Of a stretch of DNA of 64,000 nt, positions 1 through 64,000 are shown piece after piece. The notes beneath the pieces were generated by a model that saw only the letters and a program-made list of their open reading frames with translations, did not search any database and was not told the origin of the DNA. The first letter of the stretch is position 1, and each line of letters starts with the position of its first letter. Source of the stretch: Sedimentisphaerales bacterium (GTDB taxonomy: Bacteria; Planctomycetota; Phycisphaerae; Sedimentisphaerales; SM23-30); contig CAXXFK010000018.1 in the NCBI GenBank assembly GCA_963663965.2, forward strand, positions 32,001 through 96,000. Reading direction: 5' to 3'. A program made the position numbers and the translations under genes.

Positions 1-2
1 AT

Positions 3-269
3 TTACCCCGCGTCCACATCCCCGACCCACCCAGAATCCCCACACACCCCAGCGAAGCCAAATTGGCCCCCGAATACATCAAAGACCGCCTGCCTGAGTT
101 GATGAAAGACCACAGCGTAACTGACGACCAGGTCTTCAGTTACGCCTGCAACCGCTACGAAGCCCTCAACACCTTCTCCCAGCAGAACGGCGAAGAAGCC
201 CTCCACGCCCTCGGTATCCCCACCAAACCCCCGGCCGATATCCCCATCCAGGAGGAAAAGAAATAAGAT
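3..269 (+). CDS. hypothetical protein, C-terminal fragment (open at window start)
   Basis: Frame open from base 3 (LPRVHIPDPP...IQEEKK*); no motif recognised. Confidence 0.5.
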
Positions 270-570
270 AAACTCAACGACTACAACCAGAGCATAACAC
301 TCATGGATTGAACAGAAAATTCAATCCACCCGGACCCGCTGCGCACCTTGGTTACCAAATATATAGCAGTGAAACTGTTCTTTTATCGTTTGAAAAAAAC
401 GATCCGATTGGAACAGTTTCATGAATGAAACGAACGGATAACGCATTAATATTATCATCCCTGGCCCCGATGGCCGGCGAAAGCTCCATCAGCGCCTCCG
501 GGTGAAAAGTTTAAAGGGGTGAAGAAAACGACGTGGGCGATGCCCATCCTGTGACTGATCAACGGGTCGG

Positions 571-1155
571 TTACTGGGGGCAATAATCCAGCCAATAGGT
601 TGAGAGCCAGGCGAAATCGGGCATGAACGCGCCGGAATCGCTGCCATGCGGGTCTGTCCCTTTATCCAGCCAGCGGGCCGCCAGGTCAGCCAGATCCATC
701 ATGGATACCATGCAAACCCGGACCGCGCCGGTTTTCAGCCTGAACCGGATCCAGCCGATATTCTCGCCCCAGGCCCAGCCGTAAAACTGGCCGCCGGAAT
801 CAATTTTAACACCATAGTCGATTTTGGAATTGGGAACCTGGGGGCTGAAATTGATCCAGCCGGCATTTTCACTCCAGGCAAAGCCGGACAGATTGCCCGC
901 GCCATCATTCAACACGCCGCCGTACGTCGGGGCCAGGTTGATCCAGCCGAGATTTTCGGACCAGACAAATCCTTCGATCCGGTCGCGATAGACCTGCACG
1001 CCGGGACCCAGGCCGGGCTCGAAGTTGAGCCATCCGGCATTTTCACTCCAGGCGAATTGACTGCCGGTATTATCCGGGTCGATATTCTCTGCCAGCCCCA
1101 TACCGGCCAGCGTCAGCCAGAGACTCACAATTATAAGATGCGTTTTGTTATGCAT
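571..1155 (-). CDS. secreted protein with W(S/G)EN.GW(I/L) repeats
   Basis: Signal peptide; four copies of the AWSENAGWLNF/WSENLGWINL/WSENAGWINF/WGENIGWIRF motif; dockerin-like DL..LA..WL...DFA.L...WL tail. Confidence 0.75.
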   Translation of the reverse strand: MHNKTHLIIVSLWLTLAGMGLAENIDPDNTGSQFAWSENAGWLNFEPGLGPGVQVYRDRIEGFVWSENLGWINLAPTYGGVLNDGAGNLSGFAWSENAGWINFSPQVPNSKIDYGVKIDSGGQFYGWAWGENIGWIRFRLKTGAVRVCMVSMMDLADLAARWLDKGTDPHGSDSGAFMPDFAWLSTYWLDYCPQ

Positions 1156-1166
1156 GTTACCGGCCC

Positions 1167-2234
1167 TTAATCAGTCAGGTTGTCAACGCGCACACTGCCG
1201 GAACCCGACACCATGCTCGCCACCGTGTTTCCGAGAGCGACATTATTTTTGAGCATGACCACCTGGGTATTCGCGCTGATGCCGACACCGGTATTCCGAC
1301 AGCAAACATTATCGATAATCAGGCAGGAGTGAGAACAGAGCAGGCCTCCCCCCTGGGTGTTATCGCAAATATTGTTGCCCTTCACGGTGCAATTGGATGA
1401 GCAATAGAGCCCATAGTAACCGTTATAACCGCAGATATTGTTCTGGATCAGGCAATCCTGGCCGATACGCATGCCATAGTAACCGTTGTGGGTGCAGGTG
1501 TTGCCGATAATCTGGCAGGAATTGAGGCATTGAATACCGGCATAGGAATTGGAATGGGTGGCGCAGTTGTTGATTCGGCAGCCGGTAATGATTGCCCGGT
1601 TCTCGGTCCGGACCCCGTCCCAGGGACAGTCGCTGATCACGCAGTTTTCGACCCGATGCCCATCGCCCCAGAGCTGCAGACCGGCCCTGGCCGCCTTCTC
1701 GATCGTGACATCGCGAATCGTGGCATGGGAGGTGATCTTCGGCGTAGAGCCGCTTACCTTGAGAATCGCTATGCCAAACGTGAAACCGCGGTAATAGGTC
1801 TCGCCGTCCGTACGAAAATCGGAAACAATCGCGCCATTTTTAATTGTTACATCGGTATAGCTGTGATCAATGGAAATGCCGCTGTAACCGGATATCTGAT
1901 CGGGATCGGTCGTGGCCCAGCTCCGGCTGATGGTATAGCCGTTGAGGTCGATGGTGACATGGCCGGCCTGGACATGAATCACGGTTTTGTTATTGATATT
2001 GGACACAATATGATCGGTCAGGTAATACGTGCCGGGCTCGGTAATCAAATAGACAATCGTGTTGGTGCCGGACAGGCTTTGGATGGGGATGCGCGGTTCG
2101 ATCTGGTCCAGGGTCTTCATGGTGCCGGAGATGGGCGGTTCGGACGGTTCCAGTTGCCCGGCCTGGATGGCCTGAAAACAGAACAACAGGGTCAAAATCA
2201 AACCGGCGCTAACGGACGGGCTCAATAAACGCAT
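1167..2234 (-). CDS. secreted right-handed parallel beta-helix repeat protein
   Basis: Signal peptide from ATG 2234; ITEPGTYYLT / VTIDLNGYTI cap followed by Cys/Asn-rich beta-helix repeats. Confidence 0.8.
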   Translation of the reverse strand: MRLLSPSVSAGLILTLLFCFQAIQAGQLEPSEPPISGTMKTLDQIEPRIPIQSLSGTNTIVYLITEPGTYYLTDHIVSNINNKTVIHVQAGHVTIDLNGYTISRSWATTDPDQISGYSGISIDHSYTDVTIKNGAIVSDFRTDGETYYRGFTFGIAILKVSGSTPKITSHATIRDVTIEKAARAGLQLWGDGHRVENCVISDCPWDGVRTENRAIITGCRINNCATHSNSYAGIQCLNSCQIIGNTCTHNGYYGMRIGQDCLIQNNICGYNGYYGLYCSSNCTVKGNNICDNTQGGGLLCSHSCLIIDNVCCRNTGVGISANTQVVMLKNNVALGNTVASMVSGSGSVRVDNLTD

Positions 2235-2699
2235 TTGTTTCTCCTGCAAAGTAGACTCATCGGGTATGGAACGATCTGATTGTTCGCATGAGTCAAGGCG
2301 CCAAGTATCGCGTCTCTTCAGGCGGACTGGATTCATTTTTGATTTTTCTTCCAGGCTTTATTCAGATTTTTCCAGCAAACTCAACGCTTCGGCCACATCG
2401 CCGATCATAAGGCTATTATTATACTCCAGATCGCGATATTGGGCAATAGTCGAATTCGGCTAATTCCCAGTATGTTTGATAGATCCAGATTACGCCGGAT
2501 TATAATCGTCATAATCGATATCATTTTGCACATTCAACTTCATGGGGAATAAGATGTTCCCATAACCATTGTTGTCTGAATCCGGCTTCCCCCGCAATGA
2601 GTCAACTTCAACTGCCCCGATAAGCCGTGATTTTGGTTTGTGAAAAATGGGTAAAATGGAATTTTTTATATTGGTAGAATAGAAATAATTGGGGGAGGA

Positions 2700-3731
2700 T
2701 TATTTCAGAACCCAGCGTTTGAGGTGGTAGAATTTGACGGGCGGGCAGTGTTGACCGGGTTGCGGGCCGGGGGGGACGAGCATCCAGGCGGAGGAGGGGA
2801 CGATTTGGAGTTGGAGGGGGAGGGTGCAATAAGGGTCGCCGTCGATTTCGATGGGCAGATTTTCGCAGGGGCTGCTGATGTGTATTTTGTGGCAACGCCG
2901 TCGGAGCATTCTACCGGGCCAGTCTTTGAAGCGGCCGGCGGTGCGGACGGAATGGTGGAGCAGGTCGATCTGGTTTTTGCAGATATAGAAGGTCAGGTCG
3001 AAATAGCCATCGCCGCAATCGGCCTGGGGGCTGATAATTAAGCCGGCGGCATAGCGCGAGACATTGCTGACAAAAACCAGGCCGGGTTCTTCGGCGAGGA
3101 ATTCGCCATCGATTTCGACCCGGATCGGCGGGAATTTGTATTCCCAGAAGGTGCGGCAGATCGGCCAGATGTAATTGAGCGGGGTGATGTGGCCTGAGCG
3201 GCGGCTGTGAACGTATTTGACGACCTGGGCATCGAATCCAACTCCGATCACGGACATAAAGGAATGGTCATTCACTTTACCCAGATCCAGCGCCCGCATC
3301 ATGCCGCTATCGAGAGCGGCCAGGGCGTTATCGACGGTGCCATCCAGGCCCAGTTCTTGGGCCAGCAGGTTTTCGGTGCCAGTTGGGACCAGCAGGACCG
3401 GGACACAGCGGCCATGTATGGCGCCGGCTACTTCCCGGACGGTGCCATCGCCGCCGGCTACGACAATATGAACCGGGCAATCCTCCACCGCAATCGCATG
3501 ATAGGGGAGCTTTCCGTTCAACAGGTTATTCGATTCATCATGCAACCCTTCGGCGATCGCACATTGAACAGCCTGGCGGGCAAGTTCGCCGGCATGTTTC
3601 AGTGAGCGGGTCAGGTCGACCTGGACCCGATGGCCACGAGCCAGCAGGACCTCTCGCAGGTGTCTTAACGCCGAAACATCCAGGCTGTTGCCCGATTTTG
3701 GGTTGATAATGAACTGAAAAAATTTCTTCAA
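2700..3731 (-). CDS. diacylglycerol/lipid kinase family protein (YegS/BmrU-like)
   Basis: IINPKSG, VAGGDGTV, PTGTENLLA, GVGFDA and EIDGD motifs. Confidence 0.9.
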   Translation of the reverse strand: MKKFFQFIINPKSGNSLDVSALRHLREVLLARGHRVQVDLTRSLKHAGELARQAVQCAIAEGLHDESNNLLNGKLPYHAIAVEDCPVHIVVAGGDGTVREVAGAIHGRCVPVLLVPTGTENLLAQELGLDGTVDNALAALDSGMMRALDLGKVNDHSFMSVIGVGFDAQVVKYVHSRRSGHITPLNYIWPICRTFWEYKFPPIRVEIDGEFLAEEPGLVFVSNVSRYAAGLIISPQADCGDGYFDLTFYICKNQIDLLHHSVRTAGRFKDWPGRMLRRRCHKIHISSPCENLPIEIDGDPYCTLPLQLQIVPSSAWMLVPPGPQPGQHCPPVKFYHLKRWVLK

Positions 3732-4158
3732 AGTCCGTATTCCTTTGTTGATCAGCTGCTTCGGCCCGAATCCAAGTATATATATGATAAAGTGTTATAT
3801 GATTTTAAAGTCATTTCATAATCCGGGCTGATAATTAATGTATCGGCTGAATATCTGATAACAATTAGCCTCTTGGGATAGATGTTATTCGAATTCAAAT
3901 GAAATAGACGTTTCCTGAAAGAGAACCGGAACAGCCGGACAAATTCGATTCCAAATCCAAGTCTGTTAAACACATATGGATTATAATCGAATCAGGAGGG
4001 TATTTTCATGGTAAAAAACAGGCGATCTGATGATTTGTGAGAAATTAGCCAGGCGATTTGGACTGTCCAATAATAGATTTTGTTTTGATTTGTGGTTGAA
4101 CTATTCAATGAATGTTATTTTTCTGGAACCCCGGATGGGGTTTTACTATATTAATTCT

Positions 4159-4527
4159 ATGAAATTATCTATTTTGAAATCGAAATTACACCGAGCCACC
4201 ATTACGGAAGCCAATCTGGATTATGTTGGCAGTATTACAATTGATGAAGACCTGATGGACGCGGCGGGTTTATATGAATATGAAAAGGTGTTGGTTGCCA
4301 ATCTGGAAAATGGAACCCGTCATGAAACCTATGTGATCAAGGGCGCGCGCGGATCGGGTGTGATCTGTTCGAACGGCGCGGCCGCTCATCTGGTCAGCGT
4401 GGGGGATAAGGTGATCATTCTGGCTTTTGCCCAGTTGCATCCTGATGAAATTCCGGGACATAAACCACGCATTGTCGTCGTTGGTCCTGACAATAAAGTT
4501 GATAAGATCAAGGTAAGCCCCGATTAA
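4159..4527 (+). CDS. panD: aspartate 1-decarboxylase
   Basis: LKSKLHRATIT...YVGSITID (G-S autocleavage site), ETYVI, NGAAA. Confidence 0.95.
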   Translation: MKLSILKSKLHRATITEANLDYVGSITIDEDLMDAAGLYEYEKVLVANLENGTRHETYVIKGARGSGVICSNGAAAHLVSVGDKVIILAFAQLHPDEIPGHKPRIVVVGPDNKVDKIKVSPD

Positions 4528-4529
4528 TT

Positions 4530-5633
4530 ATGCGGCCGGAACTGTTTGTCATACCGTTTTTGAATCTCAGCATCAAGTCTTACGGGACGATGATGGTGAT
4601 CGGTTTTGTTTCGGCGATGTATCTGGCGCGCTGGCTGGCCCGCCGCTATAAAGAGGATCCTGAACATATCAGTGGATTTACTGTCTATGCCATGATTGCC
4701 GGGGTGCTGGGCGCGCGGATCTTTCACATTATCCATTTTATCGATCAATACCGCGATAACTGGATGGATGTCTTTAAGATCTGGAATGGCGGCTTGGAAT
4801 TTCTGGGCGGCTTTCTGGCGGTATTGGTCGTGATGTTTTTTTACTTCAGGCGGCACAAGCTGAACGCGCTGAAATATATGGATATTCTGGCGGTGGCGCT
4901 GATGATGGGGCTGGGTTTTGGCCGGATCGGCTGTTTTATCAATGGCTGCTGTTTCGGCAAGACCACCGAGCTGCCCTGGGGGATTGTTTTCCCGGTTTAC
5001 AATACCTATACGGATTTCAGTGTGGGCGCCAAGCCGCAGCAGTACTGGCAGTACAGTCATTCGTACAATTATCAGTTGTATCCCGACAACGACCGGCGGC
5101 CGGGCGAGGGGCCGATTATCCCGTTGCCCGATGATTATTACGATGGCTATGTCGATAAGGATGGGCATCGAGTCGATTCGCTGGAAGAGGTGCCGGCGGA
5201 TCAGAGGGAGCGGTATTCGCGGTATGTGAAACCGCCCGGCCTGCTTACCGAGAAGCAATTACAGGATATGCGCCGGGGCGGGCCTTACTGCATGCATCCG
5301 ATCCACCCGACCCAGATCTATTCATCGCTGAACGCGTTTGGCATTATGGCGATATTGCTGATCTGGCATAAAAGGCGTTTCAAGGCGTTCGATCAGGGTA
5401 AACCGATCGCCTTTGGTGTATTGTCGGCCCTGGTGCTGTTATTGTATGGTCCGACCCGCATTATCCTGGAATATCTGCGTTCGGACAGTCCCAAGGAATT
5501 TACCGGTTTGACGATTTCGCAGAATTTGTCGATTCTGGCTATTCTGGGGGGGATAGGGTTGATGATCTATGCGATTCGGCATGCTAAAAAGCAGGCACGG
5601 AAACTGGAAAGCGCCGGCAATACTCCGGGTTGA
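4530..5633 (+). CDS. lgt: prolipoprotein diacylglyceryl transferase
   Basis: GARIFH, W.GGL.F.GG, GRIGCFINGCCFG, HPTQIY and EYLR motifs. Confidence 0.9.
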   Translation: MRPELFVIPFLNLSIKSYGTMMVIGFVSAMYLARWLARRYKEDPEHISGFTVYAMIAGVLGARIFHIIHFIDQYRDNWMDVFKIWNGGLEFLGGFLAVLVVMFFYFRRHKLNALKYMDILAVALMMGLGFGRIGCFINGCCFGKTTELPWGIVFPVYNTYTDFSVGAKPQQYWQYSHSYNYQLYPDNDRRPGEGPIIPLPDDYYDGYVDKDGHRVDSLEEVPADQRERYSRYVKPPGLLTEKQLQDMRRGGPYCMHPIHPTQIYSSLNAFGIMAILLIWHKRRFKAFDQGKPIAFGVLSALVLLLYGPTRIILEYLRSDSPKEFTGLTISQNLSILAILGGIGLMIYAIRHAKKQARKLESAGNTPG

Positions 5634-5770
5634 TAAGCGTTATCGTTGTTAGTCCAATTGGGTATGGAACTATTAGATTGCGCGTGATTGAGGCTACAAA
5701 GGATCAGGTGCAAGGCAATAGACGCGAAGCATCGCGTATCTACTGACGGCAAACTTAAGGAAGGCTGCTT

Positions 5771-7168
5771 ATGGTTATACCGCCACTGGCGATTTTGGTG
5801 ATTGGTGTCGTTACGGTACTGGTAATGATTATTGTTTTGCGACTCAATGCCTTTCTGGCGATGATCGTGGCGGCCCTGGTGGTGAGTCTGCTGGCGCCGG
5901 GCGACTGGTCGGAGAAGGTGGGCCGGGTGGCAGTGGAATTCGGTACGACGGCCGGTAAGATCGGGATTGTGATCGCTTTGGCGGCGGTGATCGGGCGGTG
6001 TCTGATCGAGAGCGGATCGGCTGACCGGATTGTCCGGTTGATTCTGAAGCTGATGGGCGAGAAGCGTTGTCCGGTGGCATTGATGTCCAGTGGGTTTATT
6101 TTGTCGATCCCGGTGTTTTTCGATACGGTGTTTTACCTGCTGCTGCCGCTGGCCCGATCGATGCACCGCCGGACGAAAAAGAGTTATCTGCTGTTGATCC
6201 TGGCGATGGGGGCCGGGGCGTCGATTACCCATTCGCTGGTGCCGCCTACGCCGGGGCCTTTGCTGATCGCGGATATGCTGCATATCGATCTGGGAATTAT
6301 GATTGTGATCGGATTATTAACGGCGGGGTGTACGGGGGTGGTGATGCTGTTTTTTGTGAGCTGGCTGAGCGGCCGGTTCGATATTCCGATGCGGCCGCTG
6401 GAAGGGGGGCGGCCGGAACCGGAGCCGCTACCGGATGATCAATTGCCGGGGTTGTTGGCGGCGGAGCTACCGATTATTCTGCCGGTGCTGCTGATCGCTG
6501 CGCAGACGGTGGTGTCGATGCTGGCGAAAAACGCGGCGCCGGAGGCAGCGATACATTCACTGACAGGTTTGTTCGCGGTGATTGGCAACGCCAATTTTGC
6601 CATGCTGCTGGCGGCGGTGATCGCGCTGGTGGTGTTATGGCGTCAGCGGAAGCCCGGCCGGGAGGAACTGGCAAGAATGGTGGAGACCTCGCTAATGAGC
6701 GGTGGGGTGATTATTCTGATTACTTCGGCGGGAGGCGCCTTTGGCGCGATGCTCAAGGCCGCCGGGATTGGTGATGCGATAAAAGCGTTGATCGCGACTG
6801 ATGCCGGCGCGACGCTGGGAGGGATTCAGCTACTGTTGCTGGCCTGGTTTATTGCCTTTCTGATCAAGTTTGCCCAGGGTTCCAGTACGGTGGCGATGAT
6901 TACCGCATCGGGTATGATCGCGGCGCTGCTGGGGCCGGAACCGGCGCTCAGTTATCACGCGGTTTACCTGGCGTGCGCGATTGGATTTGGGGCCCAGTGC
7001 GGCAACTGGATGAATGACAGCGGGTTCTGGATTTTTGCGAAGATGAGCGGACTGACGGAAGTGGAGACCCTGAAGACCTGGACAGTGACGGTGAGCAGTC
7101 TGGCGGTGGTGGGGCTGGGATTTACGATACTGTTCGCGCAGATACTGCCCCTGGTTAAGGGACCGTAA
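5771..7168 (+). CDS. GntP family sugar-acid permease
   Basis: LRLNAFLA, ESGSADRI, IPVFFD, H.LVPPTPGP, AQGSSTVA and NDSGFW motifs. Confidence 0.92.
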   Translation: MVIPPLAILVIGVVTVLVMIIVLRLNAFLAMIVAALVVSLLAPGDWSEKVGRVAVEFGTTAGKIGIVIALAAVIGRCLIESGSADRIVRLILKLMGEKRCPVALMSSGFILSIPVFFDTVFYLLLPLARSMHRRTKKSYLLLILAMGAGASITHSLVPPTPGPLLIADMLHIDLGIMIVIGLLTAGCTGVVMLFFVSWLSGRFDIPMRPLEGGRPEPEPLPDDQLPGLLAAELPIILPVLLIAAQTVVSMLAKNAAPEAAIHSLTGLFAVIGNANFAMLLAAVIALVVLWRQRKPGREELARMVETSLMSGGVIILITSAGGAFGAMLKAAGIGDAIKALIATDAGATLGGIQLLLLAWFIAFLIKFAQGSSTVAMITASGMIAALLGPEPALSYHAVYLACAIGFGAQCGNWMNDSGFWIFAKMSGLTEVETLKTWTVTVSSLAVVGLGFTILFAQILPLVKGP

Positions 7169-7336
7169 ATAAATAACACCTTCATTTATCATCCTATCTT
7201 ACCGCCATCTTTAGCCGCTTCTCAATCGCGAAATCCTCGACATAGCACAGCACTGCCTGAGATTTCGCTCAATCGGCGCATCTGAATCTGACGACAAGCT
7301 GTGCGATAAATGCAGCATTTATTAATATACGGACCC
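7159..7336. mobile_element. 178-bp MITE, copy 1
   Basis: TIRs GGGACCGTAAATAAATAA / TTATTAATATACGGACCC; TAA on both sides (7156-7158, 7337-7339); homologous to 37004-37181. Confidence 0.75.
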
Positions 7337-7362
7337 TAAGACCTGATTTTTTTGGAGATACT

Positions 7363-8412
7363 ATGAAAGCGCTGGTTCTTACAGCTGCCAGTCAGTTTGA
7401 GTATAAGGATATTGCAGAACCTTCTTTGAGTGCTGATGAGGTGCGTATTGGCGTGCGGGCCTGCGGGATCTGCGGCAGCGATGTGCATGGGATGGATGGC
7501 AGTACGGGGCGGCGGATTCCGCCAATTGTGATGGGGCATGAAGCGACCGGAGTGATTGTTGAAATGGGGACGGCGGTATCCGGCTGGACTGTAGGGGATC
7601 GGGGTGACGTTCGACTCCACGATTTATTGTAACCGGTGTGATTTTTGCCGGGGGGGGCAGGTTAACCTGTGCGATAATCGACGGGTGCTGGGTGTGTCTT
7701 GTGGGGAATATCGTCAGAACGGGGCATTTGCCGAGTCGGTAGTAGTGCCGGCTCATATCCTATACCGGCTACCGGATGGGGGTGACCTTTGAGCAGGGCG
7801 CGATGGTGGAAGCGTTGTCGATTGCGGTCCATGCTGTTAAGCGAGTTGGTTTAAAGCCAGGCAGACGGCAGAGCGCGCTGGTGGTGGGGGCCGGGATGAT
7901 CGGGCTATTGACCATCCAGACCTTGAAGGCGCTGGGGGTGCGGGATGATTATCGCGGTGGATGTGGATCCGGGCCGGTTGCAACTGGCGAGGGAATTGGG
8001 GGCGGATCATGTATTGGATCCGGGGTCGGATGATGTGGCGGCCTGCTGCCGGGAGTTGAGTGGCGGCGGGGGTGTCGAGCTGGCGTTTGAGGCGGTAGGT
8101 GTGACGGAAACAGTTCGCGGGGCGATTGCCGCTTTGAAGAAAGGGGGGCGGCTGACGCTGATTGGTAATGTTTCGCCGGAGATTCAGTTGCCGTTACAGG
8201 CGGTGGTAACGCGGGAACTAACCTTGTATGGTTCGTGCGCCTCCAGTGGCGAATATCCCGAATGTTTGAGTCTGATAGCCGGGGGGGAAAGTGAATGTTG
8301 ACCGGTTGATCAGCGCGGGTGGCGCCGCTTGTCGCAGGGGGCTGACTGGTTCAGGCGGCTTTACGCCCGGGAGCCGGGATTGATGAAAGTGGTTTTGCGG
8401 CCGGACAGTTGA
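7363..8412 (+). pseudogene. zinc-binding (galactitol-1-P/sorbitol-type) dehydrogenase, frameshifted (possibly sequencing error)
   Basis: CGICGSDVH, MGHE, CxxCxxC..C and GAGMIG motifs split over four or more ORFs. Confidence 0.85.
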
Positions 8413-8461
8413 TGAATTGAACAAGTAAACGCTAACCTGTAGAGATAAGGAAAAATACGTT

Positions 8462-9597
8462 ATGGATACTCTTAAAACCGCGATTATCGGTTGTGGCAAA
8501 GTGGCGCATCTGCACGCGAAGGCGGCTGGCGGATATCCCGTTTTCTCAATTTAGCGCGGCTTGCAGCCGTTCACAGGCGAAGGCGGAGATGTTTGCCGGG
8601 AAATACGGGGTGAAGGCTTACGACAATATCACAGAAATGATCGAACGCGAATCGATCGACGCGGTGTTGGTGTGCACGCCCCATATGTTTCATGCCCGGC
8701 CGACGATAGAAGCGTTGGAGGCGGGGCGCGCATGTGCTGGTGGAAAAGCCGCTGGCTTCATCGCTGGCGGATTGCGACGCGATGATCAACGCGGCAAAAG
8801 CCACCGGGCGTATTTTGAGTATGGTTTCGCAGCGGCGGTTCTATGAACCCTGTCTGCGCCTGCGGGAGGCGATTGACGCCGGTAAGATCGGCACGCCGAT
8901 CCTGGGCGCCGCAACGCTGCTGGGCTGGCGGGATAAAGCTTATTACAACAGCGATTCGTGGCGCGGCTCCTGGCAGGATGAAGGGGGCGGGGTATTGGTG
9001 AATCAGTCGCCGCATCAACTGGACCTGCTGCAGTGGTATATGGGGCCGATTGCCGAACTTTACGGCGGCTGGGCCAACTTCAATCATCCTTATATCGAGG
9101 TGGAAGACAGTGCGGTGGCTGTGCTGCGTTTTCGCAATGGCGGGCTGGGGACCCTGATGGTCAGCAATTCGCAGAATCCAGCGCTTTACGGCAAGGTGCT
9201 GGTGCATGGCAGTAACGGCGCGTCGGTGGGCGTGCAGACCGATGGCGGGGTGATGTTTGTGGCGGGGGGTATCCGAAATCGAAGAAGCGCCTTATAACGA
9301 TCACTGGACGGTTCCGGGCGAACAGGACCAATTGGCGCAGTGGCAGCAGGAAGACCGCGCCCGGTTCAAGACAATCAAGGCGACCGAACACTATCACCGG
9401 TTTGCAGGTGGAGGATTTTCTGAATGCGATTATCGAGGGGCGTTTGCCGCTGGTAACGGCGGGAACAGGGGCGGGTGACAGTGGAGATATTTACCGCGCT
9501 TTATCGTTCGCAGCGGGACCGCAGGCCGGTGGCTTTTCCGGTACAGCCGGAAGAGGAGGATGGCAGCTATGACGGCCGGCTATCCGGGAATGCCTGA
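8462..9597 (+). pseudogene. Gfo/Idh/MocA oxidoreductase, frameshifted (possibly sequencing error)
   Basis: MDTLKTAIIGCGK start; VCTPH..H, LVEKPLA and GGGVLVNQSPHQLD motifs in consecutive frames. Confidence 0.85.
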
Positions 9598-9665
9598 TAA
9601 AATAGGTGTGCAAATACGAAAATGATTTTTGTCAGGCACTCTAAGCGTTTGTCCTGGTTCGGTCT

Positions 9666-11055
9666 TCAGTTTGCCCCGGTCTTTTTCCTGGCGGGCGCCA
9701 TGGCGGGATCCGGCCAGTCAGGATCGGGTGTTCTAGCGGCATTCATCATCTCTATCGCCCTGGCGACGAGATCAGGATGCGTTGCGGCGAGATCTCTGGT
9801 CTCGCCGAGATCATTGGAAAGGTTGTATAACTCGACCTTACCGCCCGGACTGGGCCGAACCGCTTTCCAATCGCCCCAGCGAATGGCTTGAATGCTGCGT
9901 CCTTCATGCAATTCCAATAGAAGTAATCTCGTTTGGGAGCAGGCCCCCCTTTAAGAAACTCGACAAGAGAGTAACCATCGGTCTGGAATCCTTTGGGAAT
10001 CTCGGCATGGCCAAGTTCGGCGAAGGTCGGTAGAAGATCCCAGAATGCCCAGGGTTCATCGGTAACGCGTCCGGCCGGCACCGTACCGGGCCACCAGGCG
10101 AAAGCGGCCTGTCGCAGACCGCCTTCATACATGCCGCGTTTGAAGCCACGCAGCTTGCCATCCATCGTTTGGTTAAACCGTTTTGCCCAGCGGCGTATTG
10201 GGAGCGAATGACGAACCGTTGTCTCCCGCGAAAATAATCAGCGTATTCTCGGCAATGCCTTTCTTTTTGAGTAAGTCCACAAGTTCACCGACGTTGGCGT
10301 CCAGGCGCGAGGACCATGGCCGCGTAGTTTTTTTCTTTTTCAGTCCAGGGTTTGTCGGCATAGATCCCCTGGCTGTCGATCTCGAATTGGCCGTGTGGCA
10401 GAGTGATGGCAATAAAACAGGAAGAAGGGTTCCCCGGCATGTTCCTCGACCCAATTGAGTACTTCCTGCTGTATAAGATTCTGGGCGTAGACGTTCTTGC
10501 CATTGCGGTTTTCGGGTATTTCGAACGATTTATCGTCGTTGTAAAGTCGGGTCGGGAAATAGTTGTGCGCGTGACGCTGGCAATTGTAACCATAGAAATG
10601 GTCGATCCCGTTTTTAAATGGGCTGCCGGAGGTATCGAACATACCCATGCCCCATTTACCCATGGTCGCTGTCTGATAGCCGGCGGACTTGAGAATTCTG
10701 GCCACGGTAACGGTGTTTTCCGGAAGCGGCCGCTGGCCTTCGGGCTGAATCTCGCGATTGGCCCGAATCGGGCAGTGGCCGGTGTGCAGGCCGGGTAAAG
10801 AAGGAGGAGCGGGAGGGTGCACAGACGGTGGTACCGGAGTAGGCGGACAGATAGCGCGTGCCTTCCTGGCATAACCGGTCCAGATTGGGGGTCTTGATCA
10901 GCTTCTGGCCATAGGCGCCCACATCCCCCTGGGCAATAATCGTCTGATAGAATGAAAATAAGGTTTGGCTTCCGGGTATCTGTTTCTACCGCCAGACATT
11001 GCGTCCAGGCCAGTGCAATGATTCCAAGAAGTTTTAGAAAGTTTAGTCGATTCAT
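9666..11055 (-). pseudogene. arylsulfatase, frameshifted (possibly sequencing error)
   Basis: [16 protein letters not shown] formylglycine motif, GKWG, GDNG, YEGGLR and ELYNL.NDLGE spread over several frames. Confidence 0.88.
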
Positions 11056-11226
11056 TTTATTCTTCCTGTTTATAGCTGTTTATTGTCTTTCGATGGGATT
11101 AAAACCAGGTGGTTGATCTTTGGAAACAATCACGCATACCACTTACTTATCCATTGTTTGAGGCCTGTATTATAAGATAAGGAAGCTGTCTCGCAACGAA
11201 AAAATACTCCAATGATTCCCTTTATG

Positions 11227-11558
11227 CTATTCACCCAGGAAGTCTTTGCGGATGGGGGTGAAGGTTGTCGAGGATGGCGCCGGCTTCCAATGCGACAACG
11301 CCGTGGGTCTGGCCGGGGGTGGCGTAATAGCAGTCGCCGGGGCCCAGTATTTTGGTTTCGTCGCCGACCTGGACTTCGAAGCGGCCGCTGACGATATAAC
11401 CGATCTGTTGATGGATATCGTGACTGTGGGGCGCGCCGATTCCGCCGGCGGCGGAAACGGAACTCCACCAGCATGAGACCGCCGGCGTAGCCCAGCACCC
11501 GACGGGATACTTTGTCATCCAGTTGTTCAAATGGTGTGGTTTGGTTAGTGATGATCAT
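11227..11558 (-). pseudogene. cupin domain protein (KdgF-like), frameshifted
   Basis: LMLVEF, PHSH..QQIGY..SG.F, HGVVALE and a reconstructed D.FTP.R.DFL end. Confidence 0.75.
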
Positions 11559-11567
11559 GAGAGCCTC

Positions 11568-12425
11568 TTATGGAACGAATTTTGGGTTGGTTTTCTTGTA
11601 GTTGTTGAGAGGATGGTTGCTTCCATTTTCCACTGAGAAAATGACACAAGCTATCCGTGTCGGGGCCCAGATTGGAGACCAGCCGACAATAGTCGCATTT
11701 AAAATGGAAATGGTAGAAAGGGCTTTTTCATCGACAGGATGATCCGTACGCCAGCTATAGCCGCAGCCCGGGCATTTGCGTTTTACTTCATCCTGAGGCG
11801 GCTCCTGGTAGCGCATGAGGAAATAGTAGGTGGGGGATGGCCGTGATGGTTTCGATCCGTTTACAGAGTTCACGACCTAGCCGGGATAGTTCGGAGTCGG
11901 GTGTGGCCAGGTTGCTGACAGGCGAGGATTTTCAGTTCACTGGAATTGGACCAGATTGAATTTAAATTTCGATATTGGTTTTGCCAGAGATGGATGTCAT
12001 TATGTAGCTGCTCATTATTGTTCAGTAAATAAGCGGGGATTTGTAGGCCATTATCTCCCCGGTGCAGGGCGGTTCGGAATCCATTAGATTGGTAAACAGG
12101 AATAAAAAATGGGCATGTGTCCAGGTGGTATCCCGTTTGGGCGCGAAATCATCCAGTAGCTGCCAATCGGGCGCTTTACCAAAGCAATGGATTATCTCAT
12201 CCAGCAGTTTCGATCCACTGGAGCTGTGATATTGTCGGGCCGGGCCTGGGCGCCCAGGGCGTTGAGATAGACACACAGGTTGCCAATTCTGCATGACCAG
12301 CGAGTATTCCTCGAAAATCTGACCATTTCGAATCAAACTGGATAGATAGTTTTGGAATCAGAAAAAAGGGCCTTATCATGACTTGATTGGGGTTCGGGGC
12401 CAAAGGTGAGTTTATAGAAAGTCAT
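11568..12425 (-). pseudogene. DUF2310-like Zn-ribbon protein, copy 3 (many indels)
   Basis: Starts MTFYKLTFGP; YYFLMRY...KCPGCG; homologous to 13281-14096. Confidence 0.7.
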
Positions 12426-12432
12426 ATGGGTA

Positions 12433-13273
12433 TTATTTCTTTGGGTTCTTTGAAGATTTCCATTCTCCAATAAACGGCATGGCGTTGGTCGTCGGTATCA
12501 TAGCCAATATGGGAACCAGTCGACAATGGTTGCATTTGAAATGGAAATGGCCAAAACGGGTTTTTGTCATCGATGGCATGACCGGTACGGCCAATTGCGG
12601 CCGCAACCCGGGGCATTTGCGTTTTTCTTCGCCCTGACGCCGGCCCCAGAGTAACGCATGAGAGGTAATAAAATGTGGGGGATAGTCGTAATCGTTTCTA
12701 TCTGATTCACAGAGTTCACGGCCCGCATCGAGATAATTCGCTGCCGGGGTGTTGGCCAGTTGTTTATAGGCGGGGATTTCCAATTCACCTGAGCCCATCC
12801 AGATGGAATCAAGGTTACGATAAGAGCCTTGCCAGAAGCGGACACCATTGGGAAAGATCTCATCATTTTTTCAGACGGTAAACCGGGATTGGACGGCCAT
12901 TATCTCCCCGGCATAGCGGAGATTCGGAATCCAGAAAATGGGTAAACAAAAACAGGAAGGGTGCTTTTGTCCAGGTGGTATCCCGTCTGAGCGCTTCATC
13001 ATCCAGTAGCTGCCAATCGGGCGCTTTACCGAAGAAATCAATAATCTCATCCAGCAGTTTTAATCCGTAAGAACTATGATACTTTCGTGCCTTGGCCTGC
13101 GGACCCAGAGCGGACAGATAGACACATAAATTGCCCTTTTGTACGGCCAGGGAATATTCGTCGAAAATCTGACCATTTCGAATCAAACTGGATAGATAGT
13201 TTTCGATAAGATCGACGATTGTTTTTCGATGTGATTTGGGTTTGGGGCCGAAGGTTAGTTTATAGGGAATCAT
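12433..13273 (-). pseudogene. DUF2310-like Zn-ribbon protein, copy 2 (frameshifted)
   Basis: Starts MIPYKLTFGP; LSSLIRNGQI, GDNGRPIPVYR, KCPGCGRNW and FKCNHCRLV motifs. Confidence 0.75.
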
Positions 13274-13280
13274 TTCAGTG

Positions 13281-14096
13281 TTATTCCTTTAAAGGTTTCC
13301 ATTCTCCAATAACGGCATAGCGCTGATTGTCATAACAGCAATCGGCCAGATGGGAGACGAATCGGCAGTGATCGCATTTAAAATGAAAATGATGAAACGA
13401 GGGGTTGTCGACATGATGTATTGTACGCCAGTTGCGGCCGCAACCCGGGCATTTGCGTTTTTCTTCGCCCTGACGCCGGCCCCAGTAACGCATCAGGTAA
13501 TAATACACAGGAATACCAATGGCATTTTCAATATACTGGCAGATATCCCTGCCCTGGGTTGACAGATCACTGTCAGGCGATGCTAATTCTTTATAGGATG
13601 GAATTTCAAGGGCTCTGCTCATGTACCATATAGATTCGAAGTTCTGATAGGCACGCTTCCAGAAATAAATCATTTCCCGATGTTCGTGCTTACCCGGTAC
13701 GCGGTAAAGAGGAATGGTTCTGCCGTTATCTCCCCGGTAAAGCGGTGAATCCCATTCGGAACAGAATGTCAGGTAAAGGAATGGGGCTTTTGTCCAGGTT
13801 GTATCCTGTTTGGGCGAATCATCATCGATTAAGTCCCATTGAGGCTCTTGTTTAAATAGATATACGATTTCTTTTAACCATTTGCGTCCATATTGGCAAT
13901 GATATCTTTTGTTCCGGGCCTGGATGCCGGCGGTTGGCAGATACGCCTGTAATTGGTCTTTATGCATTGTTAACAACCAGTCGCCGTAAAGCTGGCCGTT
14001 ATGGGCAAGTGCAGAGAGATAGTAATCAATTAATTCCTCGGCTTTATTGCGTTGATGAGCGGGGATACTGCCGAATGTGACTTTGTAGAGAATCAT
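13281..14096 (-). CDS. DUF2310-like Zn-ribbon protein, copy 1 (intact)
   Basis: NGQL, IPLYR, DSDLS.QGRDIC..IE...GIPVYYYLMRY, CPGC...W and FKCDHCRFVS; start ATG 14096. Confidence 0.8.
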   Translation of the reverse strand: MILYKVTFGSIPAHQRNKAEELIDYYLSALAHNGQLYGDWLLTMHKDQLQAYLPTAGIQARNKRYHCQYGRKWLKEIVYLFKQEPQWDLIDDDSPKQDTTWTKAPFLYLTFCSEWDSPLYRGDNGRTIPLYRVPGKHEHREMIYFWKRAYQNFESIWYMSRALEIPSYKELASPDSDLSTQGRDICQYIENAIGIPVYYYLMRYWGRRQGEEKRKCPGCGRNWRTIHHVDNPSFHHFHFKCDHCRFVSHLADCCYDNQRYAVIGEWKPLKE

Positions 14097-14100
14097 ATTC

Positions 14101-14694
14101 TTATTCCCGAAAATGGTGTTCGATGACCTCTTTAACTTTTTCCAGCCACGCTTGACGTTGTTGTTCGGAGCTGGTGACCAGGACACGGAACATTTCGCGA
14201 TAGAAGGTGGGGACGCCGCAGAGGTCGAAGATGCAGTTTTTCCAGAGCAATTGGAGCGGGTCGCCGAAGATTTCAGTTTCACGTTGTTCGGGGGTGTTGG
14301 CGGTATTGAAGATGATAGCGGTCCGGGCCTTGAGCAGGCCGACGGGGACTCCTTCGCCCTGATCGTCTTCGAGGAATTTATAAGCCACTTGCGGCCGGAT
14401 CACCCGGTCCACCCAGCCTTTGAGCATGGCCGGCGGCTGGCCCCACCAGTTGGGGTGCACAATGACAATACCATCGGCGTCGGCCAGTTCCGCGCAGTGG
14501 CGGGCGATGGCGTCGGGCAGGGGGGCGGAAGATGGAATCTCATCAGCCGGTAAGATCGGATCGAATTTTTCCGCGTAGAGATCGTGGAATGTAACCTGAT
14601 GGCCCAGACTTTCCAACTGCCGGACTGCCGTTTCAGCGATGGCGTGGTTAAAACTTTTGGGATCGGGATGCGCCAGAATGACGGAGATATCCAT
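14101..14694 (-). CDS. NAD(P)H dehydrogenase, flavodoxin-like fold (MdaB/KefF family)
   Basis: ILAHP...SFNHA, DLY.EKFDP and P.WWGQPPAMLKGWVDRV motifs. Confidence 0.92.
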   Translation of the reverse strand: MDISVILAHPDPKSFNHAIAETAVRQLESLGHQVTFHDLYAEKFDPILPADEIPSSAPLPDAIARHCAELADADGIVIVHPNWWGQPPAMLKGWVDRVIRPQVAYKFLEDDQGEGVPVGLLKARTAIIFNTANTPEQRETEIFGDPLQLLWKNCIFDLCGVPTFYREMFRVLVTSSEQQRQAWLEKVKEVIEHHFRE

Positions 14695-14755
14695 ACAAAA
14701 CTCCTGTTAAGCTTCAGCCGGATCATTTTATTCCGAAATTGCAGCTATTCTCGTT

Positions 14756-15058
14756 TTATTTAAACAAACAATAGAATTTGAATGGTTTGGGCCATTCTTC
14801 GCGCGGTTTGAACGCGATAGCTATTTCCTGATGATCAAGGGCTGATTCAGTGATAATAACATGATCGGGGCATTCTTTGGCTTTTTCAAATTCTTTGTCG
14901 CTAACCCGGCAAACCGCCTTGTAAAATGAACCAGACAGCCACTGGATAATTTCCGGGCTGTCTTTGAATTTCAGATAGGCTGCCAGTGAAGCATGGGCGG
15001 CCGCTAATACGGCATAGCCGACAGGAACATCCTCCCTGATCAGAATATACATCTTCAT
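14756..15058 (-). CDS. peptidyl-tRNA hydrolase PTH2-like protein
   Basis: KMYILIRED...G.A..AAAHAS, W....F.K.VC and AFKPR pattern. Confidence 0.7.
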   Translation of the reverse strand: MKMYILIREDVPVGYAVLAAAHASLAAYLKFKDSPEIIQWLSGSFYKAVCRVSDKEFEKAKECPDHVIITESALDHQEIAIAFKPREEWPKPFKFYCLFK

Positions 15059-15078
15059 GGTGTTTGGGTGGTTCTGGT

Positions 15079-15465
15079 TTATTGTTGTTTATAAGTAATC
15101 GCGCAAAGGACCGCGCCCTGGGGGTCTTGCAGGACGCAGAAGCGGCCGATGTTGGGGATATCCATGGGCGGGCGGAGGATTTTACCGCCCAGTTGTTCGA
15201 CTTTGGCGGCGGTGGCGTCCACATCATCGACGGTGATATAGATTCCCCAGCAGGGTGGCATGGGGCCGCATTCCGGCGGCTGTTTCATGATACCGCCGGT
15301 TTCATCGCCGTTGACTTTTAAGAGGGTATAGGACATGCCTTCCATGGGGTAGTCCTGGGTTTCCCAGCCGAACAGTTCGGCATAAAACGATTTGGCCGCT
15401 TCCTGGTCGGTTGTCATCAGTTCAAACCAGCCGAACGCGCCATGTTTTAGAGCTTCAGGTTTCAT
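15079..15465 (-). CDS. VOC/glyoxalase family protein
   Basis: W.ELMTTD...AKSFY..LFGW, YITVDDVD and GRFCVLQDPQGA; RBS GAAGGAG before ATG 15465. Confidence 0.92.
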   Translation of the reverse strand: MKPEALKHGAFGWFELMTTDQEAAKSFYAELFGWETQDYPMEGMSYTLLKVNGDETGGIMKQPPECGPMPPCWGIYITVDDVDATAAKVEQLGGKILRPPMDIPNIGRFCVLQDPQGAVLCAITYKQQ

Positions 15466-15784
15466 AAGACCGTCTCCTTCAATAAAATTAGTTACGGGAT
15501 AATCTTTCACGCCAATACCCGGCCCGAATTTCCCTTTTTCATGGACTGGGTGGCCTGATGATAATGCAAATGGAGTATAATGCAACCTTTATAATGATTT
15601 TTGCAAGAACGGGCTGGGCGGCCCGCAAGGACAGGGGATTTGTCTTGTTATTCAGTAAAAGCTTTTTATAATATTCAGGAGCAGCCACGTAGTCCGGCGG
15701 GGCGATTAACACGCCGATTACTAAACCTTGTCCGGCCGTCGATAGGGCTGTCAGGGCCGGGATCAATGAATCTGGAAATGTGAT

Positions 15785-17149
15785 ATGTTTGAAGATGATG
15801 AGACAATGAATGTGTTGCGGGATGCCCTGGAGCTTTCGCCGGAAAATATGATTCTGCGTACCCAGTACGCGCGGTTACTGATGGGGCGCGGGCATCTGGA
15901 TGACGCGGAACAGGTTTTGCGGGATGGGCTGGCGCTATCCGCGCAGAGCGAGACACTGAAGATAGCCCTGGCCGACTGTTATCGACGGAAAGGCAACACC
16001 TCGGCGGCGCTGGTCATTATTGAAGAAATGATCAAGCATCCCGGTTGCAAGCCGGCCCTGTTTATTCAATATGCCCGGTTGCTGCTGGCGAAAGGTCAGC
16101 CCGATCAGGCCGCCCGGGCCTATCGGCGGGCGGTTGAGACTGACGCGAATCTGGCAGACGCAGAGCTGGCGGAGTTGCTGGGGGTTAATGAGAAGAATAC
16201 CTTATGGCAGGATCCGGCCGAGGTGGATGAAGAAGGGCGGGTGCGCCAGTTTGCCGATGAGCCGGGTGATGATGATCTGATTGCCGAAATGGAAAAGCCA
16301 GATATCAATTTTAAGGATGTCGGCGGCATGGAGGAGGTCAAAGAACAGATTCGCATGAAGATCATCGCGCCGATGCAGAACCCGGAGATTTTTCAGGCTT
16401 ATGGCAAGCCGATTGGCGGCAGTCTGCTGCTTTATGGCCCGCCGGGTTGCGGCAAGACCCACATTGCCCGCGCGACTGCCGGAGAGATTTCGGCGGGTTT
16501 TTTCGCGATCGGATTGCATCATGTGCTGGATATGTACATTGGCAACAGTGAGCAGCGTTTGCACGCCCTGTTTGAAAATGCGCGTGAGCATACGCCTTGT
16601 GTGTTGTTTTTCGATGAGGTGGACGCCCTGGCGGCCAGCCGGTCGGATATGCGTTCCAGCGCCGGGCGGCATCTGATTAACCAGTTTCTTTCGGAACTGG
16701 ATGGGATCGACAGCACCAATGAAGGCATCCTGATCCTGGCCGCGACCAACGCGCCCTGGCATCTGGACAGCGCTTTTCGGCGGCCGGGGAGGTTTGACCG
16801 GATGCAGTTTGTACCGCCACCGGACGCGCCGGCGCGGGCTTCGATTTTGCGGGTTCAGCTCAGCGGCAAGCCCCAGGAAGATATTGATTATTTTGCCGTG
16901 GCCAACAAGACGGATAAATTTTCGGGCGCGGATCTCAAGGCGGTAGTGGATACCGCGATCGAACAGAAGCTGAGCGAAGCGCTGAAAAAAGGCAATCCGC
17001 AGCCTTTGCGGACGAAAGACCTGGTCCAGGCGGCCAAGACCATCAAACCCTCCACGGCGTCCTGGTTTGCCTCGGCGCGTAATTATGCCCTGTATGCCAA
17101 CGATGGCGGCATGTATGACGATATCCTGGACTATTTAAAACTGAAATAA
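15785..17149 (+). CDS. TPR-containing AAA+ ATPase
   Basis: N-terminal TPR-like helices; Walker A GPPGCGKT, Walker B LFFDEVD, SRH AATN.PW.LDSAFRRPGRFD. Confidence 0.92.
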   Translation: MFEDDETMNVLRDALELSPENMILRTQYARLLMGRGHLDDAEQVLRDGLALSAQSETLKIALADCYRRKGNTSAALVIIEEMIKHPGCKPALFIQYARLLLAKGQPDQAARAYRRAVETDANLADAELAELLGVNEKNTLWQDPAEVDEEGRVRQFADEPGDDDLIAEMEKPDINFKDVGGMEEVKEQIRMKIIAPMQNPEIFQAYGKPIGGSLLLYGPPGCGKTHIARATAGEISAGFFAIGLHHVLDMYIGNSEQRLHALFENAREHTPCVLFFDEVDALAASRSDMRSSAGRHLINQFLSELDGIDSTNEGILILAATNAPWHLDSAFRRPGRFDRMQFVPPPDAPARASILRVQLSGKPQEDIDYFAVANKTDKFSGADLKAVVDTAIEQKLSEALKKGNPQPLRTKDLVQAAKTIKPSTASWFASARNYALYANDGGMYDDILDYLKLK

Positions 17150-17167
17150 CCGGAACGAGATTAAACT

Positions 17168-18418
17168 ATGAATAGCCGCATCATGATATTAATGCAGCAA
17201 TCGCGCTACGATCTGGCAGAGCAGGAGCTGCGCCAGTATCTGGCACAGAATATGGATGACGCGCACTGCCATGCGCTGCTGGCCTTTTGTCTGAATCAGC
17301 TGAAGCGCTATGAGGAGGCCCAGGAGGTGGTTGGCAAGGCCATCGCGCTGGATCCGGAGCACAGTTTCAGTTTTTATGTACTGGCCCGGATCAAGATTTC
17401 GTTGAAAGACCTGAAAGCCGGCCGGGAAGCGATCGATCAAGCGATCCGGCTGGCGCCGGAAGAGAGCGAATATTACGGGATGCTGGCGTTGATCTATTTA
17501 CAGGCGCAGCGCTGGCAACAGGCGCTGGATGCGGCCAATGAGGGATTGCGGTTCGATCCAACCGATCAGGACTGTTTGAATTTCCGTTCCATGGCGCTGA
17601 CCAAGCTGAATCGGCATGATGAGGCGCAGCAATCGATCCATCAGACGCTAAGGGAAAATCCGCAGAATGAGATGGCGCATGCCAATATCGGCTGGGCGGC
17701 GCTGCATCGCGGCGATCATAAAGCCGCGTTGGAACATTTCAGCGAGGCGCTGCACATCAATCCGAATCTGGATTGGGCCCGTATGGGACTGGTAGAGGCG
17801 CTCAAGGCCCGTTATTGGATCTACCGGATCATTTTAAAGTTTTTCCTCTGGATGACGACGCTGCCACCCCAATACCGGGTCGGGCTGATTTTCGGTTTGT
17901 TTATTCTGATGCGAGCGCTGGATGCGTTTTCAGAGCGCAATCCGGCGCTGACCCCGTTTATTCAACCGGTACTTACTTTTTATATGTTTTTTGTTCTGCT
18001 GACCTGGCTGGCTGTGCCGCTGTTCAACTGGATTATCGGATTCAATAAGTTTGGGCGGCATGCGCTATCGAAAAGTCAGAAAAACCAGGGAGTGATTTTT
18101 GGCCTCTTTTTTATTTCCCTGCTGTTGTCAATTGCGGCCGGTTTTGTGACTCATATTGAACTGTTTTTCCAGGTCGCGTTATGCCTGGGTATTCTGATTA
18201 TACCCAGTACTCATGTGTTTAATCATATGGAAAAAGGAATCCCGGTCCGGGCGGTTCTGTATGTCGTTGCGCTGGGGCTGACCGGCATTGGGTGGCTGGT
18301 GGCATCCGGTCTGGGGCGGGAATCCCTGTCCAGTTCGTTGTTTGGGCTGTTTATTCTGGGATTTGTTTTTTATACCTGGGCCGGTTCTTTGCTGGGTTTA
18401 AAGACCCGGGCGGTTTGA
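17168..18418 (+). CDS. TPR-repeat membrane protein
   Basis: About six N-terminal TPRs followed by several hydrophobic TM segments. Confidence 0.85.
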   Translation: MNSRIMILMQQSRYDLAEQELRQYLAQNMDDAHCHALLAFCLNQLKRYEEAQEVVGKAIALDPEHSFSFYVLARIKISLKDLKAGREAIDQAIRLAPEESEYYGMLALIYLQAQRWQQALDAANEGLRFDPTDQDCLNFRSMALTKLNRHDEAQQSIHQTLRENPQNEMAHANIGWAALHRGDHKAALEHFSEALHINPNLDWARMGLVEALKARYWIYRIILKFFLWMTTLPPQYRVGLIFGLFILMRALDAFSERNPALTPFIQPVLTFYMFFVLLTWLAVPLFNWIIGFNKFGRHALSKSQKNQGVIFGLFFISLLLSIAAGFVTHIELFFQVALCLGILIIPSTHVFNHMEKGIPVRAVLYVVALGLTGIGWLVASGLGRESLSSSLFGLFILGFVFYTWAGSLLGLKTRAV

Positions 18419-18640
18419 CTGTTTAAGATATCTAAAAAAAACCGACTATTATGGGACGTTATCGGCTATCGATCCGGTATATAAAGAAAAAACAAGATTG
18501 AATAGCACTGGGCGCCGATTAAATAAAGGTCCGACTAAACAGAATCGAAGGTATCCGGTGATTTCGATAAGAGAGGAAGCGAGATCAAGGAGTGGAATCT
18601 ATTCTTATTCAGATCGAAATATCAGGAGCTTTTTTGTCAA

Positions 18641-20920
18641 ATGGCTAAGAGCCGTCAGATAAATGGTGTTGTCTGGATTGTAATACTGGGGGTATTTTTA
18701 TGTTGCCGGGGTTATGGTCAGGAAGCCGGTTCCAAACGAATATACCATGTGTTGTTATTGAATTCGTATCATATCGGTCATCGCTGGTCTGACGATGTGA
18801 CTCAAGGAATTATTGAAACGCTGGGTGATGAGAGTAGTGATTCCATTGAATTATCCGTGGAATATATGGATACCATGCGCCTGGCGGATCAGGATCATCT
18901 GGAAATGCTGGCCGGATTGTATTCACATAAGTACAGCCAGTTACCGATCGACCTTATCATTGCCTGTGATAACAACGCACTGAATTTTGTATTGGCCTGT
19001 CGGGAGCAGGTATTTGACAATCTGCCGGTGGTTTTTTGCGGGATTAATGATTTTGAGCCGGAGATGATCGCCGGGCAAAAAAATATTACCGGCATCAATC
19101 AGTATCTGGAGGTGGCCGGGACCATTCGCATGGCTTTGAAGGTGCAGCCGGGTTTGCGCAAGATGCTGGTGATCAATGATGAAACCACGACCGGTCAGGC
19201 CAATCAGCTGTTGTTTGACAAGGCCAGGACGCAGTTTGAAAACCGGCTGACATTTGAAGTCGTTCGGCAGGTTAACCCGGATATTTTATTCGAGAAGCTG
19301 GGATCATTGGGGCCGGATTCAGCGGTTTTATTGTTCAAATATCATTATGACAGTACGGGGCGGTTTTACTCCGAGCCGGAATTCGTTCAGATGATACGCA
19401 CCCATTGCCGCCGACCGATCTATTCGTTCCAGGAACAGTTCATGGAGTTTGGGATAACCGGCGGCGAGGTCCTCAGCGGCAGGTTGCATGGCCAGGCGGC
19501 CGCCAAACTGGCATTGCGTATTTTGCGGGGCGAGCCGGCTGATTCGATTCCGGTACAGATGACCAGTCCGGTGGTTGAAGTGCTGGACTATCGACAGATC
19601 GTTGACTATGACCTGAAGACGGACAAGTTGTCTCCCCATTGTCACATTTTGAATCAGCCGCCCTCGCGATTCGAAAATTACCGCAAATGGATCTGGATCG
19701 CCTTCTGGATTATCCTGGTTCAATCGATTTATATTGTTATTCTGTTGGCTTTGAGGCGGAAACAGGCGCTCACCCAAGCCGCTTTACAGGTTAGCGAACA
19801 GGCCTTGCGGCGCGAACGGGATATTCTTAATCGGATATTGGAATCCAGCCCCAACGGCATCATGCTGGTCAGTCATACCGGGCGGTTAAGCTTTGCGAAT
19901 TCACAGGCTCGCCTGTTGCTGGGCATTTCGTCTGATCCGGAGACTGCTATCGATTTGAATCATCCGGATTGGGAAACCATTGATCTGGAAGGCGAGCCTG
20001 TGCCCAGAGAAAACCGGGCATTCTTTCAGATATTGAGTTCTGGAGGACGGCTTTATAATATCCAACACGGGATTCGGCGGCGGGATCATTCGACAGTTGT
20101 GGTTGCCATAAATGCCGCTCCTTTATATAATGAGAGCGGAAAGATTGACAACATAATTTTTATTTTTGAGGACATTACCAAACAAATCGCGGCAGCCAAA
20201 GAACGCGAGAAGTTGATTACGCAACTGGAATATAAGAATCAGGAGATGGAACAGTATATGTACACCTTCTCGCATGACCTTCGATCACCGCTGGTGTCGA
20301 TCGGAGGTTACCTGGGGATGATGCAGCAGGATATCGCGCAGGGAGCATTTGATAATATCAGCCGCTACTATCAGACCATTATCACCGCGCTGAATCAAAT
20401 GAATTGCCTGCTGGACGATCTACTGGCGTTATCCCGGGTGGGGCGTGTCCAAAGCATTGCCGAATCGGTGGATTTAAATGATCTGATCCAGGAAGTTATT
20501 GCGCTGGTGCATGGCCGGCTGTTCGGTCGTCAGATTGAATATCGTATTCAGGATCATCTTCCGGAGGTAAGCGGCGACCGTCATCGTTTTATCGAAGTCT
20601 TTCAGAACCTGATAGACAACGCCGCCAAGTATATGGGCAATCAGAGCCAACCCATCATCGAAATTGGCTGCGATGTTGAGAACAGTCATTATCGGTTCTG
20701 GGTGCGTGATAATGGTATCGGGATTTTGCCCCAATACCGTGAAAAAATCTTCAACCTGTTCGAGAAACTTGACCGTTCCACGGATGGTTCGGGTATGGGA
20801 CTGGCGATTGTGGAACGGATCGTCGAGTTATATGGGGGGACCATCTGGGTGGAATCGCCGGGGGCCGGCCAGGGATGTTGCTTTTATTTTACTTTGCCCA
20901 GAACCCATTCGGTGGTCTGA
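18641..20920 (+). CDS. sensor histidine kinase (periplasmic substrate-binding-like, PAS, HisKA, HATPase)
   Basis: LLNSYH.G..W sensor start, TM, PAS, SHDLRSPL H-box, NLIDNA, DNGIGI and GSGMGL. Confidence 0.92.
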   Translation: MAKSRQINGVVWIVILGVFLCCRGYGQEAGSKRIYHVLLLNSYHIGHRWSDDVTQGIIETLGDESSDSIELSVEYMDTMRLADQDHLEMLAGLYSHKYSQLPIDLIIACDNNALNFVLACREQVFDNLPVVFCGINDFEPEMIAGQKNITGINQYLEVAGTIRMALKVQPGLRKMLVINDETTTGQANQLLFDKARTQFENRLTFEVVRQVNPDILFEKLGSLGPDSAVLLFKYHYDSTGRFYSEPEFVQMIRTHCRRPIYSFQEQFMEFGITGGEVLSGRLHGQAAAKLALRILRGEPADSIPVQMTSPVVEVLDYRQIVDYDLKTDKLSPHCHILNQPPSRFENYRKWIWIAFWIILVQSIYIVILLALRRKQALTQAALQVSEQALRRERDILNRILESSPNGIMLVSHTGRLSFANSQARLLLGISSDPETAIDLNHPDWETIDLEGEPVPRENRAFFQILSSGGRLYNIQHGIRRRDHSTVVVAINAAPLYNESGKIDNIIFIFEDITKQIAAAKEREKLITQLEYKNQEMEQYMYTFSHDLRSPLVSIGGYLGMMQQDIAQGAFDNISRYYQTIITALNQMNCLLDDLLALSRVGRVQSIAESVDLNDLIQEVIALVHGRLFGRQIEYRIQDHLPEVSGDRHRFIEVFQNLIDNAAKYMGNQSQPIIEIGCDVENSHYRFWVRDNGIGILPQYREKIFNLFEKLDRSTDGSGMGLAIVERIVELYGGTIWVESPGAGQGCCFYFTLPRTHSVV

Positions 20921-21109
20921 AGTTTTTTTATCAGGTGCTTGAAAAAATAATTCTCAATTTTTTCGGTACTTATATATGGTGAGTTATCCTATTCCGATCT
21001 GAATCGCTACCCCTGCGTAATACACTGTCAGTCTCATCACTGGATACGGGAAGTCTGGCGCAAGGCGTTTAAGCAATGGCTGGCTTCCGGGCAATAAGGT
21101 TGGAATATT

Positions 21110-21379
21110 TCAGGCAGATGATTCGAGCGCTGAGATGGCTTTTTCTATGGCCGCCACCGCATCGCCTATCGTCAGTATTTTTTCGCTATCGTCATCGGGT
21201 ACGGTAATATTAAAGGTGTCTTCAATGGCCATGACAAATTCGATTTGTGCCAGGCTGTCGAAGTTGAGATCGGCCACAAAATGTGAATCGGGGGTGATCT
21301 GTTCACGTGGGACATCCGTTTGATGGGTGGCCAGTTCGATCACCTCTTGGATCAGGTTTTTTGGGTTTGGGGTTATCAT
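21110..21379 (-). CDS. acyl carrier protein (paralog)
   Basis: DLNFDSLAQIEFVMAIEDTF phosphopantetheine motif; acidic, 89 aa. Confidence 0.88.
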   Translation of the reverse strand: MITPNPKNLIQEVIELATHQTDVPREQITPDSHFVADLNFDSLAQIEFVMAIEDTFNITVPDDDSEKILTIGDAVAAIEKAISALESSA

Positions 21380-21723
21380 GGCTGGACCTCCTGTTTGTTT
21401 TGGGTGTGGTTATTGATCGCGATGATCAGTTTGCGGATGGTCTTGAAGTCGGGTGTTGTCCGGCCGGTTTCGATACGGCTGAGAGTTTCCACCCGGACGC
21501 CGGCCTGCTCAGCCAGGTCTTTCTGGGTCAGGCCGGCTTCCTGCCGCCGCTGAAGCAGACGGTCGGCCAGGCGTTGATCGCTCATTGCCATGGCATCCAG
21601 GGCATCGGGTTTTCCCGGTGTCTGGCCTGGCTGGGTTAATTCGCGAAATTCATCTTCCCGGATGATGATGTACCAATTGCTATCCAGAAAAACACGTTGA
21701 TAGGCTGTTTTGTTTTGACTCAT
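21376..21723 (-). CDS. XRE-family helix-turn-helix protein
   Basis: RRQEAGLTQKDLAEQAGVRVETLSRIETG HTH; ATGA overlap with the ACP gene. Confidence 0.88.
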   Translation of the reverse strand: MSQNKTAYQRVFLDSNWYIIIREDEFRELTQPGQTPGKPDALDAMAMSDQRLADRLLQRRQEAGLTQKDLAEQAGVRVETLSRIETGRTTPDFKTIRKLIIAINNHTQNKQEVQP

Positions 21724-21731
21724 AATTGATT

Positions 21732-21765
21732 AGTATATCAAAATAGACATAGAAGTCAATATTGA
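21732..21765 (-). promoter_or_regulatory. sigma70-type promoter, likely leaderless, with palindrome over the -35
   Basis: Minus strand TTGACT-16 nt-TATACT (TG extended -10), 8 nt before ATG 21723; TCAATATTGA palindrome at 21756-21765. Confidence 0.55.
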
Positions 21766-22067
21766 TCTGAGGATTTTGCTTATTTTTTTTTCATAGTTTC
21801 AAGGATAGGCTGAATCGATAGATGCGAAATGTGTTGTAAAGTACTTATATTAAATAAGATATGGATTAAGGAGCCAGGGTTGCAGGCACGATTCGGTTTG
21901 AAATTGAATATCAATTTGTGGTGACTCAAAGAGGGGGCATTATTGCTATGAAAAGGTCATTTAGCGCAACAGCTGAATCCAATGCAATAGAGTACCGGTT
22001 TGGATCAGTTTATCAATCAACCTATTTATATTTCTAACAGTTCAATCATGTATCAGGGACATCAGTT

Positions 22068-23594
22068 ATGAATCGTCGCGAATTTCTCAAATCCAGTGTT
22101 GTAGTTGGCTTGTCCACATATATTACCCCGGCCTGGCCGGCTCCTCAATCGCGTCCCAATTTACTGATTATTCACACCGATGAACATAACTTCCGTACGC
22201 TGGGTTGCTACCGTAAGCTCATGTCAATTGATCAAGCCCAGATTTGGGGTGCCAAGGCGATTGTCGAGACACCCCATATTGACTGGATCGCGGAAAACGG
22301 CGCGACCTGCACTAAATTTTACGCGACCACCCCGGTCTGTTCGCCATCGCGGGCAGCCTTTACCACCGGCAGGTATCCACAGAATACACCGGTTGTGACC
22401 AATGATATCCCCATGAACAGCGATGTGGTGACTTTTGCCGAACTACTCAGGCGTCAGGGCTACGCCACCGGTTATGCCGGCAAGTGGCACCTGGACGGTG
22501 CCGGGAGGCCCCAATGGGAACCTCAGCGACGATTCGGGTTTGAAGACAACCGTTATATGTTCAACCGCGGCCACTGGAAACAGCTGGAAATTACCGATAG
22601 CGGTCCTCGGGTAGTAACCCGTAATGCTAAAGGTGTTCCCAACTATAACATTGAAGGCGCCACCCGGGAGAACTTTACCACCGACTGGCTGACTGACCGG
22701 GCCATAGAATTTATCCAGACGAATAAAGGGCGTCCATTCTGTTATATGGTCAGTATCCCCGATCCCCATGGTCCCAATTCGGTTCGGGCGCCTTATGATA
22801 CGATGTACGATGATATCGAAGTTCAATTACCGCGTACGGCATCCAAGACGGATGAAGGCCTGCCTGCCTGGGCCACAAAAACGCGGCAACCCATCACGAA
22901 GAAGATGCTCTCGCAATATTTCGGAATGGTCAAATGTATTGATGACAATGTCGGCCGTATGCTTGATACCTTGCGTCAGGAGAAACTGATCGACAAGACC
23001 ATTGTTATTTTTACCTCGGATCATGGCGATCTGTGTGGCGAACACGCCCGGCACAACAAAGGTGTGCCGTTAGAGGCCTCTGCCAAGGTGCCCTTTCTGA
23101 TCGTATGTCCCGGTAAAGTCCAGCCCGGTAAAGTGATCGGGCAGGCGATGAGTTGTGTCGATTTTCTGCCGACGATACTGGCCTTGATGGGAGTTCCCAC
23201 TGCCGGTCAGGAAGAAGGCCGGGACTGTTCGGGGTTATTTACCGGGCAGGCGCCTGTCGATTGGAAGGATGTGATCTTTATTCGCGGAACGGGAGTTCGT
23301 CCGGGCGCTAAATCCGGCAATGATGAAGATGGGGAAGAGACCGGGGGTAAAAATGATGATAACTGGATCGCCGCGATCACCGGCCGCTATAAACTGGTCC
23401 TTCAGCGTGGCGAGCAGCCATGGCTTTATGATCTCAAAAGCGATCCGGATGAGCTTAAAAACTATATTGATGATCCTGCCTGTCAATCGGTGGTGGCAAT
23501 GCTGGCACGTGAACTGATCGCCTATGGTAAAAAATACCATGATTCCCGGGTAGAACGTCTGGATATCCTTAAAAAACTGACAAACAGAGGATAA
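22068..23594 (+). CDS. sulfatase (Tat-exported)
   Basis: MNRREFLK Tat motif; PNLLIIHTDEH, CSPSR, GKWHL and SDHGD. Confidence 0.93.
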   Translation: MNRREFLKSSVVVGLSTYITPAWPAPQSRPNLLIIHTDEHNFRTLGCYRKLMSIDQAQIWGAKAIVETPHIDWIAENGATCTKFYATTPVCSPSRAAFTTGRYPQNTPVVTNDIPMNSDVVTFAELLRRQGYATGYAGKWHLDGAGRPQWEPQRRFGFEDNRYMFNRGHWKQLEITDSGPRVVTRNAKGVPNYNIEGATRENFTTDWLTDRAIEFIQTNKGRPFCYMVSIPDPHGPNSVRAPYDTMYDDIEVQLPRTASKTDEGLPAWATKTRQPITKKMLSQYFGMVKCIDDNVGRMLDTLRQEKLIDKTIVIFTSDHGDLCGEHARHNKGVPLEASAKVPFLIVCPGKVQPGKVIGQAMSCVDFLPTILALMGVPTAGQEEGRDCSGLFTGQAPVDWKDVIFIRGTGVRPGAKSGNDEDGEETGGKNDDNWIAAITGRYKLVLQRGEQPWLYDLKSDPDELKNYIDDPACQSVVAMLARELIAYGKKYHDSRVERLDILKKLTNRG

Positions 23595-23597
23595 GTT

Positions 23598-24938
23598 ATG
23601 TCACAAAACACGATTGATCGTCGCACGTTTATCCGGCAGACCGGTGCGGGGCTGGCCGCCCTGACACTGGGTGTAAGCCGGGGATTGAAAGCCGCACCGG
23701 CTGGGCGTCCCAATATCGTTTTGATTATGGCCGATGATATCGGTTATGAATGCTTTGGTTGTTACGGTTCCGACTTATATAAGACGCCGAATCTGGATCA
23801 ACTGGCTGCTACCGGCATTCGTTTCGATTATTGCTTTGCCCAGCCGCTCTGCACACCCAGTCGCGTCAAGATCATGACCGGTAAAAGCAATATCCGCAAT
23901 TATGTCGAATTTGGTATCATGGATCCCCTGGAAAAAACATTTGGTCATATGATGCAGCAAGCCGGTTATAAAACCGCGGTCGCTGGCAAATGGCAGTTGT
24001 TTGGTTCCATACCCCATCCCAATCTGGTTGGCAAGGGTATGCATCCGCGTCAGGCCGGGTTCGATGAGTATTGCCTCTGGCAGGTGGATGACCGCCCGTC
24101 ACGCTACTGGCAGCCGGGTCTGGATAAGAACGACAAGAAAATTAAAGGCGGGCCCAATGATTATGGCCCGGATATGGTTTGTGATTTTATCAACGATTTC
24201 ATCGAACGGCATCAAGATGAAAAATTCTTTGTCTATTACCCGATGATCCTGGTTCATGCTCCGTTTGAAACCACGCCTCACAGCAAAGATCGCGACTCAA
24301 AAGATCGGATCAGTAATTACCGTGATATGGTGGCCTATATGGATTTTATTATCGGGCGGATCGTCAAAAAACTGGATGAGCTTAACCTGCGAGATAATAC
24401 GTTGATTCTCTTTACCGGCGATAATGGGACAACCTCGGGGATTAAAAGCCCGCTGCATGGCCGGGAGATAATCGGCGCCAAAGGCAAAACGACTGATGCG
24501 GGGACGCATGTCCCCTTGATTGCCAACTGGCCGGCCAGGATCAAGCAGGCTTCGACTTGTGATGATCTGGTCGATTTCAGCGATTTTGTGCCAACTCTGG
24601 CCGAATTAGCCGGTGCAGAAATTTTGCCCGGCCCCATTGATGGAGTCAGTTTTGCGCCCCGGCTGCTGGGCAAGAAAGTAACCCCGCGTGATTGTGTTTA
24701 CTGTTATTATAATCCGCGTCATAGTGGATTCAAAGATGTGGTGGCCTGTTTTGCTCGTGATCATCGGTATAAACTCTATGGCGATGGCCGGTTTTACGAT
24801 CTGAAACAGGATCCGCTTGAAAAAGCGCCATTGGCCTTATCGAACCTGTCCGGACAAGCTAAAAAAAGTCATGCGCTGCTTCAGCAGAAGCTAAACCAGA
24901 TGGACATGCCACCTGGTAAGATTGGATCGATACAGTAA
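23598..24938 (+). CDS. arylsulfatase-like sulfatase (Tat-exported)
   Basis: DRRTFIR Tat motif; PNIVLIMADD, CTPSR, GKWQL and GDNG. Confidence 0.93.
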   Translation: MSQNTIDRRTFIRQTGAGLAALTLGVSRGLKAAPAGRPNIVLIMADDIGYECFGCYGSDLYKTPNLDQLAATGIRFDYCFAQPLCTPSRVKIMTGKSNIRNYVEFGIMDPLEKTFGHMMQQAGYKTAVAGKWQLFGSIPHPNLVGKGMHPRQAGFDEYCLWQVDDRPSRYWQPGLDKNDKKIKGGPNDYGPDMVCDFINDFIERHQDEKFFVYYPMILVHAPFETTPHSKDRDSKDRISNYRDMVAYMDFIIGRIVKKLDELNLRDNTLILFTGDNGTTSGIKSPLHGREIIGAKGKTTDAGTHVPLIANWPARIKQASTCDDLVDFSDFVPTLAELAGAEILPGPIDGVSFAPRLLGKKVTPRDCVYCYYNPRHSGFKDVVACFARDHRYKLYGDGRFYDLKQDPLEKAPLALSNLSGQAKKSHALLQQKLNQMDMPPGKIGSIQ

Positions 24939-25110
24939 CGTATCGACAAAAAGAGTTCTAACCACAAGGCATTCATACACTTCCGGATATTAAGGCCTGT
25001 TGTCATCTGTTAAGTGACCAGTAAAAATATTCGTCTATCGCTCTATTTTCTTATTGCGAAACGGTTGGTTTTGTCTTATGATAAAAGTATTACATAAGCT
25101 GGTACGATAT

Positions 25111-25172
25111 GGCTGAGATATTGAGAGCCACATGCTTGCCCTTTTATCAAAGGGAAGTGTGCGGCTTTTTTT
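25111..25172 (+). terminator. leader terminator/attenuator upstream of glpT (putative GlpP target)
   Basis: GGCTGAGATATTGAGAGCCACAT motif running into a stem-loop and T7 tract, about 50 nt before the ATG. Confidence 0.7.
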
Positions 25173-25221
25173 ATTGATACATGGTTTCTGAACAACGAGT
25201 TACAATGATGGGATCGAGATA

Positions 25222-26571
25222 ATGTTTTCAAAGTTATGCCAGTATTTTGCCCCGGCGCCATCGATACCGCGCCTGCCGGAGGATCAGATTAAAAAGCGCT
25301 ATCCCGTTCATCGCTGGAGCGTACTGGAATCAACTTTTATCGGCTATGGCACCTTCTATCTCGTCCGGAATAACCTTTCGGTAGTGGCCAAGGATATTGA
25401 AGGGGTCCTGGGTTACACCCATTCCATGATCGGCAGCATACTGGCGATTACGGCGATTACCTACGGCCTGGGCAAATTTTTTATGGGTTCGATCTCTGAT
25501 CGGAGTAACGCCCGCAAATTCATGGCGTCCGGCTTGCTGCTGACGGCGATCTGTAATATTCTGTTTGGTAGTGTCAGCAGTTATCATCTGCATGTGTTTC
25601 TGTGGGGCTTGAATGGCTTTGTTCAGGGCATGGGCTGGCCGCCCTGCGGTCGATCCATGGGTCACTGGTTCAGCGTCCGGGAACGCGGTACGATTTTCAG
25701 TGTATGGAACACCTCGCATAATGTCGGCGGTGGTATTGCCGGTATCCTGGCAGCCTGGGCGGCGCTCCATTTTGGCTGGCGCAATGCGTTCTTTTTTCCC
25801 GCGATGATCTCCATAATCGGAGCGGTCTATCTGTTTTTCCGCCTGAAAGATACCCCTCAGTCACTGGGATTGCCGCCGGTGGAAGAATACCGCAACGACT
25901 ATCCCGAAGATGAAGCGCAGCACGGGGCCCATGAAAAGGATCTCAGCAGCAAGGAACTGTTCATCGATCATGTGCTGGCCAATAAATATATCTGGCTGCT
26001 GGCTATCGCCAATTTTTTCGCGTATATCGTTCGATACAGCATGCTGGATTGGGGCCCGATTTATCTGCGTGAGGTTAAAAACGCCACACTGACCCATGGC
26101 GGTCTTTCCGCGTTGGCGTTGGAATTTGGCGGTATTCCTTCGACGATATTTCTGGGTTGGATCTCCGACAAACTGGGCGGCCGACGCGGCAAGGTGGCCG
26201 TGCTCTGTATGATGCCGATCACACTGGCCTTCATCGGAATTATTCTCAATCCGCCCGGTTATTTATGGATTGATATGACCATGCTGGTCGCGATCGGATT
26301 TTTGATTTATCCCGTTATCAATTTTATTACGATTATTGCCCTGGACCTGACCTCTAAAAAAGCGATCGGAACTGCGGCAGGTTTCATTGGATTATTTGGC
26401 TATATTGGCCGTATGGTACAGGCCAAGGGATTTGGCTGGATGGCCGATCATTACACCAAGCAGTACAACAGTGAAACCGCCTGGATGATTATTCTCTGGT
26501 CGATTGTTGCCTGCGCGACGGTTGCGGTGATCCTGCTGGGATTTACCTGGAGATTAAAGCCCAGGGCATGA
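25222..26571 (+). CDS. glpT: glycerol-3-phosphate/organophosphate MFS antiporter
   Basis: FIGYGTFYLVRNN, QGMGWPPC, WFS..ERG....WNTSHNVGG and GTAAGF.GLFGY. Confidence 0.88.
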   Translation: MFSKLCQYFAPAPSIPRLPEDQIKKRYPVHRWSVLESTFIGYGTFYLVRNNLSVVAKDIEGVLGYTHSMIGSILAITAITYGLGKFFMGSISDRSNARKFMASGLLLTAICNILFGSVSSYHLHVFLWGLNGFVQGMGWPPCGRSMGHWFSVRERGTIFSVWNTSHNVGGGIAGILAAWAALHFGWRNAFFFPAMISIIGAVYLFFRLKDTPQSLGLPPVEEYRNDYPEDEAQHGAHEKDLSSKELFIDHVLANKYIWLLAIANFFAYIVRYSMLDWGPIYLREVKNATLTHGGLSALALEFGGIPSTIFLGWISDKLGGRRGKVAVLCMMPITLAFIGIILNPPGYLWIDMTMLVAIGFLIYPVINFITIIALDLTSKKAIGTAAGFIGLFGYIGRMVQAKGFGWMADHYTKQYNSETAWMIILWSIVACATVAVILLGFTWRLKPRA

Positions 26572-26607
26572 TAAGTCCGACTAAAATTCATACGTTATTA
26601 CTGTTAT

Positions 26608-27183
26608 TTGCTAAGGAATGTAACTATCGAAACGATTAGATATGACAAGACAGTCATTGCCGCCATTGGTGATTTGGACCGGTTGAATACCGCGATTCAA
26701 TCGCAATGCAAAACGATCTTCCTGCTGACCGGCACCATCTTTAATTTAAAAGAATCGATCGATACCATCCATCGCGCCGATAAGAAGGTGCATGTGGATA
26801 TCGACCTGATGGAAGGCTACGGCAAAGATGCGGTTTTTCTGGAATATTTGCATCAGGTACTCAAGCCGGATGGGATCGTCACCACCAAAGGCCATCTGAT
26901 CCGAAAGGCTCAGAGCCTGGGCCTGTTCGCGATTCAACGGATATTCGTATTCGATTCCCGGTCGCTCTATTCGGGAATCGATTCTGTATTGAAAATCAAG
27001 CCCAGTGCGGTGGAAGTATTGCCTGGGATTATGCCCAAGGTTATCAGTAAAATCCGCAGTGAAACTGGGTTGCCGGTCATCTGCGGCGGTTTGATACTTG
27101 AACGAGAAGAAATTGACAGTGTGGTTCAAGCCGGCGCGATTGCCATTACGACGAGTGAACCGACCCTTTGGAATTTGACCTGA
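26608..27183 (+). CDS. glpP: glycerol-3-phosphate-responsive antiterminator
   Basis: VIAAI, H.D.DLMEG, DGIVTTK, AIQRIF..DS, EVLPGI.P, I.GGLI and AGA.AITTS; TTG start. Confidence 0.9.
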   Translation: MLRNVTIETIRYDKTVIAAIGDLDRLNTAIQSQCKTIFLLTGTIFNLKESIDTIHRADKKVHVDIDLMEGYGKDAVFLEYLHQVLKPDGIVTTKGHLIRKAQSLGLFAIQRIFVFDSRSLYSGIDSVLKIKPSAVEVLPGIMPKVISKIRSETGLPVICGGLILEREEIDSVVQAGAIAITTSEPTLWNLT

Positions 27184-27264
27184 ATCGAGGAGATGATGTT
27201 AACACAGATAGGATAAAATAGCTTGTTGACTATGGGCGTTGTTGCCCGTGAGTCTGAACACGTT

Positions 27265-27337
27265 GGTTGAGAAATTTGAGAACCGCATCGTGTTATCCGT
27301 ATCAGATAAAACGGATAGAGACGATGCGGTTTTTTTT
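27265..27337 (+). terminator. leader terminator/attenuator upstream of the G3P dehydrogenase genes (putative GlpP target)
   Basis: GGTTGAGAAATTTGAGAACCGCAT motif; long stem AACCGCATCGT...ACGATGCGGTT plus T run, 16 nt before ATG 27354. Confidence 0.75.
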
Positions 27338-27353
27338 ACACCATGAGGATGAC

Positions 27354-28781
27354 ATGTACGACATTGCGATAATCGGTGGCGGCATCATTGGATGCATGAT
27401 GGCCCGGCAGCTTTGCCGGTACGATTTGAAAATAATTCTACTGGACAAGAATAATGATATTGCGAATGAAACCACCAAAGCCAACAGCGGGATTATTCAT
27501 TCCGGATATGATCCCAATCCCGGCACTTTAAAAGCACGATTGAACCGGGACGGCAATCCCATGTTCGATGTGATATGCCGGGAGTTGGGTGTGTTGTTTC
27601 AACGGAACGGATCGCTGACCATTGCCTTGTCTGATGATGAGATTGTTGTATTGCATCGGCTTTACGAACAGGGTTGTGTCAACCGGATTCCCGGTTTGAG
27701 CTTACTGGATGCCGATGCGGTGCGGCGTCTGGAACCCAATTGCCATCCTCAAGTCAGGGCCGGCCTGCTGGCGAAAACTGCGGGAATTGTTGATCCGTTT
27801 GGTCTGGCAATCGCCTTGGCGGAAAACGCAGCTGATCATGGAGCCAATATTATTCTGAACAGCGAAGTCCTTGCTATTGATCGCGATGCGATGGGGTATC
27901 GACTCACCACTTCACAGCAAACTATTTCCACACGTTTTGTGATCAATTGCGGTGGCGTCTATGCCGGTCAGGTCCAGGCACTGCTGGCCCCGACTCGATT
28001 CACAATTACACCCAGGCGGGGTGAATATGTGGTATTCGATAAACAAGCCGGCAATCTGGTCAAAAGGACTATTTTTCAGTGCCCATCCGACACGAGCAAA
28101 GGCGTTCTGGTAGCCCCCACGGTTCATGGTAATCTGCTGGTGGGGCCGAATGCTGAAGTGGTGAAGGATCAGGCCGATGTGTCAACCACCGCAGCCGGAT
28201 TGCATGAAATTGTCAAGGCCGGATCGCGCAGTGTTCATAATATTCCCATGGATCTGGCGATCAATCATTTTGCCGGATTAAGAGCCAGTCCGGATACGGG
28301 CGATTTTATTATCGAAGAACTGGACGGATACCCGGGCTTTATCAATGTCGCTGGAATTGAATCGCCGGGCTTGACGGCCGCGCCGGCAATTGCTGACTAC
28401 GTGATTGAACTGCTTGACTCAGCCGGTTTGGAGTTACAGCCGAACCAGCGATTCAATCCCGAACGACAACCGGTTTCAAATTTTATGGAATTAAGCGATC
28501 GGGAGAAAGAGGCTCTTATTCGTAGCAATCCTCTGTATGGCCGCATTATTTGTCGCTGTGAATCAATCACCGAAGCGGAAATTGTTGAATCGATCCATCG
28601 ATCCGTGGGGGCTCGAACTGTCGATGGAGTCAAGCGTCGGGTACGTGCGGGGATGGGTCGCTGCCAGGGAGGATTCTGCGGTCCGCGTATTATTGAGATT
28701 CTGGCCCGGGAACTGCATCAGGATGCCGGTCAGATATTAAAAGATGAACAGGGATCATACCTGTTAACAGGTCAGTTATAA
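27354..28781 (+). CDS. FAD-dependent oxidoreductase with C-terminal BFD-like [2Fe-2S] domain (GlpA/LhgO-like)
   Basis: IIGGGIIG, TTKANSGIIHSG, AGIESPGLT and CRCE...GMGRCQGGFC. Confidence 0.9.
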   Translation: MYDIAIIGGGIIGCMMARQLCRYDLKIILLDKNNDIANETTKANSGIIHSGYDPNPGTLKARLNRDGNPMFDVICRELGVLFQRNGSLTIALSDDEIVVLHRLYEQGCVNRIPGLSLLDADAVRRLEPNCHPQVRAGLLAKTAGIVDPFGLAIALAENAADHGANIILNSEVLAIDRDAMGYRLTTSQQTISTRFVINCGGVYAGQVQALLAPTRFTITPRRGEYVVFDKQAGNLVKRTIFQCPSDTSKGVLVAPTVHGNLLVGPNAEVVKDQADVSTTAAGLHEIVKAGSRSVHNIPMDLAINHFAGLRASPDTGDFIIEELDGYPGFINVAGIESPGLTAAPAIADYVIELLDSAGLELQPNQRFNPERQPVSNFMELSDREKEALIRSNPLYGRIICRCESITEAEIVESIHRSVGARTVDGVKRRVRAGMGRCQGGFCGPRIIEILARELHQDAGQILKDEQGSYLLTGQL

Positions 28782-30124
28782 TGAGGTCAAGAATGATGCC
28801 ACAAGCAATGTATTATGATTTAGTTGTTATCGGAGGCGGGCCGGCCGGATTGGCGGCGGCTATAGCAGCCCGCCAAAAAGGCATTGAGAATATTCTGGTG
28901 CTTGAAAGGGACCGGGAATTGGGTGGGATACTGCAACAGTGTATCCATAATGGTTTCGGTCTGCATATCTTTAAAGAAGAATTGACCGGTCCGGAATACG
29001 CCGAACGCTTTATCGATGAGTTGGTTCGTATGAATATCGACTATCGGCTCGATACCATGGTGCTGCGTATCCAACCGGACCGCAGGATTCAGGCGGTTAA
29101 TCCCCAGGAAGGATTGCTTTCGATTCAGGCCGGCGCCATTGTTCTGGCCATGGGCTGCCGGGAGCGAACGCGAGGGTCGCTGTTGATTCCAGGCAGCCGG
29201 CCGGCCGGGATCTATACTGCCGGGGCCGCGCAGCGGCTGGTGAATATTGAAGGGTGCCGGGTTGGCCGCAAGGCGGTCATTCTGGGCTCCGGCGACATTG
29301 GCTTGATTATGGCGCGCCGGCTGACCCTGGAAGGCGCCCGGGTGGAAGCGGTTGTTGAGATCATGCCCTGGGCGGGTGGTCTCAATCGGAATATTGTCCA
29401 ATGCCTGTTTGATTTTGATATTCCACTGCTATTAAGCCATACCGTAACGAATATCTATGGCCGGAACCGCCTCACAGCTGTGGATATTGCTCAGGTTGAT
29501 ACGGAACGTCGTGTTTTGCCTCAGACCATCCGTCATATTGAATGCGATACGCTGCTCTTATCGGTTGGATTGATACCGGAAAATGAACTGTCTATGCAAT
29601 GTGGAATTACACTGGATCCAGTTACGCGCGGACCAGTAGTGGATGAAACCATGGCAACGAGTATTGAAGGAATTTTCGCGTGTGGCAATGTTGTCCATGT
29701 TCACGATCTGGTCGATTTCGTTACTGAGGAGAGCCGCAAGGCCGGCCGGAGCGCCGCTGATTATCTCCAGCGCCAGGCCTCTGCCGCCATGGCTCCGATC
29801 GCAGTGGTTGCGGATCCATCGATCCGATATGTTGTTCCCCAGTTTATCCATCCGGGAAGCCTGGATACCGATCTGACGGTTTTCTTTCGCAGCCGGGAGG
29901 TATATGATCAGGCTTTGGTGGTCGCCAGCCTCGATGGCGCCCCGATTTTGACTCGAAAAATACGACACCTGGTTCCCGGTGAAATGCAGCATATCACACT
30001 GAGTAAAGCAGTCCTGTCCCGTTGCTCCAGCGAATCCAGGTTGATGCTGTCGATCCTTCCTTCCTGGGAATCGTCTGAGACCGTGGCAATGGATGATCAT
30101 CATGCGGGTATGACGAAAGGGTAA
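28781..30124 (+). CDS. FAD-dependent pyridine nucleotide-disulfide oxidoreductase
   Basis: VIGGGPAG, GGILQQCIHNGFG, LAMGCRER, ILGSGDIG and CGNVVHVHDLVD. Confidence 0.9.
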   Translation: MRSRMMPQAMYYDLVVIGGGPAGLAAAIAARQKGIENILVLERDRELGGILQQCIHNGFGLHIFKEELTGPEYAERFIDELVRMNIDYRLDTMVLRIQPDRRIQAVNPQEGLLSIQAGAIVLAMGCRERTRGSLLIPGSRPAGIYTAGAAQRLVNIEGCRVGRKAVILGSGDIGLIMARRLTLEGARVEAVVEIMPWAGGLNRNIVQCLFDFDIPLLLSHTVTNIYGRNRLTAVDIAQVDTERRVLPQTIRHIECDTLLLSVGLIPENELSMQCGITLDPVTRGPVVDETMATSIEGIFACGNVVHVHDLVDFVTEESRKAGRSAADYLQRQASAAMAPIAVVADPSIRYVVPQFIHPGSLDTDLTVFFRSREVYDQALVVASLDGAPILTRKIRHLVPGEMQHITLSKAVLSRCSSESRLMLSILPSWESSETVAMDDHHAGMTKG

Positions 30125-30128
30125 AGCA

Positions 30129-30482
30129 ATGAAAAAAAATGAAATGATTTGCATTGTCTGTCCCATTGGCTGTCATCTGTCCATAACAGGTAATCAATCC
30201 GGTTATGTGGTGCAGGGCAACCAGTGTCCGAGAGGATGGGATTATGCGGTAAATGAATATACCAATCCACGCCGGATGGTGACATCCACGGTAAAAGTTT
30301 CAGGCGCGGTCCATGGCCGGCTACCGGTTAAAACCAGTCAGCCTTTCCCCAAAGGGAAAATTATGGATTTAATGGCAATGATACATACCGTAGAAATTAA
30401 CACCCCCGTCAAGCTTGGTCAGGTTATCCTGGCCAATGTGCTGGACAGCGGGATTGACCTTGTTGCGACCAGAACCATATGA
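30129..30482 (+). CDS. DUF1667-like Cys-rich protein
   Basis: CIVCPIGC, GNQCPRG..YA and P.RMVTSTV; usual third gene of this trio. Confidence 0.85.
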   Translation: MKKNEMICIVCPIGCHLSITGNQSGYVVQGNQCPRGWDYAVNEYTNPRRMVTSTVKVSGAVHGRLPVKTSQPFPKGKIMDLMAMIHTVEINTPVKLGQVILANVLDSGIDLVATRTI

Positions 30483-30499
30483 TTTTCAAGGAGATTGTT

Positions 30500-31339
30500 A
30501 TGTCACGAATGATCGCAGTGTTTATGCTGATCGTTTCTGTTATGCTCACGGGATGCTTTAATGGAAACGGTTCTCAATGTCGAAAGATTAAGATTGTTGC
30601 TCATCGAGGCGCCTCTTTTGTCGCGCCGGAAAACACTGTAGCGTCAACGGTTCTGGCGTTTGAAAAAAAGGCGGATATCTCCGAAATCGATGTCTATCTT
30701 TCCCAGGATCATCGCATGATAGTGATTCATGATAAAACCACCAAACGAACGGCTGGTGTCGACCTGACCGTGGCTGAAACCGACTCCGACCGGTTGCGGG
30801 AGTTGGAAGTGGGCACATTCAAATCGAGCGAATACACCGGCGAAAAGATTCCTTTTATCGAAGAAATCATCGCCGTTATTCCACGGGGCAAAAAATTATT
30901 TATTGAGATCAAATGCGGTCCGGAGATTGTGCCTTATCTGAAAAAGGCAATCGAAAACAGCGGCCGGGAAAAGCGGATGGAAATTATCGCCGGCAGCATG
31001 GAGGTCCTGACCGCCTGTGGCGAACTGCTGCCTGCCCTGCCGCGCTATTGGGTGCTGGCATCTAAAAAGGATAAGGACACAGGCAAATACCTGCCCTACG
31101 AACCCGGTATCATCGACCAGGCGGTCGCCGCCAGGTTAACTGGATTGGATCTGCATTATATGGGATTAACCCCCGAATTTGCCCAACAAGTTCATCAGGC
31201 AGGCCTGGAACTGTATGTATGGACCGTCAATGATGAGAAAGCTGCTCAGACCATGTGTACTTATGGAGTGGATGGTATTACCACTGATAAACCCGACACC
31301 ATCCGGGCGGCGCTTAAGAATCAGACTTCCAGTCTTTAA
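30500..31339 (+). CDS. glpQ: glycerophosphodiester phosphodiesterase (lipoprotein)
   Basis: LTGC lipobox; AHRGAS..APENT, EIDV, IHD, IEIK, WTVND and DGITTD. Confidence 0.88.
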   Translation: MSRMIAVFMLIVSVMLTGCFNGNGSQCRKIKIVAHRGASFVAPENTVASTVLAFEKKADISEIDVYLSQDHRMIVIHDKTTKRTAGVDLTVAETDSDRLRELEVGTFKSSEYTGEKIPFIEEIIAVIPRGKKLFIEIKCGPEIVPYLKKAIENSGREKRMEIIAGSMEVLTACGELLPALPRYWVLASKKDKDTGKYLPYEPGIIDQAVAARLTGLDLHYMGLTPEFAQQVHQAGLELYVWTVNDEKAAQTMCTYGVDGITTDKPDTIRAALKNQTSSL

Positions 31340-31753
31340 GCATGATAAAATGGGGAGCTTGAAATACCGGCTTCAAGATCCCCTGCCTTTCCGGAAATAC
31401 AATCCTTTTGGGCAGCCCATCAAGCACGCTACAATAGACGTACTGCGATTTTAGATGCGAAACGAACCCAATTATTAATCCCAACTGCTTATTCGATCAT
31501 TTCTTTTCACCTTCGGGGATTATAATCATTGATCTAACTAATTCATCTCATATGAGTTATATTCCTTTGATATTTCCATTGGTATTAAGCCGACAACAAA
31601 TAAAATCACCTTGGTTATTAAAGCCCGCCTTGATTCATTGATTTACCCTGATTTATCCGATCTGTATAATTGATCGACGCACGAAGTATCATTGTGCGTC
31701 AAGCAATGTCTATATAACCCTATGACCAACCTGGCAATTAAGCTAACGCAAAA

Positions 31754-32935
31754 ATGAATGACCCACTAATCCATACGGACCAGCTAAATTATCGTGGCCG
31801 TAATTTATCCAACTGGATGTTGATTATCATCAGCGGTTTATTATGTTTTGGCGCGTTAATGGTATTCTCTGCCGGAGCCAGTGTCGATCGTGAATTCCAA
31901 TGGTCTAATTGCTGGCAATATATCACGGTCCGCCGGGTCTTGTTCGTCCCGATTGTCTGGATCGTCCTGGCCATTGTCAGCCGTTTAAATTACCGCAAGT
32001 TCCTGGTCTGGAATCGTTTTTTCTGGGTATCTCCTCTGATTTGGGCTTTATTGATCTCAATTGGTTTGCTGGTTCTGGTATTACTGGTCGGCGAAGAACT
32101 GTGCGGCTCAAAACGCTGGCTTAAAATCGGACCGATTAAAATGCAACCCAGTGAACTGGCGAAATGGACGACCATCATGTTCATTGCAGCGTTTGCCGCC
32201 CGCCGTGATGAAAAAATCAACCGGTTCTGGACCAGTTATGTTCCTGCCTGCTCCATCCTTCTGTTGGTGGCGGCCCTAATCGGATATGAGGATCTGGGAA
32301 CCGGTGCATTGGTTGCAGTTGTTGGATTAGCCGTTCTTTTTATTGCCGGGATGCGCTGGTGGCACCCTTTGACATTACTGCCATTAATTGCGGCAGGGGG
32401 CTATTTTCTGATTTTCAAGGTGCCTTATCGCTGGGCGCGAGTTATGGCATTTATCAGTGGTGAACAGAGTGGCTTTGAAGAAACCCGTTATCACGCTGAG
32501 CAATCGATTATGGCGATTGGCTCAGGTGGATTATGGGGTGCGGGTTTAGGAACCGGCCGCATTAAACTGGGTTGGCTGCCTGAAGATACGACTGATTTTA
32601 TTTTTGCCGTGATTGGTGAAGAATTGGGCTTTTTTGGCTGTACCCTGGTAATTTTTCTCTATCTTAGTTTGCTACTAGCCTGTACTCAGGCTGTTATCCG
32701 TTGTCGGGACCGGTTGGGTAAACTGCTGGTTCTGGCTATCGGTTCAACCATCGTTACCCAGGCTGTAATCAATCTATTTGTCGTAACGCGCATGGCTCCT
32801 ACCAAGGGAATCGCCTTGCCCTATATCAGCGCCGGTGGATCTGGTCTGCTGGTCACAGCGTTCGCCACAGGGGTTATGCTCAATGTCGCCCGGCGGATGG
32901 ATTTCGATTTGCCGGCATTGGAGAACCAATCTTAA
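31754..32935 (+). CDS. ftsW: SEDS-family peptidoglycan polymerase (FtsW/RodA)
   Basis: GSKRW, MQPSELAK, DLGT, GSGGLWGAG, LPE..TDFIFAVIGEELG and P.KGI.LP.IS.GGS. Confidence 0.85.
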   Translation: MNDPLIHTDQLNYRGRNLSNWMLIIISGLLCFGALMVFSAGASVDREFQWSNCWQYITVRRVLFVPIVWIVLAIVSRLNYRKFLVWNRFFWVSPLIWALLISIGLLVLVLLVGEELCGSKRWLKIGPIKMQPSELAKWTTIMFIAAFAARRDEKINRFWTSYVPACSILLLVAALIGYEDLGTGALVAVVGLAVLFIAGMRWWHPLTLLPLIAAGGYFLIFKVPYRWARVMAFISGEQSGFEETRYHAEQSIMAIGSGGLWGAGLGTGRIKLGWLPEDTTDFIFAVIGEELGFFGCTLVIFLYLSLLLACTQAVIRCRDRLGKLLVLAIGSTIVTQAVINLFVVTRMAPTKGIALPYISAGGSGLLVTAFATGVMLNVARRMDFDLPALENQS

Positions 32936-33007
32936 TTCAAATTTGCAATTGGAACGGCCGATAGGTATAATAGGAGTTAGTAAATATTAATAATTTCAGG
33001 TACTAAA

Positions 33008-33166
33008 ATGTCTAAGTTAGGTATATTAAAAGAGTTCTGGGATTTTCTCAAAGTCCGCAAAAAATGGTGGCTGATGCCGATCGCGATTTTCATTGTTCTA
33101 CTGGGAGCGCTTTTAGTCTTATCCCAGGGTTCGGCAATTGCTCCATTCATATATACACTCTTTTGA
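33008..33166 (+). CDS. DUF5989-like small membrane protein (52 aa, not in the ORF track)
   Basis: MSKLGILKEFWDFLKVRKKWWLMPIAIFIVLLGALLVLSQGSAIAPFIYTLF, with RKKWW.P and APFIYTLF signature. Confidence 0.85.
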   Translation: MSKLGILKEFWDFLKVRKKWWLMPIAIFIVLLGALLVLSQGSAIAPFIYTLF

Positions 33167-33310
33167 TCTTAATTATTTCTGATATCACCAGTTACAGATT
33201 GATAGTCAGAATACAGATAGCATTATTTTAATTGTCAGGCCGAAAACCGGGTTTTAATACCAGTTTATCGGCCTTTTTCATGAAAATTTGTCCAGAAATT
33301 CAGGTACTGA

Positions 33311-33772
33311 ATGACAACGCTGAAAGATTCCATAACCATTCAGGCTCCCCCGGTAAAAGTCTGGCAAATTCTTTCAAATCCAAACGCCATGGAACTATGG
33401 AATCCCAAGTGCGTTCGCTGTCGAACAGAACTCCAATCGGTTAAAACGGGCGATCAATACCAGGCCACCTTTAAAATGACAGGCCCGGAATATGAATGCC
33501 AATGTGATGTGATCGAAGCGTTGCCGGAACAACGTTTAATCACTCGATACCATGGCGGTCTGGTATTCAAACCGGATTGTTATGTTGATGAAATATTCCA
33601 GATCGTTCCCAAGGAGCAAAATACGTATTTATCGCAAACTGTCGGTCTGAAATACTCCGGAATCCCCCTATGGGCCAGATTGATCATGGGTTTCATTAAT
33701 CGTTTCGGATATCAAGCTGGAACGGGTCCGCTGGATGGCATAAAACAACTAAGCGAAAATAATATTTATTAA
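33311..33772 (+). CDS. SRPBCC family protein
   Basis: SITIQAPP.KVW..L.......W.P N-terminal pattern; 153 aa. Confidence 0.8.
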   Translation: MTTLKDSITIQAPPVKVWQILSNPNAMELWNPKCVRCRTELQSVKTGDQYQATFKMTGPEYECQCDVIEALPEQRLITRYHGGLVFKPDCYVDEIFQIVPKEQNTYLSQTVGLKYSGIPLWARLIMGFINRFGYQAGTGPLDGIKQLSENNIY

Positions 33773-33966
33773 ATCATATACATACAAACAGCTATTTTAT
33801 ATTGTCTTTTTGACGATATCTTGATAAATCCAAATTTAAAAATTATCCGCTCAGGTAAAATTCATTTGAATTTTTCACCAAATTCGAGAAAATGGGAATC
33901 GGTAGCCCCAGGCAATCTATATAAAATACATTTAAAGATATTTCTAAATCGTTAAAGGATTTCATT

Positions 33967-34749
33967 ATGGATATTAAACAAGCAGCTATTCAGCTTATTC
34001 GCGATGGTTTTATCCTGGTTTTTAACCGAGACGATATTGATATTGTTAAAACCGCTGAATCACTGGCTCAGGCAGGGATTTTTAATATGGAAGTTACCTG
34101 CCGTATTCGACAACCGCTGGACAAAATGTCTCGGGTGAAAAAGGCCATGCCGAATTTTGCGGTTGGATCTGCCAGCCTGGTCGATTATGCCGGTATGCTG
34201 GAACGTTATAACCGGCGGCATGGCGATGATCCATTGCCATCGGTTGACGATGTGGTGAATGCCGGCGCGGATTATCTGGTTTCATCGGTCAATTTCAGCG
34301 ACCATACCTATAGTCGTTATGCCGGCCGAAAACTCCTGATCCCCGGATGCGGATCTGCCTCAGAAATTGCGGCTCAATTCAGTAAAGGAGCCAATTTCTG
34401 TAAATTGTTCCCGGCAGGCGATCTGGGTGGCCCAAGTTTTATCAAAGCGATAGACGCTCCCTTGCACCGGGTTATCAGTATTGTGCCTACCAGCGGTACC
34501 AATCTGGCCAATATTCCCTCATACATTGAAACCGGTGTATTAGTCATGGGCGGATCGTTTAGTATGATTGACAAAACCGTTATGCAGCAAGTCGTTCAAA
34601 ATGGAGCTTATGATTTACTGGCGAAAGAATTTGGCAAGATCAAGCAAGCCATTGACGAATGTCGCATTAAAAAATGGCCTGACCTGGATTTAAAAACCGC
34701 AACGATAGACGATATTCGCATGCAAACCGGTCGAATATTCAATTTGTAA
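33967..34749 (+). CDS. KHG/KDPG aldolase-like protein
   Basis: MEVT.R, AGADYLVS, PG..S..E, KLFPA (Schiff-base Lys) and P..G. Confidence 0.75.
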   Translation: MDIKQAAIQLIRDGFILVFNRDDIDIVKTAESLAQAGIFNMEVTCRIRQPLDKMSRVKKAMPNFAVGSASLVDYAGMLERYNRRHGDDPLPSVDDVVNAGADYLVSSVNFSDHTYSRYAGRKLLIPGCGSASEIAAQFSKGANFCKLFPAGDLGGPSFIKAIDAPLHRVISIVPTSGTNLANIPSYIETGVLVMGGSFSMIDKTVMQQVVQNGAYDLLAKEFGKIKQAIDECRIKKWPDLDLKTATIDDIRMQTGRIFNL

Positions 34750-34799
34750 TTGTTATCGACCAACAAGCTCCCAATCATCCTGATTAAAATAGTCTTAAA

Positions 34800-35996
34800 A
34801 TGGACGAACGCTCCGACCTGACACTATCGCAAGATCGAAAAAAAAACAGTGCTATTCCACGCATTCTGTTGCTGGTGGAAACTTCCCGCAGCTTTGGACG
34901 TGAACTACTCTATGGTATTGCACGTTATTCCCGTATTCATGGGCCATGGGTGTTTTATCGGGAGGTTGGCGCCTTGGAACAATCAGCCCGCAAACTGCTG
35001 GGGTGGGACGCAGATGGTTTTATTACCCGCAATCCCGTTGATGTGAGTGTTCTGGACGATCTGACGATTCCCGGCATCCTGGTTATCCACCATGAAAATA
35101 AACTTCCTACTCATTTTCCAACTATTGTCACCGATTCACCCGCCATAGGCAAAATGGCCGCCGACCATTTGATGGAACGCGGTTATAAGCATTTTGCCTT
35201 TTGTGGTCTGGATCAGCTTCGCTGGTCGAATGAACGCTGTCATCATTTTGTCCGCCGGTTGCACGAGTGTGGTCATCAAGTTCATGTTTATCGCCAGTCT
35301 CGAACGCGCATGAAGCAATCCTGGAAGTATGAACAGAAATATATGGCAGACTGGATATCCTCGCTGCCTCATCCGGTCGGCATTCTGGCATGCAATGATG
35401 ACCGGGGTCAGCAGGCCATAGAAGCCTGTAAAATAGCCCGTATCCGCGTCCCGGATGAAGTGGGTGTTCTGGGTGTTGATAACGACGAATTGATTTGTGA
35501 GCTGTCTGATCCCCCGATGTCCAGTATCGCTCTGAACATTCGCATGGCCGGATATCAGGCGGCTGAACTACTGGAAAAGCTGATACGAGGGGAAGCCATG
35601 ACAGGCCAACGGATTGTTGTGACGGCTACGCACATACAAACCCGGCAATCTACTGATATTATGGCCGTTAGTGACCGTGAAGTTGCTGATGCCATTCGTT
35701 TTATTTATCAGAACAGCAATCGAAGTATCCAGGTCATGGATGTGGCGAATGCCGTTGCATTATCCCGCAGTGCGCTGGAAAAACGATTCCGCAAAGCCAT
35801 TAACACAACGATCCATGAAAAAATCCGGCAAATACGAATCGAGAAAATTACCCGGATTTTAATTGAAACGGATCTGGCCATATCTCAAATTGCCCAACAG
35901 ATGGGTTTTCCGGGCATTGAACATATTGCCCGCTATTTTCGCACGGAAAAGGGCATGAGTTTGCAGGCTTATCGCAAGAAATATGGTTCAGTTTAA
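34800..35996 (+). CDS. XylR-type regulator (LacI-like sensor plus AraC HTH)
   Basis: GRELLYGI, ACNDDRG, VPDEV.VLGVDND, RQSTD and a C-terminal AraC domain. Confidence 0.92.
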   Translation: MDERSDLTLSQDRKKNSAIPRILLLVETSRSFGRELLYGIARYSRIHGPWVFYREVGALEQSARKLLGWDADGFITRNPVDVSVLDDLTIPGILVIHHENKLPTHFPTIVTDSPAIGKMAADHLMERGYKHFAFCGLDQLRWSNERCHHFVRRLHECGHQVHVYRQSRTRMKQSWKYEQKYMADWISSLPHPVGILACNDDRGQQAIEACKIARIRVPDEVGVLGVDNDELICELSDPPMSSIALNIRMAGYQAAELLEKLIRGEAMTGQRIVVTATHIQTRQSTDIMAVSDREVADAIRFIYQNSNRSIQVMDVANAVALSRSALEKRFRKAINTTIHEKIRQIRIEKITRILIETDLAISQIAQQMGFPGIEHIARYFRTEKGMSLQAYRKKYGSV

Positions 35997-36095
35997 TGCC
36001 ATCAGCCATTCGATAGTAATTGAACTATAGGATTGAATTTTATACTATCCCCCGTTTCCTGTTTCATTTAAACGTTAATTACTGGAATTTAACCA

Positions 36096-36980
36096 TTGCT
36101 AACCCTGATAAAACTCACCCTGACCTCCCTGTTCTGGGCTGGCACCTTTATCGCCGGCAAGAAGCTGGGAGGCTATGTTACACCCGCACTTGGCGCGTTC
36201 ATGCGATTTCTGGCGGCATCACTATGTTTGTTGCCACTATTGCTGAAAGTTTCTGCGGGCAAACGCGTTGGCAATCTGCCCACCATGGCCTGGATTGGGA
36301 TCGCGGGCATTGCCAGCACCTATTTATACAATATATTTTTTCTCAAGGGTTTGCAATTAATCGAGTCGTCCCGGGCTTCCCTGATTGTCGCAACCTGCCC
36401 GATCTTTATTACGATAGTCTCTGTCATTTTTACCCGTGAAAAACTTCATATGCTCCAGATACCAGGAATTCTACTGGGAGTAATTGGCGCAATCATAGTC
36501 ATCACTCGTGGTCAACTCGATCAGATTTTTTCCGGTTTGGGCCGAGGTGAATTACTGATCTTCGGTTGCGTTACCTGTTGGGTAGTTTACACCATGATTT
36601 CACGCCGGATTGCTGACCGGGTTCCACCCGTAACTGTCGTTGCCTGGTGTTGTATGATTGGGACGGTCTGTTTACTGCCGGGCGCCTGGTCTGAATGGAC
36701 TGCCGCCGGCCGGCCAATAATTCCATTTTATGCCTGGCTTTATGCAGGGTACCTGGCAGTTTTTGGCAATGCCCTGGGATTTATCTGGTATAATGAAGGC
36801 CTGGAAAAAATCGGCCCGACACGTACTGGAATATTTATCAATCTGATCCCGCCTTTTACTATGCTGCTAAGTTATCTGATCCTGAAAGAAACGATCGGTT
36901 TGCCTACCCTGATTGGCGCCCTGCTCGTTCTGGCCGGATTATTTCTGACGAACCGACCGGTATCTGTTCCCAGAGAATAA
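36096..36980 (+). CDS. DMT/EamA family transporter
   Basis: FWAGTFIAGK, about 10 TM in two repeats, FINLIP. Confidence 0.9.
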   Translation: MLTLIKLTLTSLFWAGTFIAGKKLGGYVTPALGAFMRFLAASLCLLPLLLKVSAGKRVGNLPTMAWIGIAGIASTYLYNIFFLKGLQLIESSRASLIVATCPIFITIVSVIFTREKLHMLQIPGILLGVIGAIIVITRGQLDQIFSGLGRGELLIFGCVTCWVVYTMISRRIADRVPPVTVVAWCCMIGTVCLLPGAWSEWTAAGRPIIPFYAWLYAGYLAVFGNALGFIWYNEGLEKIGPTRTGIFINLIPPFTMLLSYLILKETIGLPTLIGALLVLAGLFLTNRPVSVPRE

Positions 36981-37003
36981 TCTCATCTCGGATTATGACT
37001 TTA

Positions 37004-37181
37004 GGAACCATTCATCCATAAATACTCCATTTTTCATCCCATCTGGCCGCCATTTTCAACCGCTTCTCAATCGCAATATCCTCGACATAAAACAGTTATG
37101 CCTGCGGTTTCGCTCAATCGACGCGGCTGAATCTGACGACACGCTGTGCGGTAAATACAGCATTTATTTATGGACGGCTCC
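37004..37181. mobile_element. 178-bp MITE, copy 2
   Basis: TIRs GGAACCATTCATCCATAAAT / ATTTATTTATGGACGGCTCC; TTA on both sides; same length and core as 7159-7336. Confidence 0.75.
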
Positions 37182-37228
37182 TTAGTCTATCGATAAGAAG
37201 TTTTTCAGTAGAGTGAATGCAATAATTC

Positions 37229-39034
37229 TTACATATAACCGCTGGCCAGTCCTCCAAACGCTTTAATGATACGTACCGCGATCCATTTAGGCGATAATTC
37301 CATGCGAGGAAACATGCCGACATCCTGATAACAATCATAAAAATCCGGTTGGTTTGGAGCCACCGGCTCACAGCCTTCACGCAGATCAAAATTGCTGCTG
37401 TATTCAAACGGCCACAGGTCGAACAACGGCAGGCTACTGGAGACGCCAGCGATCGATTCGCTGACATTGCCGATTACCGGCAATTTCCATCGGCGCGCGA
37501 CCACCCAGCTATTGGATGGAGCGGTATCCCGTTCGAATATTTTCTTTATGATCGTTGCCACAGTATCATCCCAGATAATCAGTGCACATTCCGTATTTAG
37601 GTTGCGCGCTCGAGGATCGAAATTGTGCGAACCAACAAACGTGATATGGTTATCCACAACAAAGAATTTTGAATGTATGATCAAACGGGGACCGTTGGCA
37701 TCGATCGGAAGCAAATTGCCGTTTTCAATATTTTCGGCAGTTGAAGGATCCTCGGTCAACTGCCCGTACCTGGGTATCATTTCCAAAATATCGCCGGGAA
37801 TGGGCTTAAACTCAAACAGTTGGGCCTTTAAATCTTCCAGATAAAATTGACGTTGTTTAAAGCAAACGGCGTAAACATAAAAATGGTCCGTTGATGCCAG
37901 GCTATTCGTCGACAATGAAATGGCAAGTTCCGGTTTGTCAATTCTCAGTTGTTTCAGAAAAAAGATTCCCCCCCAATCCTGAATCAGGTACGGCGTCTGT
38001 GCGATGATCTCGCGCTGAGCCTGGCCAATGATTTCGAGCAGGCGCGCCGTACTATTCCAGCGTTCTTTTTCCGATACTTTGTTTTTATCCGGCCAGTCAG
38101 CTACAAATTCGATTCTTTCAACGGGATAAATTTCCAGTTTTGGCCGGCTTTCGGCTATGACAAATTGATTGGCCTGTCGGCGCAAATTATCCAAAGGCGA
38201 CAGTTGCGGATTATTGGCAGTCAGGATGGCATGCTCATCATGTAAACGAATGGCTTCAACCGCAATATCTTTCAGACTCAAGGCTTTTTTTGACAGTTTG
38301 CTTGACCAATATTGTTCGAATGATTCCAGAATACGCTGGGTTACCGGACCAATAGCTAACAACCCCAAATCCTTGTAGCAAAAGCTATGACCATAGTCAT
38401 AATAATGATTTTTAATGTTTCGTCCACCAACAATACCAATCCGGCCATCTACCAGAAAGACTTTGTTATGCATCCGCTGATTCAACGTCTGGCCATCCGC
38501 AAAAAGGGTTCCAATTTCTCTTAAGGGTGATTTCCCTCCACGAGCCATAATCGGGCGGAATAATCGAATTTCGATATTTGCATGGGCAGATGCCATTTGG
38601 GCCAGGATTCTGGGTGAGATTTGGGTGCCGTATTGATCGATAATCAATCGGATCTTTACGCCGCGCCGCGCTGCGATGAGCAATTCTTCAAAGATGGTAT
38701 TGCCGACTAAATCAGACTCCCAGATATAGGTCTGAATATCAATGCTTTTACGCGCCGCCCTGATTAAATGAATTCGGGCCAGCAGGGCATCTTCACCACT
38801 ATCCAGCACACTGACAAAATGAGATGGCCATTCATTCTGGTCTTCCAGGGTCCAATCGGCCAGTTCCTGATACAAGGAACGGATCGCACAACGGTTTTCT
38901 TCACCCTCAGGACAATAAACACGCTTATCCCGCTCAAGGGCCAGCGCTTCCCGTACAGCACGGTTTTCACACCCTCCTGTCAGCAGCAAGCATACTGCGA
39001 ACAAAATGATCAGATAACTTTGCCAATGTCTCAT
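37229..39034 (-). CDS. phospholipase D family protein (ClsC/YmdC-like)
   Basis: Two HKD motifs (MHNKVFLVDG, IHSKFFVVDN), GGRN and GSHNFDPR...NTE; lipobox-like N-terminus. Confidence 0.9.
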   Translation of the reverse strand: MRHWQSYLIILFAVCLLLTGGCENRAVREALALERDKRVYCPEGEENRCAIRSLYQELADWTLEDQNEWPSHFVSVLDSGEDALLARIHLIRAARKSIDIQTYIWESDLVGNTIFEELLIAARRGVKIRLIIDQYGTQISPRILAQMASAHANIEIRLFRPIMARGGKSPLREIGTLFADGQTLNQRMHNKVFLVDGRIGIVGGRNIKNHYYDYGHSFCYKDLGLLAIGPVTQRILESFEQYWSSKLSKKALSLKDIAVEAIRLHDEHAILTANNPQLSPLDNLRRQANQFVIAESRPKLEIYPVERIEFVADWPDKNKVSEKERWNSTARLLEIIGQAQREIIAQTPYLIQDWGGIFFLKQLRIDKPELAISLSTNSLASTDHFYVYAVCFKQRQFYLEDLKAQLFEFKPIPGDILEMIPRYGQLTEDPSTAENIENGNLLPIDANGPRLIIHSKFFVVDNHITFVGSHNFDPRARNLNTECALIIWDDTVATIIKKIFERDTAPSNSWVVARRWKLPVIGNVSESIAGVSSSLPLFDLWPFEYSSNFDLREGCEPVAPNQPDFYDCYQDVGMFPRMELSPKWIAVRIIKAFGGLASGYM

Positions 39035-39320
39035 TACGAATAAATGGGTAAATATAATTTTGGGCTTTATTTCACAGACAGTTTTAATTAAATAGTTATC
39101 TTAACTCGCCATGTATTCAATTTCAATAATTATTGACAAAAATGAGGCATTGATATTTCAAAATTATTTCATAGTCTGGATTTGAATTCTATCGTTGGAT
39201 TTGTTGTAAGAATGTCCTATTAAACCAGTTAGGAGCCTTTTCGTGTATATATCAGTCTGTCGAATCAGCAATAATCACTCAGCGCTAAACCCTATATTTG
39301 ATGTATACAGTAGAAGCAGA

Positions 39321-42300
39321 TTAACCTCCGATGGTTACTTTTAACATTTCCTGACTTTCAACCAGAACGTTACCCACTTTGAAGGGTTTGATCGCGGTGG
39401 CGGCGAACAGGCCGAATGGTTCGTCATTTGTATAATTGATCTGGCCAAACTTAACACTGCCGATAGCGCCGGTTGGGGCGAACCAGGGTGCGCTTAACGC
39501 ACTGTTGGCGATCAGGCTTACTTCCGGTAACGCACCGGCCAGCAGATAGCTGGAGGCAAAGACGCCCGATACCGCTACCGAGCCGATATCGCCGCCGGAA
39601 CCAGCATCATCACTGCTGAAAACCAGATCACTGCCCAGATCCAATCCGGCCATTAGCCAGCTGTCGGTCATATCCCCTTTCAGACTCACCTTGCCGATAT
39701 TGCCGCCGGCGCTGAGGATGGCCGACATTGAACCGGCCGACACACCGGAAATCATGTTTTCCGCACGGATTACACCGGATAAATCCCCCTTGGTTCCCAG
39801 TGAGCCAAACGAGCCGGCAATGGAGGCCTGCAGATCAATGTCGCCGGCGGCTTTGATCGATTTGATATCGCCGCCGGTGGTGACCAGGGTCAGATCGAGG
39901 ATATCCCCTTTGCCGGCAATCGAGCCCACCGAGCGGGCATTCAGGGTCGCGCCTTCAATGGTCAGCGCCGAGACTTTGCCTATCGCGCCGGATGCGGTCA
40001 GTGAGGCTTTCAGGGCGCCGGCCTTGACTGCCACGGCTTTAATCTCGCCGGCAGCCGTCAAACTGCCCAGCAGATCGCCGCTGCTGCCAACGGATCCGAT
40101 ATCACCACTGTCTGCGGTGATATCCACCTCCACCAGGCCGGACTTGATGGCAAACTTGCCGAGGCTGTCACAATCTACCCGGCCGGAGGCATAGGTATTG
40201 GCGGAAAAAGATTTAATGCTGTCGGCAATATCGAAGGTGACATTGTCGCCGATATTCCCCGCCTTTAAACTGAAACCGCTGCCGGACTGGCCGGTTTCAA
40301 TGGTGATATTGTCGCCCAGATCCCCCCAACTCAGCGTGGACAGGCTGCCGCTGGTTTGCAGGTTACCGGCCAGCACGACTCCTTTGCCGGAGAGGGACTT
40401 GATTTCGCCCCCGGTAATGGCGCCGATGGTGGCCTCATTGTCGCTGCCACCTTTGGCGCCGATGGACAGGGCCGCGATCCCGGTACCATCCAGAACGATG
40501 GACTGTAAAAACAGATTGGTTCCGGTTACCACTACATTTTTTGTTCCAGTGGCGGTAATATCATCACCGGTAAACCGTAATGTGCCGCTGTCTCCCTTGA
40601 GACTGACGGTAACCAGGGTATTATCGGCATCGGTATAACTGATCCTGCCGGCCGCCCCGGTCCCGATCAAGATATCCGTTAATGCCTGGGACGCTTCGAT
40701 TTCGATTGGTTCATCATAATAGCTGGCCGTGGGGATGTTGTTTCCATCGCTGATCAAGCCATAGACATAATAGGCGCCGGCGGCGACGGAGGAGGTGTCC
40801 CAGTCGAACTGCCCGGTATTGTCCGCCTGGCCCATCAAGATTCCATCCGCGCCACTGTGATCATCATCGTAATAAAAGGTGATCTGGCAGCCGGTCAGGT
40901 CGGAGTCGCCGGAATAGGCAATAGCGCCGGACTGGCTATACGGATTGATACTGATTTCATCGATTGTCAATTGCGGCAGGGTGGTGTCCTGATAGCCATC
41001 GAAGGTCAGGCCTTCCAGGGGTTCATCCGAAGCCACTTGCAGGGTCCAGGTTCCGGGGGTGGGCGATTCAATGAATAACGTGGTGGTAGTGTCATCGGAC
41101 AATTCCGGAACGACCGCGATAAAATCACTGTTGGTAATCGCGGCCAGATCATAGACCACGCCATTCGGATCGGTCAAAGAAATCTCGCCCGCCGCGGCGT
41201 TGTCCCACTGCGCGTTGATCATCAGCCATTCCTGACCTTCTGTGGCATAAAACGTTTCGGAGTTGGTATAAGCCGTATCTTCTATTGGATCGGATTCAAT
41301 CGATTTTTTATTTACGACTTCATCAGACAAGAGTGGCGATGTCTGACCGGCCTGTAGCCGGGCAGCTGTTTTGCCACCCAGGAATGAGTAACTGCCATCA
41401 AAATTAACACGAATACCGGCCGTCATACTATAAACTTTGCCAAAAGCAGTGATTGAGGTACTGCCCCATCCTGCAATATAATCATTAGTATAGTTATCAT
41501 CATTAGTAAAATTAAGAACGGTAGTGCCGTTAGCCAGCGATTTACCTCCCCAGATCGGGATTATGGTTGGAATGCCCACCGTACCGGTTCCATTAATGCT
41601 GATATTCATATTGGAATCGGCCTTCATGGCGCCATTGATCCCCAGCAGATTATTCAGGGCGGTCAGCTGGCATTGAGCATTGAGGGTGTTCTTTTCCCAA
41701 TTTAATGTTGCGGTAGCCGCACCTTCAGCCAGCCCGCCGGCCACTTTAACCGTTCCACTTCCAGTCAACTCCTGAAAGGTAAAGCCACCTTCTACTCCAA
41801 ATTCAGCCAGTGCGCCTTCCAGGTCGCCCCCGGCCCAATCTGGAAGACTGAGTTCAATTTTCTTACCGGCAGTAAATCCTAATCCACCGCCAAATTGAAT
41901 TTTAGTCGCATCAGGATCGGCGATATTGTTGACATATCCATTAATGCTCTGCAGGAAAGCGCCGGTTGTTCCAATAGGCAATTCAATTTCATCTACTCCC
42001 AGCCTGACATAATTCAGTTCTTCATTGACAAAGCCCAGTCCGCAGATGATATCCATACCCGGCGGTACGGTGAAAATGCCATCACCCTGAACACTCATGC
42101 CAACACCCGGAACATCTCTGACTTCAAGCGACGCCTGCTTGATAACCCAGCGATCTTCTACGATCACAATTTCTTCAACCGACAGTTTACCATACCATTT
42201 TATCTCGCCATTCGCGTTGATTTCGATATAACCGTCTGTCCCGGCAAAGGTATCGGTGGTAAAATCTGCTGTCGCATTGAATACCTCAGGCAGGATCACC

Positions 42301-44696
42301 TTGCCCCGAAAACGTAATGCTTCAGGCTGAGTACCCGCAGCGACGATATACTCGATGGACATCTGTTCTGCCGTAAGATTCAGGTATTCCAGATCGATTT
42401 CGATGTCTTCCAAAGCCATCGTTGCACCGGTCAGGGTCTGGCCTGCGGATGTTAACTCCAGGTATTGGCTGCCGGTCATGGTAATCGCATTAAATCCAAA
42501 TTCATCCGGCAGTTTAATGTCGCCCTGCAACAATAATTTCCTGGTCCCGTTTTCCGCGGTCAATTTCATGCTTCGGTAGCGCAGGTCAAGGCCTGCCAGG
42601 GATATCTCCGCGCTGACGGTACTGTCATTATCGTCCAGTACATAGGTTTCATCTTTGTTCAGCAAAATCTCAAAGCTGCCATTGAACACACCCTGACTGC
42701 TTCCTGTGGCAGTGGTTGTTACCGTACCGGTTGCGCTGAGTTTTTCCGCATCCAGAGCCAATTCTCCATTAACCGTTATCAGCGGGCTGAGTGTACCGCC
42801 GGTCAGACTGCTACCAGGGCCAATTGAAATAGTACCTGTATATTCAAAGCGTTGATCGGCGCTGTCCCAGGTAAAATCCGCAGGCGTTTTATCAGTTTCC
42901 AGCAGGGTTAAGGTTGGAAACGAATCAAAGTTTGTTGTGGTAGCGACATTGGCTATACCCCGATCATTCTCGAAGGTTCCGGCGGGAATATTGACGGTTA
43001 CCGGTCCGCCGGAAAATTCGCCGGTCAGCATATAGCGATAAATGGAATTCGCAGCATCAATCAGCGTGGGTTTGCCTTTAACTGATACACTCTGGGCGCC
43101 TTCCCCGGACAATACCAGCTCATCCCCGGTTACACTGCTTTTGGCCGCGCCGTTCAATGCCAGATCAAGATAGCCCTTTTCGTTGATCTCGTCGGTATAG
43201 ACATAGCCGACTTCATCGTAATTGTCGGCCAGTGATCCGGAAGGCGCCGAGACATTATCCATGCGAACGATCCGGGATTTGTAGATATAGCTGCTGGTAT
43301 AACCCATGATGACATCGCCATCAGGCTCAACCGCCATATAATTGGGACTCATGGTCACCGTTCCCCAACCACTGTGTTCAACATTCAGATCGGGCACATA
43401 GGTACTGAATTTTAAGGAGCCGCTGGAATCGAACCGTGCGATAAAATGTTGATCGTAACCATTAAACTCTGTATATAACGGATCTACCAGCGTCAAATCA
43501 CTTGAGCTGGTTCGTCCCAATACGGTTACATTGCCATCATTATCAACCCCCACTTCAAAGGGATAGCCCATTTCATCGCTGCTGCCGCCAAAGGTCTGGG
43601 CCCAGATTTTGTTGCCGGCGGTGTCATATTTTGCCAGATACAAATCGGAGTTCAACATCCCGGTCAGATAAATAAAGCCATCCCGTCCGAACGTGTAACT
43701 ATCGCCGGGAATGTCTTTGCTGCCCACCGGAGTGATGCCGTCGGTGGTCAGGCGATAGACGATTTCATCGTTATTAAAGATGGTCAACTCATCGGTGGCG
43801 TTCATCTGAAGCAATTCGACGTCAAAGGGATTGAAGTCGCTCCAGTAATAATCGAATACGGTCGCTTCGCTGGGTGTTCCCGTATCGGTATCGATCGAAA
43901 AGGTCGCGTTATACCGTTCGATTTTACGGTAGCCATCGGATACTTTTTTGACGGCCGCGGTATCGTTAAACCAGACGGTGTTATTGTTGAGGTACGAAAA
44001 GGAAGGATCATTGCCGGGCGCGACTGTCAGGGCAAAAGTAATGCTGCCGGAGGAGTCTTCATGCAGGATCGTTTCACCGGCGGGGGTCTGCCATTCGTAG
44101 GCGGTCGGATTGCTTTGGACCTGGATCTTAACCAAAGCGATATATTCTGTCCGGACACCAAAACCATAAGGGTTCTGGTTGATCGTATCGTAACAGGCGG
44201 TATCCTGAATTCGATATTGCACGCCGGAGGTTGTCGCGCTGTCATAGCCGGAGTTATCTGAGATATCCCAGTCAAAAGACCAGTCAAGATATCCATCACT
44301 GCTGAACAGGGAATAAGTGCTGGGACGAATACTACCATCGGATTCGAGTATTAGGTCGCCGGCATTGCTTTGGAAATTGATCCAGTCCGCTTTTATTTTG
44401 TTTAAATCGACATTGGCAATAAAGGATTCGTAGGAACCCGGCTGGTCGCCGTGTAACGCGAAGGTCCCATAATCGCTGCTATATATACTACAGTTGCCGC
44501 TGATAATCAAATCACCTTGCTCATTTATTTCGGCGCCAAAAATATTGCTCAGATTCAGTTCTCCCGGGTCGATATATCCCAGTAATTCGAAACCGGACGG
44601 TAAATCGCTGCTTAAAAGTATTCTGTTTTCCAACGCTTCTAAATTTAAACGCGACTTACCCAATGAACGACTTGAACTCAGATGTTTGTTTGTCAT
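39321..44696 (-). CDS. large extracellular LEPR-xLL domain protein
   Basis: LEALENRILLS motif; SBBP-like LAKYD..G...W repeat; beta-rich body; C-terminal G.I.S...G.. repeats. Confidence 0.8.
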   Translation of the reverse strand: MTNKHLSSSRSLGKSRLNLEALENRILLSSDLPSGFELLGYIDPGELNLSNIFGAEINEQGDLIISGNCSIYSSDYGTFALHGDQPGSYESFIANVDLNKIKADWINFQSNAGDLILESDGSIRPSTYSLFSSDGYLDWSFDWDISDNSGYDSATTSGVQYRIQDTACYDTINQNPYGFGVRTEYIALVKIQVQSNPTAYEWQTPAGETILHEDSSGSITFALTVAPGNDPSFSYLNNNTVWFNDTAAVKKVSDGYRKIERYNATFSIDTDTGTPSEATVFDYYWSDFNPFDVELLQMNATDELTIFNNDEIVYRLTTDGITPVGSKDIPGDSYTFGRDGFIYLTGMLNSDLYLAKYDTAGNKIWAQTFGGSSDEMGYPFEVGVDNDGNVTVLGRTSSSDLTLVDPLYTEFNGYDQHFIARFDSSGSLKFSTYVPDLNVEHSGWGTVTMSPNYMAVEPDGDVIMGYTSSYIYKSRIVRMDNVSAPSGSLADNYDEVGYVYTDEINEKGYLDLALNGAAKSSVTGDELVLSGEGAQSVSVKGKPTLIDAANSIYRYMLTGEFSGGPVTVNIPAGTFENDRGIANVATTTNFDSFPTLTLLETDKTPADFTWDSADQRFEYTGTISIGPGSSLTGGTLSPLITVNGELALDAEKLSATGTVTTTATGSSQGVFNGSFEILLNKDETYVLDDNDSTVSAEISLAGLDLRYRSMKLTAENGTRKLLLQGDIKLPDEFGFNAITMTGSQYLELTSAGQTLTGATMALEDIEIDLEYLNLTAEQMSIEYIVAAGTQPEALRFRGKVILPEVFNATADFTTDTFAGTDGYIEINANGEIKWYGKLSVEEIVIVEDRWVIKQASLEVRDVPGVGMSVQGDGIFTVPPGMDIICGLGFVNEELNYVRLGVDEIELPIGTTGAFLQSINGYVNNIADPDATKIQFGGGLGFTAGKKIELSLPDWAGGDLEGALAEFGVEGGFTFQELTGSGTVKVAGGLAEGAATATLNWEKNTLNAQCQLTALNNLLGINGAMKADSNMNISINGTGTVGIPTIIPIWGGKSLANGTTVLNFTNDDNYTNDYIAGWGSTSITAFGKVYSMTAGIRVNFDGSYSFLGGKTAARLQAGQTSPLLSDEVVNKKSIESDPIEDTAYTNSETFYATEGQEWLMINAQWDNAAAGEISLTDPNGVVYDLAAITNSDFIAVVPELSDDTTTTLFIESPTPGTWTLQVASDEPLEGLTFDGYQDTTLPQLTIDEISINPYSQSGAIAYSGDSDLTGCQITFYYDDDHSGADGILMGQADNTGQFDWDTSSVAAGAYYVYGLISDGNNIPTASYYDEPIEIEASQALTDILIGTGAAGRISYTDADNTLVTVSLKGDSGTLRFTGDDITATGTKNVVVTGTNLFLQSIVLDGTGIAALSIGAKGGSDNEATIGAITGGEIKSLSGKGVVLAGNLQTSGSLSTLSWGDLGDNITIETGQSGSGFSLKAGNIGDNVTFDIADSIKSFSANTYASGRVDCDSLGKFAIKSGLVEVDITADSGDIGSVGSSGDLLGSLTAAGEIKAVAVKAGALKASLTASGAIGKVSALTIEGATLNARSVGSIAGKGDILDLTLVTTGGDIKSIKAAGDIDLQASIAGSFGSLGTKGDLSGVIRAENMISGVSAGSMSAILSAGGNIGKVSLKGDMTDSWLMAGLDLGSDLVFSSDDAGSGGDIGSVAVSGVFASSYLLAGALPEVSLIANSALSAPWFAPTGAIGSVKFGQINYTNDEPFGLFAATAIKPFKVGNVLVESQEMLKVTIGG

Positions 44697-44934
44697 GGAT
44701 GCCTCTGCCGTGATTACTGAATCAATGAAACGACAATCGTTTCTATTTGTATCTATCATCGGCAGTTCATACTGTTGTATTTATGAAAAATCGGCTTTAC
44801 AATACTAATACGGGCCTTCCAATTCCCTTGTCGCAGTCAAATTATTCAATCTGCCATATCAAGCATTTGTTAGGTAGAATCTTTGCTTTTTGACATTGGA
44901 GCCGGATCAGCACTAAAAGGTTCGGATTTCATTC

Positions 44935-44972
44935 AAGAACCCGTCCGAAGGGTTTGCTTCGGACGGGTTCTT
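44935..44972. terminator. perfect 16-bp stem hairpin, probable terminator
   Basis: AAGAACCCGTCCGAAG-ggtttg-CTTCGGACGGGTTCTT, downstream of the 45027-46862 gene. Confidence 0.65.
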
Positions 44973-45026
44973 TATTATTACAAGATTTTATATAATTATA
45001 ATCAGATTAATAGTGCCTGACGGGAC

Positions 45027-46862
45027 TCAGAATTCCGATACCTGAGGCACGATCAATGATTCAAATGATCTGTCCAGTTGATTCAGTTGCTGGGTTCCAT
45101 CCAGGAGTTTTTTCTCGGTGATCTGGATTTGTAATCTGATATCCGTTTCGTATTGATCCGCGATTTCCAGCAGGTTACTTTCTCTAATCTGTACTAGCTG
45201 TTTCGCGATAAACTCCAGTCGTGCCGCGTTTTCCGCATTTGTAATCGTCATATCCGAGAGCATACTATTGAATTTTGCCAGTAACTCGCCGCCGGTATCC
45301 TTGCGGACCGATTCGATATGATTGGCCAGTTCAGCCTTGGCCTGGGCCAACCGGATGCGTGCGTCGCTCAGATCTTTTTTAGATATCGAAGGCTGGGGGG
45401 CGCTACCATATCCACTGTGTCCGCCCGGCATTCCCATTTCCATACCTCCGCCCAGCATGCCCCCAAAGCCACCGCCGCCCATACCCGCTCCCATAGGATT
45501 CATTCCACCACCCAATCCAGACATCCCCATACCCATTCCCCCACCGCCGGGCATCATGCCCATTCCGCCGGGCATTCTACCGGTGCGTAAGTTACGGAGT
45601 TCCTCCTGTTCCATAATATCCCGCGCAGTAGATATTACAATCACGCCTTCATCATCAATTTCATAGGTGATCGTCTCTTTTGACTGAGCAGTCAGGCCAG
45701 ACATGTAACGACAAAGCAATTCGATTATTTTCTTGATAGACGCTTTTTGTAAGTCTATTTTAACGAGACAATCCGATGTGATTCCGTAATTGTCGAGCAT
45801 GCTCCAGTTGACAAAAATATTGAGATTGCTCTCTTTGCCCCCGGCTTTTTTTAACATAATAATTACTTCTCCAAATTCGATATCGTTAACCGTAAACTGA
45901 ATTTCCTGTTCCAGGATTTTGAGGGTATTTTCCCTGGGTGATAATTCCCGAGTCGCTGTGGTACGGACTCTTGCCGACTGGGAAGGGAGGGTATCTTCAC
46001 CTATTGTCGTCGGTGTGGCCGGTATCGTGGGACGGGGAACTACCGGTAATGGGGGGGCCTGTCCGGTACTACGAGTTGAAGTCGCCGACGGTCGAGCAGG
46101 AGCGGTGGATGTTGTTTCTGATAATTCATTCAATGTTTCCAAGCCGGCCAGTTCTTCGGCGCGCATATTTACAATTTCCTGCAATTGTTCAACCACCGGA
46201 TCATTGGCAATTTTATTTTCTGTTATATTTTTAGTTTTGTCGATTTCTAACAATATTGCCTGCTGACGGGCCTCGTTACCGGTCTGGTCCATCAATAACT
46301 GACGTTGTTCTTTTTCAAGCGATTCAATTTCACGGAGAATATTATCACGGCTCAGATCGCTGCGCCCGGCTTTTTCGCGTAAATCCCTGACTTGAGCGTT
46401 GAGCATATGCAGAACCATTTCACTTTCTTTAATATTTTGGGTCAGACGATCGTATTTTTTTTCCAAATCTTGCCTTGTAATCGCATATTCAACCTTCACG
46501 ATTTTATCCAGCCAACGCACCACCTCATCGGCAATTTCATCCGCTTTGGCCGGGAGCGCTTTGTTGTGGATCCAGATTTGGAGAGTTAAGATGACATCAT
46601 CGTTACTGCTGGATGATACCGTGGAGCAATCCATTTGAAATACATCCTGGACGGAATCATTAAGATTCAGGAACTCCTTACCCAGCCGGTCTTTAAGAGA
46701 TGAATTAATCACATTGTTCAATATGTTTACATTCATCGGGCAGTGAGAGATTTTGATGGTACGGGCGGCGGTCCAGGATTCCACGGGTTTTTCCTGGGCC
46801 AATCCGGTTAAGCAGTACCTTGCGAAACACAGAACGACTAGTATAGAAATGATTTTTTTCAT
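45027..46862 (-). CDS. exported coiled-coil protein with STN-like domain and Gly/Met-rich tract
   Basis: Signal peptide after AAAGGAG RBS; coiled coils; LNIFVNW..L...GI STN-like segment; GGMGMMPGGG tract. Confidence 0.65.
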   Translation of the reverse strand: MKKIISILVVLCFARYCLTGLAQEKPVESWTAARTIKISHCPMNVNILNNVINSSLKDRLGKEFLNLNDSVQDVFQMDCSTVSSSSNDDVILTLQIWIHNKALPAKADEIADEVVRWLDKIVKVEYAITRQDLEKKYDRLTQNIKESEMVLHMLNAQVRDLREKAGRSDLSRDNILREIESLEKEQRQLLMDQTGNEARQQAILLEIDKTKNITENKIANDPVVEQLQEIVNMRAEELAGLETLNELSETTSTAPARPSATSTRSTGQAPPLPVVPRPTIPATPTTIGEDTLPSQSARVRTTATRELSPRENTLKILEQEIQFTVNDIEFGEVIIMLKKAGGKESNLNIFVNWSMLDNYGITSDCLVKIDLQKASIKKIIELLCRYMSGLTAQSKETITYEIDDEGVIVISTARDIMEQEELRNLRTGRMPGGMGMMPGGGGMGMGMSGLGGGMNPMGAGMGGGGFGGMLGGGMEMGMPGGHSGYGSAPQPSISKKDLSDARIRLAQAKAELANHIESVRKDTGGELLAKFNSMLSDMTITNAENAARLEFIAKQLVQIRESNLLEIADQYETDIRLQIQITEKKLLDGTQQLNQLDRSFESLIVPQVSEF

Positions 46863-46926
46863 GATAAGGCTCCTTTCAAAATTCATTTTTTCTAGCAGAC
46901 TATCTGGATAACCTGTATCGGGCAGG

Positions 46927-47577
46927 TTATATTTGTTTTTCTAACTTGATTTGTTCCAGCATTTTGCCGGCTTCCTGAGCCCCGTGGGTTTCGGGATAGT
47001 TCTGGATTACACGCTGATAATCCCTGGCGGCCTCGGTGGTCAGGCCCAGTTCGCGATATTTGTAATCGGCCTGGCGATACATGATCCAGGCCGTGCGCTG
47101 GTATTCGAGCCGGTTCTCGATCATGGGTTCCAACTGCTTATCCAATTGGCTATTAAGCCGGGCCAACTGGGCTTCCTGCTGGCGACTGGTCAGCATATCT
47201 TCGACGATTTGCATGCGATAATTAAGTTCATAGCGCAATTGCATTACTTCGGATTCGAGTTGTGCGATCCGTTGGCGGTTTTGAATCTCTTGCGATGGTT
47301 CCTGGGCCGAATCGATTTGCGGTTCATCTGGTATGGCCACATCAATGCTGGCAACTGCATCAATCGGTACAATGGCTTTGTTTTGCGGCTGGTTTGAAGA
47401 CCAGGCGATTGAGAGTCCGATTACAATGGCGATGCCTGCGGCGGCCAGTGACCAGCGGGTAACGCATTGGTGGTACATGGCCTGGCGGCGACAGCGGGCC
47501 GCCAGATTGTCGGTCAGTTGGGGTTGGGGAAGGCTGCTTTCGGCGTTTCGTAATAGATTTTCAAGTTGATCTGACAT
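46927..47577 (-). CDS. putative anti-sigma-like single-pass membrane protein with C-terminal TPR-like helix pair
   Basis: Directly downstream of the ECF sigma; short N-terminal domain, one TM, A...YQRVI..YPET motif. Confidence 0.6.
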   Translation of the reverse strand: MSDQLENLLRNAESSLPQPQLTDNLAARCRRQAMYHQCVTRWSLAAAGIAIVIGLSIAWSSNQPQNKAIVPIDAVASIDVAIPDEPQIDSAQEPSQEIQNRQRIAQLESEVMQLRYELNYRMQIVEDMLTSRQQEAQLARLNSQLDKQLEPMIENRLEYQRTAWIMYRQADYKYRELGLTTEAARDYQRVIQNYPETHGAQEAGKMLEQIKLEKQI

Positions 47578-47586
47578 AAGTTTCCT

Positions 47587-48183
47587 TTAAATAGTGTCTT
47601 TTATACAGGCCCCCAGGTATTCCCGGAGCTTCTGGCGCGCGCGGTGCAATCTGACTTCCACGGTATTGGGTTCGATTTTCAAGATGCGGGCGATTTCTTT
47701 GATGTCGAGCTGTTCCAGATATTTAAATACGGTCACCTCACGGAGTTTGAGTGGTAATTTGCCCACGGCTTGCCGGACGAGGCGGCCGGTTTCCTGATCC
47801 ATCAGACTGGCGTCGCTGGGTTCGGCCAGAGGGGTATGGTCAAATTGTTTGAAAAGCTTCAGGTTCAATAATCGTTTGCGGTGCCAGCTGCGGCACTGGT
47901 TGACAGCGATGGTGGTGAGCCAGTTGGCCACGTTGCCGCGGGCGTTAAACTGGCTTTGTTTTTTCAAGGCGGTCAGGAAAGTATCCTGGACGATATCATC
48001 CACTTCAGAATTCCGCCAGCCGGTGAGGCGCCAGACCAGGCGGGTGATGCGTTCCTGATGAAGATGTACCAGCTCTTCATAGGCGCAGGTTTCCCCCTGA
48101 CCAAAACGGTGGGTCAGCTCACATACCGGCTTGACATTTTCAGTGGGCAGGCCAGCAATGGTATCGGACAAACAGCTTTCCAT
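47587..48183 (-). CDS. ECF RNA polymerase sigma factor
   Basis: DDIVQDTF, WLTTIAVN.CR and EIA.IL.I..NTVEVRLHRAR. Confidence 0.92.
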   Translation of the reverse strand: MESCLSDTIAGLPTENVKPVCELTHRFGQGETCAYEELVHLHQERITRLVWRLTGWRNSEVDDIVQDTFLTALKKQSQFNARGNVANWLTTIAVNQCRSWHRKRLLNLKLFKQFDHTPLAEPSDASLMDQETGRLVRQAVGKLPLKLREVTVFKYLEQLDIKEIARILKIEPNTVEVRLHRARQKLREYLGACIKDTI

Positions 48184-48770
48184 ATTCGCTATATATGATG
48201 TACGAGTGGGGAAAAACTTACAAAGAAAATCAGAATTGGGTTCGTTTCTACCAGCGAGGTGTATGGAGTAATTGGTTGGGTGGTATACCAATTCCGATGC
48301 CAATGCCTTAACGATGCCAGACCAACAATCAAGCCGCCGAAGCTGGATATTGGCAGATGAGGAGAGATTGGAGAGATGCGGGGAGGTAGCTTTCGGCGAA
48401 CATTGGGTTTGTTTGGCATGGTTTATAAGTATTTTATTTATAAATGGATGATTTTAGTTCTAATGGTTAGTTAAACTACACGTCGGGAATGCAACGGTCT
48501 TATGGGCTGCCCACATTGTATTGAATTGCTGTCAACAAAATAATAAACACTTTGTTTAATAGATTTCGGGGAGTGGCTGGATTAGGGGTTTCAATGGGGG
48601 GAGGATTGACTTATAATGAGCCGCTTGAGCGTTATACCCAACAGGTATGGGAAAGCCTGATCGATCGCAATCTAAGTAGTTAATATTAAAAGACTTATAT
48701 TATGGCCAGTCTGGCATTTTTAATCGTAAAGGGTATATGAATTGTAAGATCATGAAAGGAAATGAGTTAG

Positions 48771-50210
48771 ATGGCAAGTGATGTGCAGCAAGTTTCACCG
48801 GGGCCGGTGGGGCCGGAGTTACCTCCTGAGGGGATGGCTGGACCAGTTGATGGTCCGGTCTCGAGTGGTAATATGGATGACTTAACTACCCCAGAGGGAA
48901 TCCAGAGTACTATCAGCCGGATTACCGGCCTGGATGGCCAGCCGCCGGAACCCCAAACCCTGATGGAGCGTTACGTGCACTGGCTGGGTGAACTGGGCGG
49001 GGGGCAGCGGTTTTGTGTCTATCTGGCGGCGGCGGGTGGTATGCTGCTGCTGGCGTGGCTGGCGAATCTGATTACCCGAAAAGTGTTGCTGGCTATCATT
49101 AAGAAGCATGTCGCGCGCACCAAGGTTCACTGGGATGACATTCTGTTGCAGCAAAAGGTGTTTCACCGTATTTCGCACCTGGCCCCGGCGCTGTTGATTT
49201 ACTATCTGAACGATTATGTTTTTGCCGGGTTGGATACGGTTATCGGGGCGGTGGAAACCGCGTCGCTGGTCTATATGCTGCTGGTAGCCATTTTGACGCT
49301 GGACGCTTTGTTAAACGGGTTTATCGAAATTTATCGTGGATTCAGCTTTGCCCACGCCTTTCCCATCAAAAGTTTTGTTCAGGTTGTCAAAATCATCATC
49401 TACTTTATCTGCGGGATCGTTGTCCTGTCGATGTTGATCGATAAAGACCCAACCCGGCTATTCGCGGGGATGGGGGCGATGACGGCGGTATTGATGCTGA
49501 TTTTCAAGGATTCGATCCTGGGTTTTGTGTCGGGGATACAGCTGACCACGAATAAAATGGTGCGGTTGGGGGACTGGATCGAGATGCCCAGGTTTGGGGC
49601 TGATGGCGATGTAATCGATATCTCGCTGACGACGGTGAAGGTGCAGAACTGGGACAAGACGATTTCGACGATTCCCACCTACGCGCTGGTGAGCGATTCG
49701 TTCAAGAACTGGCGGGGGATGTCGGAATCGGCCGGGCGGCGGATCAAGCGTTCGGTCTGTATCGATATGAACAGTATCCGTTTTTGTGACGAAGGGATGC
49801 TGGAGCGGATGCGGCGGATTCAGTATATCGCCGATTATCTTGACGCGAAGAAAGCGGAACTGGCCGCGTGGAACAGCGAACGGAAGGTGGATGACTCGAC
49901 CCTGGTAAACGGGAGGCGTCTGACCAATATCGGGACGTTTCGGGCTTATGTTGAGGCCTATCTCAAGCATCATGAACTCATTAATCAGAACATGACATTT
50001 CTGGTGCGTCAATTGCAGCCGACCGAACATGGCCTGCCGCTGGAGATTTATGTCTTTTGCAGCGATAAGGTCTGGGCCCATTATGAGGCGGTGCAGGCGG
50101 ATATTTTCGATCATATGCTGGCAGTGTTGCCGGAATTTGATTTGCGGGTATTTCAGAATCCGACGGGTGCGGATTGGGGGCGTATGATTCAAGGGGGGGG
50201 AAATGGGTGA
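48771..50210 (+). CDS. MscS-family mechanosensitive channel (YbdG-like)
   Basis: GAMTAVLMLIFKDSILG, GDWIEMP, ADGDV.DI.LTTVKVQNWDKT, GRRIKR and LTNIGTFRAY. Confidence 0.93.
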   Translation: MASDVQQVSPGPVGPELPPEGMAGPVDGPVSSGNMDDLTTPEGIQSTISRITGLDGQPPEPQTLMERYVHWLGELGGGQRFCVYLAAAGGMLLLAWLANLITRKVLLAIIKKHVARTKVHWDDILLQQKVFHRISHLAPALLIYYLNDYVFAGLDTVIGAVETASLVYMLLVAILTLDALLNGFIEIYRGFSFAHAFPIKSFVQVVKIIIYFICGIVVLSMLIDKDPTRLFAGMGAMTAVLMLIFKDSILGFVSGIQLTTNKMVRLGDWIEMPRFGADGDVIDISLTTVKVQNWDKTISTIPTYALVSDSFKNWRGMSESAGRRIKRSVCIDMNSIRFCDEGMLERMRRIQYIADYLDAKKAELAAWNSERKVDDSTLVNGRRLTNIGTFRAYVEAYLKHHELINQNMTFLVRQLQPTEHGLPLEIYVFCSDKVWAHYEAVQADIFDHMLAVLPEFDLRVFQNPTGADWGRMIQGGGNG

Positions 50211-50383
50211 AGTTTTTGTCAAAAACGCGGTTATAATCGGTATACCTTACCTGAATTACGGCCGGAAAAGTAAAGGAAAGTAGATATCCAGTCTTGAAAT
50301 ATCGCTTTGATTATGGTATAATAACCGTATTATTTTGTGTTAATGTGTAGTGTACAAAGTGATATTTAGCAAAACCGAAGGAG

Positions 50384-50989
50384 TTGAAAATGCTGAAAAA
50401 ATGTCTATCGGTCTTATTGTTGATGGCGCCATTTGCGATGGGAAATGTGACCTTTCAGGATGATTTTGAAGGGGACCTTTCGCAATGGATCGGAAAAACA
50501 AATCAGGTCCATCATGGCGTGATTGCTGACGATCCGCTGAATTCGGGCAATAGTGTCTTGAAGTTCTCGCGCACGAATTCGAGTGGCGATATATTTTCGA
50601 CGCCCCTGTTGAGTTATCAAGATGGTCCTATTACCTTGTCGTTTGATTATCTGGGTATTTCGGATAATGGCGGCGCGGTGGCTGATTCGGGCGGCTTTGT
50701 GGGCTTTTCCTATGGCCTGGCGGGCACTCATTACTGGAAACTGGCCACCCAGGGCAGCTATTCGGGTGTGGAAGAGCATCTGATTGACGATGGCAAATGG
50801 CACAGCTATTCACTGGTTATCAATCCGACGCAGGATTTTCATATTATGATCGAAGATTTTGTCAATCCGGCCGGTGACGCTTATTTCGATAATATCAAGA
50901 TCACCAATGCCGCCGTACCGGCGCCGGGCGCGTTGATCCTGGGTTCGCTGGGGACAGGACTGGTTGGCTGGATCCGCCGCAAGAAATAA
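50384..50989 (+). CDS. secreted protein with PEP-CTERM-like VPAPGA sorting signal
   Basis: Signal peptide; C-terminus VPAPGALILGSLGTGLVGWIRRKK. Confidence 0.85.
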   Translation: MKMLKKCLSVLLLMAPFAMGNVTFQDDFEGDLSQWIGKTNQVHHGVIADDPLNSGNSVLKFSRTNSSGDIFSTPLLSYQDGPITLSFDYLGISDNGGAVADSGGFVGFSYGLAGTHYWKLATQGSYSGVEEHLIDDGKWHSYSLVINPTQDFHIMIEDFVNPAGDAYFDNIKITNAAVPAPGALILGSLGTGLVGWIRRKK

Positions 50990-51015
50990 GTTTTGTTGTT
51001 AATATTAGAATCAAG

Positions 51016-51043
51016 AAAGCCGTCCTGAATGGGCGGTTTTTTT
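51016..51043 (+). terminator. rho-independent terminator
   Basis: AAAGCCGTCC-tgaat-GGGCGGTTTTTTT. Confidence 0.75.
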
Positions 51044-51130
51044 ATGCGCGGGGATGATACTAATGTGTTGATATTGGTTGGGCGGGGGTATTCCAGGGTG
51101 GACAAGCCGCAACCCAAAGAAAAAATCGAT

Positions 51131-51560
51131 CACACAAAGCCACAAAGGCACAAAGATATATACAGCCATTTAGACAGGATTACAGGATCAACAGGATAAA
51201 AAGTTCGGGACCATTAAATTATCTGGTAAGATGAAGTCATTACTTTGCTTATAAAGCATAAGAACAAAAAGCTTGCTAAGAAAACAAAGAAATGAGGGAT
51301 TGTAGTACGGAAAGGGAAAATAAAATACATTTTCACCGTGTAGTAAGTGAAGGGAGTTAAGGAATGGCCGGAGAGATGAAAAAAAACAGCCTTTTTAGAC
51401 AGGATTACAGGATTTACAGGATTTAATGGGAATTCATATAAAATATAACAGCCTTTTGAACCGCAGATGGACGCAGATAGACGCAGATAAAAACCGATTT
51501 AAGTAATTATAATAAAATAACTTAGAACCACGTAAAAACGCGGAAAGCCACGGAAGAAAA
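51131..51560. repeat. array of short triple direct repeats
   Basis: (CACAAAG)x3, (ACAGGAT)x3 twice, (CGCAGAT)x3 and degenerate (CACGGAA)x3. Confidence 0.8.
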
Positions 51561-51777
51561 CAGGTATAAAATAGTTTAATTAAAGAAGATATGATTTTGA
51601 TAATGAATAAATGCCAGAAATCGGGAAATAAAACTAATTTTACTAAAGAGAAAGTGGTGGAACGGCTGGAGAATGGTGGGAGGGGGAAATTGGTTGATCG
51701 GGGGGCGGGTTGAAGTACCATAATCGGGTTGTTGATTTTGAGGTGATGACGCATCGTGCAGACTGGGGGCCGAACGG

Positions 51778-52518
51778 ATGGCTTGTGAAAATAATCAGTT
51801 AAGTGACGACGGGAAGGCGCGGCATCGGGGGGCGGATCCGCGGGACGCGGGGTTGTTTGGGGAAGCATGGGCAGCAGTGCTACGGGAGGCGGCGGGGGAC
51901 CTGGCGTGGCTGCTGGGGCGGGGGTACAGCGAGAAGTCGGGATTGAAGCTGGTGGGGGACCGGTACGCACTGCGGCAGCGGCAGCGGCAGGCGCTGATGC
52001 GGGGGGTGTGTACGGCGGCGGCGGGGCAGGCGCGGCGGGCGAAGCGGGTGAGGGCGGCGGCGCTACGAGGCGAGGTGGTGGCGATCGATGGGTATAATGT
52101 GGTTACGACGCTGGAGACGGCGCTGGGGGGCGGGGTTTTGGTGCGCGGGCTGGATGGGTGCTGGCGGGATGTGGCCGAGCTGCATGGCAGTTACCGGCCG
52201 GTGGCTGAGACGGAGGGGGCGCTGGAACGGGTGGGGGTGTATCTGGCGGGAGCGGGAGTAAAGGAGGTGCGGTGGTACCTGGACCGGCCGGTGTCGAACA
52301 GCGGGCGTCTGAAGGGATGGATGGAGGCGCTGGCCGGGCGGCGCGGCTGGGAGTGGGAGGTGGCGCTGGAGTATAATCCGGACCGGATGTTGATAGAGGC
52401 GGATGAGATTGTGGTGAGCAGTGACAGTGTGGTTCTGGATGGGTGCGGGCGGTGGTTTGACCTGGTGGGGGAGCTGATTGAGGGGCTGGATGGGGTTTGG
52501 CGGGTGGATTTGGGGTGA
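51778..52518 (+). CDS. DUF434-like protein (PIN-like C-terminal part)
   Basis: HRG..P.D, DL.WLL.RGY.....LKLVGDRY.L, IDGYN, DG..RD.A, LD.PVSNSG and SSD..VLD. Confidence 0.85.
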   Translation: MACENNQLSDDGKARHRGADPRDAGLFGEAWAAVLREAAGDLAWLLGRGYSEKSGLKLVGDRYALRQRQRQALMRGVCTAAAGQARRAKRVRAAALRGEVVAIDGYNVVTTLETALGGGVLVRGLDGCWRDVAELHGSYRPVAETEGALERVGVYLAGAGVKEVRWYLDRPVSNSGRLKGWMEALAGRRGWEWEVALEYNPDRMLIEADEIVVSSDSVVLDGCGRWFDLVGELIEGLDGVWRVDLG

Positions 52519-52653
52519 GGGGAATGACTTTGGGAAATATACAAGTTAACTTTGAGGTTAGGATATAAGCTTACGTATCATTTCGAATAAATATTCAAGC
52601 ATTGAATTTACGAAATTTTCATTTCTTATGGCGGCAAATCAATTTTCTTAAAA

Positions 52654-52669
52654 TCAGACTATAGTCTGA
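52654..52669. promoter_or_regulatory. palindromic operator (C-box-like) upstream of the XRE gene
   Basis: Perfect 16-bp palindrome TCAGACTATAGTCTGA with GACT..AGTC core. Confidence 0.6.
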
Positions 52670-52761
52670 AGACAGTCGGATAATAAATGTTTACTTTAGT
52701 CTGCAAGCGAGAATCAGCAGCAGAAAGCTTGCTTATCTATTCAATGAAAGGACTTACTAGC

Positions 52762-52977
52762 ATGCTGGGAGATACTTTACGTTACTACCGTAAAAAAGTT
52801 GGTTTAACGCAAGAGCAATTAGCTGAGAAAGCAGGCATCCATCGAACTTATGTAAGCCTGCTTGAACGAAACCTCAAATCACCAACAATAGACACTTTAT
52901 TTCTCATATGTAATGCGCTTCATGTGAAACCCAGTAGTTTGATCAAAGCATTAGAAACTGAACAAGAAAAGAAATAG
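52762..52977 (+). CDS. XRE HTH regulator, R-M controller (C-protein)-like
   Basis: LTQEQLAEKAGIHRTYVSLLERNLKSPT; AAAGGA RBS; immediately upstream of the MTase. Confidence 0.88.
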   Translation: MLGDTLRYYRKKVGLTQEQLAEKAGIHRTYVSLLERNLKSPTIDTLFLICNALHVKPSSLIKALETEQEKK

Positions 52978-52996
52978 AGTGCTCTTGGATATAAAT

Positions 52997-54529
52997 ATGA
53001 AAATACCAATAATAGATTTATTTGCGGGGCCGGGAGGATTAGGGGAAGGCTTTTCGGCATATCAAAATAAAGAAGCTGAACAACCATTCGAAGTCATAAA
53101 ATCGATTGAAAAAGATCAGATTGCACACAAAACATTATTATTAAGGTCTTTTATTCGTAAATTCCCTTCAGATAAAAAGCCAGAAAAATACTTTAAATTT
53201 ATTCAAACAAATTGGAATCTGAATAAGTTTAATAATTTGCTTGATTGTAAGGAAGGGGCGGAAGCACGAAGAGAGGCATTATGTCTTGAACTTGGTAAAG
53301 ATAATGAAGTAATTGATGAAGAAATAAACCAATCCTTATCTGAAATAATACTAAATAATAGACATTGGGTTCTCATTGGTGGTCCACCCTGCCAAGCTTA
53401 TTCGCTGGTTGGCAGGTCAAGAAATAAGGGTAAACAAGGTTGGACATTAGATAATGATTATAGGTCGCATCTATATCAAGAGTATTTGAAAGTTATAGGT
53501 AGATATCAGCCATCAGTATTTGTCATGGAGAATGTGAAAGGAATTCTATCAGCACGATTGAATGAAGGATTAATATTTGAAAAAATAATAAAGGATCTGG
53601 AACGACCAAACGAAGTCAAGTTAGAGGGAATTGTTGAACCAATAACGGGAAAAAAAATAACATATCGATTGTATTCATTCGTGAAAGAACCCGAATTATT
53701 TATAAACCTTAAACCAAAAGATTATATAATTAAGTCTGAAGATTATGGAATACCACAAAATAGACATCGAGTTATTTTGTTAGGCATCAGAGAAGATCTG
53801 AATGTAAAATTAACCCTTTTAAAAAAGAAAGAAAAAAAAATAACCGTATGGGAAGCTATTGGTGATCTACCTTCGGTGATGAGTGGGATTTCTAATAGAA
53901 ATATTAATTTGTCAGAGTTTGATCAACAGCTGAAAAAGTACGCTGAAATACAAGAAATGTTATCAAGTGAATTCAAAAAACTAGTCTTAGATAACGATGT
54001 GTCGAAGGTAATAAAAAAAAGAATATATCAAATTAATAAAAATAATGGCAGAAAACCTTCGGTGTTTAATAAAGAATGGTTTCTTTGTGAAGATTTAAAT
54101 GGTCATATTTGTAATCATGAGTCACGTAACCATATTCGTTCTGATTTGCTGAGATATTTTTTCGTTTCGTGTTTCGGGGAAGCAAAAGACAGAACGCCTA
54201 AGCTGAGCGAATGGCCAGGTGAATTATTTCCAGATCATAAGAATGCGAAATCCGGACATTTTGAAGATCGCTTCAGGGTGCAATTAAGGAACGAACCTTC
54301 AACTACAATTACCTGTCATATAGCAAAAGATGGTCATTATTATATTCATCCGGATCCAAGGCAATGTCGAAGTTTAACTGTTAGAGAAGCAGCAAGATTG
54401 CAAACATTTCCTGATGATTACTTTTTTTGTGGTAATAAAACGAGTCAATATCAACAGGTTGGTAATGCTGTTCCTCCATTATTGGCCTATCAATTGGCTG
54501 ATGTAGTATTCAAAGTATTAGAAGATTGA
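52997..54529 (+). CDS. dcm: DNA (cytosine-5) methyltransferase
   Basis: Motif I DLFAGPGG, IV GGPPCQ, VI ENVKG, VIII PQNRHR, IX VREAARLQTFPD, X QVGNAVPP. Confidence 0.95.
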   Translation: MKIPIIDLFAGPGGLGEGFSAYQNKEAEQPFEVIKSIEKDQIAHKTLLLRSFIRKFPSDKKPEKYFKFIQTNWNLNKFNNLLDCKEGAEARREALCLELGKDNEVIDEEINQSLSEIILNNRHWVLIGGPPCQAYSLVGRSRNKGKQGWTLDNDYRSHLYQEYLKVIGRYQPSVFVMENVKGILSARLNEGLIFEKIIKDLERPNEVKLEGIVEPITGKKITYRLYSFVKEPELFINLKPKDYIIKSEDYGIPQNRHRVILLGIREDLNVKLTLLKKKEKKITVWEAIGDLPSVMSGISNRNINLSEFDQQLKKYAEIQEMLSSEFKKLVLDNDVSKVIKKRIYQINKNNGRKPSVFNKEWFLCEDLNGHICNHESRNHIRSDLLRYFFVSCFGEAKDRTPKLSEWPGELFPDHKNAKSGHFEDRFRVQLRNEPSTTITCHIAKDGHYYIHPDPRQCRSLTVREAARLQTFPDDYFFCGNKTSQYQQVGNAVPPLLAYQLADVVFKVLED

Positions 54530-54531
54530 TA

Positions 54532-54939
54532 ATGACTGATAATGTAAGTAAAGAAAAGCGTAGTTGGAATATGTCACGCATCCACTGCAAAAATACAAAG
54601 CCTGAAAGGCAAGTGAGGTCGATTTTACATATGATGGGATTTCGTTTTCGTTTACATCGAAAAGACTTGCCTGGCAAGCCAGATATTGTATTACCAAAGT
54701 ATAAAACGGTTATATTTGTACATGGTTGTTTCTGGCATAGGCATAAAGGGTGTAAATATGCTTATACACCTAAAAGTCGACAGGAATTCTGGAAAAAAAA
54801 ATTCGAAGATAATTCAAAAAGAGATAAAGACGTAATAGATGAACTTAAAATGCTGGGGTGGAAAGTCATTATAATCTGGGAATGTGAAATTAAAAAACCG
54901 GATATTATTGTTGGTAAATTAGCCACTATTGCAACATAA
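54532..54939 (+). CDS. vsr: very short patch repair endonuclease
   Basis: D..S..KRS.NMSRI...NTKPE, LPGKPDIV, FVHGCFWH.H and IWECE. Confidence 0.95.
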   Translation: MTDNVSKEKRSWNMSRIHCKNTKPERQVRSILHMMGFRFRLHRKDLPGKPDIVLPKYKTVIFVHGCFWHRHKGCKYAYTPKSRQEFWKKKFEDNSKRDKDVIDELKMLGWKVIIIWECEIKKPDIIVGKLATIAT

Positions 54940-54940
54940 A

Positions 54941-55672
54941 TTAATTTTTTCTAAACTTTTCAAATTCTTCCGGTAAAAGAGTTAAAATCATATCTGGAGT
55001 CATGAAATACAGATCCCAAGTTAAGTTGAATTGATCGATTATATCAGCGAGTCTTCTTGGACTTCCACCGCCTTTGCCTCCCGATCCTTTTTTGTTACTT
55101 CTTGTTTTTGGATTATAATATAAGGTGTATGTTGCTTCAATCAGTGATTTATTAGTAATTAATTCTTGTCTTGATGCTATTTGTTCGTGAAGATCTCCCA
55201 ATTTATCAATATCACCTGATAACAATGCCATAGCTCTTTCTGGTTTGTCTTTATGAAAATTATAAATAAGATATGGGCCTCTTAAAAGATGGCGATAGTA
55301 TGTTTGAAAATTGGATATTTCAGGAACCCATCTGTATCTTTTACCTGGTTTATAGCGATTACCATGCGTTTTTGGGCATAACTGATCAAAAAAGAAGAGT
55401 GATAACCATGCCCAGATTCCTTTATCTTTTAAGACAAGTGGATAATCTAGGTCACAAAAAAGATCATGAAGGTATCGAGCCATTTCCAACTTATTGGTAA
55501 ATGTTACTTTTTTGACGAAAGAATTCGAAACACCATCTGAATAATCTGGATTATTCAGGATATGGACTGGGGGTGATTCGGGATTATCAGTATCTAAACT
55601 ATCTAAGAATTCATGAAACTTGAGAATGCCAGAGTCTTTAAGTTTTCTAAGTTTGATGTTTTGCATAGTCAA
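54941..55672 (-). CDS. hypothetical protein (243 aa), island operon gene 4
   Basis: Long AT-rich ORF translationally coupled to the upstream gene; GIWAWLSL.FFDQLCP, YRHLL and RRL....QF..T.D segments. Confidence 0.8.
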   Translation of the reverse strand: MTMQNIKLRKLKDSGILKFHEFLDSLDTDNPESPPVHILNNPDYSDGVSNSFVKKVTFTNKLEMARYLHDLFCDLDYPLVLKDKGIWAWLSLFFFDQLCPKTHGNRYKPGKRYRWVPEISNFQTYYRHLLRGPYLIYNFHKDKPERAMALLSGDIDKLGDLHEQIASRQELITNKSLIEATYTLYYNPKTRSNKKGSGGKGGGSPRRLADIIDQFNLTWDLYFMTPDMILTLLPEEFEKFRKN

Positions 55673-56433
55673 TCTCCATTCTGAATGAAGTCGCAGTAGA
55701 TATCAGAAATTTTGTATTTTCTTGCAAAAGCAATGACAACACCATCTACCCATTCATCGAAATCTTCATTATTATTATCCAAATCAAATTCAGGGATTTT
55801 ACCTGTACCTGGTAATGATTCGGCAAATAAAAGCCATTTCTTTTTCCATATATCATTATCGTTTTCTTCATCTTCTGGTGGATTACTTGTAATATATTGC
55901 AGAACACTTCTAATTATTGCCGGGTAAACCAGTGTAATAAATTCCTTAGAGCAACAAATTTGATCACGACTACCTGCTTTACTGTTTATCAATAGTATGG
56001 GGTAATTATTGTCAAATTCAACTTTCCATATTTCTTCAATATCATCAACGGATTTTACTGGTAAAATGCACTCTCTGTTACTTTCAAGTTCATCAAATTT
56101 GTATGGTTTCAGGCGGTCTGCAAATGCAAGCAATTTGCCTGAAGTGTGTTGTGTATCCGTTACTTTAACTCGAAATAGTATGCCCTCTATGTCATCGAAT
56201 TCATTAAGCTCACAATTATTTGGTTTAGTGATATTTGATATTGTGCCAAAGGGATATCGCATCCATAGGCAACGCCTATATGCCTCTATAAAAACATACG
56301 CATCTTCAGGTAAGTTGTATTTGGATAGTGAGAGATCGGCATCAAAATTCAGATGATTACCTTTTTGGGATACGACAATTGAAATATCGTTACGATTTAA
56401 TTTTTTCCGACCAGTATAGTTAAGCCGTGGCAT
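55669..56433 (-). CDS. hypothetical protein (254 aa), island operon gene 3
   Basis: GGAGG RBS; overlaps the upstream gene by 14 nt; beta-rich N-terminal half, acidic helical C-terminal half. Confidence 0.8.
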   Translation of the reverse strand: MPRLNYTGRKKLNRNDISIVVSQKGNHLNFDADLSLSKYNLPEDAYVFIEAYRRCLWMRYPFGTISNITKPNNCELNEFDDIEGILFRVKVTDTQHTSGKLLAFADRLKPYKFDELESNRECILPVKSVDDIEEIWKVEFDNNYPILLINSKAGSRDQICCSKEFITLVYPAIIRSVLQYITSNPPEDEENDNDIWKKKWLLFAESLPGTGKIPEFDLDNNNEDFDEWVDGVVIAFARKYKISDIYCDFIQNGD

Positions 56434-58351
56434 TTTCTAAACCTCCTTCATTTTCTGTAATTGACGGTTTTACAAGCAAATCGCGGTTAGGATCAAAACC
56501 GATTAGCTTTAAGCGAAAATCGCAATTGAGAATTTCGGCGATAATAACATTGCCCCTAGTCTGGATAATTTTAAGACCTTTAGATTCAGGCTTCATTTTT
56601 TCAATGCGAAAATCGTTGATATTATATTTCGGTTTACGGTCTCTACGATCATAAAATATTTTAATCTGCATTTGCGCGGGCAGATTTAAACTACCTTCGC
56701 CCTTGGTAAGTGTAAAGCCGCCATTGATTTTGTTTAAACGATACCGCTTTGGCTTGTGGGGTATTTCTAAATGGGGCGGTCCGGTTCTATCGCCACGATC
56801 TTCTTTTTTCTTTCTTTTTTCTGGTCGTGATATGGTAATATCAGATGATGGTATTGAAAAGAAATCCAAGAGTAAATTATGGTCTTCCTGCTTAGCACTT
56901 TCTTCAGAAATGCCAATGATTTCACTTACGCTTTTCTTGATAAAAGTGAGGGTTTTTGAGCCATAGGTGTACCTGTTTTTGAAGTTATCAGATGTTGTTG
57001 ACCATTCGGTGTGTGATGGGTTTTCAGCATTACCGAGAAAGTCTGCTATATGTGGTTCGTCAGCGATTACTAGTGAAACCACACTTCGATTAGTCGGTAT
57101 TCTTTTTTCATCTGGTATAATCAGGCCTTTTCGAATAAATACGGGATAACCTTTAGAGTAGCTTGGGTGTCTTTGTATGAAGACTTTGAAATAAGTCTCA
57201 TGTTCCACTTGTTTTATTTTGTCTTTGATGTATACCGGCACTTTAATGGCAATATTTTCTTCACTAACTAAGCGCTTACGAATAATATTTTGAATCTCAG
57301 CAGGTACTAATTTTTCGGACCATTCTGGTGCTGCAGTTGATACTGGACATATTGTTTCAAGGCATTCATCACTAGGCAACTTGTTGGCCCATTTAGCGAG
57401 TTCAATTTTCGCATGCAATTCTTTGTTGTCGCTTAGGAAGTCTGAATTAAGAATAGCTTCTATTGAACCAGATTCAATTCTAGTATTATTGTCGGGAGTA
57501 GCTATATCAACATATAATTCACCTGTTATAATTGGCCAAAAGTAATGTGAAATCAGTGCCTGCAGTATTGATTGTTCATTAATGTCATCATCTATAAATG
57601 GCACAATTAATGAAAGGCCGGGTTCACTTGAACGTGCCAAGTGAAAATCATTGCAGAATCTAGTGATTTCGTCTGAGTGGCCATTATCATCAAGAGGAAC
57701 AGGTATATAATCGTTTTGTATTGGAATCTGTTTTGCATACCAACCATCTGATGTAAAATCTTCGCTATTAACTTTATGAGACCTCAATAAACATTGTCCA
57801 AAGAATATTTTTTGGTTATCTTCCGAACGAACTGACAGGCCGAAGAATGCTTTGATATTGCTGGCCTTTGGGAAAACAATTTTTCCAATTCCATGTCTGC
57901 CTCTATCTGAATCATGTTTACCCGATTGACCTTCTGCTCTGAAAAAGTAATAAAATGGATTTGAATCTTTTTCCTCTGGTTCAGAATATTCTATTAAATT
58001 ACCATTCAATCCAGATGTATTAAAATCCTCAATAACAACATATTTACATGGTTGGTTTCTGTCCGGGCAATCTTGTAATCCGTTATTTTTTGCATTTAAA
58101 TGATTCCATAGTTCTTCAGTAAAATAAAATCGAGCTTTTTCGGGTTGCAAAGCACCATTATCATTAGATAAATAAATCCTTATTCCAACCGGATTGTTCA
58201 AATCAATTCTGGCATCTAAGGAATTTTGGATTGCTTCTCGAATCAAACTTGTCGAGATAGAGTTGTCTGACTCAAAAAATTTGCTGTGCATTGGTTCCCT
58301 TTTTTTGCCCTGTGGCAAAATACGATCAAAAAACCAACCAAAACCGGACAT
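56420..58351 (-). CDS. GHKL-like ATPase domain protein (643 aa), island operon gene 2
   Basis: IREAIQNSLDA (N box), IEDFNTSGL (G1-like) and SGK....GRHGIGK (G2); AAAGGAG RBS. Confidence 0.78.
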   Translation of the reverse strand: MSGFGWFFDRILPQGKKREPMHSKFFESDNSISTSLIREAIQNSLDARIDLNNPVGIRIYLSNDNGALQPEKARFYFTEELWNHLNAKNNGLQDCPDRNQPCKYVVIEDFNTSGLNGNLIEYSEPEEKDSNPFYYFFRAEGQSGKHDSDRGRHGIGKIVFPKASNIKAFFGLSVRSEDNQKIFFGQCLLRSHKVNSEDFTSDGWYAKQIPIQNDYIPVPLDDNGHSDEITRFCNDFHLARSSEPGLSLIVPFIDDDINEQSILQALISHYFWPIITGELYVDIATPDNNTRIESGSIEAILNSDFLSDNKELHAKIELAKWANKLPSDECLETICPVSTAAPEWSEKLVPAEIQNIIRKRLVSEENIAIKVPVYIKDKIKQVEHETYFKVFIQRHPSYSKGYPVFIRKGLIIPDEKRIPTNRSVVSLVIADEPHIADFLGNAENPSHTEWSTTSDNFKNRYTYGSKTLTFIKKSVSEIIGISEESAKQEDHNLLLDFFSIPSSDITISRPEKRKKKEDRGDRTGPPHLEIPHKPKRYRLNKINGGFTLTKGEGSLNLPAQMQIKIFYDRRDRKPKYNINDFRIEKMKPESKGLKIIQTRGNVIIAEILNCDFRLKLIGFDPNRDLLVKPSITENEGGLENATA

Positions 58352-58363
58352 ATGAAACTCCTT

Positions 58364-58606
58364 TCATAATTCAAAATTTCGTTTTGATTTTGAAAACGTG
58401 AACCTCATTTTAGAAATTTTTATTTCTTTTTCTAATGCCGAAAAAATTTTATTGATATCTTGCTCTGAATATTCATACGAGCTTTTGTTTGAACAATTAC
58501 CAAGTAGTCTAATCTTTTCAATTATCTCATTAGTTCTTCGACTTGCAATACGTACAAAACGATCTTTGCGAGACTCGTCTTTTTTTGAAATATTACTAAT
58601 TTTCAT
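58364..58606 (-). CDS. small basic helical protein (80 aa), island operon gene 1
   Basis: RKDRFVRIASRRTNEIIEKIRLLGNCSNKSSYEYSEQDINKIF; start ATG 58606 lies downstream of a consensus promoter. Confidence 0.75.
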   Translation of the reverse strand: MKISNISKKDESRKDRFVRIASRRTNEIIEKIRLLGNCSNKSSYEYSEQDINKIFSALEKEIKISKMRFTFSKSKRNFEL

Positions 58607-58637
58607 AATATGTATTCTTAAATATGGAAATATATGT

Positions 58638-58665
58638 AATATATTCAAAATGCTACATGTGTCAA
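58638..58665 (-). promoter_or_regulatory. sigma70-type promoter of the four-gene operon
   Basis: Minus strand TTGACA-16 nt-TATATT. Confidence 0.55.
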
Positions 58666-58778
58666 GACGGTTTTTTGAAAATAATATTAAATATTGTTCA
58701 AAATATTGTAAAAGCTTCAATATAAAACATTTGCATTATTATTAAAAGTGCTACTTTCAGCAAAGAATTATTATTAAT

Positions 58779-59066
58779 GTGAAATTTCATTATCTCTATC
58801 GTGACGCCAGCAATTATTAAGATATTTCATGATGAAGTATTGGCAGGAGAATTGAAGTTGGAGGATATGGAGCCTTATTTGTGGGAGGGAGAATTTTTTG
58901 TCCCATCGGAAGTTGGTTTAAAGATTTGCAACCGGAAGTATTTACGGTCGATGATCATATCTGGCATTCGATTGAAGGAGTTGAACCAACCGATGATTTA
59001 CCAACTTGTGATGTAACTGCGGAAGAATTCAAGAATCGGTTTCGGAGTGCATCTTTGCAGGATTAG
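58779..59066 (+). pseudogene. small acidic hypothetical protein, two frameshifts
   Basis: Joins into KFHYLYRDASNYK...GEFFVPSEVGL.DLQ....DDHIWH...; GTG start uncertain. Confidence 0.55.
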
Positions 59067-59219
59067 AATCAAGGGCAAGTGTTTCGGTGAAAGGGATTAT
59101 TATGAGTGCGGTTGAGAGGCGGGGGTGGACTCGGGATGAGTTGATTTTGGCGGTGAATTTGAATTGTAAGACGCCGTTTGGGCGGATTCATGATCAGGTT
59201 CTCAAAAAGCCACGCTGAA

Positions 59220-59463
59220 GGGCCTGTTGCCCAAAGACAGATCAAGCAGGGTTGCTTGACCAGTCTGACTGGCCCAAGTATTTCTGTCGTCCCTGCGGGA
59301 CTTGTTCTGAGTGGGTTTGGCCTGAATCCCCCCAATGAATTGGGGGGCTACGCACTGACAGCCCGCCTGAGGCGGATCTTCGACCCTGCGGGCTTCAGGG
59401 GTATCCGCCGGGCGGCAGATGGTATTTTTCGTGACGCTCGACCTGTATTTGTGCAACAGGCCC
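59220..59463. mobile_element. 244-bp MITE with 28-bp TIRs and TGAA target duplication
   Basis: Left GGGCCTGTTGCCCAAAGACAGATCAAGC vs reverse complement of right end GGGCCTGTTGCACAAATACAGGTCGAGC (24/28 match); TGAA at 59216-59219 and 59464-59467. Confidence 0.75.
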
Positions 59464-59702
59464 TGAAGCGTGGGCTCCGTAGGGGCGCTATCTGCGGTTT
59501 GGCTCAACCGTCCGTACGAGGGAGGGCCGATAATCGTGAGGGTTAAGGAAGGGGTGTGTAAAAAAGGGTGAAAATAAGTGAAATTATATGTGGTAGCGCT
59601 GTTAAGGCGGTTATTGATTGTGACGATAAAGTTAGCGTTATTTTAGCGTATCTGTTCAAACGAATCAGAGAATGTGATAGTCACTGTTTTGAAGGAGTCG
59701 TC

Positions 59703-61661
59703 ATGAGGCTGAAGATCAGAGAGAAGTTTTTGTTCCCCACGATTATTCTACTGGTTATCGGAATGAGTATCGCCGGGTATGTTTCGTATCGAATAGCCCG
59801 TAACGCGCTGGCCGAGTCGGTGCTTTCCGAAAAGACCCAACTGGTGAAGTCAACGAACAACATGCTCAAATCGTGGCTGGATACCATGGTGATCACCTTG
59901 CAGAGTTGGAGAGTCGACGACCTCTTTGCCAGGTCTCTGGACGGGTCCGTTGAGGGGCAGGCGGCGCGAGAAGCCGCCAACGCCAAATTGGTCAACTATG
60001 TGAAATCGTACGGGTGTTTTGAAACCCTGAATGTTGTCAACAAGGCCGGTGATATTGTCGCATCCAGCGAACAAAGCATTATTGGTAAAATCAATCTGGC
60101 CGACCGGGCGTATTTTGGCGAGTCGATGAATGGCAAGACTGCTGTCACCGACGCGTTGATCAGCAAAAATACCGGGAATCCGATTGTGGTGATTTCCGCG
60201 CCGATAGAGGTAAACGGGAGCATCACAGGGATTATCATTTCGGTGATCGATCTGGCGGTATTCAGCCAACAGTTTATTGAGCCGATAAAAATCGGCGAGA
60301 CCGGGTATCTGGCGTTGATGAATAGCACCGGCAAGCTGATCGCGCATCCCAAGAAAGAGTGGATTCTCAGTAAGGATTTTACCGACCAGGACTGGTATCA
60401 GGCCATTTTGCAGAAGAAAAGCGGGCATATTTATTATAATTTGTCCGGGACTGATAAAGTGGCCGCGTTTGAACATTATCCGGAACGTGACTGGTACCTG
60501 ATCGCCACGGCCAATCAGGATGAAGCCTTTGCCGCGATTAAGGAACTGGCCTATTCCAGCCTGGGCGTGAGTGTTGGCCTGGTGGTGGTCATGCTGGCGG
60601 TGATCGGGATTCTGACCAGCCTTTTCATTATCAAGCCGATTTCCAGAATGAGTGATCGATTGCAGGATATTGCCCAGGGAGAAGGGGATCTGACCCAACG
60701 ACTGGAGGTGAAGTCGCAGGATGAGATCGGTGAACTGGCCGGCTGGTTTAACCGTTTTATTGAAAAGCTGCAAGGGATTATCCGGCAGATTGCCGAAAAT
60801 ACCCGGACGCTGACCGAATCGTCCATGGCGCTTTCTACGACGGCCAGTCAACTTGCCAGCGGGGCTGAAGAGACCACGAATCAATCCAACGGGGTGGCCG
60901 CGGCCGCGGAAGAGATGTCGGTCAATATGAATACGATGTCGGCATCAACGGAACAGATGACCGCGAACATGAAATCGGTGGCCGCGGCGGTTGAAGAAAT
61001 GACCGCCAGCATCAGCGATGTGGCCAAGAATGCCGGGCAGGCCTCCCAGATTGCCAGTCAGGCGACCAGTCTGGCAGACGCCTCCAATGAGAAAATTGGA
61101 TACCTGGGGGCAGCGGCTGATGAGATCGGCAAAGTGATCGAAGTGATTCAGGACATTGCCGAACAGACCAATCTGCTGGCATTGAACGCCACCATTGAAG
61201 CGGCCCGGGCCGGAGAAGCGGGAAAAGGATTTGCCGTTGTTGCCACGGAGGTGAAGGAACTGGCCAAACAGACTGCCGAGGCGACGGAAGATATCAGCAA
61301 GCGTATTACCGCCATCCAGAACACCACGGGGGATTCCGTGGAATCCATCAGTAAAATCAGCGAAGTGATCAGACACGTCAATGAGGTTTCAAACGCGATT
61401 GCCTCGGCGGTTGAAGAACAAAATATTACGACGCGGGAAATCGCCCAGAATGTGGCCCAGGTTGCTTCTGTGTCAGAAACCGTGGCCCTGGGGGTTTCTG
61501 ATTCCGCTACCGCCAGTCAGGAGATTACGCGTAATATTGCCGGGGTGGACAGTGCCGCCCGGCAAACTGCCCAGGGGGCCACTCAAACTCAGGCCGCCGG
61601 CGCGGAACTCTCGAAAGTGTCTGAAGGGCTGCAGGCCCTTGTGGGGCAATTTAAGTTCTGA
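59703..61661 (+). CDS. methyl-accepting chemotaxis protein (dCache, HAMP)
   Basis: TM-dCache-TM-HAMP (GEGDLT.RL...DEIGEL); [43 protein letters not shown]. Confidence 0.95.
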
Positions 61662-61704
61662 TTTCGCGCGGTTTCCAAGTAAGATTCGAAGGCAATGTAA
61701 CTTG

Positions 61705-61736
61705 ATGGCTGACATGACGATGTCGGCCATTTTTTT
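61705..61736 (+). terminator. rho-independent terminator
   Basis: ATGGCTGACAT-gacg-ATGTCGGCCAT followed by a T run. Confidence 0.75.
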
Positions 61737-62001
61737 AGCAGACGCCCCCGGGCTTATCCGTCGTCTGGATTTTTCCATGAATTAGAGTCGGCCAGCAATG
61801 AAGCACTACGCGGTCATCCAATTCGACTGGAATCCTGGCAGTTATCGCGGTGTCCTCAGTTGGAATCATGCCCGATAAACCTATTGGCGGTCAATATAGC
61901 GCCACGGGCGGATTTTGCTTGTATTGGGTCTCTCGATGGGTTATAATGATGGTTTGCATTGGAGACCCGAAAGAAGAATACTATTATTATTGAAGGAGAA
62001 A

Positions 62002-62721
62002 ATGATGAAGAGAATGTCTGTATGTGTCGGTATGTTTTTACTGGCGGCGATATTGTGTCCGATAAGTATGGCCCACGCGGGTGTTACGTATTATTGGACG
62101 GACTGGACGGACGCGACGACCGGTCTGGCGGGATCGGCAGATGGTTCGATCGCAACCGGGAGCGAGACGATTGGTATCAGTTATACTGGTGAGGTTAATT
62201 TTGCCCAGACCAATAGTGGGACCAATTACTGGACCGGTCTGAAAAATGGCGGCAGTACGCCGGCCACAACTTACACGGCCGCCGGCCTGGTGGATAACGG
62301 CCCGGTCAGCAGCGATATTATCAGCCTCAAGGGCGGTAACCAGATTGTTAATACAATTACCTTTTCACAGGCAGTTGTTGATCCGGTACTGGCCATTATG
62401 AGTATGGGACAAAATTCTGTACCGGTTAAATATTACTTTGACACACCGTTTGATGTGTTAAGTTTTGGCCAGGGTTACTGGGGCAACGGCACGTTGGCCG
62501 AAGATGCCGGTAATGTGTTATTGGGTTATGAAGGTCATGGTATTATCCAGTTAAAAGGGACTTATACCGCCATCAGCTGGACCTGTCCGACATTTGAAAA
62601 CTGGCACGGCTTTACCGTGGGTGTCGCGGGCGCGGCTATGCCGGCGGTTCCGGCACCGGGCGCTTTGATCCTGAGCGGACTGGGCTCTGGCCTGGTAGGC
62701 TGGATACGTCGCAAGAAATAA
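62002..62721 (+). CDS. secreted protein with PEP-CTERM-like VPAPGA sorting signal
   Basis: GAAGGAG RBS; signal peptide ending AHA; C-terminus VPAPGALILSGLGSGLVGWIRRKK. Confidence 0.85.
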   Translation: MMKRMSVCVGMFLLAAILCPISMAHAGVTYYWTDWTDATTGLAGSADGSIATGSETIGISYTGEVNFAQTNSGTNYWTGLKNGGSTPATTYTAAGLVDNGPVSSDIISLKGGNQIVNTITFSQAVVDPVLAIMSMGQNSVPVKYYFDTPFDVLSFGQGYWGNGTLAEDAGNVLLGYEGHGIIQLKGTYTAISWTCPTFENWHGFTVGVAGAAMPAVPAPGALILSGLGSGLVGWIRRKK

Positions 62722-62755
62722 GAATCGCATTAAGTTACGTTCAGAAACAATGATC

Positions 62756-62782
62756 AAGCTCGTCTTTTTGGCGGGCTTTTTT
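62756..62782 (+). terminator. rho-independent terminator
   Basis: AAGCTCGTC-ttttt-GGCGGGCTTTTTT. Confidence 0.7.
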
Positions 62783-63091
62783 AATGCGCGAAGAATTCCG
62801 GCAATATTGGGCGGCCCATGCGAATATATTGTGAAATGATGGATTATTCGTGTTATTTTCGCATGGGAAACAGTCACTTAGGCTATGAGAAGCCCAGAGC
62901 AGTGGAAAAACAAAGGATGGCATCGAATTTTCGGTAGATCATGGATTGATAAAAGTCGATGAGATTGCTATAATAATTTATTCCAACAGGATTTGAAGAG
63001 AATCAATCATGCCTTATTCCTGCTTAGCCTGCCTCATCATGAGTCCCCCCTTAGATTTAATCTCCCTTATTGATCTCCCGAGGAATGAACA

Positions 63092-64000
63092 ATGACGTTA
63101 ACTTTGAGAACTATTCTGACGGTTTTATGTTTTGTGTCTGCCGGTATGCCATTGTGCGCGGCGCCCTATTTTGGCGAAGAGACAACGGCGTTACAGCCGG
63201 ATGGGACGTCGGTGACGGTGGTGTTGTGGGGAGATGAATATTATATTCGGGCGGAGACACCGGATGGGTATACGGTGGTGCGCGATCCGGAGACCGGGTG
63301 GATCTGTTACGCGGAGTTGAATGCAGATGGGAGCGACATGTTGTCGACAGGATTGCCCTATGAAGGGGAATCGCTGGAGAGTGGGGTGACGACGGGGAAT
63401 GGGGCCGTGGGCAGTCAGGCACAGATCAAGATTCAGGTGCGGCGCGAGCGGATGCGGGGTGTGGGTAAGAAGATCGATTTGAAACGGGACGCGCGTCTGG
63501 CGAAGGTGCAGGAGAACCGGCGGTTATTGATGGGTGAGCGTTATGACGAGGAGACAGGCATGGTGCTGGCGGCGCCGGGTGATGAGTCGGGCGTGATCAT
63601 ACTGGGAGAGGCGCCAGCGATTGAACCGGCATTGACCGGGACGATGACCGGGTTGACACTGCTGGTGGATTTTCCGGATTTACGCGGGACGATTCCCCGG
63701 GAGGCTATCGATGATTATTGCAACACGCCGGGCTATACCGGCTATAGCAACAACGGCTCGGTGCGGGATTATTTTTATGATATTTCCAATGGGAAACTGA
63801 CCTATCTCAACACTGTGACTGAATATTATACCGCCAGGAACAGCCGGTCTTATTATACAGATGAGTCGATTGGTTATGGCACCCGGGCGCAGGAATTGAT
63901 TAAAGAGGCGCTGGATTATCTGGAGAGTCAGAACTTTAATTTTTCTCAGATTACGGTCAAGAATGGCCGGTTTCAGGCTTTGAACGTCTTTTACGCGGGC
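63092..64000 (+). CDS. M6 family (immune inhibitor A-like) metalloprotease, N-terminal part (runs off the window)
   Basis: Translated by hand: signal peptide, QPDG......WGDEYY....T.DGYT, LVDFPD and NNGSVRDYFYDISNG; no stop seen before the window end. Confidence 0.82.
   Translation, partial: MTLTLRTILTVLCFVSAGMPLCAAPYFGEETTALQPDGTSVTVVLWGDEYYIRAETPDGYTVVRDPETGWICYAELNADGSDMLSTGLPYEGESLESGVTTGNGAVGSQAQIKIQVRRERMRGVGKKIDLKRDARLAKVQENRRLLMGERYDEETGMVLAAPGDESGVIILGEAPAIEPALTGTMTGLTLLVDFPDLRGTIPREAIDDYCNTPGYTGYSNNGSVRDYFYDISNGKLTYLNTVTEYYTARNSRSYYTDESIGYGTRAQELIKEALDYLESQNFNFSQITVKNGRFQALNVFYAG

Follow-up and report, generated by a model that had tools for sequence, protein, structure and literature searches.

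The window, by which we mean the whole stretch of 64,000 nucleotides analysed, holds a seven-gene island made of two convergent units, XRE-dcm-vsr on the plus strand and S80-A643-B254-C241 on the minus strand, whose stop codons are separated by one base (54939/54941). When the coordinates were rechecked, the reading frames, strands and spacing of both units agreed with the original prediction; the range it had drawn for the locus, 52540..59066, does enclose the seven genes, although its 3' end (58779-59066) proved to be a broken small gene. Counts given out of 80 refer to the 80 best loci from a set of at least 504.

52654..52669, no strand: candidate XRE/C-protein operator, a perfect palindrome of 16 bp lying some 95 nt upstream of where XRE begins (shuffling)
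52762..52977, plus strand: XRE-family HTH regulator, C-protein-like, 71 aa (Pfam HTH_3 8e-18; PADLOC Control_protein 5e-12)
52997..54529, plus strand: C5-cytosine DNA methyltransferase (dcm), 510 aa, long DrmMII-like type (PF00145 4e-49; DrmMII 1e-95)
54532..54939, plus strand: Vsr very-short-patch mismatch endonuclease, 135 aa (PF03852 1e-31; TIGR00632 2e-44)
54941..55666, minus strand: C241, predicted mostly helical (ATG at 55666, 241 aa; or TTG at 55672, 243 aa; alignment, model, hhalign)
55669..56433, minus strand: B254, start 56433, unassigned partner always placed directly after A (64/80 loci; hhalign)
56420..58351, minus strand: A643, start 58351, predicted GHKL ATPase with S5 transducer, paraMORC2-like (motifs, model, PDC-M33A match)
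58364..58606, minus strand: S80, start 58606, small protein, first in the operon and optional (9/80 loci)
58779..59066, plus strand: small gene broken by an early stop and changes of frame; lies on the margin of the island, outside the cassette (three-frame translation)
59102..59218, plus strand: N-terminal remnant of an HNH endonuclease, about 30 codons, ended by a genomic repeat (similarity to an annotated HNH endonuclease)

The longest frame of the XRE gene opens at 52687. Shuffling the 246-nt region 2000 times gave palindromes of at least 14 bp in 43 cases; the one at 52654..52669 is taken to resemble C-boxes. The frame of B overlaps that of A by 14 nt, and C, if read from TTG 55672, overlaps B by 4 nt. 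A tblastn search found the island dcm to be the sole C5-MTase of the genome. The HNH remnant, just beyond the 3' limit of the range first proposed, is 68% identical over 25 aa to its annotated homologue (E 2e-5). The island had been described as an AT-rich block in a GC-rich host: the first part stands, its GC of 0.343 being the lowest of 1092 genome segments of 6.5 kb, whereas the host, at 48.6% GC, is not strongly GC-rich. Third-position GC is 0.20-0.31 in the island against 0.64-0.79 in two flanking genes. Because of this composition, and because A is present in 0 of 24 genomes of the same family and 1 of 60 relatives, the 6.5-kb island is foreign and horizontally acquired.

Motifs and model together identify A as a GHKL+S5 ATPase whose catalytic motifs are intact. 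No variation is seen among 116 homologues at E39, N43, D109, G114, G117, G154, G156 and K157, and the predicted fold agrees, so that the GHKL boxes proposed earlier for the 643 aa protein are genuine; the ATP-motif residues are kept in 51-52 of 52 and 27 of 27 locus copies. The protein consists of the GHKL+S5 part (approximately 12-493), a flexible basic linker (approximately 499-535) and a C-terminal domain predicted to be beta-rich. An ExxxH motif (E443/H447) is invariant among homologues, and all 16 of the remote A proteins show the pattern, between residues 375 and 440. Structural comparison of the 12-493 model gave Hsp90 (Z 19.3, rmsd 4.9, 297 aligned), MORC3 (Z 16.7, rmsd 4.1, 295 aligned), Top6B (Z 16.2, rmsd 5.1, 312 aligned) and MutL (Z 15.0, rmsd 4.6, 286 aligned). 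Searches of solved-structure sequences with A returned nothing credible, and a single-sequence query found no relatives in viral contigs.

B254 matched no family in Pfam, NCBIfam, PADLOC or PHROGs, the top ESM Atlas matches for B and C were all clusters without a name, and no nuclease or effector family was found in A, B, C or S with the same four collections. The model of C (pLDDT 93.7) gave nothing clear in Foldseek searches of the PDB (best E 1.2) and of viral structures (best E 1.6), and VIA-align against 48,161 chains reached at best Z 3.9 (rmsd 3.0, 65 aligned); the fold is possibly new, such null searches neither excluding a known family nor proving a new fold. The best solved-structure sequence match of C, an acetolactate synthase small subunit (E 0.002), was judged spurious. 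No fused or longer forms of C appeared among 8000 candidates, which is weak evidence.

Alignment of C shows conserved R125-H126, R205 and Q212 together with a clade-variable Y123-Y124 pair. Counted from the alignment columns, an aromatic-Tyr pair at 123-124 occurs in 29 of 30 C5-MTase-linked copies, 3 of 14 in a clade free of dcm and 0 of 13 in a putatively domesticated planctomycete clade, a covariation with the methylase that amounts to only two or three clade-level losses. The pair is also retained where no dcm is visible, at 6 of a further 8 loci and in 3 of 6 operons from planctomycetes, and H126 and Q212 are kept almost throughout. We considered a Topo VI-like reading of a Top6B-like A with this Tyr pair in C, Top6B being the top Foldseek match of the A model (E 4.6e-12), and set it aside because Top6B is unremarkable by Z, with Hsp90 and MORC higher or tied, and the tyrosines are missing from whole clades. 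The fold searches with C likewise gave no clear match to the 5Y-CAP and TOPRIM domains that a Top6A-type partner would carry.

The conserved unit is A-B-C, with B in 64 and C in 56 of the 80 loci, and the synteny of the trio holds across phyla. Among the 29 loci with A and C and at least 4 kb on both flanks, a C5-MTase is present in 18 and absent from 11; outside the putatively domesticated clade the count is 18 of 24. Because any C5-MTase was found in only 54 of 101 sampled Planctomycetaceae genomes, mostly at one to three per 5-8 Mb, arithmetic on this sample puts the chance expectation for such adjacency at less than about 1%, and the expected co-occurrence of the trio with DNA methylases is therefore borne out far above chance. 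At the genome level the same sample showed no enrichment in trio carriers of either C5-MTase (7/11 vs 47/90, p 0.54) or vsr (6/11 vs 34/90, p 0.34). Beyond those 18 loci, adenine R-M methylases lie at three more (L052, L059, L080) and Mrr at one, and Vsr is found in 20 of the 56 A+C loci.

A FastTree phylogeny of A (79 sequences, 621 columns, midpoint-rooted, omitting L064 and L080 as truncated or split) has the methylase types intermixed, the cassette swapping its methylase partners. Sister cassettes adjoin unrelated methylases with their own REases (L032/L001, L065/L015, L007/L047), of the 9 loci whose dcm is of a distant type, 8 also have an EcoRII- or MvaI-type REase, in a clade of 14 loci no dcm was seen in the vicinity, and the cassette both adjoins adenine R-M systems and persists without a neighbouring methylase. 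Where the dcm is of the window type or a related long one (19 loci), the scan of neighbours, which covered 60 of the 62 cluster representatives and 93 single genes of at least 190 aa within 1.8 kb, recognised no REase. Defence-like surroundings of the cassettes include Shedu, DarT, HNH and Mrr, and remote homologues adjoin type II R-M (L086, L107, L110, L111), type I R-M (L085) and AIPR (L084). The cassette often has a cytosine methylase beside it, but one that can be exchanged and that often comes with a restriction enzyme of its own, which argues against a dedicated cognate restriction arm.

One Planctomycetaceae genus departs from this arrangement: 37 of its 54 genomes contain the complete trio, for the most part dispersed; this clade has host-like GC and intact ATPase residues, and such near-fixation is unusual for a defence system. 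The association between the Tyr pair of C and the methylase, and this dispersed trio, were both observed in this analysis.

Our preferred reading, held tentatively and with slightly less than even confidence, is that S-A-B-C arrived by horizontal transfer as a self-contained cassette, a distant relative of PDC-M33, and is likely a methylation-linked accessory defence module travelling with R-M methylases and not the fixed cognate restriction enzyme of dcm. Under such a mechanism A would dimerise on ATP and clamp or loop DNA in the manner of MutL, MORC and Top6B, B may act as an adaptor, and C could be the DNA-contacting head, with the universal R125-H126, R205 and Q212 binding DNA and the Tyr123-Tyr124 pair perhaps sensing the cytosine-methylation state. 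The dcm methylase would mark self DNA, Vsr would presumably keep its established role of repairing the T:G mismatches left by 5mC deamination, the XRE protein may time expression after arrival, and DNA arriving without the mark would either be trapped and blocked or be cleaved, whether by a site not yet recognised or by a nuclease borrowed for the purpose. Several observations sit less easily with accessory defence: the lack of a nuclease or effector family, the 11 of 29 loci without a C5-MTase, the missing genome-level enrichment, the small number of clade-level Tyr losses, the Tyr pair kept at loci with no dcm seen, the lack of YYRH conservation in canonical DUF6339 proteins and the near-fixation in one genus.

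An unlikely alternative, to which the last observation lends weight, is that the cassette repairs or maintains DNA damaged by C5-methylases, a private MutL-like clamp that would aid Vsr in T:G repair or remove trapped methylase-DNA adducts and that later became a general genome-maintenance factor in the planctomycete genus. MutL stimulates Vsr, the predicted fold of A matches MutL, MORC, Hsp90 and Top6B, Vsr accompanies 20 of the 56 A+C loci, the cassette often stands beside R-M systems that are already complete and have no need of a further restriction arm (the REase at 8 of 9 distant-dcm loci), and the genes have been kept, dispersed and ameliorated in that genus. The occasional recruitment of such ATPases to repair was also suggested by Iyer et al. 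(2008, PMC2292703). Yet the cassette also occurs where there is neither dcm nor vsr, at adenine-only R-M and AIPR loci, its neighbourhoods are defence-like, and carriers show no genome-level link to C5-MTase or vsr.

It is similarly improbable that the trio is a methylation-independent guard or back-up merely co-located with R-M, in which A would sense a phage product or DNA structure and B/C would trigger arrest or block replication. PDC systems are defined, in the part of the catalogue available (bioRxiv 10.1101/2024.01.29.577857), by being embedded in other systems, and the intermixed methylase types on the A tree and the 14-locus clade with no dcm seen nearby would fit such a guard; the C5-MTase bias (18 of 24) and the Tyr-pair covariation do not, and they make chance co-location in islands unlikely to explain the cassette. 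More speculative, and quite improbable in its full form, is a helicase-free and nuclease-free (or new-nuclease) restriction-like machine in which a paraMORC2 clamp drives a possibly new-fold C that reads 5-methylcytosine through its Tyr pair, the Planctomycetaceae genus having domesticated the trio (operon split, A duplicated, reader site lost, ATPase intact) as a housekeeping DNA-organising or repair factor; this would mirror, within bacteria, the way in which MORC ATPases of R-M systems were recruited into chromatin. Highly doubtful, finally, is the strict model of the original prediction, with the operon as the cognate sequence-specific restriction arm of this dcm and a novel nuclease in B or C: the 19 long-dcm loci without a recognised REase among the neighbours scanned, and a dcm accompanied by a C-protein-like regulator, with no other C5-MTase found in the genome, speak for it, but it is weakened by partner swapping, by the REases already at 8 of 9 distant-dcm loci, by adenine R-M neighbours and methylase-free loci and by the lack of a nuclease family in A, B, C and S, and the sister cassettes beside unrelated methylases with their own REases would require repeated switching of specificity.

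The seven-gene island, with the host's only C5-MTase found, offers a clean construct for asking how a nuclease-less GHKL clamp works with cytosine methylation, and E39, N43 and H447 of A and R125/H126 and Y123/Y124 of C are the residues offered for mutation. The planctomycete form, dispersed and near-fixed, would be an uncommon instance of core genes derived from a mobile ATPase module associated with R-M. The prediction of paraMORC2-type cassettes dates from 2008, and PDC-M33 stands in a catalogue as a candidate; our literature search found no test of either, no paper naming PDC-M33 or DUF6339 and no study of this cassette, which the supplements of bioRxiv 10.1101/2024.01.29.577857 and PMC2292703 may describe.

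Among known systems the closest is PDC-M33, a PADLOC phage defence candidate (A 627, B 289 and C 250 positions) listed for future functional study in the accessible part of its source (bioRxiv 10.1101/2024.01.29.577857, Payne et al.). A643 matches PDC-M33A (E 9.6e-26, residues 32-303, with a second segment at 309-424), and hhalign joins the two A families at 100% over 418 columns, the ExxxH included. In contrast, the PDC-M33B model matched 0 of 63 B-family members at E<=0.1 and nothing in the genome at E<=10, and the PDC-M33C model matched 0 of 119 C-family members and nothing in this genome or in 5 other trio genomes. Profile comparison nevertheless aligns C with proteins in the M33C/DUF6339 position (92.8%, E 3.9e-7 with a 15-sequence set; 68%, E 4.7e-5 with an 8-sequence core set; swapped controls E 0.15-0.44), weak DUF6339 matches occur in 5 of 119 C homologues, and B is marginally similar to M33B-position proteins (42%, E 2.6e-4; 7%, E 5e-3 in a second comparison). 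On these profile matches the cassette is a divergent relative of PDC-M33, and the claim that the system was undescribed has to be withdrawn. Both have three genes of matching size and order, an S80 homologue upstream (S homologues precede A in the PDC-M33-type loci L086, L100, L107, L108, L110 and L111) and frequent dcm/vsr neighbours, and at L086 the genes that score as M33A, M33B and M33C follow the window's A-B-C order. Unlike PDC-M33, the window clade has the C YYRH/EQxxSRQE site, of which YYRH is not conserved in canonical DUF6339 proteins, and includes the dispersed near-fixed planctomycete lineage.

The island also shares a long DrmMII-like C5-MTase and Vsr with mza-like, DISARM-II and Druantia-II loci, and a GHKL ATPase with mza. 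We take mzaABCDE-like operons to comprise MORC, Z1, DUF4420, AIPR and dcm, DISARM-II the Drm genes (DrmABCE) and Druantia-II the Dru genes (DruEFG). No island protein matches Z1, DUF4420, AIPR, DrmABCE or DruEFG, the MTase alone matching DrmMII/DruM, and the view that the island, having no Z1, AIPR, helicase or recognised REase, is none of these three by gene content holds.

A643 resembles paraMORC2, as described in the accessible part of Iyer, Abhiman and Aravind (2008, PMC2292703), in its predicted GHKL+S5 architecture and in an ExxxH motif that does not vary and lies in the C-terminal portion of S5. There DNA looping is proposed for paraMORCs in R-M operons, and paraMORCs are described as replacing MORC in Z1-DUF4420-dcm-vsr operons, in which remote homologues of the cassette (L103-L105) also lie; unlike the paraMORC2 neighbourhoods of that account, the island has no SF2 helicase or recognised REase, and B and C are absent from what it covers. 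VcSduA (a paraMORC3 Shedu) and Tiamat, according to the available parts of PMC12137116 and bioRxiv 10.64898/2026.09.30.754977, are tested anti-phage proteins that, like A643, have a GHKL ATPase, used there in defence under a clamp model; they carry a fused PD-(D/E)xK nuclease, whereas A643, with no match to such a family, is accompanied by separate partners instead.

The seven ORFs of the island (52540..59066), their strands, the 14-nt overlap and the 1-base gap between the convergent stops were all confirmed in the window sequence, and the identities of XRE, dcm and vsr, which face the genes of the small lead protein S80, the 643-aa ATPase A, B (B254) and C (C241), were matched by Pfam, NCBIfam and PADLOC. 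The 4-nt overlap that had also been proposed holds if C begins at TTG 55672 and is lost with the database protein start at ATG 55666 (241 aa). The GC content of the island is 34.3% against 48.6% for the genome, and 1 of 1092 genomic windows of 6.5 kb is as low. Because A was present in none of 24 same-family genomes and in 1 of 60 relatives, we consider the island a recent acquisition. There are no tRNA genes in the window, a 16-bp palindrome is located 5' of XRE, and dcm was the sole C5-MTase found by tblastn of the assembly, the completeness of which is 94.6%. Other features of the surroundings are:

50384-50989 (+), secreted-looking protein
58779-59066 (+), short pseudogene disrupted by a stop codon early on and by changes of frame
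59102-59218 (+), N-terminal remnant of an HNH endonuclease
59212-59485, non-coding repeat, 275 nt at 90.5% identity to a copy on contig C30
61915-62721 (+), second secreted-looking protein, its C-terminal tail near-identical to that of the first

The tails of the two secreted-looking proteins resemble PEP-CTERM-type sorting signals, and the pieces of the pseudogene tested gave no family match. The HNH remnant is cut off by the repeat, which may be a MITE/REP-like element and whose core of ~45-55 nt recurs at over 20 sites genome-wide; at L126 and L137, both planctomycete loci, the trio A-B-C and dcm are separated by full HNH_2 genes.

Protein A had no match in Pfam or NCBIfam. Its homologues numbered 528 among the 7998 candidates scored, and residues E39, N43, D109, G114, G117, G154, G156, K157, E443 and H447 were invariant in the 116 that were aligned. 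The predicted model of A (pLDDT 89.8) resembles GHKL+S5 proteins, with Top6B as the top Foldseek match, and residues 12-493 gave Z values of 15-19 against Hsp90, MORC3, SMCHD1, Top6B and MutL. The GHKL-type call of the original prediction is borne out by these invariant motifs and model matches, A being an intact GHKL+S5 ATPase. In the available text of Iyer et al. 2008 (PMC2292703), the defining feature of paraMORC2 is an ExxxH motif towards the end of the S5 domain, and paraMORCs are assigned to R-M operons that also encode methylases, Vsr and Z1-type helicases. Since ExxxH is present in A and in 16 of 16 remote homologues, three of which (L103-L105) lie directly 3' of Z1 and DUF4420 genes and close to dcm-vsr, we call A paraMORC2-like, as judged by the published definition. 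The remote A of L103, L104 and L105 is accompanied by genes in the B and C positions.

The predicted model of C is confident and largely helical; H126 and Q212 occur in almost every copy, and R125 and R205 are mostly retained. An aromatic-Tyr pair at positions 123-124 occurs in 29 of 30 copies adjoining a C5-MTase, 3 of 14 in the clade of loci with no dcm seen nearby, 0 of 13 in a planctomycete clade of the A tree (the domesticated clade), 6 of 8 at other loci where no dcm was seen and 3 of 6 in other planctomycete operons. Because few clade-level events underlie this pattern, we treat it as a lead and attach no statistic to it; the pair could read a methyl group. A match to C also falls within a 966-aa open frame (G587:C28:9923-10618), possibly a C fusion. 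Our preferred reading, to which we give somewhat less than an even chance, is that A would act as an ATP-gated clamp, B would serve as its adaptor and C as the DNA head, with self DNA recognised through 5mC.

The domesticated clade comprises 27 loci from Planctomycetota-labelled genomes (support 1.0 in the A tree), none with dcm nearby, and spans intact operons, A with B, and A alone amid housekeeping genes. In all 27 loci, each of the 14 ATPase and ExxxH positions tested is intact. In genomes with A set apart from the other two, C was located elsewhere in 5 of 5 and B likewise in 5 of 5, in one only as a contig-end fragment; these separate B and C genes have unrelated neighbours and host-like GC. 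The GC of A minus that of its far flanks was -0.005 in this clade (n=17) versus -0.055 elsewhere (n=37). In the genus of genome G466, A was found in 43 of 54 genomes, B in 40, C in 39, all three in 37 and none in 10, a count that includes about eight genomes with a different, operon-type copy and many fragmented assemblies whose completeness is not given. In this genus the dispersed A, B and C genes have host-like GC and housekeeping neighbours (for example L132-L136, L138-L142; L013, L017, L020, L021, L024, L031, L043), A is often duplicated, with one copy beside B and one alone, and dispersed C copies are without Y123/Y124/Q162/E168. Family-wide, 11 of 101 genomes sampled had all three genes, and at genome level neither C5-MTase nor vsr was enriched with the trio in this sample. 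The data point to vertical retention of the trio in this planctomycete lineage and to a role there needing no linked methylase. That the cassette is a guard independent of methylation is unlikely.

Among the best 80 of at least 504 confirmed loci, from species-representative genomes, B was seen at 64, C at 56, dcm at 28, vsr at 22 and S80 at nine, A-B-C forming a conserved unit. A repair role is improbable to the same degree as the guard. Where A and C are flanked by at least 4 kb on either side (29 loci), a C5-MTase is present in 18; of the remaining 11, five are domesticated-clade loci, three adjoin adenine R-M genes (L052, L059, L080), L045 adjoins Mrr and two adjoin nothing recognised. No dcm was seen near a 14-locus clade (support 0.96), several loci of which are short contigs. 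By similarity the dcms form three classes (13 window-like, 6 intermediate and 9 distant) interleaved across the A tree, and an EcoRII-C or MvaI/BcnI REase adjoins 8 of the 9 distant ones (cluster representatives scanned), with no REase recognised among the genes scanned beside the other 19. From this interleaving and these REases we conclude that the cassette swaps methylase partners, its link to DNA methylases being strong but exchangeable, and is often redundant to a complete R-M system; that it is a strict cognate restriction arm is very unlikely.

Other neighbours were also observed. A MazE/AbrB-type antitoxin gene replaces S80 upstream of A at six loci (L012, L022, L028, L032, L047, L070), followed in most by a PIN gene. 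A gene of ~200-220 aa (cluster c9), with no Pfam match and possibly a fourth component, lies directly 5' of A at L001, L026, L044, L046, L048, L050 and L073. At L062 and L078 the cassette, with dcm and an EcoRII-type REase, adjoins an imuA-imuB-dnaE2-like mutagenesis cluster, recognised by SulA, IMS and Pol III alpha matches.

The system had been proposed as undescribed; its type is already catalogued as the PADLOC phage defence candidate PDC-M33, A matching PDC-M33A with E 9.6e-26. Such candidates were added to PADLOC for future functional study, and 'M33' is absent from the main text of the preprint in its available form (bioRxiv 10.1101/2024.01.29.577857). The M33A, M33B and M33C models (627, 289 and 250 positions) matched in order at an Arthrobacter plasmid locus with dcm-vsr-REase adjoining, and DUF6339 is the last gene of similar arrangements in Priestia, Planococcus and Paenarthrobacter. 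None of 63 members of the window B family matched M33B and none of 119 of the C family matched the M33C models. When profiles of the two families were compared with those of proteins from the corresponding operon positions of PDC-M33-type loci, C scored 92.8% (E 3.9e-7) against a broad set and 68% (E 4.7e-5) against a core set, and B 42% and 7%, respectively, swapped controls remaining below 0.5%. These misses and scores together indicate that the cassette is a divergent relative of PDC-M33 and not a formal member. Unlike tested GHKL defence proteins, which have fused nucleases according to the available text of PMC12137116 and bioRxiv 10.64898/2026.09.30.754977, the window cassette had none detected. 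What we describe is therefore a divergent variant, of predicted mechanism, of a type already catalogued as a candidate: its B and C families miss the PDC-M33 models, and it resembles PDC-M33, as represented by the Arthrobacter plasmid locus, in carrying an S80 homologue in front of the three genes.
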